A DNA stretch of 64,000 nucleotides, taken from assembly GCA_016748015.1 (NCBI GenBank), contig JAAOMT010000003.1:1058373-1122372 (forward strand), written 5' to 3'. Both the position numbers and the translations under genes were made by a program. Shown in pieces: positions 1 through 64,000 of this stretch (position 1 is the first letter of the stretch; each line of letters opens with the position of its first letter). The notes beneath the pieces are model-generated. The model was not told where the DNA came from. It saw only the letters and a list, made by a program, of their open reading frames with translations, and searched no databases. Origin of the DNA: Geosiphon pyriformis uo1. Taxonomy: Eukaryota > Fungi > Glomeromycota.

Positions 1-549
1 CTGGCGTTCTTTCCTATGTTGCGTACTCTGCTTGCTGGTTATCATGATTCAGGAGCATATATGCAACTGTGTAAAGGCTTCGTACTGAGAGATTGGGTCA
101 ATGAAGCTATAGTGCATTTCAAGGATCGTAATCGGGCTTTTTTGGTGGTGGCTGATTTTGTTTAACATCTGGTAAAAAAACACCGGTGTGGTTTGTGGTT
201 GACCAGGGCTAAGTTTAAAGTAGACATGGAACGTTGTGAGTTGGTTTGTGCTTCAGAAATTCCCGTTGGTTTTTCAGCTGATTCTATTAAACATTTGTCT
301 GGTGGAGTTGTTCATTTTTTTGGGATTGATGAGGCGTTTGCTATCAGTTTTGGTTTGCATAAGGCTAGCTTTTTTTTTTCTGGTATTTGTGATAATGTCA
401 AAGTTTACGTAGGTGTGTAGTGTTGCCTAGATTGGCCTGAATGGCTAGTCACATGTAGCAAATACATGAGCCACATTTAGTTAGATTTACTTAGCTTGTA
501 TCTGTATACTAGATAGTAGTTGGGCTGCACTTATTAAACAAAAAAAAAA
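1..549 (+). mobile_element. 3' end of a LINE (non-LTR) retrotransposon, degenerate, running in from the window edge
   Basis: ORF 193-420 (..GVVHFFGIDEAFAISFG..VKVYVGV) parallels the C-terminus of the LINE ORF2 at 10538-11128 (..GVVRLLGIDDVLSIRFG..VSIHIGT). It shares the 3' UTR (ATTGGCCTGA.TGGCTAGTCA..) and ends in an A-run at about 540-549. Confidence 0.85.
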
Positions 550-1205
550 TAAAATATTGTTGTTAATTTTAAGGAATTTTTTTTTGTTATTGCTGTTTTT
601 AATAACTGGTTTATATTAATTAAAAAAAATAATATTAGAATTTTTTTTACTTAATCAAAAAAAATTATTTTAAAAGACAATTTCAAGACCAAATTAGTTA
701 AACTTTTTTTAATTATAATACTTTTAAGATTAATAATATGATTTTTCAAGTTGATAATTATATTTGCTTTATTTTTGATTTTTTGATTTTTATTATCATT
801 AATATTTTGCTGTTATGATTTTTGATTTTTGTAAATTTATAAATTTAATTATTATAAAACCTAATATTTTATGCAAATATTATATTTGATAAAAAACTCT
901 TAAATATTGTTGTTGCTATAAATATTAAAGCTTAGATTATTTGTTTATATATTATCATTTTTTTTTATTGGTAAAAAATTTTATATTAAAATTTTTGTTT
1001 TTTTAATTTTTTTTTTGCTATTTTTGTAACTATACTTGTTTTTAATTTTGTAACAAAGTTTAAATTTTTTGGAATCTCAAATTTTAAAATTGTTTTTCTT
1101 AATTAAGTTTATTGTTGTGCTAATTAGTGTTTTGATTACTTTGGTTATTTTTTATAGTATATCCTAAGATTAAAAATAAGTATAATATTGGTTTTAATTT
1201 AATAG

Positions 1206-1242
<37 letters not shown>

Positions 1243-1929
1243 CAAATAAAATAATATGTTAAATAAAAAAACTTATATCAATTTAATAAAGCTTTAAAAA
1301 CTTCAATTTTCTAATATTAAGCAGAATACAAATAAAACTATTAAATAATTAAGTAATATTATTATAAATAATAGAACTTTAATTTTTATTATACATAAAA
1401 TATTTTTTTAGATTAGATTTTTATTCATAAATTCAATATAGTTTAGTCTAAACTAAATTTGTATTTAGTTATATATAAAAAATATATAATTCATATTTAA
1501 TTTAAAATTTGCTAATAGTTATATTATATTAAATTGTATTTGAATTTGCATATTAAATAAATAAATAAAAAATTTATAAATAAAAAAACTTTTTTTATTT
1601 TTTATTTTATAATCACAATTAAAACAAAGAGTAAAAAAGTTTTAAATATTATTTTTCTTATTATAGTTAATGAAGTTTCAATAAAAAAAAGTTTTTTTGT
1701 TATTAAACCAATTAAGTAAATCATTTTAACAATATTTTTTTTAAATATTAATAATAAAAAACTGTTTTTGACAATTTTTAAAGTATTTTTTTATTTTTAA
1801 TTGGTAGTTTTTTCTTAATTAAAGTTTTTTTCAAGAAATACATTAAGTTTAGTCTTAATATTGTTTTTGTTTTTTCTAAAAATTTTAAAATTTTTAACAA
1901 TAAATTAATTAATAAGCTAATTTTTTTTG

Positions 1930-1966
<37 letters not shown>

Positions 1967-4900
1967 TATTATATTACAAATAATCAAAAAAGCCAAAGAA
2001 TTCAAAAACAGTAGTAATTAATTATATTTACTATTATTATACCAAATTTTTTTGTAATTTTAAATAAAATTTTGGATAAAATTTTTGTAGTAGTATTTAG
2101 TTTATTTTTAATATAAACAATAATAATAATACTATATTTTTTATAATAATTTCTAGTTTTTTTTTCTTATTTTATTGTGTTTTATAATATTTTTTTTGGC
2201 ATATTTTTTAATAATATTAAAAATACTTTTGTTGTTTTTTGTATTATTATTTTAATTAAGTTAAAGTCTATTAATTTATAACAATATATTGTTATTTATT
2301 TTAAGAATTTTTTTTTGTAATTCCTGTTGTTTTTAATAATTGGTCTGTATTAATTAAAAAAAATAATCTTAAATTTTTTTTTTGCTTAATTAAAATGAAG
2401 TTATTATTTTAAAAAACATTTTTAAAACCAAATTAATTAATTTTTTTTTGGTTATACTGCTTTTAAAATTAGTAATTTAATTTTTTAAGTTAATAGTTAT
2501 ATTTGCTTTATTTTTTATTCTTTTAAAGTTTTTATTTTTGATATAAATTAACTTTTTAATAAATAATTTAATATTATAAAAATATTTTTTGATATATTAA
2601 TTATTAATATTTTTGATTTTACTATAATTGGTCTTTTATAAGTTTTTTAATTTTAATAATATAATAATATTAATTTTATACTAAAAATCTTTTGTTAATA
2701 TTATAATGTAAGCTTTTTTTTTAAATTCTGATTAATGTTATGTGTTTTATGTATTTTTTTTAAAAACTAATTTAAAATTTATTTGCTGTTGTTAAAATTT
2801 TTTTAAGACTATTTTTGTAATTGTTTAAAGTATTTTTTTAATTTAAAAACATAAAATATTAATAGTTTTTAATGCTTTTTTTAATTTTAATAATAAAACT
2901 TTTATTAATTAGTAATAATATAAATAATTTAATTAAAAATTATTTTTTCAAAGAATTTAATTAATAAATAACAGTTTTATTTAATAAATAATACAAATAA
3001 GTTTTTTAATACTTTTATTGTATTAATTCAATTTTTAATATTATTTCTTATTTTTTTAATTAAGATTTCTTTAAATATTTATTTTTTTTAAAACTGAAAA
3101 CTAAAAAATAATTAATATAAATAATTAAAAATAAAAGTTATAATATTAAAAAATAAAATTTTCTTAATATTAAAACTATTGTATATATATATATTTGTAA
3201 TTTTATAAAAATACATATTAAAATACTTTATTTTTGATATTTTAATATAATATTTATTATTATTAAATTATAGTGTTTATTATTATTATAAAAATGTATT
3301 TATTGTTAATATTATTTGATAATTGTTGCTATATTAATTATTGTTTTTTTAAAATTATTATTGTATTATTTTATAATTAGATAATTTATATTATTTTATG
3401 TTTTTTATTAAATTTTTAAATCATAACAGTAATAAAAACTTTAATTTAAAAAAATTAAAATAGTATAAAAAAACAAATAATTATATTTTTGTTTTTGTAA
3501 ATTTAGTTAACACTTTAATTAATTATAATATATTAAATATAAGTAATTTTCTTAATATTAATTACTAAGTTGATTTTGTTTTAGTAAACTTAAATAATTT
3601 ACTAAATATAAAATTGGCTTTTTTATAAAAACAAATACAACTTTAAAAATACAGATTATATTAAATAAAATTGTTTTAAAAATATTTGTTTATTAATAAT
3701 AATTAAATATTAAAAAGTTTTTTTTTGATTTTAAAAGAATTAAAAAAGTTAAATATAATATAAGTATTTATTTATAATATTATATATATTAGTTAAAAAA
3801 AATTTTTAAAGATATAATTTAAGAATTTAATAATAATATATTAAATAAATTATTTTAATTTTACAATTTCAAATTTTTAATGTTCAAAAGCATTAAAATA
3901 ACAGATAATATATTTATAAATATGTTTTTATTTTTTATAAAGCTATAACTTTGAAAATTTAAAGTTTAATTAATACAAATTCTAGTTTTAAAAACATTAT
4001 ATCTGTTTTATTTAGTACAAACTATTTTTATAAATTTTAAATAATTTAGAATATTAAAATCAAATTTATTATTTTTAAGCATATAAAAAATTTTGTTTAT
4101 AATAAAACATATTATTAAAAATATTTTAAATGTTTTTTTTATAAATTTATATTAAATTATTTAATTATAAATAATAAATTAATTTTAAATTTAATATTAT
4201 AAAAAAAATCAATTATAATATATTGTTTAACATAAACAAAAAGTTTTTAAATAAAAAAATTGTTAATTTGTTTAATATTATTAATAAATTTTAAAAATAT
4301 TATACTAAGTTTGTTTTAAATTTATTGTTAAAACTTTTAAATTTGTATTTAATATGTAAATTAATTTTTAAATTTTAATAAAATTTAAAGTTTTAATAAT
4401 TTTAAAATTATATAAGTAAGAAAATTTTTTTACAAATATAAGATTTATTATTCTAATTAAATAGTTAAAAAATAATTTTTAAGATTTTTTTTAATAATAT
4501 TTTTTTATTGTTATGAATAAATTTTTTAAATAAATAATAGTTTTATAACTTGATATTTAAATTAATTATTGTTATAATTTAAAGATTTTTTGAAGATTTT
4601 GGGTTGAAGTTCTTTATATAATAGATAAAAATTTATTATAATAACTGGTAATATTTGATATTTGCTTTTTTTAACATGTTAATTAATTTATTCTGATGTT
4701 TGTACTTTTTTAATAAATAATTTTAGTTCTTATAACTATATTTATGCTTTTTTTTGATATTTTTTACCAAGTAATCTTTAATATTATAATCTTAATGTTT
4801 TTCTTATAATCAATTAATAAACTCAAAAAAAACAATAATAAAAATAAAAATAAAAATAAAAATATATTAATAATTATAATTAAAAGCTATTGTTTCTATG

Positions 4901-7900
4901 TTGTTAAGTTATAATTAATACTAATAATATTAATATAAAAAGAATTAAAATTTTAATAAAATAAGTTTGGATTTATAAATTAATTAGATTAAATATGATT
5001 AATTAATAGTTTTATTAAATAAATAATAGTTTGATATAAAACAGTAATAGAAAATTAAACTGATCTTAAAGTAAGCTTGTTTGTTTTTTAAGATATTTGT
5101 TTTTTTAGTTTTTAATATTTCTGCTATATATATAAATTTTTGTAATACAAAATTCTTAAAATTTTTACAATTTTTTTGAATTATTATTAGAATTTTTGGT
5201 ATTTTTAAAATTTTTAGTATTTTTGAAATTTTTGGAATTTTTAATATTATATATTTTAAAAATTTTTTATTTTGTTATTAATTATTTTATGAAATTATTA
5301 TTTTCTGTTTTTAATATAAGTAATATTATTTATAAAAAATTTAACATTTTTTGTAATAATAATTTTTAGTTTTAAAAAACATTTTATTTCATTTTTTTAT
5401 TTTTGTTATTGATTTTTTAATCAAAAATATCTTAAAAAAAATTTAAAATTGTAATTGGTTTTATAAAATATATGTAAAACTTATAATTAATAAGTTAAAT
5501 ATACTTAAAACAGTATTATTAAAATTAAAATATACAATAAATTTATTTATTTTTTAAAATATTCATAATAATAGAATTAATAAAGTTATAAGTTAATTTT
5601 GGTCTAATTAATATAATAAATTAAATTAAGATAAATATTACTTTTTTTAAAGAATTTTTTTTATATAAAATTAAAAACAGAATTAAATTACATATTTTAT
5701 TAATAAAACTAATAAACTATTTCAAAATTTGAATTTAATTACATATTTTATAATATATGTTTTTATTAATAATATAATTTAAATTAATAATTATTATATA
5801 ATTATATAAAAATTATATATATTACAAACTAATTTTTTATTAATAATAATATATTTATAAATAATAAAAAACAAGTATTATTTTTATTAATTTAAAAATT
5901 AAAGTAACAAATCTGTTTATTTGTAATAATTTTATTAATATTATTAAGATAAATAAGTTATATAAGTATTTAGTTATTATGTTTTTACAAAAAATTTAAA
6001 TGTTTTTAATTTAAAAAAACAGTTTAAGATATTAAATTTTTTTGTAATAATTATTATAAATTTTGTTAAATATTTTTTAATAAATATTATGAATTTGTAT
6101 AAAAAATTTAAATTTATTATAAATAATATTAAAATATATTTGTTTTTAAATAATAATAATTTACTGTTTAAAGTTTTAAAATTTTTTGTAATAATTACAA
6201 TTATATTAAATCTAATTTTAAAATAACATTTAAATAGAATTTTTAATAAAATTTTTTTTATTTAAAGCCAAAAAAATGCTTTAAAATTAACAAAAAACTG
6301 GTTTTTAATTATTTTAATTAAAAAAAGTGTTTTTATAAAATGCTGTTAAACAGTTTTTATAGTTATAAATATATTATTAATAAAAATAAACAATAATATA
6401 CAATTTTATTATTATCTTTATTTATAATATTATTGCTTAAAATATTATTAAATGTTTTAAAAAATAAAGATACAAAAAAAAAAAGTTTTTTAAGTTATAA
6501 TAATTAATATAAACAAAATTTTTTGTAATAAATTTTTAAAATAATATTTAATAAAAATTTTGCTAAAATAATATAAAATAATTTTAAATAATTTAAGTAA
6601 TTAATTATATATAATTTTATTATTATTATTATTATTATTTAATAAATAAAATCTAATTATAATTTAGTATAATACATTAAATTAAATAATCTAAATAAAA
6701 TATAAATCATGTATTTTCTATATATAATTAGCTACTATTATCCAAGTAGAAAAACAAATTTAAAAAATATTGAAAAAACATAATTAAAAACATGATAACT
6801 TAAAAAAAATATAATAATACAAAATAATACAGAATAATATAATAACTCAAAATAACATAAAATAATACACAATAATATAAAACAGCACAGAATAATTAAT
6901 TATAATATAAAATAACTAGTTTTAGTATAAAAGAATAAAACAATAACAAAAATAGCAAGCAATAACTAATAATAACAAGCAATTAAAAACAATCTTGTAA
7001 AATTAAAATATGTATAAAAATAAATAGTTTTAGCAAAAACAAATAGAAACAAATAAAAAAAACAAAAATATATCTTTTTACTTACATCTCTTAGATTTAC
7101 TTTATCTATATATCTATATTATCTCAAATAAAAAAAATATTTGAAACCAAAATTTCTTATATATAATTTATAAATTTCATGTTTAAACCAAATTAATCAT
7201 TCTTTTATTTTTGTTTTTGACCAAATGTTTTTAGCATAAAAATTATCTTAAACAATAATAACTTGAACTAATTATTTTTAATTACAGCAATTAACAATAT
7301 TAAATTCTTTTATTTTATTTTATTTTATTTTATTTTTTTTTCTGTTGTAAAGCAATAATTTTGTAAAATTGACTGTTTAGAAATAGACTTTATAATAGCT
7401 TGATAAAAGAGAGAAGTTTTTCTTAAGATTGAATATTAATATTATTTTATTAGCTTATTAAAAAAGTAAAAAGACACTACCAGACTCTAACAACTACACT
7501 TAACTAATTCAAAAAAGATAGTTTACATATTTAAGCCACAAACAGCCAAAACACTTCTTTGTATCTTAATACCAAAAAACTTTACAGGTAAAATTAACAA
7601 AAACTTTTAAAAACTAATATTACTAACTTATCTTAAATATTTAGAATAGAAACTTTCAAGCTCCTATTATTCAAATTTAGAGCACTAAATATTATTACTA
7701 TATTCCAACAAATTTATCTATAATACCATTTAAACCAGTTAAAACAACATTATATTAAAACAAAAAAGGCTAGAAGTAAGTTCAGTCCATAAATATTCTC
7801 AATAATATTATTCAAATTTTTAAAGTTAAAGATAAATTCATTAAAAAACAACTTAATTGTTTTAATACTACTTCTAATTTTAGTATTTAATATATATTAC

Positions 7901-10391
7901 AAAACAATAATATGCTTAATAATATCTTTATTTAACAAAAAAACTTTGTAGTTAATATTTTATTATAGTTTATTTTATCAAAGTTAACTTTAGACTTAAA
8001 ATATATAAAGTTTTTAGAAACATTAATTAAAAAATTAGAAAAATTATTAATAGCAAATTTTATAATAAGTAAATTTTTTTCTACTTAAAAAGTTTTATCA
8101 ATATAATTATTTAAAAAACAAATAATTAAAATAACCAAAAAACCAATAAGTTTAACAATAAATTTTTTCAGAATAATCAAGATAAAGATTTAAAATTTCA
8201 AGAAATTCAATCTGGTTCTAATTAAAAAATTAACAAAAAATAAAACTAAAAAGGCAGCAAAAAAAGAAGCAAAAGTCTTAGTATAAGACTTTTTACTAAC
8301 AAAAAAAGACACAAAAAACTTAAAGTTAACAACAAATTTAAAAAATAACTTAAAGGAAAAGAATAAAAACACTTTACAATTAGCAAACAAATAATTTAAA
8401 CTTTAGTATTTGTAATAACAATAATATCCAGAAGTTTTTTACCAAATATAATATTTATATAAAGTATTAGTTTTTATTATAGTAAGTTTTGGCATTCCTT
8501 AAAACTTAAAAATAATAATAGCAAAGTATTAGTTATAATAAAAATTAGAAAAACAAAGAATAAAACAAATATGATTACCAACTTAAAAAATCATATTATT
8601 GATTTCAAAAACAGTATAATTGAATAGAAAATTAAACAATTTGGTTTTAAAAAAATCTTTTAAGATAATAATTTCTTTTTAATTAAAAAGAAAAAAAATT
8701 TGAATACTGTTTTTTTTATTAATACAAACTAATTATTAAGAGTAACAAGAGCAGAAAAAAAGTTCTTAAAATTAATAACAACATATTGTTACAAGTTAAT
8801 AACCTTTAATTTAACAGAAATAACAACACTAAAAATACAAAAAACATTTTTAATGTTATTAAGAAATATGTTAAAAAGATATTACAAAGTACAACAAAGT
8901 AAAAAAAAAAAAAAAAAAAGTTATTACAAACGATTTTGCAATTTTAAGTATAGTAAAAAAAACCACTAATAAAAACTATTCATTTAAAATATTTTTGATA
9001 ACTGAAAATTGTTTCTTAAGTATTATTAGAAACAGTATTAAAAAACAGAAAAACAAAAATTAATTCAGTTTTTATTTAATCAGTCTAATTTTTAAAATTA
9101 AGCAACCTAATAGATTGTTTTGCTTTTAAAATCAATAATAATCTGTTAAAAAACATTATATTTAATAATACAGCTAATAATTAATCTTAATTTATCTTAA
9201 AAAACATATTGTTGTTGTTGTTGTTATTGTTTATATTAAAAAAATAACTGATTGCTATTGAGAAAATTTTATTCAAAATTTTATTTAAAATTACAAAAAA
9301 GTTTAGTATAATAATAACAGATATAAATAATTATTGTTGTTTTTAGTCTTTTTAATTATTTACAAAGAAATAGTAGTATTAATAGTAATAATAAAAAAAA
9401 CTAACTTGTTAACTAGTCTGTTGTAAAAAAAATCACCAATAAAAACTTTAATAATAGCAATTAAAAAATTTTTAAAAGCAAATTTTACATAAAACAACTT
9501 AATATTGTTTTTGAAAATTAACTTATATTCAACAAAATTAGACAGCAAATAAAACAAAAAATTTATTAATACCAATTTGATTTTAAAAGTAATATTAAGC
9601 ATTAAAGTAAAAATTATTTATTCAAAAAATTTTTAATAATTGAAAATAGTTTCTTAAGTATTATTAGAGACAATATTAAAAAACAAAAAAGCAAAAATTA
9701 ATTCAGTTTTTATTTAATTAGTTTAATCTTTAAGATTAAGCAACTTAATAAGTTGTTTTGTTTTTAGAATTAATAATAATTTGCTAAAAAACACCATATT
9801 TAATAATACAATCAATAGTTAATTTTGATTTATTTTGAAAAACATGCTGTTGTTATTATTGTTTATATTAAAAAGATAACTAATTGTTGTTGAAAAAATT
9901 TTATCTAAAATTTTATTTAGAATTACAAAAAAGTTTAATATAATAATAATAGATACAAATAACTGCTGCTGTTTTTTTAATTTTTTGGTCTTTTGATTAT
10001 TTACAAAAAAATAATATTATTAATAATAATAATAAAAAAGATCAGCTTATTAACTAGTTTGTTGTTAAATATTTTTAAATTCTTAAAAAAAATAAAAACA
10101 ACACTAAAACTAATTTGTGTGTATTTCTTAAAAAAAACTTTGACTGAAAAAAAACCATTAGCCAAAGATAAAAAAAATGTTTTAAAAGCTACCAAAAACA
10201 GCTTTTTACTATTAATATTTAAAAAAAATTATTAGAATGTTTTGTCTAATTGTTTTGATAATAAAAAAATTTTTTTTTGTTAAAACTTTATTAATTACTA
10301 TAGAAAAAGTAATGTTTAAACCTTTTTTATTTTGGTTGTGGTTATAAAAATAAAAAAAAGAAAGAGTTTTTTATATATAATTTGTATATTA
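550..10391. repeat. Extremely AT-rich block of hyper-decayed TE relics
   Basis: Almost no CpG. Internal repeats are still recognisable: ~555-800 and ~2285-2530 (direct) match ~8550-8790 inverted; ~1600-2100 is an inverted copy of ~9850-10340; ~9000-9420 is tandemly duplicated at ~9640-10060. Confidence 0.75.
4500..5360. mobile_element. Heavily decayed copy of the solo-LTR family seen at 37424-47872 and 51017-51864 (boundaries approximate)
   Basis: Collinear matches, e.g. GGTTGAAGTTCTTTATATAATAGATAAAAATT vs GGTTGAATCTTTTGTATAATAGACAGAGATT, TTTTTTACCAAGTAATCTTTAAT vs TTTTTTACCAGGCTATCTTTGAT, and AAAAGCTATTGTT. Confidence 0.55.
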
Positions 10392-10537
10392 TTTAAATTT
10401 AATATATTTTTTTTTTAACATTTATTGAGTGAAGTCCAAACACTACCTAATGCTATACATCAAATAATTGATCTAAATTAGGCATAAATTATGCACTTTC
10501 TACACATGACTAGCCACTCAGGCCAATCAGAACAACA

Positions 10538-13500
10538 TTATGTACCTATATGAATGGAAACTGCATTTAAAGCACCAGAAATGAACAAACTAAATTTACG
10601 CAAACCAAATCTAATACTCAATACATCATCAATACCCAACAACCTAACAACCCCAGCTGAATACAGGGAAGATAGACCAGAAATAGAAACTGGCATAGAA
10701 CCATTTCGAGAAATTAACCCATGTTTCTCCATAAAGACACAATGTTTGACATGGACCAACCAAATTTCATCTCTAAAAGCCAGGCAAAAATCATGGACAA
10801 AGTCCACAATTTTCACACTAGCAAATTCCAGATCACCAAAAACAGAAACCGCCTCAAAAAACCAATCATTAAAAACAAAGCCTTTGCACAGAGCAACATG
10901 CATTAAGATGTCAAAAACGCATGAAAAAAGAGTTTGCAGCATGTGAGAAGAAGGACAATGAAGGCCAGAAATACCTTCCCATTTAACTGCAAAATCACCA
11001 AGCAGCCGATCAAGACTAGCAAAGTCAGAATCACAGGAAAAAACATGGTCTGAGACCTCTACACATCCACAATACAAACAAACCACATTAGGGTAACTCC
11101 TATTATAGAGGCATTTGCAAACAGCCACAGCAGTCTACAATGCAGAATCTTTATAAAGTATGTACATAAATCAGCAGTCCATTTATTAGTGAAACCAGCA
11201 GCCATGTGTAAATCAGGATGCTAAACAGAAGAAGACCTGCACCAATTGATATCACCGAGCAATTTGCCAGCGACAACTCTAGTACCCGAACCAAAACTCC
11301 AATGCAAACAGTGAATGGACTGATAAATATTATGCACAAAATGCCTAGAATTACCCGAAACAGGACTACCACCAGCCAGGATAAACTGCTCATCCAGCTG
11401 GAGGGAGGGGAAGAACCAAATCAGAAAGAGCCGCACGGCCAGCTAGTTCATCAGTTCGGTCATTACCTATAACACCAAAATGTCTCTTAACTTTACACTA
11501 GTTGACATCCAACCTCTTAGCATAAACAAGATTAGTAATATGACGACGCTCTACCCAACAACTATTCTGAAAATCTGGATGCACCAAACCCAATTCTGAC
11601 CTGCAGATGTCTAATGTGGCCTGACTATCCGAAAATAAGCAAACTTTGCTAACTGCAAGAACACATTCAAGAGCGAGTGCAATAGCTTGCAATTCCACCA
11701 AAGTAGATGACAACAAACCCGAAACCTTAACACCCAAACCCATATTAATATCATTAAAGAAAACTGCCACACCTGATTTAACACTGAGAGTACCCAAACC
11801 AGCCAAGGATCTATTGGTATAAACTAAAAGACTATCAGCATCCAATCCCAATAACTGATTACAAACCAAGTCAAAATCAGTGGATTTCAAGACATTAGAA
11901 GCAAAAGAAACACCTACCAAACAGTCATGAACAGAAAAAAATGACTCTGCACTGCCAAGATAACCAACAGAAACACTAAACCAATCAGGAATAGGGCCAC
12001 ATGGGTCCAGCCTTTTCCAACACTTGAAAGTCTTCCAATCAAAAGCAAGACTATTGTAATGATGCAATTGTTCTATAAAGGCAATTCCATACCACCGAAG
12101 TGAGGAGAAACATTTAGAAAATTTCACCTCTCTAAGAACCAAAGACATAGAAGTACCATGAGAGAATTGGAATGCACTGGGGCCGAAACTACTAAAAGAT
12201 AAACCACAATTGGCAAAAATATGAACCACACCAGCCAGAAAATTGTTTGAGAGATTCAAATTTAAACGAGTCAGGGAGACCAAAGGGTGCACAGAACGCC
12301 AGCTCAGAGCCTATAAATTATAAGATCTATGGAGAAACAAACGACCCAGAATTCCAACAGCATTGGCAAAACACACTATGGACGCCAATTTACTTTCAGC
12401 CTAAATCTGTTTAAAAGGCTTTAAGCTATAAAGGAAAAGGTAATGAAGAGCATTATTGAGGAAGTCCAAAGGAAGATCTGCTTTGAATTTGAAGCCTTTA
12501 CAAATCAAAGCATCTTATTTACAGCAAACACTAAAAGGAACAAAACTAAACTGCATTCTATAACTGATGATGGAGTAAAAAACTGCTGAAACCAAATATG
12601 AGAACTGCTTATCAAAGATGGCCTTCTTCAGGACGAGATTGGTGAAAAACCAGACATCCAAATGCACTTTGGCCAAACTGGACTTTGACAAACCACCTGT
12701 AGACAGAAAGATGCCCAAATACTGATAAGGTTCTCCTTTCTTGGCAATAAAAATAAGTGCACCACTAATCGTTAGAAAGGGGCTTACAACCCTGTAGTTA
12801 ATGGAAATAGCTACTGTTTTATCATTGTTTATTGAAATATCATTAATTCTAAAAAATTCACTAGCAATATTGAGAATGTGTTGTGTTGCAGCCTGACTGC
12901 TGCTGACCCAAATTGTATCATCCACGAAAGCACCAACAGCAAAGAAAGAGGAAAAACCAGCCTGAAGTTCAACATGGCCAGTCTTAACAATGAAATGAGA
13001 ATTCAACCTGTAACCACAAAATTCTTCTTGCCTCTTGACTTCACACAAAAGAGAATTATAAAATATATGCCAGAGAAGAGGTAAGAACACCTCCTCTTGA
13101 TTGAAACCATCATGGACTTGATAACCATTAGTTAGGCCAAAGTCAGTCATTATTCTGTTGATTCAGTTATTGTGAATGCCACCAAAAAATTGAATGAACC
13201 TGCCACACATTTTAATTCTGATCAGACTCCTTTTTAAATGCTCCCAGCCAACAGAATCATAGGCCTTCTTCATATCCTGCAACACCAGCCAAAGCTCACG
13301 GTTCTTCTCCAGAGCATCTTCGACCACAGAGCTGACAGCAAAGATAGGAGACTGTGTCGTTGTATCCTTTAAAACAGAAAAATTGTTCCCATGGAGGACA
13401 TTGTGAGTACTGCATGCCAAAGAAATTCTGTCCGAAAGAATTTTTGAAAGGATCTTACAAGCAGTTTCAATCAAAGCAATGGGTTAGGTGTTTGTAAGAA

Positions 13501-15230
13501 CTTTCTTCCACTCATAAGATTTGGGGATCATAGACATCCAGGCTTCTTTCCAAGGACCAGGAACAGACTCATGGAGCAAACAAGAGTTCAAGAGCACCAA
13601 CAACATATTCAGAACCAATCCATCACAATGCTTCCAAAGCTTGTTTGAAATATCAGACAAACCAGCAGCCTTATCATTAAGCAAGTCCGATACAACACCA
13701 AACAACTCAACAGAACTAATGGGGTCCATTATTCCCGAAAATGCATCATCAAATACATACTTCCAAGAGTCGGTACTGGCGACACCAATCAGCAGAGACA
13801 TCAGTAACCAACACACATTTTCTGGTTCAGCCTTCCATAATAACATCTACCTTAGATTTAACTAGACTAGATTTCAAAACCAGTTCATCATCGGCAACCA
13901 AGTGATCCAATACCACCTTGCAAAAGGGGCGCTTTAGCACACTCCTAATTGTATGATCTTTATTTACCTTAAAACTTTTCATTCTCCTACTAACAGCTGA
14001 CCTAATATGAGATTCTTCAGCACACTTCGACTTGGACAATTTAGAGGAACGATACAACTTCCTGACTCTGAACAAGACGGATCTTATGACCTCAAAATAT
14101 GACTCTAAAAGAAAAAGAGACTCAACCACAGAAGCATTTGTAGTGTCCAACAAGTTCTACATACCCAGTAATGCAACAAATTCCTTTGAGGAAACCAAAC
14201 ATGATGCTTTAACTAGCTTAGACACCAAAAGTTCTAACTTGTGAAACTTAGAAGATTTCTTAGTAAACACATTATTATAACTCTTGAACCATTTTTTTTT
14301 GAAAACATTATTTGCCAACAAGCACACAATTTTGTGGATGACATCCCATATAGCATCCAGATCCAGAAACAATAGAGCAGCATCAAACTCACACTTCAAC
14401 ATTGCCGCAGTGGCAGTAGAAGATTCCTTGAATGCAGCCTATTTGGCAGCCATAGCATCCTTAAAATTGAACTTCCAACGATCCTTATTCGTCTGTTTGC
14501 GAAGGGACATCAAATTAACATCCAAAAGACCACCCAGACTCACAGAAACAACAACAGTCCTATGATCAGTATCAAAATATTCATCAATTCTGATCACACT
14601 ACAATCTAAGATTGTGTTGACCAAGCTTGAAAACACAAACACATAATTAATAGTCTTGGCCACCCCTCAAGAATTGGTTCAAGTCGCATTTTTCCCAAAC
14701 AAGCTCCCTTCCAAGGCATTGACCAAACCCAAATCAGAACATTTCCTAAAACTAGTACACCTATGAGAGCCATCTTCATTGAAATCGCCATCCAATATCA
14801 TGAAAGAGGACTCATTAACAGCTTTAGTAATCAAAGAATTTATCTCATTCATTTGTGAAAAACACATAGATACTGAAGCACCAACATACAAACCTAGAAT
14901 TGACACTGAAAGCCTATTTTTAAAAAGCAGCTTGACAGACAAAAGATGACCAGGAATCTCAAAAACTTTACATACATGTTTTGCCAGAGTGTTGTTCATA
15001 ATGATTGCCACACCAGAACCAAGGTAACCAGAATCCAAACCAGAAACAAAGACCCAAACACCATCAAATTTATTAGCAATCCAAGGCTGAACCTTATCTT
15101 TTAACTTTGTCTCAGTAATAATTGAAACCAAACTGTTCATATTTCTGTGCCAATGTATAATGTCCTCTTGCTTTGCTGAATTGTTCATTCTCCTGACATT
15201 ACACATGGCAATTTTCCATACTAAATTATT
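10538..15230 (-). pseudogene. LINE ORF2 (endonuclease/reverse transcriptase/RNase H), disrupted
   Basis: Collinear minus-strand ORF fragments 14679-15302, 14439-14663, 14157-14402, 13827-14153, 13484-13846, 13163-13474, 12515-13150, 11498-12292 and 10538-11128 carry APE, RT, RNase H and zinc-finger motifs. Confidence 0.9.
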
Positions 15231-17070
15231 TATTGAGAAACAAAAAAGACTGCAGAACCCGAGCCAGTACATATCTGATCTAACTTCTCCAATACCGAAC
15301 AAACTGAAGCTTTGAGAGTTATTAACTTCAACTCCAAACAGCCCACTTTTGAAGTCAAGATTTTTGAACTATTCGAACTCAAACTTGAGACACCAGAAGA
15401 AACCAAGAAAAGAGGTAGAACCGCAGACTTAGGTTCATCCAAAACCATATCTGAACCAAATTTCACATCAACCAAACCAGGAACAACCAAGGACTGAGAG
15501 GAAGAAGCGAGAGCCAAGGGCACCAGGTTTAAATTGTCAAGTTTGTCAATAATACCAGACACCTTATCCGTGAGAAGTTCTAAAGAGCACTCCAAAGAAG
15601 CAAGACGATTTTCCAAAAATGAACTAACAGGGTTCACAGGTGATGAGTGACCAGCCACACCTGAAGCACCAGAAGAAGAGCCAAGACCAGGACCAGAACC
15701 AAAGTGAGGACCATTAGATGAAGAAACCAGAGAGACAATCTGGGTCCATGATTTGCCACCGAATGCAGCTAGTTTAGAAATAGGCACACTCTTTTTCACA
15801 TACAGCTTGGCCAACTGGAGGCGATTCACATCAGAGACAACCCTCTTAAATGACTTGGAAAGAGCAGAAGGGGTTGAGGTTACAGCATTACACTCCAGCA
15901 CAGAATAATCAAATTTCCCATACTGTTTACATCTAACCATGTTTAATCTAGCCCAAGACAGTCTCACTCCACCAAAAATAGGCTCCGTACAAAATGCAGA
16001 CTCTAATACCTCTTCATTCTCAAAACAAACCACAGCACAACGAACCCTATTACCAGTGTTCAAGGATCGATTTATGACACAAGTTTTCCCACCAGCTCCC
16101 ACCAAAAGATTACCAAGATTATGAGCCATTGTTCCTACCAGCAAAGTAAACAAAAGTGCCCTATACCGATCTCTAGATGCCCATGTCTTACGATCTCTTA
16201 CAGCTTTGGCCACATGCACTGAATCTTTCCCGATTAAGAATGACCACTTAGCTGCCAACTGATCTGCCTAACTCAATTCGGCAAATTCTATTACAGCCTT
16301 CTGCCACAGCCCAATGAATTGCAATCGGATTGACATCACTTGACCAAATTCAGACACTATGGCAATGATCATTTCTTTTGGCATATTCATGGGAATTTTC
16401 TTGATGACTACGGCCTAATCTGAGTGAACTCCTTGTCTCTTAAGATTACTGTTTACTATGATGTTATTTTTTCTGGCCAATGATGCAGCCTTTTCCATGC
16501 TTTCAGATAAAGTAAATGTCGATCAGATGATCCTTTCAAATTTTGAAAGGGTGGTGGCCCCCCCAAAACCATTGATTATTGAAAATAACTTTCTGATAAC
16601 CTGAGTCTTGGCCATAGCCGACTTCCCCTCCACAGCAAATAGATTGATGTCCAAAGCAAACGACTTCTTCACAGCAACTTCCACTTAAGACTTGACAATT
16701 TTAAGGTCTACTCATATCTTTTCTAAAGAGAAAGACAAATGGGGAAGAAAAAAACTTCCTCCTCATCATCTATGTCATAACTAATAGAGCTGATAGGGGA
16801 ATTGATAACTGCACCAGTATTGAAACACTTTGCATTGGGTGTATTCATTTGGGAGTCAGACGTGCCATTATTATTAGAGGCTTCTCCATCTGTATCCATG
16901 CTAGTAAACTGCCTGTTCATACAAATAGACCCACTATCTTTGAGATTCTTATTCACACTCGAGAGATTGATATTACCGAGAGACTTTTTAACATTTTGAA
17001 TTGAACCTCCACCAACTGAACCAGTAAACAAGACTCTGGTCAACCTTTTCTTAACACTAGAACCACTCAT
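15230..17070 (-). pseudogene. LINE ORF1 (gag-like nucleic-acid-binding protein with a degenerate CCHC knuckle), disrupted
   Basis: Starts at about MSGSSVKKRL. ORFs 16723-17283 and 15230-16258; RCKQYGKFDYSVLEC is a decayed CX2CX4HX4C, followed by coiled-coil-like RLASLECSLELL. Confidence 0.75.
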
Positions 17071-17810
17071 AGTGGCAGCTGGTCTGACAACAAAAGGATT
17101 TGTTTCTTGTGAAATAGTGGAAGACAGTATGCAAAAACAGAAAAAACTTCTTTCAAAATTTGACTCTTTTTCAGGAATTTGGGATGAAGGAGAGAAAGAA
17201 GTTTTTTTTTTAAATTTAATATATAATAATAAATATGTTGTGTAAAAATAATTAATAATTAAACTATATTTTTGGTAAAACAAAATTAATATTAATATTA
17301 TTAATATTTTAAATTTTTTTAATAAATTAAAACATGTATATTAAATTGTATTTAATTATTAATATATAATTATATTATGTTTTTTTCAATTCTTATGATA
17401 TAAATTTTGGTTTTGATTGTTTTTTTGCAATTTTATCAAATTTGTTTTGTTTATTTATTTACTGTTAATTTTTTGTTTGGCAATAATCTTTAACAACTTT
17501 TTTAAAACATTAAATTGTTTGCATTTATCATTAATATTTTTACAATTTTAATAATAATAACAATAATAACAAATTTGCTTATGTTATAACTTTATTAAAT
17601 ATTATCCAAAAACATGAAACTATTGTATTTTTTTATATTATGTAAACGAAAAATTTGTTTTGCGTTTTTATGCAGATTTGTGAAATTTTTTTTTATAATT
17701 AACCTCAACAAAGAATAATAATTATCATTTTACTTTGGCAGATTTTAAATTATGGTTCAAATTGTGGAAATCTTATTGAGGAGCCTTTCTGGAATCATGC
17801 ATTTGTAATA

Positions 17811-18416
17811 CTATATACCTGTCCTTGAAGGTGGTGAAACCTAAATGTAATTTTGATCGGCGATATTTAGAGGCGAACCAAGATCTTTTGGTTAATTGAG
17901 GAAACAAAAAAGAGCTAATTTTGAAAAGGAACCAATTTACCAAAATTACACCATCGCCTCGAACAAACAACATTTCCGAGTTGCGTTTAACAGTCTTCGG
18001 AAAATAAACAGTAAAAAGATAAATGCTATTATTCATTGCCCGAGGAAAATCTGATCGTCCCAATAAGATGTAAATTAACTTACGCGAATAATTTCTTCTT
18101 CAGTTTCTTCGTTTATTTCCACAATAGTGATGGTTTCCTCCACATCACCCAAGATCATATTCAAGTGACCATCATAAGCCTTTTAATATATCGGTCACGA
18201 GAAAAACAAGTGGCTTAGGCCAAGAAAACAGCCAGAAGGCAAATCGGTTTCAAAATAGGCTTAAATCAAACCAATGATACAGACGTGTAGCTTTCCACGT
18301 AACTCTCGATCTCCTCTTAACTTTACATAAATTCGTTCATCAAGAGATAAACGAACCAAGTCAAGTGGTTCTTGCACTGCATTTGGCTCGTTACTGGTTG
18401 CAATTTCTTCAGTCAT
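17811..18416 (-). CDS. LSM3: U6 snRNA-associated Sm-like protein LSm3 (4 exons)
   Basis: Exons 18416-18285, 18179-18084, 17994-17941 and 17840-17811, with GT-AG introns, give [103 protein letters not shown]. Last exon is the least certain. Confidence 0.93.
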
Positions 18417-18832
18417 TTTCTCTTTCTTTTATTTGGTTAAATGGGTGTAAGTGGATGGATGTTAAAATAATCGGAGAAAAAGAGGTGGCTTGGGAATTTA
18501 TATATTCAAAAATTGCTTGTATAAAGTTGGAGAATGTATCAGACACTTTAATGTTTTCTATTATTGGAGAACAGATCAGTGATCGCTTGACGATGTAAAA
18601 CTTTCCTTAATATGGCTGTGCAAGTTGTGATTGAGATTTGCGTTACCCATTTTTTGACGAATCTCATTGTTCAAGATTTTTTGTTACCAAAGCCACTTAC
18701 TAGTTTGTTCGGTGACATAAACCCAGCCCTTTTTTTTTATATGTTCTGTACGGTTTATGCGTACCACTGCTTTTTCAGCAGTTCTGTAACTTTTCAATCA
18801 TCGTATAAAGAATCAGAATTTTGCCAGTCTAC

Positions 18833-19293
18833 ATGAGCACTATTTTAGTAAACCCGTGTACCTATGATACTCCCACCGTAATACATCAAGAATCAGAATG
18901 GTCCGAGTTTTCTACCTGGGACGACTCTGCCAATGATGCAGCATTCACTAGCGTATGGCAAGAGGAGGGTCACAAGAAGCCTGAAAGAGTCTCGGAAACA
19001 ATAAAGACTGGAGTCCTTAAAGACGTTGAGGAGAACGTGTGGTCTGAGGTAGAAATACTTGCTTCCCCGACCTCTGTTGAGCCTCCGTTTTTTTTACACG
19101 AAAATGAAGAAAGCCAATCAGTTTCAGAAAAGTCAAGTGAGCAACCTAAAGGTGACATCGGAGAAACGGTAGACAAGCCGCATCTATTGAGGCAACTTCG
19201 CTCTCCCCCAGTGTTTATAATAGATGATAACTCATCGTCTTTCCCAATTAATCAACACGAACATTTCGTAAATGAGTCCAAAACCTTATCGAG

Positions 19294-19337
<44 letters not shown>

Positions 19338-21467
19338 TTGAAGGGTTTGGGAATTTCGAGGATAACTTCAGATCAAATATATTCCAGCCTTCCACGTCGC
19401 AGATACCCCTAGCTCTTTCAAAATCAGGAAGCTCATATAATTCGGAGGTAATTCTATAGATTTTTTTTAATTTGAAACAATACGATTGCTAAATAATTTT
19501 TACTTTAGGAAATGGAACGATGGAGCAAAATGCTCGATGAGATGTATCCTTCATCAGATGTAAAAGAGGAAGACTTCCCAAAACCAAGACTTTTGAAAGA
19601 TCTTGTTAACAATGCAAATGAGTATGTTAATGGCTTTCAATTTTGTCCAAATCAACATGATTAAGTAAAGTCCTCTCATCCTATCTTTTAAGGTTGTTGA
19701 ATTCTGAAATAACTCTAAGATCTCTTATTGACCCAATGGTGAATGATGACGGCGTTGTCAGGGTTGCCTGGGGTGGTTCTTATACTCAAAAGGCATACTT
19801 GCAAGCCATTTTCGGATATAAGCCAAACGTATGTACCATGATATCATTAAAATTTCTCGAAAAATAATTAATCACCTAAGATGGCGCTACTCATAGGAAA
19901 CACAAGAAATAGCCTTAACTCCCACCCCCATGAAAGATAAATCTATGGAAACTATTCCAGCCACTGTACCCATCATACCATTTTATTCAAAGGTACTGAG
20001 GTTTTATTATAATTAAGTTTCTGTTTGAAATCAGTTACATTTTAAAAGAAATTAATTTCGTAGAACAACGTCGATTCCTCTTTGGCAACTCATGATAAAT
20101 CTGTGAGCAGGCGTGATTCTATAGTCTCCGTTTCAGAAATTACTCTACCCTCTTCCTCTTCGTCAATAACCAATTCTCCTCCTGTCTCACCAACTTTGAC
20201 AAACCCAGTCAATTCCCAACCATTAAGAGAATTGGCTGGATTAAAATTCTTTAATGATTCAAAACCCGACAGAAATCAGCTGTTTGATGTTCATTATTTG
20301 AAACACTTGTATCATATCTCGAGTCAACAAAGCAAAGGTTTACAAATATCAGATTTTGGCGACATGGTTTCCTCTGATGAGCGGAAAACCTCATCTAAAG
20401 CTCTTCAAGATTTACAAGAGCTGACAGTTGCCTTAGCATCTGAAATTGTTTCCTCTCCACAGACTTCAAAAAAGCCTTCTTTAAGCTGGTCTAAATCGAA
20501 ATTTCCTACTCCCGCTACAATGGCAACCAAAAAATTCCCTGATTCACCAAAGCAAACTCCGCTAAAATCTACAGACACAGCCCGTCTTAACGGTTTAATT
20601 ATAAATACAAAATGCACCAAAGAGCAATCTGAGCCAGTTGTATTGACTCCTTTAGATGATTTTGGCGAGATGGTCTCAGCAAATAGTGATATCGATCCGT
20701 GCCCTCATTCGGCCGGATCTTCCTCATTGTTACCACCGCAATCTCCTTTAGCATTTCAGACTTTAAACTCAATCATTTCTTTAGTGCCTAAAGCCGCTCC
20801 AGCCACACTAATACCTACAATAATGAAAAAAGAAATGCTAGAGAATAACTCAACGACTAATGGGAATGAGTTTCCCTTGGAAGCTGTAAAAAAAGTGCTT
20901 ATAGAACAAAAAACTATTATTGACGGCACATCCAAATTGTCAGATTTCGGGAAGATGGTTTCTTCAGACGAATTTTCAAGTTTCGAAATCAACTCTGAGA
21001 TAACGTCTCTTTTCACAAAAAAATCAGTAGCGCCTCGTCCAAATTCTATTTCATCATATCTTTCAGGTTCACCTGTGCGTTCACGACAGACCTCCTTCTC
21101 TTCATTCAATACGGCGTCTACACGAAATTCCCTAACGTCTGAAGATCTCCAAGAACTGACTGCTGATATGGTTGCTTTTTCAAATAATGGTTCTAATATG
21201 TCTGTCGTCCCAGCAAAAGTAAATGTACAAAACAATATTTTAGAAGCTCCATACTCTTTCCCCAAAAACACAAACTCTACAATATCAATATCATCGGATG
21301 ATGATGATTTCGGAGAATTTCTATCAGCAAATGAGACTACAAATCCGACTACCTCGTGGTTTTCAACTACTGGGATTTCTTTAATGGGATCTGTAAAAAC
21401 ACAATCTTTAGATGATTTTGGAACATTCATATCCGCACCCGGCACAACCTCTGCTATCGCATCTTAA
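18833..21467 (+). CDS. Hypothetical Ser/acidic-rich disordered protein with repeated DFG-x-hydrophobic motifs (possible clathrin-adaptor accessory protein); multi-exon
   Basis: Long ORFs 18821-19459 and 20082-21467 joined by short GT-AG-bounded exons at about 19510-19993. Motifs WSEF, EGFGNF, SDFGDM, DDFGEM, SDFGKM, DDFGEF, DDFGTF. Confidence 0.7.
19294..19336 (+). repeat. (GAT)n microsatellite encoding poly-Asp
   Basis: Direct reading; in frame in ORF 18821-19459. Confidence 0.95.
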
Positions 21468-21697
21468 CCCCATTATTTATCAGTTATTCTCGTACTTAGA
21501 ACAATATCATGATTTGATAATTGTCCCCTCTAAATCACGGAAAATCTCTTAACTTATTCACGAAATAGAAAAGTTTGAAAGAAACTCGAATGGCTGATGA
21601 TTCAGTCTTATGTATATATATTTGAAGTTAATAAAAATAAAATTAACTTCAGCGTAAAACAAAATTCTGTGCGTTGCGATCCAACATCTTCCTTTTC

Positions 21698-22405
21698 TTA
21701 AACATGTTCCATTTTATGCAATCGATCTCGCGCAATGTCAAACATTGCCTTCAGACCATTAATGAATTCTAATTCTCGATTTCCATCTTTTAAACGTGCC
21801 TCTAATATAGGAATTATATCTTTGCGAGCGCGCCCATTCACAAAAAGCACAAATCGAAACCCATATTTTTCCTCATAACTTGCGTTTAACTCTTGTAACT
21901 TATTGTTTATGATTACATCCAAATCTTCGTCTTCTTTCAGGCCATAATCTCTTTCTGAATTAATATTACCAAATTTCCCTTGAACAAATTCTCTATATCC
22001 TTGCTCTTTTAATGAAAAGACCGAAAGATTTTGTTTCGTTTCACCTAAACGTGAATGTGCATTGATTACCTCTAATTTTTCAGAAGGCGTCAATTCTGAA
22101 CCTAAAGTTAAGGCTTGTGCAAAATCTATAAGGGAAGTGTAAGAGAGGAAAGGTCTTGCTGAATACTTTTATGGAATGCCGAAGATATAAGGAAAGAAAC
22201 AATAACCGGGGATTCGGTTAGACCAGAAAGCACTGAATTTAAATATTTCACATTTTTATTAAAAGAAAAGGATACTTACTAAAGATTGAGCAAGTGGCGG
22301 TGCAGGCTCGAAAAGTAAACTGATTACGAGGTTGAAAGCATCGAAAGTATATGCATTTAGTTCTGTGATATTCGGCAGTGTTAAGAGTGGGTGAGGCAAA
22401 GACAT
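21698..22405 (-). CDS. OHCU decarboxylase family protein (urate catabolism), 2 exons
   Basis: Exons 22405-22280 and 22165-21698: MSLPHPLLTLPNITELN..LLFEPAP..ARPFLSY..EVINAHSRLGE..SLKEQG..LNASYEEKYGFRFVLFVNGR..MFDIARDRL, matching family hallmarks. Confidence 0.85.
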
Positions 22406-22411
22406 ATCCTA

Positions 22412-22997
22412 CATTCGGCGGAAAAAAGTCATGGGATACTTTACATTTTTATTATTGTGTTCCATGAATGATAAAAATATCTATAAAAATTTATTTATAA
22501 CTATATTAGCTATCTATAAATAGTAAGGAATGTATTAAAATAACAATTATTAATCAAATCAAAGATATAATTAACGATATTTAATTCGCGTTTTTTTTAT
22601 CAACATAAAATTTTTCGGGATTTTTTTTGATAAACATGAATATTCAAAAATCTAAAGTTCAATTTTAAGACTTGGATGGCTCAAAAACATCTCAATTTAC
22701 TTTCTAAATGGCCAGCACAATCCGATTTGAATCCAATAGAGGATTTATGGGATTATTTACAAAAACAACTCAAAAAACGAAATCCGCGCCCGAAAATAAT
22801 CACAAATTATTCCTCGCGTTACAAGAAGAATGGCAAGCAATTCCAAGAAATATCTACATAAATTTGGTTACTAGTGTATCTAGACGTATTGAAGAATGTA
22901 TTAGAAAGGAGGGTGGACCAACTAGTCATTAAGTATTAAATAAAATAAAAAGTTATTAAAGAAATAATAGTGTCCCATGACTTTTTTCCGCCGAGTG
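22412..22997 (+). mobile_element. Internally deleted (MITE-like) Tc1/mariner element
   Basis: ~29-bp TIRs CATTCGGCGGAAAAAAGTCATGGGATACT (22412-22440) and AGTGTCCCATGACTTTTTTCCGCCGAGTG (22969-22997); TA on both sides (22410-11, 22998-99); transposase C-terminal remnant WPAQSDLNPIEDLW..LQEEWQAIP..RRIEECI with a frameshift. Confidence 0.92.
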
Positions 22998-23087
22998 TAT
23001 ATTTCAAAGTGTTTTTTTGTTAAAAAATAATATACATTGTCATGCCATTAGTTGATGCTTACTAGCATATGTAGAAAATTTTCATAT

Positions 23088-26000
23088 TTAATCGTCATCA
23101 CGTTCTCTGCGACCTTTTTTGGGTGGGGTTTCGAGAAGACCACCAAATGACCTTTTTTGTTCTGGGGCCTTTCTCTTAAGATGCCTATGTGCACGCGAAT
23201 GGGCAAGTGCAACATCATTTGCATGGTCACAAATTTTTGTCAGTGTGGCCTAAAAATAATGAAAATAATGATAAGACTCTATGTTATCAATTATAATAAG
23301 GATGATAAAATATGCAAATACCCTGGTATTTGACATTGATACATAAAAACTTTCGAGTAATGCAAGTGTTTTGAGAGTGTTGGGCATCTTCGTATGAGAA
23401 ACCTTTCCCAAGCGCAGCACATTCGTTGCTTTGCAATCCATAGCATAAACTTCATGATCCCATCCTTGCATAAGCATAAAATATTGCATTAATTAGGATT
23501 TCAAAATTTTAAGATTGTATTTCTTTTGCTTACCCCATGACTGCATGCCCAAAACATATGTTCTATGGAGATCATTTTCGGGTGCATGGCAATTAGCTTT
23601 GTAAAATGTATAAAGGACGTCACGCATAGTCACGGCTAAATCAATCCTATCTTGGAAAATCTTCTTGCGATGGGCCTCTGGTAAGCCACCACTCCGTAAA
23701 CCAATGGCAGCTTCCAGATTATTGGCACTATTTTTTAAAGTGCCGCGGAAATCGCATTTTTGCCCGACACGGGCACGAAGCACAACTGAACGACCTTCAT
23801 TTCGGCGTTGGGCCGATGCCCAACAGGCAATCTCCCCACTACAAAATTGTGGGATACAATAAATAAATAAATAAAATTCGTTAACATATATATTTTTTTT
23901 TTACTTACACATCCATTTTTAGCTCACTCTTATTTAAAAATCTCTTTCGTAACATATTTGGAAAAGCGTTGTCAAACGCAGCCTCAGATACTGGAAGATC
24001 TACTTCGGCAAGATTCTCAGCACTACAAAATAAAATTTCATTAGTAAAAAAATAATATGTCGTCAAAAATTATATATTGTTCCACTTACTATGTGACGAC
24101 AGCACGCCTAATAGCAGCAATTACGTCCTTCTCTTCGTTGCTAAGTTTAATCTTGTTTTTATTTTCAATAAACTCAGCACTCACTTGGTCGATTGCATTA
24201 ATAATTAATATATCTCCTTGGCTTTTCGTTATCTAAAGTATATTATAATATTAGTAATATTTTAAAATAATAAAATTCAAAATCTAGCTACCTTTTCAAC
24301 TTCATCAAAAAAGTAGTACACTGCAGGTGGCACATCCGATTCAACTAGCCTAACATCAGTTTCAAAATTTTCCATTAGTTCCTTCCAATCATCATCTGAC
24401 GGAAAAAAGGACTTGATTGGATTATTGTCATTAGTTAAATCGAGAATGTTCCAGTAGGCAAGACTAAAAATAAAATTTTATTAAAAATCACACAAATATA
24501 ATAACTCATAACCTTGATAAACTTACCACAAATATTTTTGCGCCTCCGGAATCGTTTTAACATATTCTGCCAACACATCACCGACATTAGTTCCACTACG
24601 TAATATCCACGACCGCTGATGAGTTACCACTGGTTGGGATTCAACGCGTTCCACAAAAGGACAACAAAAACGGCTATCAGCGTTTTCTTCATTGCTGACA
24701 TTGTTGCAGCCGTCTTTGTTATCAAAATCGTCGACCTCATCATCCCCACCATCGTGTTCTTCCAGAGCTGCAACAGTGTCATGATGAGGCAGTTCACGAG
24801 AACCCTGTGCATGTGGCTTTTCAGCAGCTTCTAATACCTCCAAGGCATCGATTGGGGCATTGATCTTTTGGACCCGAGTTTGCCCATTTATTTGCCTCCA
24901 GAATTTTACGACGTCTGGAGTTAATTTCTTTCATAAATGAAAAAAGAGAAGTTAGTTATGCCTCACAATTTTTTATTGTTGAACGATGGCATCCCATCCC
25001 CAGTATTCCAAGGAGGAATAGTACCCCCATAGGATTGTTTGCAAGAACGGAGGAATAGTATCCCCCCTGGGTTGTGCAACGCGCGAGGAATAGTATCCCA
25101 TACTCGAGCTCCTTAAGAAGGTAATACCCCCTTGAAGGTCTTTCTTGCAAAAGGAAGAATATGTCCCCCCCCGAGCTGCGCTTGTGAAGTGGAAAATCTG
25201 TCGCGACATTATCCCTCACAATTTTTTATTGTTGAACGATGGCATCTCATCCCCAGTATTCCAAGGAGGAATAGTACCCCCATAGGATTGTTTGCAAGAA
25301 CGGAGGAATAGTATCCCCCCTGGGTTGTGCAACGCGCGAGGAATAGTATCCCATACTCGAGCTCCTTAAGAAGGTAATACCCCCTTGAAGGTCTTTCTTG
25401 CAAAAGGAAGAATATGTCCCCCCCCGAGCTGCGCTTGTGAAGTGGAAAATCTGTCGCGACATTATCCCTCACAATTTTTTATTGTTGAACGATGGCATCC
25501 CATCCCCAGTATTCCAAGGAGGAATAGTACCCCCATAGGATTGTTTGCAAGAACGGAGGAAGAGTATCCCCCCTGGGTTGTGCAACGCGCGAGGAATAGT
25601 ATCCCATACTCGAGCTCCTTAAGAAGGTAATACCCCCTTGAAGGTCTTTCTTGCAAAAGGAAGAATATGTCCCCCCCCGAGCTGCGCTTGTGAAGTGGAA
25701 AATCTGTCGCGACATTATCCCTCACAATTTTTTATTGTTGAACGATGGCATCCCATCCCCAGTATTCAAAGGAGGAATAGTACCCCCATAGGATTGTTTG
25801 CAAGAACGGAGGAATAGTATCCCTCCTGGGTTGTGCAACGCGCGAGGAACAGTATCCCATACTTGAGCTCCTTAAGAAGGTAATACCCCCTTGAAGGTCT
25901 TTCTTGCAAAAGGAAGGAATAGTACCTCCCCCGAGCTGCGCATACATTTTTTTTGCGAAGAGATCCTACTATTTAAAAACCATGTGACGCACCTGGTTCG

Positions 26001-26344
26001 CCAACAATATCGCGATCCGCTTTTTGAGCCGGCTGATTGGGTCATCTTTGTCTTTGTTGACAGAGGCTATTTTTTTAAGTGCGTTGATGTATTTATTCCG
26101 CCAAACTGCTGGACGGTTAATGATATTGTAAAGTAAGATCAGAGGTTTCATGCAGTTTAAGAAATCTGTATAGGACCACACATCAACTGGCGTCTTCCTG
26201 AAGTAAAAACCCACTGCTTCCCCTACAAGAAAATAATAATTTAGAAATCACAATTGCAACGACACGAATTTTCAACGCCAAAATGTAGAGCCAAGTCTTA
26301 CCTAGAGAACCTGAGGTGAAGATCGAATCAGCTTCGATAGACAT
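23088..26344 (-). CDS. Intact 9-exon hypothetical protein (~570 aa) with a C-terminal divergent PD-(D/E)xK/restriction-endonuclease-like domain and a basic C-terminal NLS
   Basis: Exons 26344-26302, 26222-25993, 24927-24527, 24463-24292, 24232-24090, 24022-23909, 23838-23534, 23464-23322 and 23249-23088 are all GT-AG, phase-compatible and stop-free (1713 nt). C-terminal pattern SEAAFD..GEIACWASAQRRNEGR..GQKCDF..LEAAIGLRSGG..KKIFQDRIDLAVTMRD..VLGMQSWG..VYAMD. The gene model is solid; the fold assignment is from recalled family patterns only. Confidence 0.72.
24956..25941 (-). repeat. 253-bp higher-order tandem repeat (about 3.9 units) made of seven ~31-48 nt hairpin-forming subunits, filling intron 2 of the 23088-26344 gene
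   Basis: Units start at 24961, 25214, 25467 and 25720. Units 1-3 differ by single bases; unit 4 is more divergent. Internal motif on the + strand is GGAGGAATAGTAYCCCC. The intron is 25992-24928 (GT..branch AACTAAC..AG). Confidence 0.95.
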
Positions 26345-26538
26345 TCCCAAAGCAACCTGTAGACATTGTCTAAAAACACGCGACGGTGGCTTTTTTCCTG
26401 TTAACGCATTATACCAAGAAAAAGGAGACAAAAATAACAGGCATAAGAGCGTTGAGCAAAAACAACATATATATAAGATCTGTTGTTTAATTGATTTCAT
26501 AAATCGCGCACAAGCGGTTGTTTTGGTTTGCAGGACCC

Positions 26539-26575
26539 GTGACGTCACGCGTGATCCAAGCTAATGCATGATTGG
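26539..26575. promoter_or_regulatory. Candidate promoter elements: overlapping palindromes GTGACGTCAC (CRE/ATF-like) and TCACGCGTGA (MCB-like), plus a reverse CCAAT box
   Basis: GTGACGTCACGCGTGA at 26539-26554 and GATTGG at about 26570, roughly 200 nt upstream of the ATG at 26344. Confidence 0.4.
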
Positions 26576-26619
26576 AAAATTCAGCCTCGAAGCTTAATCG
26601 TTATTTCTTTATCCGATCT

Positions 26620-28670
<2,051 letters not shown>

Positions 28671-28840
28671 TTACTATTAATAATATTATTTATTGTGTTT
28701 TAAAATATTTTTTTTAATTTCAAAGATTTACACACATTTCTGTTAATTAAATATATAAATTGAATTTTGATTGGTCAGAACTATTCAAAAAGGTTGAAAA
28801 TTATAAACATAGTTGAGTTTTTTATTTTGTAACAACTATC

Positions 28841-30273
28841 ATGGACGAACTATTCGATAATATGGTTATTGATGGCGGTTTTAATAATGTTCCTGAGGGA
28901 AAGTTACAAACAGAAATGAACAAAGTTCCTTTGTTTATGACCCAGCTACCCGAAGAAGAAAACGACACACTTGCGGCGCTTCAGTCATTACTGTATGAAG
29001 GCACACCTGAAGGTTCTTGAGGCTCCACCCTTATGTGTTGATGTTTTATCGACTCAATCACCTGTTAAATGTATCGTCTATATTATACTTGAAACTCAAG
29101 AACTTTCTGGCTCAATTTTTATAATGCAGAGGTCGCAGAAAACTTTAAGAAACAAGGAAACGAATGCTTCCAAGCTGGCAAAGTACAATATCAAAATGCT
29201 CTCATATATTATACTAAGGCTTTGGAAACACAGTGTAAAGATCAAAAAATTATTGAAGCCTGTTTGACCAATAGAGCTGCTGTAAACCTCGAGTTGCGTA
29301 AGTAGGGAATTCATTTCCTTTCTATTCCCTTATTTCATCATCCAATTTAACAGAGTTCTTCTGAAATATCAAATCAGCTGCTTTTCTCTATTTTTACCCT
29401 CTTTCTAGAAAACTACCGAAAAGTTTTGACTGATTGTGCTAAAGCCCTTCAGATCAATCCAAAAAATGTTAAAGCCCTTTTCCGATCCGTTAAAGCGTTG
29501 TACATGCTTGATAAGATTGAGGAGGCATTGGATTGTTGTGAGCATGGTCTGGCGGTAAATATATATATAATGACATTCATTAAAAAGTCACTTCTTTCCT
29601 TCACCTCATTTATTTATATATTTCGTAACTAACAGATTGAGCCCGACAACAAAGCTCTGCAATTAGAGAAACAAAAGATTCTGAAACACAAAGTTTGTTT
29701 GAATAAAAAGAAAGAAGAAAAGCAAGAGAGGGAGCGTAAAGAATATGAACAAAAAGTTGCATTGGAAAAGGTTATCAAGGTAGAGAGTAATCCAAGACAC
29801 AATTATATTCATATTGCTTTCACTCAGAAAATATGCTACACTTTTAGGATCGAAATATTCGAATCACAACTACACGAGACGCACCTAATTCGCCTCATTC
29901 TGTATATTTGGAATCGGAGACGCAACAGCTAATTTGGCCAGTATTCTTTTTGTACCCGGAATACAAAGAGTCTGATTTTATTATTCGTTTTAATGAGGAA
30001 AGTACATTTTTGGATCATCTGGAAGTTATGTTTGGAGAACGCGCCCCTTGGGATACCGAAGGTAAGTATTCTCCTAAAAATCTTGACATTTATTTTGAGT
30101 TTTCCCCAGAAGAGATTGGCATGAAACCAACTCTAATAAAAGTTGGAAAAAAGAGCTCACTTAGAGAGGCCCTTGCCCATCCAAAATATATTGTAAAGAA
30201 TGGTATTCCGAATTTCATGATTTTACCTCAAGGGACACCATTCACTGAGATGTTCTTGAAACAGTACAAATAA
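28841..30273 (+). CDS. CNS1: Hsp70/Hsp90 TPR co-chaperone Cns1/TTC4 (5 exons)
   Basis: MNKVPLFMTQLP..LAALQSLLYEGTPE/EVAENFKKQGNECF..LTNRAAVNLEL/ENYRKVLTDCAKAL..KALFRS..; C-terminal wheel domain LIWPVFFLYPEYKESDFI..LDHLEVMF..PWD. Confidence 0.92.
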
Positions 30274-30554
30274 TATAGAAACGATTATTCTTTTTGTTTT
30301 GTCTTTTCAAAGCACAACGCTTTGGTTTAATTAATAAATTATATTTGTTTTGGGGTTCAACTTGGTATGGTATTTCAAGAACACTCTTGAAACATTTTAA
30401 GATCCATGTACAAACACCTTTTTTATAATTGAGTAAAAAAATTACTTGTTGATTTTTTTAATGTATTTTAATTAATAAAACTAATTATTTTCATGTTTTA
30501 TAACTTGATCGATACTTACTTTGTTATATTTATATATTATATTAAAATTATATA

Positions 30555-30748
30555 ATAAACAGAGTGGCCCAACCTAAAACTGTTTTACAATAGAAGTGGC
30601 TCATGCGTTTCCTACACGTGACCACTCACGTGGGCTAGTCAACCTAATAATCCCACATATATACCAGACATCAATCGATAAGCCGGTTTTTTCCTCTCGG
30701 CTCTCAGTCTAGCACGTGGCACCCACGATTTTAATGCCTGCCAACTTA
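30555..30748 (-). mobile_element. Short LINE-related 3'-end fragment (SINE-like), CpG retained
   Basis: Minus strand GTGGTCACGTGTAGGAAACGCATGAGCCAC..GGTTGGGCCACTCTGTTTATT matches the 3' UTR of the LINEs at 1-549, 10408-10540 and 34590-34712. Upstream WVPRARLRAE resembles the ORF2 tail. Confidence 0.6.
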
Positions 30749-31874
30749 CAAAATAATTATTCAATATTTAATCACCATTATTATTATTATGAAAAAAATT
30801 AATATTAAAATAATTCAAGTTGTTAACTTACAATTATTTTTATAAACATTAATTTAAGTTCTAAAATATCAAACTTTTTTTTTAAATGCTTATTGAGTGT
30901 ACATGTTCTACAATGAATGCGGATCATACGTAATCAGCCACCCGAGTCGATACTATATTATATTATAAGTGACCGAGTCTAAAACTTCCTGACCAACCAA
31001 TTTCAAAACTTGTCAGATGATGTAAATTTTTATCGCAGTTGTTAATTTTTAAAAAATCAGGTTTTTTTGCATAATATTTTTTGATTCTAAAATTAAGAAA
31101 ATCCTGGTGTACTATTTAATTAACTAAAATATTTTATTTTTATTAAAACTCAAGTAATTTTAAATAATTAACTATATTATTTTCTGATACTTACACTATA
31201 TTTTTAATATTATAGTTATATTAAACTCCTAATTAAAGCTTATAAATAGTTTTTTATGTGAATATTTAAATATTAGTTTATTATTTAAAGAAATCTTGAA
31301 AATTACAATTTTCTTAAAGATAATTCTCTGTGGTTTTTTATTGCCTGTGGAAAGAAAAACGCAAATTGGCTTTGAGAATTTAAAATTATTTCTCATAGCT
31401 GAAAAGAAGGTTAAGAGATGGCGCTTGGCTGCTAATGGGTTTTTTCTTAAATATTTCCTATCTGGGAACCATTTATCTATCTAAAGATATTATAGTCAAG
31501 TAATATAATATTAAAACTCTATGAAAAAGCTTATATAATTTTTGATAAGGCTATAAAACATATTTTTTAGTTAATTTATAACTTAAGTATAACATGAAAC
31601 TTATTCAAGTTAATATTTAATCTTACTTTCATTAGATAATAATTTTGGGTTAATCACACCCTAAATTATTTTCAATCTTTGTGGCAAGCTTGGAGGCTAA
31701 GGGCTAGGGAGCTAGCAAAAAATAGCATAAAAAGGCGATAAGTTCGCTAGGTAAAATAAAATCTTTATATATATTAAAAGGATATAAGATTCTTTAAAAG
31801 TAATATATCAGTTCTTTAAAATCTTCAAAACTAAAATTCATTACTTTCTAGTTTCTAAATCACTAATAACTATT

Positions 31875-31900
31875 CGCTACTACTACTATTACTACTACTG

Positions 31901-31933
<33 letters not shown>

Positions 31934-31946
31934 TTACTACCACTAC
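31875..31946. repeat. Imperfect (TAC)n microsatellite
   Basis: Direct reading. Confidence 0.9.
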
Positions 31947-33599
31947 AATGGATTTTTCACGGCTGCTTTCTGCACTTCTAACCTTTATTTTCGTTGCTTG
32001 TCTGGTAACTGTTCAAAGCCCAAGAGTTCGGAAATTGTGAAGGATTCAGCTGTGGTTGTTACAAAAATTACTGCGGGCATATTGTGCATATCAGCTGCCC
32101 CTGTTTGCTGTAATCGGAATTGGGAATGGATATTTTTTTTGTTAATAAACTGGGTATTTTCTGCATCAGGGGCTTTGTATATATTACATATTATAGTTAT
32201 ATAGTCTTTTATATGCGCATTAATATTTTGCCAAAGATTGAATGTAGGCAAAGTTACTTAAACAAAAATATTGCTATTCTGATTTTTTTGTAAAAAAGCG
32301 TTGATGTTTAGGGTCAGAATTAAGGTTAAATAAAGCAAATTTGAACTGATATTAAATTTGATGTTGAGTCTGGTATTTCAACTAAAAAATTTCCAGATTT
32401 GAATATGTTTTTAAGTTAATAAAATTTGTGTGTATGTATTTTTTAGACCAGCAGTATTATTAATTGAAACCAAAATGTTTTTATGAAACAAGATAAAATT
32501 TCAAGTTTATGGTTATAAATTGTCAAGTATTTGCTTTGTTTTTTAATTTTAATATTAAAATGTTCACATATTTAACTAAATTTTTAAAAGTGGCAAACAT
32601 TTATTCAAGAAAATTGATTATATAACTTATTTGTAAAATTATTGTTTAATAATTTCTAAATTAACATTTTGAATAAGAAATAATCTAAATAGAATACTTT
32701 GTTCTAAGAATTATCTTGGAAAATCATGTGACTTCTGATTTATATATAATATAAGACAAATAATATAAATTAATTTTATATAATAAAATTATATAATATT
32801 TATATTACATAAAATGCTACACGAACACTTAAAATAGTTATACGAATATAATATATAAATAATTGATTAAAAAATATGTTATTAGTATAGTTTTATTGTT
32901 AATTAATTATTACTAATTAACTAAAAAAACCCAAAATAAATATATAATTTAAATAGTAAATAACTTATTTTAAAATCTTATTATTAATTATAAATAATAA
33001 TAATGTAATCTAACCAGTCTTATTTCGTATAACTGTTGTTTTTTGTGTAACTTGTTGTATTTGCATTTTTTCATATAATTATAACTTTTTTTGTATAATA
33101 TTTATGTTTTTTAAAGTTTTATATAATAAAAAATTTCAAAAAAACCAGTTTTATTGAAAATAAAAACCAAATTTTGTATACAAAATATGAGTTATAAGTT
33201 TCAAGTATCAAAAAACAATATATTATGATAAAATTAATTATTTAAACAAAAATTATTTAAAACTATAATTTTATTAATATATTAATTTATAATATATTAA
33301 TATCTTTTTTTCTTAATATTAATACATAATTTCTTTTTAATATTAAAATTTAAAATTGATAATTACAAACCAAAAAAAAATAGTTAAACAAATAAAAAAA
33401 TACATATTAAAATCTTAAAAAAATTTTTTTTACTAATATAAAATTTATTTTTAATATAAAATACATTTTTAATTAAGATATAAATAAAGTATTCTATATT
33501 TTTATTAATAAATCTCATTTTTTTTGGTGTTATAATACTTTTTTAATTTAAAACATCTAAATTTAACTATTAAATTTATTAACCTCAAATAATCAGACT

Positions 33600-34712
33600 T
33601 TTTTGAATATGTGTGTTTTAGTTGGTATTTGTATTATTTTTGACTTTTATAGAAAATTCTGAATTAAAAGAAAACATATTCATTCTATTATTGCTTTTAA
33701 AAATCTGTTAATTTGTTAAAAAAACATTCTGGAGTTGTTGGTAATAAATGTACTGACTTTTTTACTAGTGCTGCTACCAAGTCTAAGTTTGTGTTACCTA
33801 TTGAAATTTCATAATACTTTCTTGTTATTGAAAGCAGATCTGTCTCTAAAAATGCTTATTGCTTTATTAGGCATCAGTTTAAGACTATTGGTTTTGTCAG
33901 CTGGGAATCTAAGTGTGTAAATGGCATTGTAGATGTGGATTTTAGTAAACTGTTGAATATACATTAGTTTTTTTATGTTTGGCACTCTGATGATAAAATT
34001 CACTCTGGTTTCTTGAGTTCTATATTTGTGGCATTAAGATCTTATTTTATAAAGACCTTATATTATTGATTGCCTACAGCCAAGAGAAAGAGACTTTATA
34101 ATTTAAACTATTCTAGTGTGTTGTGTATTTGGTGTGATTTAATTGAGAATTCTGATCACATGTTTTTATATATATATAATACTAGTGTCAGAAAAAAGTT
34201 GATTTCTGTTATGCTTAAGACTTGAACTGACTTATTAGGCATTAGTAATACTGACTATACAGTCATTCAATTATTGCATGAGACTGAGTCTTCTAATTAT
34301 TTGTATATGGCTTTGGCTAAAGATTTTATGATGAAAGAATGAGTAACTAACACAATAAGTTTATTAGACTCTGGATCTGATAGAAGCAAATTTTCCTACC
34401 AAAGAATAAATCTGTAATTTCAGTTATTTTTGGTTTAGTATCTTTGTGGTCTTATAAAATAATTTATGAATTTGGCTTCAAGCTGGGCATTTATGTTTGT
34501 TTTGGTTTACATTCTGATTTGGCAAGTATACATTTTGGTTTTTTGTGTGATTTTTTTTTAGTGCATGTTTTAAGTATATAATATTACTTTAATTGGTTTG
34601 AATAGCTAGTTATATATAGAAAAGACATAAGCCATACTTAATTTAGAATTTTATTTGATTTTATGTACTTAAATAGTGGTTGGACTGCACTTGTAAAACT
34701 TTAATAAAAAAA
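33600..34712 (+). mobile_element. 5'-truncated, strongly decayed LINE (3' part of ORF2 + 3' UTR + A-tail)
   Basis: RSYFIKTLYY*LPTAKRKRLYNLNYSSVLCIWCDLIENSDHMF parallels the zinc-finger region of the 10408-17208 element; ends GTGGTTGGACTGCACTTG..AAAAAAA. Confidence 0.8.
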
Positions 34713-36079
34713 ATTTATTAAAATTTTAAAAATAAAAATACATATTAAAAAAAATATAATAAATTACTTTAAATTTTACTTATTTTGTTTATTTATAAAT
34801 TATTGAATTTTTATTTTGGTTATATTTTCTTATTATAAAAAAATGTTAATAATATTATAAAAAATTATAATAAGCAAAAAAATTAAAGATATATTTTAAA
34901 GATTATATTAAATATTATAGTTATAAATATAAATTTAGTGATTATTATTAATCAAAAAAAATCAATTTTTATGATTATTATAATTGTAAATCAAAATATT
35001 AAAATTGTAAATAATATACTAATATTAATTTTTTATAAAATATCTTATTTATAACTTTTATAATTTTTATTAATATATATATTATCTATTATATTTTAAT
35101 ATTCAATATTATGTTTCAATATATTAAAATATTTCTAAAAATATTTTTAACAAAATTCAACTTCTTACTAAAAATAAAAATCTGTTAATTAATACTTAAA
35201 AACTATTAAAAATAAAATTTTTAACTGAATTTATTCTTAATTATAATTTTTTAAACATAATACAAAAATATAAAGTTTATATTAATAAAAAACTAAATAT
35301 ATTATGTTTATTAATAATATTTTTTAACTATAAATTATATAATTATTAATAGACTATTGAATTTGAATTAAACAATAAAAACCAATTTATTTACTAATTT
35401 TAAATATTATTAATACAGATTGTTTTTTAGTTAAAGTATTATAATATTGTTTTAAATAACAATACTACAAAAACCAATTAATATTAAATATCACTTTTAT
35501 TTTTTTTTGTCATAAAAAATAATATTAAATTACATAATATTATAAAAGCTTTATATTAAATAAAATAATTAAATTATATAAATAAATCTTAAAATATACA
35601 AAAAAAACAATAATAATAGAATTATTAATATTTATTATAAATACAAATCTTGTAATTAATATTATAATTAAACAAATATATAAAACTATATATTTAATTC
35701 ACTATATTTTTTACATCAATAAAAATCTACCAAAAAATCTTAAATTTAAATTTTATAATTAATATAATAGTTTTATTTATAACTTTTTTACATATTATAA
35801 TACAGTCAAATTTGAGATAATTCATATTAAAATAATTTATAATCTTTAATAAGCCATAATATTTTGAATCTACCAATTTGGTAGTTAAAAAATTTTTATG
35901 TTTATAACTTATATCTGTAATATCCAATAATTTATAACTTTTTACTGTTAGTATAGATTATTTCAAATGTTAGATTTAGTTTAAATTCTGCTAATTTTGA
36001 TAAAATTGCAATAAAACAAACCAATATTTCTATAACTAAAAATACAATATGATAAAATAATATTATTTATTTAACAAAA

Positions 36080-36316
36080 TAATTATTAATTATGTAAATA
36101 ATTAAGTCAGAGTTTTAAATTGTTCTAAGTTCTAAATTATTATTAATTATATGAGTAATTAAGTTAGAGTTTTAAATTGTCTTAAGTTTTAAATTATTAC
36201 TAATCTTGTGAATAATTAAGTCAAAGTTTTAGATTGTTCTAAGTTCTAAATTATTATTAATTGTATGAGTAATCAAGTTAGAGTTTCGAATTGTTCTAAG
36301 TTCTAAATTATTATTA
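36080..36316. repeat. 57-bp tandem repeat (left part; continues at 48089-48270 beyond the inserted Tc1)
   Basis: ATTAAGTYAGAGTTTTAAATTGTTCTAAGTTCTAAATTATTATTAATT units start at 36101, 36158, 36215 and 36272. Confidence 0.9.
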
Positions 36317-37571
36317 CAGTCTTCCCAAAAAGTAATGGCAAGGTATTTTATTTATTTTTATTTTTTTTATACATAATAATTTCTGTTTAAATTTTAATAT
36401 TTAATAGATATATAAGTAAAAAATATATATGCAAAAAATTAATATTTAGTATGTCCTCCTTTTACACTAATACAATCTTGAATTCAATTTTGCATACTAG
36501 TAATACAGTTAAAAATGGTCTTATTAGACAGATTATTCTATTTTTTTTCTACTATTGTAATAAAAATTGCTTGAAAAATATTTTTTTGTGTGCTATTATT
36601 GCTTTGACTTTTTTCTTAATATTTTGTTTAAAAATAGCCTAAATATTCCCAATTGAATTGAGATCTGGACTATATAATAGCCAAGACAAAATGCAATTCA
36701 ACAGTTGTATCTCAAGATCTGCACAAACATCTTTTAAAGTATGCTTTGAATTGTTATCATGCTGGAAAATTCAATGTTGTCATCCATATATGCTAGTTGC
36801 ATTGTAATATAAATTCTTATTGAGAATTTTATGATAAAGATATCAATCCATATTTTTTGTAAAAATGCACATTTCAACTTTTCTATATGCACAAATTGCT
36901 TTCTACATATGAAGTTTAAATAGATAGTTTATTATTAATACAATAGATTTACCCAAATGAAACCAAACCAAGCAAGTATTTCAAAACATTTGTAAAGTTG
37001 TTTTATCTGGAAATACTACTTTGCACCAATTATAATTAGAATATTTTTGAACCTATACTAATCAGTTTTGTTTAACTTGTTTGGTAAGTAGAGATACATG
37101 TCTTGGTAAAACAGCTATATAACCAAGCCTAGAAAGTTTATTGTAAATAGTCTGTTTACCTATTTCAATCTTAAGATATGTTTTTGCAAATTGTGCCTTG
37201 ATTTTAATTGCTGTAGTAAAGTGATTTTGATTTACAATTTTTCCAATTTGACAATACATCTTTGGTAAAGTTTTTTATGAACAATCTGAATGATGAATTG
37301 CTTGAATTTGATCATTTTTATGAAGTTGTCCTATATATTGTTTACAAGAGCAAAGAGAAACATTAGTTTTTTGAGATATTTCAGTTGAACTTCAATAATT
37401 TTGTTGTTAAAATCTCTTAACGATGTTACAAGTGATTATTTGGGGTCTCAAATTAAATAACAAACCTGTAACTTGGTGCTTAATTAATTTAATAATGTTG
37501 GTTTCTAAAAGTTGTTTGTATCTAAAGGTTTTGGTTGAATCTTTTGTATAATAGACAGAGATTCAATATGG

Positions 37572-40500
37572 TGTTACAGTTCAAGAATTTAATAGGAATT
37601 ATAAATAATATAAATTAGCCAATCATAAAATAGCACAGCAATAATTTATAAAAAGAAATGATTTACAAATAACAGCAAGCACTATTTTACAATAGCATTA
37701 AGCACTATTGTGCAATAGCAGCAAGCACTATTTTACAATAGCAGCAAGCACTATTTAGAAATAACAGAAATAGAGTATTACAAGACGTTATTTTGTAAAA
37801 CAATAATTATATATATATATACAATAGTTTTTAATAATGAAAAAAAACAAGCTTCAACAAAAAACAACAAATATCTAAATAAAATCTTATTTAAAAAGAA
37901 TTAATAAAAAGAATTGAATGAACATCACAATTGCAAAATTAACAATAAAATTCACATACCCTCTTTAGCAAATGAAACTATCATTCCATCTTTAAACCCT
38001 TTGGAAGAATAATCCCTGATCAAAATTATTTACGTGGTTACTAATTAAATTGAAAAAAGCTTTATTATATACTTAAGAAAATTGCAAAAAGATCATTAAT
38101 ATTCCATGTTTCTAGATTAGAAAAACACATCAGGCAATTGCAAAAATAGCCTCAGAGAAGACTCTAAAACAGCAGATAAATTTCAGATTAGCCTCTGGAA
38201 AGGAATACAAAACATACAAAGACAATTAGAATTAAAGAGAAGACTTACATCACAACATCAAGAGAAAACCTTCAGTACATTATCATTAATATCCAATACA
38301 TAAAATAAAGAAACTTATGAAAGACTGATTGCAATTAAAACAGGAGATCAACAATTAAAATATACCAAAAAAACCATTCCGTAACATTTGGTGAACTCTA
38401 CAAGAAAAGAAATTCAAAAAGAAAATAATAATTAGCAATAATTCATTGCTAAAAAGGAAGAAACAAAAGTGGTGACAAAAACCTCTACCCTTACTGTTTT
38501 TGAATTCTGCTGTGCTATTTACACACAAAATCAAAGTAATCTTGGATTACCAAAAGGGTGTTGTCCAGCAGAATCTGCTCTCACTTATTATATCAATGCT
38601 AGAATAAATTACCACATAGGAAAAGAAAAAGAATCACACAACGCAAAACTTGGATTGTATAGAGAATTATCACAATACATTACAAAAAAAGTAGCAGTAA
38701 TAGCTACAACTATTGTTAAAATTCATCGCAAAATTGAGCAATACGCCAACAAAAATTTTCCAATATCCACAAAAAACACCAGAAAATGCATCCACAATCC
38801 AGAAATTAATTACAAAGAAAATCAGCAAAAATTAGGAACACCTGCCCAAATGTCCAAGAAAAATGTCACGCAATTAGTAAAAAAACAATGTCTTTATTTA
38901 CCAGAAAAAAGATCTTACTATTTTTTCCCAGATAATAAAATCCAACTTCCATTAGGAGCTGTATTATCATTTACATCAACTCTACAAACACCAAGAACTT
39001 CTAATTATACTGATAAACTTAAACAATGTGATTGGGGAAATATACCAATAACAAAAGGATATTCATTGCTATTTCAAAACCCCTTTTTTCAACCAAAATT
39101 TGGAGCAGGGTTTGAAAACCATGAAAAAGAGTCTGAATCAGAATCTGGAAAAACCAGTGAAAAAACAAGCACAAGACCAGTCACAGAAACAAGCAGCCAG
39201 TTCAGAAACCAAAAAACTCATGATCAAAAAGAAGAACCAGATATAAGAGAAGCCACCTTTAGGGGCACTCAAGAAAATATCATCCCACCTTCTCTTAGAC
39301 CAATAAACTCACTAGCAGAAAACAATGACAAAATGACCACACCTTACATTGTGCGATTAACAGATTTCTTAGGAGAGGAAGAAGAAATGGATGTGCACAT
39401 GTGGCTCAGAGAAGCACAAAAAGCCATCCAGGCAAATAACTGAAATGATCAAAGAGCAATCCAAACATTACCTTTCTTCTTGAAAGGCACTGCCAACTCA
39501 TGGTATTAAAGCTTGGAAATAAAACCCACAAGCTTTGCCAAATTTAAAGACACACTCTTGGAATATTTTAGTGACCCAAACGCCATAATTCAACTACAGA
39601 ATGAATTCAATACTATTAAGCAAGGTATAAGTGAAACTATCACCCAATACCTTGCTTGATTCAATCGAATTTACCATCAAATTGAAGCAATTGAGCAAAG
39701 ATACTATACTGATTCTCAGGTTTTAAATCAATTTATTAGAGGATTAAAAAGCAGCATTTTAGGAAGAGTACGTCCTGTCCACTCTAATTCCTTACCAGAA
39801 GCTATTATGCTTGCTAGAGCCCTTGAATTGGCTGAGAAAAAAGCTAACCATAGTCAAATAGTTAACATAGTGATTGAGGAAAACAAAACAGAAACTTTAA
39901 AGAAGAAAGTAGCATAATTAAGGAAGGAACTCTCTAAGAAAATAGAAAGTTACCTCATCTCAGACCCAAGAAGAAATAACACATACCAAACATCTCAAAG
40001 ATGCAACCAAGAATTCAGTGGCAGCCAAAATAATCACTCATTGCATCAGGACTTCAGAACAAAAACATGCGCCTGCCATTTTTGCAAATGTATAGGACAT
40101 TTGATTGGCCAATGTCAAACATGAATAATGCAAGAGACACACAAAAATAATTATTATACACCCCCCCCAAATGCTCAGAAATCAATATACACCAATACTA
40201 TGTTAATACCTCACTATGTACCAAAATTAAGGAACTTATCAGCAATAACCAGTGATTCCAAATTCAAACTGGCATCCAGAGTTTCAAAGCCAGCCAGTAT
40301 TAGGCGAAAACACAATTATTATTAGAAATCCTAATTGCATAGGATCTAATTAGCAAACAAATGCAAACTACCCAAATTTCCAGCCAACTTACCTTAATAT
40401 ATTGAAAAACTTAAATCTTGGAAATATTAATGATAACATACTTGAAACTGAAAACATTACTAATAGCCAAAACTTGATCCAAACAATACCACCAGCCATT

Positions 40501-43500
40501 GTCACAGAAGATAGCAGCCTCACAGCTATTTTTCTTTTTGAATTAGAGGAAAAAGAGGCTATGTTTAGTGGAGCAGCATTGAACAAGGAATGTCCAATCA
40601 CTACTATGTACACGGAAGCAAAAATAAACAACATGCCAATTAAATTCATCTTAGACAGTGGATCTGCTGGAAGTATTGTGACACTTCAACTAGTAAATTA
40701 ACTGGGTTTTAAAGTTGATTGCACCACAATGTCCCAAATTATAACAGCTGATAGAAGTACCAAGCTGTCTTATAGCGAAATTGACTCACTCCCTTTTGAA
40801 ATTAATGGCATAATAATACCTACAAAAGTATTAGTAATAGACGTTACACAATATTAAGTATTAGTAGGGAATGACTGGTTAACAAAAGCCAATGCCATAT
40901 TAGACTGGACCATTTAAGAGCTTCTTATTAATTATAATAGCCACCATGCCAGAATTCCAGCCACATGTGGCCACTTCCAAAAACCCAGCACCAATCAAAG
41001 ACCCATCTTCGAATTCAAGAAAAATTCAGCCCTATCAGCCATCAAAACTTATCAGCTCTTGTGGGCTGATAACCAAAGAACAGGACTACCAGCCATACCA
41101 ACTTGGAGGAGTGAAAGAAAATCTGAATAGAACCAGATAAGTCCATGAAGAAACCACCAGCAATGCAGACCAAAACTAGAATGTTTGGTTTGCAATAAGA
41201 AACTCTTGTCCATGACTGTGTGCAGCACACCAGACAAAGACCCAAGAAATTCCACCCATTACTATTGTAACCATTGTAACAAAGAAAAATATGATTATCC
41301 AGAAAGACACAGAAAATGGAACAAAGAACTGTGTCTTACTTGTGGAAAACCATTGCCAAAAGAGTGCAATTGGATCAACATGCCAAGCAGAGAAGGAATG
41401 TGTAATGCAACTTGCCAATACATGATCCTTATCTGTGACTGGGTAAAAGGAAGAACACCATTTGAAGCTGCATTCAACAGAGCATTAAGAAGACTGCAGC
41501 ACTACCCACATGACAAGGATGAGTTATACAACACCATACAGACCAAAGTAAGAAGAGAAACCACTGAAGAAATATGATATTGGAAAATGTCAGCCAAAAT
41601 AGCTGACAAAGTTACCAACTACAACATGTTTGACCCAGTAGATGAATTCCAGGAAAATTACTAACAGCTATGTTCCACTCGCCAAGAACAAGAACAGTAT
41701 CTCGTCCAGATTAACACTTATCTTTGCAAAGACTGTCTTATTCCATGCCAAAGTCAATGTTATAAAGAGTGTTAATATGAAAGGGACTTAGAAAGAAAAA
41801 TGGAAATTGAGAATCAGCAGTACCAAAATCAATTAATAAATCAACAAAACTTACCTGATGGTCCTGAGTCAAAAAATATTTTAGCCTATACTAATCTAGA
41901 TTAGGAAATTAGCATCCAGTACTATGACAATGGGCACTTAGGAATAGTACCTGAAAGAGCCCATCCAACTAATGCCAGATTTGATCTACAGTATCTGAAA
42001 GACCAATCCACAACATTGCCACCCAAGAATATTACTAAAATTAACCTAAAAATAATGGTTAAAATTCCACCAGGAATAATGGTTCAAATAGCGTTACAAT
42101 CAAGCTTCACAAAAAAAGGAATAAGCATTCAAGGAGGAGTAATTAACTCTGGATACACTGGAAATTTGATGGTTTTGCTACAGAACAATTCAGAAAAACC
42201 TTATACCATTGAATCTAAGGAAAAGATTGCACAAGCAATTTTTCTATCATTGGTAAAAATTGGAAAATTTGTGTTAGTAGAAAATCATAAGGAATTGATA
42301 CAAACAACAAGAAGAATTTTTGGTTTCAGATTGACAGGAAAAGGAATTGAAACAAATTTCACTGAAACAATAGAAGAAAAAGGCAAATTAATTAAAACCA
42401 AGTGGTTAATTATACTCATGTTTTACAGAAAATCAGAAATTAAAATAAAAAAGACAATAAAAGATATAAATCTAATATTTGAGCCCCACTCAGAAACTTG
42501 CCAACAGTTTTTTATAGGACTTACTAACTTTTTTATTCCAGCTGACAAAACACAATAGATAAAAATTCTTATTATGAATACCACAGAAGAGCTCATATAC
42601 ATTTCAGAAAACACTATCATGAGATACCTTGGAACAGAGCTAGAAAACGTGTCAACACCACAAGAAATTCTAAATTTCCCAAAAATCGCCCTTTACTGTG
42701 AACTCACTTCAATAAATTGGCAACAACCATTGGAATGCTATCAATTTATGCCAGAAAAATTGGCCAAATTAAACATTGGAACAATGGATCTGGACCAACA
42801 GCAACAATTAAAAGCATTAATTTTAAAATACTCTGATATATTTTCACGAAATGGCAAATTTGGAAGAACCAACTTGGTTCAACACCAAATTCCCACTGAA
42901 GACACTAGACCTGAAAAACAATGTGTTTACTGTGTTCCACCAATAGAGCATAATTTTATCAGAGAAGAAGTCTAAAGCATGTTGGAAAAAGAAATAATTC
43001 AACCATCAATAAGCTCATGGTCCTCACCAGTTGTTTTAGTAAGGAAAAAGAATAGAAAAATTAAATTTTGCATCAACTATCACAAACTAAACAGCAAAAC
43101 AACCAAAAACTCATATCCAATACTGTTAATTGACAAAATTTTCAACGTTTTTAGAGGAGCAAAATGGTTTTCTACACTTGACTTAACCAGTAGATACTGG
43201 CAAGTGGAAATGGACCCAAAAGACAAGCATAAAACAGCATTCACAACACAAAATAGCAATTATGAGTTCAATGTAATGCCATTTGGATTGACAAATGCTC
43301 CTGTGACATTCCAAAGACTAATAGATGTAATTTACTCTGAAATTCTGTGGCAATCCATTGTTGTTTACTTGGATGATACAAATGTTTTCTCACCAAAATT
43401 TGCAGATCATTTCCAACATTTACAACAAGTTTTTGAGAGATTGAGACATGCTGGACTTAAATTAAATTTAAAAAAATGTTTCTTTGGGAAAAATGAGCTA

Positions 43501-46500
43501 GCATTTCTAGGACACATAGTTGGAAAAAATGGAATAAAACCAGATTCATCAAAAATAGACAAAGTGAAAAATTTTCTAGTACCTCGAAACATTTTAGAAG
43601 TTAGAAGCTTTTTAGGACTTGTATCTTACTACTGTCACTTTGTAGAAAACTTTTCAAACATTGCCAAACCTCTTAATTATCTACTATTCAAAAATGTGAA
43701 ATTTGAATAGACCAAAACACAGCAAAAAGCTTTTGAGTACCTTAGACAAAAGCTCATTGAATCACCAATAATAATCTATCTGAATTTCAACAAAAAATTC
43801 ATTTTGGCCACAGATGCTTCTGGAACTGGACTTGGAGGCATTCTGTCACAAAAAGATAATAATAAAAGAGAACGTGTAATTACTTATGCCAGCAGAAGTC
43901 TCAGTATGGCAGAGCAAAACTACGCAGCACACAAACTTAAATGCTTAGCAGTAGTCTGGAGTTGTGTTCACTTTGACACATATTTATGGTACAAACTCTT
44001 TGATATTACCATAGATCATAAAGGTCTGGTCTGGTTAAATAACAAGAAAGTGCTGAAAAAAAAATATGCCAGATGGTCACAAATATTAGCACCATACAAT
44101 TATATTATCAAATACAAAGAAGATACCAAAAATGCCAATGCTGACTGCTTGTCATGAATGAAACACACATAAAAACCATTAAACAACAACCAATTCATAA
44201 ACAATAGACAATTATCTTTACAAAAATTTTAGCCAATACTTAAGAACACTATAGCTAAATAAAAACACACTGATAAAAAAACTAATTAAGTTCCAGAAAT
44301 TATCAAAACATTATTTTACTCAAAACCACATACTTTATTACCAGAATCAACAAAATCCAGATAATCTATTGAGAGTTATAACCGAAAATGAAAAAGAAAC
44401 TATCTTATTTAATATGCACTCAAATATCTATTCAGGCCACTTTGGAAAAGAAACAACTATTTAATGTACAATTAGTCATTATTATTGGCCAAAAATGCAC
44501 TTAGATATTATTCAATACATAAGAAATTATGACCCATGCCAACGAAAAAGAGAAACAAAAACAACAGAACCACTAAGACCCATAAAAGTTGAACAACTAT
44601 TTGATAGAATTGGAATTGATTTAGTTGGATTATTACTAATAACAGCAAGAAACAATCATTATATTGCAGTAGCAGTAGATTACCTCACTAAATAGCCAGA
44701 AGCCAGAGCCATTCAAACAACTGATGTTATATCTGTAACCCATTTTGTGCATGAAGATTTAATTTGCCACCATAGATGTTCACAAGAATTGTTGTCAGAC
44801 CAAAGGACACATTTTGTAAACAGTACACTAAATGAGCTCAGCCAAAGATTTGGAATTAAACGACCATTATTATCACCATACTATCCCCAAACAAATAGAT
44901 TAGTTGAATAGTTTAACCATACACTATGTGAAGCATTAGCCAAAATCAGCAATGAATATGAAAAAGAATAGAATTTGTTCATACCAGCAGTTTTATTAGC
45001 ATATAGGACATTAAAACAAAATACTATACAATTCATACTATTTGAATTAGTTTATGAAAGAAAAGCCATATTACCAATTGAACTTACTATTCCAATTTAT
45101 CCAAATGAAATTATTACAGAAACAACATTCTATGAAACAATACTTAGAAGAACATATAAGTTAATAGAAATTTTGAAAAACAAAAGAAGAAAAGCAGCTC
45201 AAAATATTGAATAGTTACAAGCACAACAAAAAATAAGACATGATAACCAGTTACCAGATAATATAATTAGCTATAAAATAGGAGACAAAGTATTGTTGCA
45301 TTGTACCAAAGCAAAAAAGCAATGGTGTAAAAAGTTTGACCACAAGTGAGATGAACCATTCTATATTTATGAAATACTTAGCAATAGAGCATACAAGTTA
45401 AGACTAGATGAGAAAATTTTAAGAAAAGCAGCACATGGCAACTGGCTGAAATTATATTACAACAAATCAGTAATAACAACACAAACACTTAGAATTGAAA
45501 CACAAATACCACTAGTATTACCAGATCAGATTCTGCGAAATTTAAAACCAGTAGTTTTAATTAAACATTATATAAAAAGATAATTAATCTTAAATTACAC
45601 CAAAAAACAGTTAACAAAGCATAAAAATGCATGCAAAAGAGCCCAAAAAGCAGTCAGGAATTAAAACAATGACATATATTCTAGAAAACATTAGTAAGTT
45701 AATCCAACAACTATGTCAAAGCTTACAACAATCAAATTCAGATTTGGAAATTACAATCAATAGTTCTAAGATATCATATAAAAGAAAAATGATACCAAAT
45801 TCTATAATAAATAAGAAACCTAGTTTTGCATTATATACTACTATTGCCAAAAACAGTAATAGCTTTATTGACAAAACCATTAAAAATTTAGGAATAGCAT
45901 TGGATAATACATTGATAACAGAAAAAATGAACATAGTAGAATTAACACCAAGTATATTTGAATGGCTGAAGGAAAAATTCCTTATTAATTATTGTTATTA
46001 CCAATTGGGAAAACAATTAAACATATAAACATTATACTCAAAAGATTCAGTCAAAGTATTTAGCAAAACAATGATACAACAATTGGAAAGTTTTATTGAA
46101 AAACCAATAATATACTTCATATAAAAGCTATTTACAGAATTTTTAAGGCTTTCAAAAACTGTCACAAAGTACTATTGGATTCAACTATAAATCTTATAAC
46201 AATTAATAGCATTGGATGATTAACCAATTTACAATTTCAAAATTTACAACAACAAATTAATAATACAGTATTAGATTATTATAGTAATATAGAAATCAAT
46301 AAAGAAATTAACTTCAATTTCGATGGAGCTCAATCTTGAAAGGAGGGGATAATGTTACAGTTCAAGAATTTAATAGGAATTATAAATAATATAAATTAGC
46401 CAATCATGAAATAACACAGCAACAATTTATAAAAAGAAATGATTTACAAATAACAGCAAGCACTATTTTACAATAGCATTAAGCACTATTATACAATAGC

Positions 46501-47165
46501 AGCAAGCATTATTTTACAATAGTAGCAAGCACTATTTAGAAATAACGGAAATAGAGTATTATAAGATGTTATTTTGTAAAACAATAATTATATATATATA
46601 CAATAGTTTTTAATGATGAAAAAAGACAAGCTTCAACAAAAAACAACAAATATCTAAATAAAATCTTATTTAAAAAGAATTAATAAAAAGAATTAAATGA
46701 ACATCACAATTGCAAAATTAACAATAAAATTCACATACTCTCTCTAGCAAATAAAACTATCATTCTATTTTTAAACCTTTTGGAAGAATAATCTCTGATC
46801 AAGATTATTCACGTGGTTACTAATTAAATTAAAAGAAGCTTTATTATATACTTAGAGAAATCGCAAAAAGGCCATTAATATTCTGTGTTTCTAGATTAGA
46901 GAAATACATCAGGCAATTGCAAGAATAGTCTCAGAGAAGACTCCAAAACAGCGGGTAGATTTCAGATTAGCCTCTGAGAAGGAGTAAAAAACATACAAAG
47001 ACAACTAGAATTAAAAAAAAGACTTATATCACAACATCAAGAGAAAACTTTTAGTACATTATCATTAATATCCAACACATAAAATAGAAAAACTTATGAG
47101 AAACTGATTGCAATTAAAATGAGAGATCAACAATTAAAATATACTAAGAAAACCATCCCGTAACA
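37572..47165 (+). mobile_element. Full-length, inactivated Ty3/Gypsy LTR retrotransposon with dUTPase
   Basis: LTRs 37572-38386 and 46353-47165 (TGTTAC..GTAACA); TSD ATGG on both sides; PBS-like TTTGGTGAACTC at 38387; PPT GAAAGGAGGGGA at about 46338. Domain order: gag (CHFCKCIGHLIGQC), PR (ILDSGS), dUTPase, RT (YLDD), RNase H (ATDASG), integrase (GIDLVG, LSDQRTHF). Confidence 0.96.
41940..42345 (+). pseudogene. dUTPase domain within Gypsy pol (decayed)
   Basis: PERAHPTNARFDL (motif 1), QIALQSSF (motif 2), GGVINSGYTG (motif 3), KIAQAIF (motif 4), RRIFGFRLTG (motif 5, from RGxxGFGSTG). Confidence 0.85.
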
Positions 47166-48088
47166 ATGGTTTTAGTAGCCTCCTGGAATCACAATTCTAT
47201 CAAATTTCTTTCTCAGTGTAGTGATTAGTAATCTGACAGAAATGTCTTTCTGGTAAGCTATCCTTAAATTCTTAATACTATACTCTTCTTTTGGGGTTTT
47301 TTACCAGGCTATCTTTGATGTCAATAATTCAGTGCTTTAATTCTCAATTAATTAGTAAACACAACAAAATAAAAAAATAAAAAAAAATAAAAAAAAAATA
47401 AAAAAAATCAGCCAAGGTGATTTGTAAATTAGTATTTCATTAATAGCCATGATCAAAAGCTATTGTTCTAATATAGTTAAGTATCAGTTACTATTAACAT
47501 GAAGTGTTAATAGTAAAGAGTGAGATAGTGAATAATTATTTATTGATATTTGTGGTGTGAAAAGTTGCTTAGATTAAATCTAAACTAAGAGATCTGTCTT
47601 TTTTGCTTCTAATACTACTACTATATATACATAATTAAGATTCCTTAATTCCTCAATTTTTCACACCAGAAATCTTGCAATTTCTGGAATCCTGCAATTC
47701 CTTTAAAAGAAATCCTGGAATTTTGGAATTCTGCAATTCTTTGTATAAGAATCCTGAAATTCCTGAAATCTTGTGATTTCTTTTGAGAGGAATTCTAGAA
47801 TTCTATATCTACTATGGCTACTTCTGATTGGCTAATTTATGCTAATATACTTCCTATATTTTATAAGTAACAATGACTTCATGATTGAATTTTACAGGAT
47901 TATATTTCATTACAAAAAATAAAACATATTATTGATCAAAACAATTTTGTTTTAAAAAACAAAAATAGTAACATGGAATGTATGCATGTACAAATTATTA
48001 CTTAAAATGTCTTAACAATAGTTGATTGAATCATAATAAGAATTATGTGCTGCAAAAGTTATCTCACTATTACTTTTTGGGGGTACTG

Positions 48089-48270
48089 TAATTGTATAAA
48101 TAATTAAGTCGAAATTTCAAATTGTTCCAAGTTTTAAATTATTATTGTATAAGTAATTAAGTTGGAGTTTTGAATTGTTCCAAGTTTTAAATTATTATCA
48201 ATCAAATTAGAGTTTTAAATTGTTCCAAGTTTTAAATTATTATTAATTGTGTAAATAATTAAGTCGAATT
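48089..48270. repeat. 57-bp-family tandem repeat (right part)
   Basis: Same unit as 36080-36316; removing the Tc1 at its TA restores a continuous unit. Confidence 0.85.
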
Positions 48271-51016
48271 TTTGAATCAGTTTTATTTAATTAGAGTCCT
48301 AATTATACTTTTTTTTTGTCTTTTAATTCCATTATATCTAATAGCAAAAAGCATACTATCTTTTCAGCTTGTATTTTACAAAGTTGTAAAAATACTACAC
48401 TTTATAATAAGCTTATGGTGTTTGATTAGTATTATGTAAATAATAAAAACCAATCAAAAACTGCAAGACACTTTAAAAAAAATGGTTTTTCATACATAAA
48501 ATAGCTTTTAATTTTGGCTTGAATCAAAGATAAACCAAATCTTTATGTATAAATAAATATAATATGCAATTTAACTAGCAAATATATATATATAGTATGT
48601 AATCCTAACTTTAATAAAACACTTGTTATTTTTGTTTAAAAGACAGAATTGTGTGAAATAATACTTATTGAAAATGTAATTTGAACTGCTATGATGCAAA
48701 CCATTTATAATTATCAAAAATGTAGATCAGTCTGAAATTTTAAATGATAATCTTTATGTGTTTTTATTTATATAATTAAATTTTATTGGTTAATATACAT
48801 GTGTTTTTAATATATTATTTATAATAAAAAATAAAATTTTATTAAATTTTATATAATATAAAACCAAATACAATATTACAAAGTTTGAATATTATTTAAT
48901 TTGTCTAGTTTTTCTATAAGATTTATACTTTTTTATAGCATATTCTACTAATTTTCTATTAAGACCTTTTCTATAATGATTTATATAATACCAACATTTT
49001 CTTGAAAATTATCTAATAATTATTAAAAATACTGATTTAAGACTTTTAAGCACTGTTTTTTGTAATCTTTTTCATGAATAATTGCATTTATTATGTACAT
49101 ATTTTTTAGCAGCTTTCTAATATTTTTCAATAAAATTTAATTTGCAATGAAATTTTGGAAAAAAAATGCACTTATGTCTCATACTTTTGATTAATTCTTT
49201 AATTGTATTTTTTTGAGCAAGAAAATCAAATTTCAAAGATATTACTTAACATATACAACAAAAAACTCTTGAAAAATCTTTGATTTTTTCTTTGCATTTT
49301 TGGCATTCTAATACTAATTCTTTTAATGGCTATTTTTCTCATTCTATTAATACTTGTTTAATTTTTTTAGACAATTCTCAAAGTTTTTCATCTGAATATG
49401 TTTCTGAGAAGATCATTGATTGTAATTGATTATCTAATCCAAAAGAAGTATCTTACATTAATGATTGCTTTTTACCTGAACTTAAATTCATTTTGCTTGC
49501 AATTAAAGCATCTTTACTAAATACTGTATAATTAGAGCTATTATTAAAAGCAAATACAGCTGTACAGTCTGAATATAATTTTTCAAAAATTGGAATTGCT
49601 TTACATTTAATTTGTTTAAGAAAATAGTCTGCTGTCCAATAACTATCTTGATTTATATCAGATTGCAAATAGCATCATGTCTCTTCTGGTATATTAAAAT
49701 TGTTTTCTATATTATTTTGTTGTAAACATAAATGTTTATTAATTTTAGTTAGAAATTCACTAATCATAATTGATCTTCTATTTCCTTTTTTTCTTAGTGG
49801 CAAATTTTTATGTTCAGCTCATATATCATGCTTGCCATTATTTAAATAAAAAATGCATTTATCATGGACTACAAGAACTCTTTTTTTCTCTCTATTAAGT
49901 AAGTTGAGATGTATTTGATCTATAAATTTACCTTCATACTTTGACATATATTTTTCATGCTCAAATATTTTTTCTAAAAATTCTTTTCGAGATTACAAAA
50001 CATTATTTTTTTTATGTTCATTATAATATAAGTCTTGATGATGTTGTTGAAATAAATAACCAAGAATTTTAAGCTATCTTACTGCAGTTATAAAACTAAT
50101 AGTTTTTTCTTTTATTATTCCAATATTAGGAAACAATTTATGCTTAATAAATTTTTTAAATATGGCTGAAGTGGCATTGAAGTTTTGGTTTCTAATCTAA
50201 ATATGACATCTTTCTACAATGTTTTTATCATCAATTATTCTAATTGTTTTTTGATGTTTTTCATGTTTTAATGTTAGAAGCTTATTATTAAGCAACCAAT
50301 ACTTTGCAAAATATCAAATTCTTCATGTTTTTTATATACTACCATTAATAAAAATTTTTTGGGCAATTTTCAAACTGGCATTAATTTTTCTATGTCTATT
50401 ATTATCATTTAACAAGATAAGATATTCAAAAATAGTTTTTTTTTGATTATATTCAAAGATAGTTAACTAAGCATATTGTTTTTCTAAATGTTCTTTTAAC
50501 TCTTGCTCTTTTTTTATTTAATTAGCATACAGATCAACCTTACTTTCTGAATTGCTTAAAGATTTATTAAATTCAGATCATTGTAAGTCTGTAGTTTGAG
50601 CATTACTAATATTAAAAAAAGTGGTAATTTTTTTAATTCCAGCTGCTGCTTTGGTAAATAAACTATTTGGTCCATATTTATTGTAATAAGTTAACTTTGA
50701 TATTTTTTTTGTTATGTAAGGGTCTCATTTTTTTTTATAGATGATTGTTGTTTTTCTATACCAAACTAAGTTTTTTTAATTTTGTATTTATTCTAATTGC
50801 AGTTTTTATATCTTCTATATTATCCCATCTACTGTTATCATTATTGCCCCACTCTTTATCACTAACATCTAGTTTGTTAAATTTATTTACTTCAATATCA
50901 TAATCATTTATTAATGTAATATGATGTGTTTTTTTATATGATCTTTTTGTATTTTTAACTTGATCTTTAGCTTTTCTTTTTTTTTTAGAATAAAGTGGCA
51001 TTTTTTTATGTAATGT

Positions 51017-51864
51017 TGTTACTCATAAAATATAGAAAGTATATTAATATATAAATTAGCCAATCAGAAGTAGACATAATAAATGTGAAAATCTAAAATT
51101 TCTCTCAGAGGAATTGCAGAATTCCAAGAATTTCAGAATTTTTATATGAGAAATTGCAGGATTTCAGAATTCCAGAATTTCTCTCAAAGGAATTTCAGAA
51201 TTTTAGGAATTCCAGGATTCCTGGTGTAAAGAATTAAGGAATTGAGGAATCTTGATTATGTATATAGCAGTAGTATTAGAAATAAAAAAAACAGATCTCT
51301 TAGTTTTAAATTTGATTTAAGACACTTTTTTATTCACAAATATCAATAAATAATTATTCTCTATTTCAATTCATTCTCTATTATCAATATTTTATGTTGA
51401 TAATAACTGATACTTAACCACTCTGAAACAATAGCTCTTGATCATGGCTATTGACAGGATACTAATATTTTTTGCCTTGGCTTATTTTTTTATATTTTCT
51501 TTATTTTATTTCTTTTTTTTGTTATTTCTTGTTGTTACTAATTGATTAAGAATTAAGTGCTAAGTTATTGATGTCATGGATAGCCTGATAAAAGACCCAA
51601 AAATAAGAGTAACATTATACATATATTAATAAATAGCTTACTAGAAAGGCACAATTACCAGAATAAAACCAGTCACCAAGCTGAGAAAAAAATTGGATAG
51701 AATTATAATTCTGGAAAGTTACCAAATAATTACAACTGAATCTTTGTCTATTATACAAAAAACTCTACTACAAAACCTTTAGATAATACTAACCAGTTTA
51801 TTAATTAAGCACCAAATTATGGATTTGTTGTTTGATTCAAGACTCCAAATAATCACCTGTAACA
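51017..51864. mobile_element. Solo LTR (family B)
   Basis: TGTTAC..GTAACA termini; TSD ATGT at 51013-51016 and 51865-51868; internal GGAATTYCAG sub-repeats. Confidence 0.9.
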
Positions 51865-51945
51865 ATGTGATGTTAATTTAGTGTGTAATTGATGCTTGGA
51901 CAGAATTAATGTAATGTTTTACAACAAAATTGTATCACAATAGAA

Positions 51946-53910
51946 ATGGCATTTTTAACTCAAGTATATATCTATTCTTTAAATCTCTTTGGTTCCAATT
52001 TAAATTTTAATTTCTGTTTTGTAGTTCTGAATAAAAAACAATCAAAAAAAACTTCTTTGGTATTCATCAAAAAAAAATTTTTATTGGGATTGGGAAGATT
52101 TTTTGAGCCAAAAATTCAGGTGATATTAATAAAAATAATTACCACAAAAATCTCTTCGACTTATAACAAGAAATTTGGACAAAAAAGTCTAATATTAACA
52201 ATTAAACAACTAACTTAAAAGAAACTTGATTTTCAAATTAAAGTTGATTTCTCAGAGCTGATAAAAAATTTATTGCAAATAATTGTTAATTAAAAAAATA
52301 ATAGATAAGAATATTTGAAATAGATTTCAATTTTAATATTACAGCCTAATTATGACCTCTTATTTTCATATTCAGTAATTGACAATATGTTGAATTATTT
52401 ATGGATTTATCATTCAAAGAAGAATATTCAGAATATTATAATGTGATCAAAAAGCCAAGATCCTTAAACATAATCAAGATTGGTATTATGCATTTTTTTC
52501 CTATTGGTTACTTAATACTTAACATATGTTTTCTATATCACATTAGTAAAAAATTCAAAAAAAATATCATCTATTTATGAATTCGATTAGGACTTGTAAT
52601 TGATTTCAAAAATGTCATGTATTTTAATAATAATTCACATATTTTTAAAGATGCCAAATTCTTACAAGTGAGAAGTTTATTAGGTCTTTACAAAAAAATC
52701 TGAGTTTTATCTACTTAAACTAATATGTTTTATATATTTTTTGCATCAAAATAAACTCATTAGAAAATATACAACACTAACAAAAAAGAGCTATTTAAGA
52801 TTATAGGCTTTAAGACAACTTCAGTTTTCTTAATTAAGATAAAGCCAAAGATCTTTCAATTCCAACCTGATTCCCTTAAATTAACACCAACTGATATAAG
52901 TTTTTTGATTACTGTAATAAGTTATTATATATCACATTCTAATAAGTTGTTGAAATATTCAACAATTGAAATTCTTTTTACAGTCTAAAAAGCCAATTCT
53001 AAAACTAGATCATAATTCAGTTGAATACACAATAGATATTTTAGTTATTATATTTTTCTTTGGTATAATTTATCATTCAAATATTAAATTTAACCAGAAA
53101 TCTTTATTACAGGAGATTTTGTATATTTCTTAGATCCAAGCAATTCTTTGAAATACAATATTATAGTTATTAAAAAGTTATTTGTGAATTCAAAATAAGT
53201 ATCCATATTATAATAAAAATAATACTAGTCAAAATTTTCAAAGTTGCTTACTGTTTTTTACCTCTCATAGATTGCAAAAACAATTTGTAAGGGTTTTTTT
53301 TTTAGATCTAATCAAGTTAATTTTTTAATCATAAATACTATTTTTATGCTTTATATTTTTAAGCTTTTAATTATTTTTCTCATTAGATGAAACACAATCT
53401 ATTTCTAAAATTTTACAAAAAAAAAGTGTTTAAAACATTAGTCATTAAAGAACATATGTTGCATATATAATGCTGCAAAAAAAGATAAGTCATCTATAAT
53501 TTACCACAAAGTCCATTTATTAAAAAATTAATTGCATTAATTTTTTCATAAATTTTGAGCTGCACTTTTGCTTTAAGATATAGAAGTTGAGGTAAGTAAT
53601 TGATTTTTTGCAATGTTTCTTAATACTAAACATTTTGCCTATAGTATTACTCTTAAGCTAACAGCTAATTACATCACAGTCATTTCAATTTTTGTCTCAA
53701 ATCTGCTGTTCTTAGCACCAAAGCCAATTGTTCTCAATGTTTATCAAAAAAGATACAAGATTATAAATAGAGCATGAATAACATTTCCAAATTCTTTGAC
53801 AATCACTCATAGTACTTTTATGATTTCTTTGACACCTGATGTAAACAATATTGATATTTGGGTTTCTGTCCCAATAATGACAACCAAATATGGTAGTGGT
53901 ATAAATAAAA
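51946..53910 (+). pseudogene. Decayed multi-exon gene of unknown function inside the DNA transposon
   Basis: Several short intron-like segments, e.g. GAG|GTAAGT..CTAAAC..CCTATAG at about 53591-53644 and GTAAGG..CATTAG at about 53287-53386. The last exon reads CLKSAVLSTKANCSQCLSKKIQDYK*SMNNISKFFDNHS*YFYDFFDT*CKQY*YLGFCP, with stops explainable by transitions. Confidence 0.5.
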
Positions 53911-54331
53911 TATTTATGGTTAATGATGTCATGTCACCAACAAAAAACATGCAGGTCAAAAGATACTATATCTTTATAAAAAAGTGACCATCTAAAGATT
54001 AGATTAATATTAATTGAAAGTCTTTCTGAAAATGATAATATTTTGATGATTTATTACATGGTAACATGATTTTAATGATTGTTAATTGGCTAAAATCTGA
54101 TTGATCAATATCTGAAAATTAAAGATTAATAATAAAAGTGGCTAATTTTAAACTTTAATAACTTTATAAAATATATTATAATTCAAAAAATTAAACTGTA
54201 AATTTAAAAGAGAAGAACTTAATCTATCATATTTACAGTTTAGTTTTTTAATATTATTAAAATTAGAAGATTAGATACAATTTAAAATTATATAAATTGT
54301 TTAATAACTATAAATAGTTTGCACCATAGCA

Positions 54332-57150
54332 TAAAGTTCTATAATTAATTAAATATTTCAGAAAATAAGTACCAAAAACTATTTAATAACTGGCTTAAAA
54401 GCTTTAAAAACTGTGTTATATTGCATTTATTTTACTTTTATGGTAATGTATTATTAGTTAATATTAAATATATTGAAAATAAGTAAGTATATATAATAAT
54501 ATTTTTTGTTGATTAAAAGTTATATAATATTTTTAACATAAATAAAACTGTATTATTTTATATTATATTATTAAATTGAGATCTTACTACAATATTATAT
54601 TATGGTACCAAATAATCAAAGGTGCAACTAATACTTACTTTTATAATTAATGTTAATAGAACTAAACATTTGTTATTATTTATTATTGGTTATACTAAAC
54701 ATTTATACTGTTTCCAAAAAAAACAAGAAAACAACTTGGTTTTTAATATTATTCAAACACTTATACTTAGATAACTAGCTGTATAAAAAAAACCAAAATA
54801 TATTGTTATTAGTAAACAATTTTACTAATTACAATTATAATACAAAATTTATTATAAATATTTATGTAGAACAGTTTGTATTTAACTTGATAGTACATAT
54901 TCAGTTTATAGAGGTTAGAATTAGTTATTGTTTTAAGGCATATTACCATCACTATTTTTTTTTATGTATTAAATTTTTTTGATAATAGTATTAATAATAT
55001 TTATATAATCAACCAATTTTAAACAATGTATCTAATTTATAGAACATAGAAAAACATTTTAAATAAAATAATTGTTTATTGCTAACACAAAGTTGACATT
55101 TTTTTAATTAATATAAATAACAACTTTTAAGATAAAACTACAAACTTGGAAATAATAGATAATTACAATCAAAAAATAATATTAAAAAAAATTAAAAATT
55201 ATTACAAAGAGTTTAATTACATACAGTCAAATTATATATACTTATTAGTTAAAAAGTTGGTAAATTTATTTAAGAAAAATAATACAGTTACTTTAAAATA
55301 TCTAGATAATAATAGGATTAAAAATTATATAATAAATTGTAAAACAAAACATAATAACTTTAATAAAAAACAAAAAATACAAAAAGTAATAAGTATTAAA
55401 AATATATTAACTCTTATTATAAATTTTGAACAGATTATAAAACTTAAAAATAATAAGAAATTTTATAATGTAATTAGTAAATTTGTTTATATTAAATATA
55501 TACTTAATAAAAAAATACAAGATGAATAAAAACAAATAATTCTTACAAGTTTTTTTAATATTATATAAGCAATTTAAAAATTTTTATAAGAATATGCAAA
55601 TAAATTTATTTTTTAATAATATTATATCTATTTTTATTATATGTATACTATATATACTTAAACTTGAAAAAACTTATAATCTGTAATAATCTATAATAAT
55701 TTATATATATTAAAAATATAAGTTATCTCAGATTTGATTGTAATTTGTATAAAATTTTTTTTTATAAAAAATGGTTTTAGCTTATTAAAAAATATTTTAA
55801 TATTAAAAATTATTTGATTAAAATTTTTTATTTTAATTAATAAATATAAATTTATGTATTTATATTAAAAGTATTTATTATTTAAATTTAAACTACTTCT
55901 TATATTAAAGATTATAATTATATTATTAAGTACATATTAATAATAAATAATAATTTATATAATTTTGTTAATATATTTAAATTTAAAACTTTAAAATAAG
56001 ATCTTATAATATTATTTTTTGAATATTAAATTAAGTTTTCTATATAAAAATATTATTAATAAATTATAATATTTTTTTAAAAGTTAATAAACAAATAACT
56101 GAATATTTTACTTTCTATATATTGTTTATAAAATAGTTAAAAATAGCATAATATTTGTATTTTGTTGTAAAACAAATAAATATTGTAAATAATTAGTTAA
56201 AATAAATAAAATTTAATACAAATATTTAAAGTTATTTAAATAAGTTTAATATTTTAATATTTTTAAAATTTTAATATTAGTATAACAAATAGATTTATTA
56301 AAAATTTATATAATACCAAACAAATTTTTTTGAAATTAATAATTGTTAAAGTTAACAAAAACAATTTTTAAAAATTAAAAACATATAATTTAAAAACACA
56401 TATTTGTATTTTATAATAGTAATTAATTTTATTTTTGTTTATATATATTTAATATATCTTACAATATTATTTATTATTATTATTTTAAGATAATAATACA
56501 TTTAAATTATGGAATTTTATATTTAAATAATATTTATTTAATAGTATAATAAACAGAAAACAATAAATTTTTATTATTTTGCAAATTAAAAATTAATAAA
56601 GAATTATCTAAATAAAAAAACATTAAATTTCTTAATTATATTTAAATTTTTTAATTATATTTAAATCTATAATATATATTTTATATTATATAATACAATA
56701 AAAAATTAAATATAAAAAAGTATAAAAATTGATATAAAATATTATTTAACTTACTTTTAATTATGATAATTATGATCAAATATTGTTATAATCAAAAAAA
56801 TTTATTAAATTAGCATAAAAAAATAACAGTTATACTTATTAGATTAGTGTAAAATCAAAATTTATAAAAACTTTTCAAAATTCAAACCAATAATATAAAC
56901 AATAAAGATAAACTTAAACCAATTAAAAATTCACTAGTTTTATAATAAAAAAAATAGTTAAAAACCAAATATTATAAATTTATTATCAAAAAAAAATGAA
57001 AATTACATATATATATTTGTAATAGATGTAATCAATCAGAACATAATGGTATAATTTATCAAAATATTAAGTATTTAAGTATTTTTTATTTATACATTTT
57101 CTTTATTTAATTACTTAATTTTATTATTTTACCTATTCAAATAATGAATA
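54332..57150. repeat. Extremely AT-rich decayed block, origin unrecognisable
   Basis: Composition like 550-10391; no credible ORF. Confidence 0.5.
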
Positions 57151-57526
57151 AAAATTACATTAAACACATGATTATTACTTTTTCGTCCAATCAAAATTAT
57201 TATGTATCACGTTTTTTAATAACCAATCAAATAAAATTCTGCAATTTCCGGCCCTAGCCGAACTAATTTTCCGAGATAGTTCCTGGAACAGGGTGTTCCA
57301 TTTAGATTCATCCTTGAATAAAACTAAAATAGTATTCTAACTAAAAATAAGCTTGCGTTTAAGTTGTGGCACGTTTTAATTAAATATAATTCTTAATGGT
57401 AATGATCGTGATTTGCCATTGTTTCCATACTTAGAAAGGTATAATGATGTCATATAAGGTCTAACCATTCATAAAATTGTGATTAATAAATTTAAAGTTG
57501 CAAATCATATTTACGCGTCATAAACT

Positions 57527-60500
57527 ATGGCAACTCAAGATCCGGTCAGATTTTGTTGTGGAAAAAAGCTTCCTCTTTTGCAAGTCAAAAAAGAGACAGT
57601 AAATAAAGGAAGGTCATTTTTTCGTTGTGCGTCGTGCAATACCTTTGTTTGGGCTCAAGGACCAACAACTGTGGCTCAACAGTCATCGAGCCCAGGGCGA
57701 GCTGCAACTCAGTCGGCCAACTGGAAAAAGAGCACTGAACCTAACCCTCAAACGCAATTCAACCAGCAATTTCGAAACCAAGACAAAGGATTAGTAGATA
57801 TCTACTTCGAGATAAAGGATGAAAAGCATCTAATTGTGAGAGGATATCATGAAAAATTGGTGCCATATTGGCGTTCTTTGCCTTACGCAGTGTATAACGC
57901 TGGTGCGAGAGGTTGGGTTATACCCATTTCACAATATGAAGATTGTATTAATAAAATTGGCCAATTGAAAGATATAAAGCCAAACATCAAGAAATTCCCA
58001 GCAAACGTTGTCAAACTATTTTCAACTTTATTTCCTTCAGAGCAGCAAAAAATTGAAGTTGCACAAGCCATTAAAGAAAAATTAGGCGATCTGTGGGGGC
58101 TTCTTTTAAAATTTCAAAAAGAGGGTGTCATTCAGGCAGTATTGCGTGGTGGTCGCATATTGCTTGGCGATGAAATGGGCTTAGGAAAAACGGTCCAAGC
58201 TTTAAGTGTATGCTCATATTATTCCGAATGGCCTGTATTAGTAATTTGTCCATCAAGTTTACGCCAAACCTGGGCATCTGAAATAAAAAAGTGGCTAAAT
58301 ATGTCCGATTCTAAAGTTCAAGTCATTTTTCATGGAAGTGATAACCTTCGTATACCGTTACCGCATTTTGTTATTGTAAGCTATGATCTTTGCTCGAAAC
58401 TGAGCGAAAAGTTTCAAGATAAATTCCTAATGATCATAGCAGATGAGGCACATTATTTAAAAAACAAAGATGTGAGGAATTATTTTTAACTCCTTATATT
58501 TGCTGAGTTCTTCGTTAATTCACATCTTAACGTAATTTGTTATGCTGCTATAGTCTAAAAGGTCAAAGACCGCTATTGCATTGATCAAAGAAGCTAAAAG
58601 GGCATTGTTGCTAACAGTAAATATTTTTCTGCACGCTATTGTACCGACTACATCTAATATAGTTATTTTTTAATTTTACAAATTAATAGGGTACACCAGT
58701 AAGTATGGTCGATAGCCATGGTTTTTATTTTTGGTGCCAAAATTGAGAGTAATAATGTGTATTTCCCAATGTAAATAGGCACTTTCAAGGCCAAAGGAAC
58801 TTTTTGCCCCTTTGAATGCACTCGATAGCCGTACTTTTCCGATGTTTTCGCAATTCGGAATCCGTTATTGTGATGCAAAACCTCATTACTATCGAGGAAT
58901 GGATTATGACGGTGAAACGAGAATTCAATTGTATCTTATTTAAAGTTTTTAACCTTGTTACTTGCTAATTTTCTAATGGTAATAGGAAGTTCGAATCTTT
59001 CGGAACTTCATTGGATGCTCGAAAGAACAGTTTTGATTAGGAGACTAAAAAAGGATGTGGAGCTTGAACTGCCCCCAAAGACGCGCCAAATTGTGAAATT
59101 TGGTGGGTTCTTTCACTTCTTTGTTTTTAACATACTTCTATACCCAGCAGCTCAATAACGACTCGCCTTTTTCATTTGATTAAGAAATTGATAAGACTTA
59201 TATAAGAGAAATCGCTAAGCTGAGGAAGCAACAGAAACAGCTTCAAGCAGAATTAGGGATAGACGAAGGAAATAAAAGCATGACAATGAAATTAAAAAAG
59301 CTTTTGAACGAAATGGTAAATACGTTCCCAAAAGTAGATATATCATTTAATTATGATATGAAATTTCATGCACAATGAATTTTTTAGTACGAATTGACAG
59401 CTCATGCTAAAATCAATGGAGTGAAAGAATATATATCAGATATTTACTCTTCAACAACCCAAAAATTCCTCGTATTTGCGCATCATCAAGTCATGGTTAA
59501 CGCAATATCTGACCATTTGGCAAATAAGCTTGAGGTAGGGATATAGAATCACGAAACATGTGATAATTCATAATTAATTCTTCCAATATCAACATTTACC
59601 TTTTTTCAGGCCAAGTTCATTAGGATCGATGGTAAAACACCTGCAATTTCCCGGGAGGAACTTTGTGACCAATTTCAAGATGATGAAAACACGCGTGTTG
59701 CAGTATTATCTTTAACCGCTGCCAATGTAGGCCTGACTTTGCACTCAGCCGACTGTGGTATTATGAAATGTTTCTCGATTCTTTTAAAAATTTTCGTTAT
59801 TTTGCCTCATCTCACCATTTTTAGTATTATTTGCTGAGTTATACTGGAACCCTTCGAATCTTTTGCAGGTTGTAAATTTTTTTATCACTCACTTTTGATT
59901 TTTCAAACTCTGACTGAACTTTCTTTTCGTCACCATTTAGGCCGAGGATCGTGCACATGTGGGTTTCTTTGACCTTTTCTTATTATACTTATATTTTAAT
60001 GATGCAATCTTACCCATTAGTAATTCATAGAGGATTGGACGAAAAGACAATGTGGATGTAAAGTATATTTTAGCTGATGGAACAGCAGGTTAGTAGGATA
60101 TATTTTCATTTAATGTGTAAATATTTTCCTCTATAGATAATCTTTTTTTGTTTTATTAGATGACGTTCTTTGGAAACTTGTACAGAAAAAGCTTCGCATC
60201 GTTGGACAAATGCTAGATAATGGTTCTGATAAAGTGACGATGGAAGAAGGAACAACTTTTGGTCGAGATGACCAGACTCGTTTATGGGATTGGCTTGGAA
60301 ATCCTGGAACTGATAATCCCATTGACGATATGGTTGAATTCAACAAGGAGAGTGATACACCTCGTATGGTGGAATTTAATCAAGAGGGTAACAAGATTTG
60401 TAATCCTGAAGATGATGAAGTATTAGAATTGGACTTGGATAGTGGAATTATGGACGATGCCACACTTGGACCCCTCGAAAAAACGGAATCTTTATCTGGA

Positions 60501-61148
60501 GAAAAGGAAGACATAGCAATAATAGACTTTACACAGGGTGCTGAATTGGAAATTAAGAACAGGTAATTTCTTAAAGAAATATATAGCTAGTTACATCAAA
60601 GGTATTCGCGCGGGTTATTATCTTTTCCATTCAGTCTCTTGCCTGATCAAATCAAAACTAATTAGGATCTCTGATCGCTGACATCCTTTGGGTTAACACA
60701 ACATTTTCCAAGTTTGCCATTGCAGAATATGAAATACTGATATTCTATCCTCTATTAACAATGTTCAATAATGAATAATTTATTATATTTCAGACAATCA
60801 AATAGCCCGTTTGATTTTTGTGTCCAGTCCTCTGAAAAGCGAGGGGTAAAGCGTAAAAATTCAACAATTCCATCACCTAAAAAACGAGTTCTTTCGGAGT
60901 TTGAAAGACCTTATCCAAAATTCAGCAGTATTCAAAATTATGAAACAAGAGATTTAACAGACCCTGAAGTCGTACAAATATCAAAAGATCAGAATGAAGA
61001 ATTGCGGATACAGCTATCAAATATCACTGATTCCTACTGGGATGATGAGGAACCAGGGGAGTGGGAAACTCTCATAAAAAAATTTAAAGAGCACCCAATA
61101 AACCCTTCCGAATTTCACTCTCGCTTATTTCAAGGCCGAAATATCTAA
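57527..61148 (+). CDS. SMARCAL1: SMARCAL1/HARP-like SNF2 annealing helicase with an N-terminal GRF-type zinc finger; multi-exon
   Basis: HARP-like [24 protein letters not shown]; [27 protein letters not shown]; [14 protein letters not shown]; [11 protein letters not shown]; [15 protein letters not shown]; RYCDA; [16 protein letters not shown]; KFLVFAHH; IRIDG; [15 protein letters not shown]; [18 protein letters not shown]. The 3' end depends on acceptor choice. Confidence 0.85.
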
Positions 61149-61573
61149 ATAAATTTCAAGTAATTTTGAAGATACCGAGACGTTGGTCCAATGAGAAAAA
61201 AGCAGTAATAACCACAAACAATTAATTACAAGTTATTTGTTCGATAATTCTAATTTTACAGATAGTGGCTCATTTTAATGAGCTTTATCTTGAAAAGTTA
61301 AACTTAAAGCCTGGGGCATTTAATTGCCGAAGAATTCATAGAAGGCATCATAAATGTTCATTGTATAAACGTGTGTCCCCTTTTAGTTTTTTATTGAAAG
61401 ATTAGGGGAAAATATCGAAAGGTGGATGCAATTTTGAATTATAATGCTTAAATTATGAATAATTCGAGTTAGTTATTCGAATTACAGTATTATATTATTA
61501 CATTAAGTGAGATATGAAAATTAATTGAAATTTTTATATGGTTGTAAGTGGTGTCGAATTTTCGATGGCAATA

Positions 61574-64000
61574 TTATAATTGTTTTTTATTCCTGAATAA
61601 ACTCCGTAAGTATCCAATTGGTTTACCTAACCACGACAATCGCACGTGTAACAAAATTAGCCAAGTAATAAACCAGAGGGAGGAAAAATATACCACATAT
61701 GTATATCTAACCCCATAAAGAAGAGAGTAGCCAGTGATGATAGCTAAGATGGAGCTAGTTATGAATCGAGTTTTACTAAATCGATTCATTGAAATAAAAT
61801 AAAGCTTTATCAAAGATATTTTTTAAATATTTTCTTGACTTTTAATTTTATGAGTAAATTGAGCTTACCTTCCAGTCGTTCGAGGTAACATTTTACCAGT
61901 GGTGATAATTTCAACATAAATTATTATTGGAGAAATTGCGAATATATTGTGATCGGATGAAAAAGGCGCAAACCAATGTACAGACAGATTCCGAATCCAG
62001 ACCATCAGGACAGGAAGATTGAAGGGTAGAAGCATGAAAAGAAGCATAAGAATTGATTCAAGGTAGTGATAGTGATCCCATCGTTTTTGAATTTTGGGTA
62101 ATTTTCCTTGTTTACTCTATTAATAAATCATGCGTAAGTGCGATGTCCTTTGAGGAAATAAGAGAATAAGAGAATTCAACGGACTCACCATTGTTTGAGC
62201 ATCCATCAAGGAACGGACGCATGAGACAATGTGCACTAGAAAAGCAACGACAAAAGCGAACTGATAAGGAACGAAAGATACAACCAAAATAATAAGTATC
62301 ATTGTTGTAATGAGTCGACGCCAAGTTCTTGATATTTTTGATTCCTGGGGCCTAAATAACATGATAAATAAATATTTAATTTTTGATCAATAAAAAAAAA
62401 ATCTTTCTTTGACCAACCGGCTTATAAACTTCGCCAAAGACGGCCCCCTGCGGCTGACAAAATACGCAAGACCCGCAAGAATTCTCAAAACAACTGATAA
62501 AAGCACCCAGCAAAATGCTATCACACCAACACTCATAAGGAGAAACAGAGGTGGTAAAAACCAGAAGAAAGGATCTTGATTTCCTAATAATGTGTCGTTT
62601 ACATTGAAAGAAGCTTTCATGACCTTTTGCATGTCAGCCGAAGTAGAAGCCACAGGAAAGAGATCTGCGAGGGAATACGTTTTGGAGGCTCGAGTAACAG
62701 ATTGATAAATTGATAAGCCTGATACAATCAGAAGTAGAACAGGTAATGTTTGATTTATAAAAAGATTCAAAGCATTTCCAAAACCGAGAAAGGACGCTAT
62801 GGAAAAATAAGAGATTGCAGTTAAACAGGCAGGTACATAAACAACTTGAATATTATAAACAATTGAAGCTTACCGCCGCAATTATATTTTCTCAATTGCA
62901 CTCTGAGGGTCATTAAAACAATCATAAAAGGAAAGGCGATCAGAACGGTTTGAAATCGCATTACTATTTTACCCAAGCTTCCATATGTATCAAGTTCAAT
63001 ATCTAAAGATAAGGAAGATTGGCAGGTTGGGTCCACCCAGAATTGTAACTCAAGGCCTCTCCGTAAATGAGGTCCGCTAAAAGGTGTGACGAATGGCGCT
63101 TGACCATGGATATTTACATCAGCCTCTTTAACGTTTACGATAAATTTAGACTCGTACATTGATGAAATCGATTGGCGTACGAATGGGGCAAATAGCGGTT
63201 TCTCATTTGGAGCTTCAAAACATCATATTTCCAAGTTAGTACTAGTCCCCTAAAATAAGTTTCTTGAAGAATTTATGTTGATAGTCTAAAGGAATCTTTA
63301 CCAGAGCATTCATGGTGGCTAACAGACATTTTGTAAGTTAATAAACTGCTATCGATTATCGGAATTCGTAAAACTGAAACGAGGGAGTGATTCTCGGAAA
63401 TAGCCTCAAGATGAATACCTTCCATAATTAATTCTAACGGTTTTAACTTAAATTAGTAAATTTCTAGAAGTCCTCCAAAGTTATAAATTTATAAAGAAAT
63501 TCACAACCTTTCATGGAAGTTTCAAGGGACAATATGGTTGATTGCTCGTCATAAAATTCAGCCAACAAGAAACCATCTACCTGGCTTCTATTTTCATCCA
63601 TAATACTAATGTACTGGTAGTTACCCAAATCTTTGACTTTTAATTTCAAAAAATTAAAAGTTCTTCTCGAGAATGCGTCTCGGTCATCATTTCGGGATGC
63701 GGGCAGGACTACTGCGTCACCTGACGCTATATGACATGTTAATCGAGGAGCAGTAGGTAAGGCTAGCTCAGTTGCGGTAAGATTATCTGGATTGTTCAGA
63801 ACAAGGACCTCTGTGTGCATAATGTCACATAACAGTACATCGACATGAGAAAATTTTCCGAGGTTTTGATCCGTCAACAAGGAAAATGTATTCAGGGTGG
63901 AATGTGGAGCTGTTGGAGGTATGGGCATCAGATGCAATTTGGCGCTAGATCCTAACCTTTTCAAAACAAGCCTTTGTCCCATGCTCAAAAATGTGTGCAG
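61574..64000 (-). CDS. BST1: GPI inositol-deacylase Bst1/PGAP1, C-terminal (membrane) part; 5' part lies outside the window
   Basis: MYESKF..VNIHGQAPF..GLELQFWVDP..YGSLGKIVMRF; LLGNQDPFFWFL; RRLITT..FVPYQFAFVVAFLVHI; LPFNLPVLMVWIRNLSVHWFAPFSSDHN; YSLLYGV. Confidence 0.85.

Follow-up and report, generated by a model that had tools for sequence, protein, structure and literature searches.

Why does a single intron of gene G9A89_023312 in Geosiphon pyriformis carry a tandem array of hairpin-forming repeats, and is this array only a repeat or an RNA with a function? The locus was analysed within a window of 64,000 nt (contig JAAOMT010000003.1, positions 1,058,373 to 1,122,372). The original prediction, made from the sequence, was that about 27 hairpin-linker modules are transcribed together with a nuclease-fold protein and serve as guide-like small RNAs, as a scaffold or as a splicing switch; a plain minisatellite was kept as a caveat.

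Host gene and encoded protein

The exons of the host gene were read from the sequence and translated singly (Table 1). The nine-exon model matched the public protein of the gene (P0104) by 100%, including the junction of exons 2 and 3, and P0104 was the sequence used for alignment and folding.

In the AlphaFold model of P0104, residues ~325-527 showed a restriction-endonuclease-like fold by VIA-align, with the alpha/beta core of PD-(D/E)xK nucleases. The matches were mL37 (Z 10.7), mS30 (Z 10.4), the nuclease domain of BpuSI (Z 9.7, rmsd 3.4, 146 aligned), DrdV (Z 9.6) and HsdR (Z 8.1), and a Foldseek search of the model against PDB gave no significant match. D397 and E410 are nearly invariant and K395, K403 and K427 are conserved residues near them, but E410 is followed by A-A instead of x-K, and the Pfam search with the protein found no family. 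Judged by this model, the predicted name "nuclease-like" is valid at the level of the fold only.

Copies of the gene family in different fungal orders share 84-95% identity over 3-4 kb, introns and flanks included, and they are mosaic. It suggests that the family behaves as a recombining and possibly mobile multicopy family. A kinship of the window gene with the C637 gene was not established (BLASTP of the N-terminal exon, E = 0.035; hhalign probability under 1%).

Table 1. Features of G9A89_023312 and of its intron 2 (positions in the window)
Feature	Position	Strand	Description
Host gene G9A89_023312	23088..26344	-	nine exons, 570 aa
Exon E1	26344-26302	-	
Exon E2	26222-25993	-	
Exon E3	24927-24527	-	
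Exon E4	24463-24292	-	
Exon E5	24232-24090	-	
Exon E6	24022-23909	-	
Exon E7	23838-23534	-	
Exon E8	23464-23322	-	
Exon E9	23249-23088	-	
Intron 2	24928..25992	-	1,065 nt, phase 0; 5' splice site GUGCGU, 3' splice site AAG
Unique 5' part of intron 2	25942..25992	-	51 nt, with GCAAAAAAAAUGUAUGCGCAGCUC
Repeat unit 1	25688..25941	-	254 nt, oldest unit
Repeat unit 2	25435..25687	-	253 nt
Repeat unit 3	25182..25434	-	253 nt
Repeat unit 4	24961..25181	-	partial; stops after m6 at GUGAGG
Unique 3' end of intron 2	24928..24960	-	likely branch point ACUAAC (24956-24951), pyrimidine tract, 3' splice site
Sub-unit m1 of unit 3	25425-25386	-	
Sub-unit m2 of unit 3	25385-25353	-	
Sub-unit m3 of unit 3	25352-25321	-	
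Sub-unit m4 of unit 3	25320-25282	-	
Sub-unit m5 of unit 3	25281-25255	-	
Sub-unit m6 of unit 3	25254-25218	-	
Sub-unit m7 of unit 3	25217-25173	-	
Linker 1 core, unit 3	25395..25403	-	UUGCAAGAA; 5' strand of predicted long-range stem
Linker 4 core, unit 3	25292..25300	-	UUCUUGCAA; 3' strand of predicted long-range stem

Anatomy of the repeat

Intron 2 is 1,065 nt long, while the remaining introns in the nine-exon model have 59-79 nt. TRF found in it a tandem repeat with a period of 253 nt, 3.9 copies and 98% matches (24956-25941), and successive units were spaced by 253, 253 and 253 nt, just as predicted. In register, units 2-4 were identical at 214-215 of 216 positions (99%) and unit 1 at 208-209 of 216 (96%). 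Private differences were found at about 8 sites in unit 1 and at one site each in units 2 and 3. The unique 5' part of the intron contains GCAAAAAAAAUGUAUGCGCAGCUC, which resembles GCAAAAUCUGUGAAGCUC, the start of the conserved element described below (local alignment to L032).

The G+C content of the unit is ~45%, richer than that of the AT-rich minisatellites nearby. Such AT-rich minisatellites are common in the window. The array is not coding, as 253 is no multiple of 3 and each unit has a stop in all frames. UACUAU is also not a decoy of the branch point: it does not fit CURAY, and the true ACUAAC, which we take to be the branch point from the fungal consensus UACUAAC, is outside the array.

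As predicted, each unit is composed of seven sub-units, which are decayed sub-repeats of 27-45 nt with a common motif of G-run, UACUAU and pyrimidine-run. Their mutual alignment covers the motif and, in part, the linkers, which have TTGCAA in common. The pattern GGGRTACTATTCCTC with up to 2 mismatches had 13 matches, all on the minus strand, where 0.06 were expected. The UACUAU loop was found in three sub-units (m3-m5) of each unit, and deviating loops in m1 of units 2-4 and in m2 (GACAUAUUC and GUAUUAC). The motif-1 form in unit 1, GGGGGAGGUACUAUUCCUUCC, is nearest to the paralogous fragment and to Paraglomus.

The predicted "variable linkers" do differ within a unit, but across all four units they are 96-99% identical, and the figure of 27 modules comes from four near-identical copies of seven. 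The linkers are homologous and linker 1 is complementary to linker 4, which speaks against different linkers of the guide type. Because the linkers are alike in every unit, interrelated and mutually pairing, they are structural parts and not spacers.

Unit 3 in its natural register folded with an MFE of -79.1 kcal/mol (z -2.1; 5 of 200 shuffles as good). The z-score was -1.5 for the 253-nt unit in rotated register and +0.7 for the plus strand. It means that the proposed short stems can form and the minus strand is favoured, with an asymmetry which is real but modest, while the statistical support for the stems is weak. The MFE structure contained junction-type modules with the stems CCCAG/CUGGG and UUGCAAGAA/UUCUUGCAA; the latter is predicted between the linker 1 and linker 4 cores, encloses m2-m4 and recurs in the MFE structure of the paralogous fragment. 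No Rfam family was matched in 24800-26100 of the window; the best hit had an E-value of 2.3 and stayed far under the gathering scores.

Distribution in the Geosiphon genome

At a distance of 270 kb, a paralogous fragment of the gene (C787:1356036-1356425) contains exon 2 and an intron with a single unit of 85% identity. The copy number is thus 1 in this fragment and ~4 in the window, so the amplification is young. The caveat that the array may be a minisatellite was right for the array as such. The fragment keeps the motif set despite 15% divergence, and it shares the predicted fold of the window unit in natural register. As only two Geosiphon sequences with 85% identity could be compared, and their stems are purine and pyrimidine runs in which a G-run pairs with any pyrimidine run, the pairing kept between them is uninformative.

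No further copies of the unit or the motif were found in 128 Mb, and the motif is not dispersed; one more match, in L012, was by chance and inside a coding region. A dispersed repeat, transposable element or MITE was ruled out, since unit and motif occur at two linked loci only. The linkers had no match in the rest of the genome besides the paralogous fragment. The motif was not observed with other paralogues of the gene in this genome beyond the one fragment: the element was sought and not found at other Geosiphon paralogues of exon 7, and a whole-genome search with covariance model R1 and with the CpG-type motif pattern gave nothing additional.

A conserved RNA structure in the same intron of homologous genes

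Homologous genes in seven other Glomeromycotina species have introns of 279-289 nt at the same position. The conserved element is present at eight loci of these seven species, which belong to at least four orders of Glomeromycotina. In L030, L031, L033 and L035, intron 2 had 279-289 nt and the other introns 56-98 nt. In L032 and L036 the annotation skipped exon 3 (gaps of 430 and 432 nt), and the motif stretch of ~280 nt is still there. The codon boundary of the intron (before K-x-T/N) is identical in P0104, P0111 and P0112. Intron 2 of the window gene is at the family position too, directly after the N-terminal (WSY..FL) exon and on the sense strand.

The intron RNA of the homologues has ~168 nt and forms two three-way-junction modules in tandem. 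A module consists of one closing stem and two hairpins, of which one is long and the other short; four matching hairpins (AGG-UAACGC-CCU) are present, with all four motif copies in one orientation. The same two-module MFE fold was obtained at 6 of 8 loci; in Ager, D2 was kept and D1 folded differently. In alignment A3, 94% of cells were paired, compared with 46-60% when the partners were slid, and the covariation score was reached by 0 of 500 shuffles. In the module alignment A6, 18 of 28 pairs had changed on both sides (covariation score 0.571 vs 0.181). Compensatory changes also keep the stems outside the motifs. G-U pairs are 12% of the pairs, so the sense strand fits better (94% paired, compared with 82% on the other strand). 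This covarying sense-strand structure with its four matching stem-loops indicates that the hairpin motif is more than the artefact of G-runs named as a caveat.

The alignment of intron 2 between L031 and L030 had z = 28, while eight other intron pairs had z from -1 to +1. By this comparison, the element in intron 2 of the homologues is under constraint while the other introns of the gene diverged to noise. The loops are alike within a gene and different between genes: UAACG occurs four times in L031-L034 and L037, and UGACG four times in L035 and L036. Exceptions are the Paraglomus loops and, in Geosiphon, m2 and m1 of units 2-4. The loop change is concerted between gene copies (UAACG, UGACG, UACUAU).

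The homologue introns had no match in Rfam. In members of other subfamilies (Rhizophagus P0087, Endogone P0103, Cetraspora P0090 and Paraglomus P0081) the introns are short and lack the element, and a metagenome scan for the conserved motif pair found just unrelated G+C-rich coding repeats.

Relation of the array to the conserved element

Geosiphon GGUACUAUUCCUC and Paraglomus GGUACCGUCCCUC are identical at 10 of 13 positions, and all three differences are transitions. In the alignment of the two introns (z = 3.4) the element is anchored collinearly at its two ends, and UAU linkers are found ahead of the short hairpins in both. After removal of the extra units, the Geosiphon intron has ~300 nt, the unusual length of the homologues. 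The Geosiphon motif therefore looks like the hairpin of the homologues with the CpG core mutated to TpA, and we infer its homology to their structure (AGGUAACGCCCU hairpins). Whole-intron alignments of Geosiphon with Ambispora or Funneliformis were at noise (z ~0). Covariance models R1-R3, built from the homologues, gave no match to the array and the paralogous fragment (best 3.9 bits); it is a weak test, as the related C637 element is missed by R3 too. Judged by sequence likeness and position, the 253-nt block is probably a descendant of the folded RNA that related genes conserve in this intron.

Origin of the array and other readings

We consider it reasonably probable that the array arose recently, when a diverged copy of the gene family's cis-acting intronic RNA underwent higher-order duplication. 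The ancestral intron 2 of the gene subfamily would have had ~280-300 nt, and its RNA two tandem three-way-junction modules with four hairpins of one common loop. The loop core may have changed in the Geosiphon lineage from UACCGUC-like to UACUAUU (CpG to TpA), and small duplications may have added hairpins, giving 5-7 per unit. Almost the entire element would then have doubled head to tail, in one early event (unit 1 versus the rest, 96%) and two further, very recent duplications (99%), likely by unequal exchange or replication slippage. The array would be transcribed within the pre-mRNA and removed with the intron, for which the unique 5' splice site and the ACUAAC branch point, both beyond the array, would be used.

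The ancestral element presumably acts in cis on RNA. Most plausibly its identical stem-loops would form a platform for a putative loop-specific partner, which would control whether intron 2 is spliced or retained. The predicted role as scaffold or switch is plausible for this ancestral element, since the homologues conserve a covarying sense-strand structure in the intron. Judged from its youth alone, the four-fold amplification itself is probably selectively neutral and without function of its own.

It is also conceivable, though unlikely, that the array itself is functional, as an enlarged RNA platform (scaffold or sponge) whose eight junction-type modules would carry ~20 identical stem-loops with UACUAU. 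In the second part of this reading, given the same low chance, a partner specific for the loop, which might be the gene's own nuclease-like protein, would tune how far intron 2 is spliced or retained and would thereby set the protein level. The constraint on the ancestral element with its four matching loops, the concerted change of loops between gene copies, the location of every window motif copy on the transcribed strand, and the fold of the natural-register unit (z -2.1) into junction modules common to the paralogous fragment would all suit such a platform. However, units 2-4 are 99% identical, so that selection on copy number is not visible; the deviating loops of m2 and of m1 in units 2-4 fit relaxed constraint; and the covariance models of the homologues did not match. 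If this doubtful reading were true, the array would be a working, four-fold enlarged example of cis-regulatory intronic RNAs of a new class, with tandem three-way-junction modules displaying ~20 identical gene-specific loops that titrate a partner and so set splicing or retention of the intron in a transposon-like AMF gene family.

Less probable still, the array could be just an ordinary minisatellite of the intron with no relation to the element of the homologues, the likeness of motifs being due to chance among G-runs and pyrimidine runs. The intron alignments at noise with Ambispora or Funneliformis, the covariance models without match, the marginal fold z-scores and the frequent AT-rich minisatellites of the window would agree with it. 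It leaves unexplained that position, phase and ancestral length (~300 nt) of the intron are the same as in the homologues, that the motif is on the same strand and differs from the Paraglomus hairpin by transitions only, that collinear anchors are found at the two ends of the element, and that the paralogous fragment has kept the motif set after 15% divergence.

The motifs of 13-17 bp could act on the DNA level as protein-binding sites, in an intronic enhancer or a transposon-like unit, with the array as an expanded cluster; the mosaic, mobile-like gene family and a binding protein co-evolving with the concerted change in all four motif copies would suit this idea. We regard it as very unlikely, because compensatory changes keep the stems, also outside the motifs, 12% of the pairs are G-U, which would not pair on the other strand or in a DNA duplex, and all motif copies have a single orientation. 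A copy number inflated or collapsed by the assembler is extremely improbable, as the units differ at specific positions, unique intron ends flank the array, and the public gene model spans it.

Though probably neutral, the repeat points to an intron which in related genes contains an RNA structure with strong covariation and without Rfam family. To our knowledge, almost nothing is known about RNA-level control in Glomeromycotina, and a cis-acting RNA conserved in a nuclease-like family that recombines and may be mobile would add a new regulatory element. The Geosiphon array, whose loops have mutated and whose copies have multiplied, is a natural variant for testing which parts of the element matter.

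Comparison with known systems

CRISPR-like arrays have in common with this locus that hairpin-forming repeats alternate with non-repeat segments of 10-20 nt beside a nuclease-fold gene. Unlike in such arrays, the "spacers" of Geosiphon are alike in every unit, interrelated and mutually pairing, and they are located in a eukaryotic intron.

In fungal TPP riboswitch introns (THI4/NMT1 type), a three-way-junction RNA in the intron controls splicing of its own pre-mRNA. The likeness to the element of this family is an analogy of working only: there was no TPP match in Rfam, the modules are duplicated with identical loops instead of a ligand pocket, and G9A89_023312 is no thiamine gene. Operator hairpins of MS2/PP7 show that several molecules of an RNA-binding protein can assemble on repeated short stem-loops of one loop type, and the stem-loops of the U1A element autoregulate the host mRNA. 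These too are analogous in working; the Geosiphon array differs by its intronic position, and its binding partner is hypothetical.

Like other intronic minisatellites and higher-order repeats, the array is head to tail with a constant period, 96-99% identity and older sub-repeats of ~36 nt, varies in copy number between paralogous loci (1 vs ~4) and has no dispersed copies. It differs from them by its G+C content of ~45% and by its apparent derivation from a conserved covarying intronic RNA. Compared with the three-way-junction RNA of the homologues, the window element has short or shifted closing stems, inserted hairpins and two decayed loops, is amplified four-fold and is not scored by the homologue models. 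Both are found on the sense strand of a nuclease-fold gene, in the long intron that follows the N-terminal exon, and both have loops alike within a gene and differing between genes; the tandem modules of the homologues have a predicted counterpart in the junction-type modules of the window's MFE structure.

Host gene and genomic setting

The region is AT-rich, with G+C of 9-20% in intergenic and 35-42% in genic DNA. The nine exons of G9A89_023312 were read from the sequence, and their exon-by-exon translation matched the protein P0104 at 100%, including the junction at intron 2 (...LLANQ before it and KLTPD... after it). This public protein was used for alignment and folding. Its AlphaFold model had pLDDT of about 90 over residues 190-545. 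Foldseek alone gave nothing significant for this model; VIA-align matched residues ~325-527 with restriction-endonuclease-like folds (mL37, Z 10.7; mS30, Z 10.4; BpuSI nuclease domain, Z 9.7; DrdV, 9.6; HsdR, 8.1). No canonical D...ExK motif stands out, so the host protein can be called nuclease-like for its fold only.

Pieces of a DEAH-box helicase (motif II, VIIMSATL as motif III, and motif VI) lie head to head with this gene, in open stretches interrupted by introns or stops. Just downstream of the gene, short ORFs resemble, by eye only, the C terminus of a DDE transposase of Tc1/mariner type (..LNPIEDLWDYLQKQLKKR.. / ..LQEEWQAIPRNIYINLVTSVSRRIEECIRKEGGPTSH) and are probably a transposon fragment. 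Minisatellites are common across the Geosiphon genome, and other tandem repeats (matches 80-88%) were found in AT-rich intergenic DNA of the window.

Coordinates of the features (window positions unless a contig or locus is named)
Feature	Position	Strand	Remark
Host gene G9A89_023312 (P0104)	23088-26344	minus	nine exons
Intron 2	24928-25992	minus	1,065 nt
Array	24956-25941		Tandem Repeats Finder
End of full unit	25173-25217 and equivalents		~37 nt
DEAH-box helicase pieces	26750-28700	plus	
Transposase-like ORFs	22676-22932	plus	
Other tandem repeats	36077-36316, 37668-37767, 48091-48244		periods 57/114, 46, 53 nt
Paralogue unit	C787:1356256-1356425		same contig as the window
Related four-loop element	C637:722601-722701		another contig
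38-aa exon of P0112	L030:1902-2015		Paraglomus locus

Anatomy and folding of the array

The tandem array noted in the long intron 2 was confirmed: a 253-nt unit is present in 3.9 copies with 98% matches, and a repeat search spaced the four copies exactly 253 nt apart. The seven remaining introns measure 59-79 nt. Read along the transcribed strand, intron 2 begins with a unique 5' stretch of 51 nt, continues with units 1-3 and a partial unit 4, and closes with a unique 3' stretch of 33 nt, in which a branch point of consensus type (ACUAAC) and the 3' splice site lie. In register, units 2-4 are mutually identical at 214-215 of 216 positions and unit 1 at 208-209 of 216. No open reading frame runs through the array. 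Each unit has seven sub-units of 27-45 nt with a common motif (G-run, (A/G)UACUAU, pyrimidine-run), and TTGCAA is common to four linkers of a unit; the unit is thus in its turn an ancient, degenerate array of repeats of ~36 nt, and the whole is a higher-order repeat. The window has 13 matches to the motif where 0.06 would be expected, and every one lies on the minus strand.

Strand-specific hairpins had been proposed for these sub-units. The strand difference was seen against dinucleotide shuffles (z of -1.5 in rotated and -2.1 in natural register, +0.7 on the opposite strand), but the unit is not much better folded than the shuffles, and Rfam gave no match in the array. The predicted fold contains junction-type modules, one of which, closed by CCCAG/CUGGG, appears in the rotated register only. 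A 9-bp long-range stem joins linker 1 (UUGCAAGAA) with linker 4 (UUCUUGCAA) and is common to the predicted fold of a paralogue. By this stem the linkers are structural strands and not spacers. The proposal that the array gives guide-like small RNAs is rejected. In sub-units m1 (of units 2-4) and m2 the loops have drifted away from the motif, a change suggestive of relaxed constraint.

Second locus and age of the amplification

Dispersal of the motif was searched for in the 128-Mb genome, and unit and motif were found at just two places, the window and a locus 270 kb away; a third motif match, within a coding region, was due to chance. The second locus is a paralogue fragment in which exon 2 (73-83% protein identity, with a frameshift) and the complete intron are followed by unrelated AT-rich DNA. 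Its intron holds a single unit, 85% identical, with five motif copies; having one unit only, it shows that the four-fold amplification is younger than the paralogue duplication. Without the extra units, intron 2 of the window would be about 300 nt. Each full unit closes with ~37 nt (GAUAAUGUCGCGACAGAUUUUCCACUUCACAAG) that resemble the 3' end of the paralogue intron (27 of 45 positions agree). In the first duplication the intron's 3' splice region may thus have been copied along with the element, and pseudo-3' splice sites would then remain within the array.

Conserved RNA structure in homologous genes

A search with exon 7 revealed a small protein family (79 representatives at 50% identity) restricted to Glomeromycotina and Endogonales and without Pfam domain. 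The subfamily with the N-terminal exon of the window gene (motif WSY..FL) has eight loci: Paraglomus brasilianum P0112, Ambispora leptoticha P0132, A. gerdemannii P0024, Funneliformis geosporum P0111 and P0113, Glomus cerebriforme P0141, Acaulospora morrowiae P0106 and Dentiscutata erythropus P0109. A long intron was found in this subfamily and not in four others (Rhizophagus, Endogone, Cetraspora and a second Paraglomus gene), which have short introns only and lack the motif. At the three cleanly annotated loci (L031, L033, L035) the intron lies at the same codon boundary and is 279-287 nt, other introns being 56-98 nt. It is 289 nt in Paraglomus after discounting an annotated 38-aa mini-exon. 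This exon of P0112, part of the structured intron (..GLIHLIAPLRGGTVPQLSMGAVL), is missing from all homologues and probably reflects an annotation error. At L032 (A. leptoticha) and L036 the gene models skip exon 3, and the corresponding intron stretch is nevertheless present. The A. leptoticha copy has a stop codon in the exon following the intron.

Each homologue intron has four related motif copies, all in sense orientation: AGGUAACGYCCU at five loci, AGGUGACGYCCU at two, and GGGAGGUWCCGUCCCU / GGGUGYCGUCCU in Paraglomus. An intron core of ~168 nt had the same fold architecture in 6 of 8 loci, with two tandem domains, D1 (~77 nt) and D2 (~91 nt); A. gerdemannii has D2 in the common and D1 in an alternative fold. 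Each domain consists of a closing stem, a long hairpin (8-bp outer stem, 4-bp inner stem AAGG/CCUU, 6-nt loop) and a short hairpin AGG-UAACGC-CCU. The folding z was -2.9 in Ambispora, -3.35 in Paraglomus and only -0.9 in F. geosporum P0113, against -1.7, -2.25 and -1.3 for the antisense. Rfam gave no match for these introns.

In an unfitted MAFFT alignment, 94% of D1 cells paired against 46-60% for slid partners, three pairs changed on both sides, and the covariation score was reached by 0 of 500 shuffles. The D1 model finds D2 domains at 41-48 bits, and D1 and D2 are thus homologous modules. In the model-fitted alignment of 14 modules, both sides changed in 18 of 28 pairs and the covariation score was 0.571 (shuffles 0.181, slid controls <=0.195), a result that the fitting biases upward. 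As 12% of paired cells are G-U, the sense strand pairs better (94%) than the antisense (82%). A D2 model built without Paraglomus had Paraglomus D2 (18.7 bits) and D1 (13.9 bits) as its two best matches.

The four loops of an element are identical within each gene copy and switch jointly between copies (UAACG, UGACG, UACUAU; intron 2 of L031-L037 and the window array); the spacers between them are conserved. Independent mutation cannot explain this joint switching.

Constraint and possible mobility of the gene family

Among closely related copies, which are mosaics, intron conservation equals exon conservation. L031 (Funneliformis) and L032, from different orders, are 84% identical over 4 kb including flanks; together with L033, L035 and L036 they share 84-95% DNA identity across fungal orders over 3-4 kb, introns and flanks included. 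L036 and L031 are 93-99% alike from exon 4 onward and about 80% in exon 2 and intron 2. The pattern points to exchange between copies by recombination and perhaps to horizontal movement; cross-contamination of single-nucleus assemblies is the alternative. Such close pairs are uninformative on selection, the informative pair being Funneliformis and Paraglomus. Their intron 2 aligned with a score of 49.5 (<=15 in shuffles, z = 28), and the eight other corresponding introns gave z of -1.0 to +1.0. Among the introns of this pair the element alone has been kept.

Probable descent of the array

Intron 2 of Geosiphon has the same position, phase and strand as the homologues' intron, and its ancestral length (~300 nt) fits. 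Three transitions, CpG to TpA among them, separate the motif GGUACUAUUCCUC from the Paraglomus hairpin GGUACCGUCCCUC. Both the 5' end (GCAAAA...AGCUC..GGAGGUA) and the 3' end (AGUAUGGG.UGCC.UC...AAAAA..GUGAG) match those of the conserved element in order, and UAU precedes the short hairpins as in Paraglomus. These four likenesses favour descent from the conserved element, a link that is statistically weak. The intron alignment gave z of 3.4 with Paraglomus and about 0 with the others. Three models built from homologues score neither array nor paralogue; this is not decisive, because the broadest one also misses a related element on contig C637, where four GUUGUCGGU loops follow an exon that has a WSF..FL motif. 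Relatedness of that host gene to the window gene was looked for and not shown.

The ancestral element may act as a scaffold or splicing switch, a role also proposed for the array; for the array itself such a role is less likely. The best account of the array is that a diverged copy of a conserved cis-acting intronic RNA element underwent a recent and probably neutral four-fold duplication of higher order.
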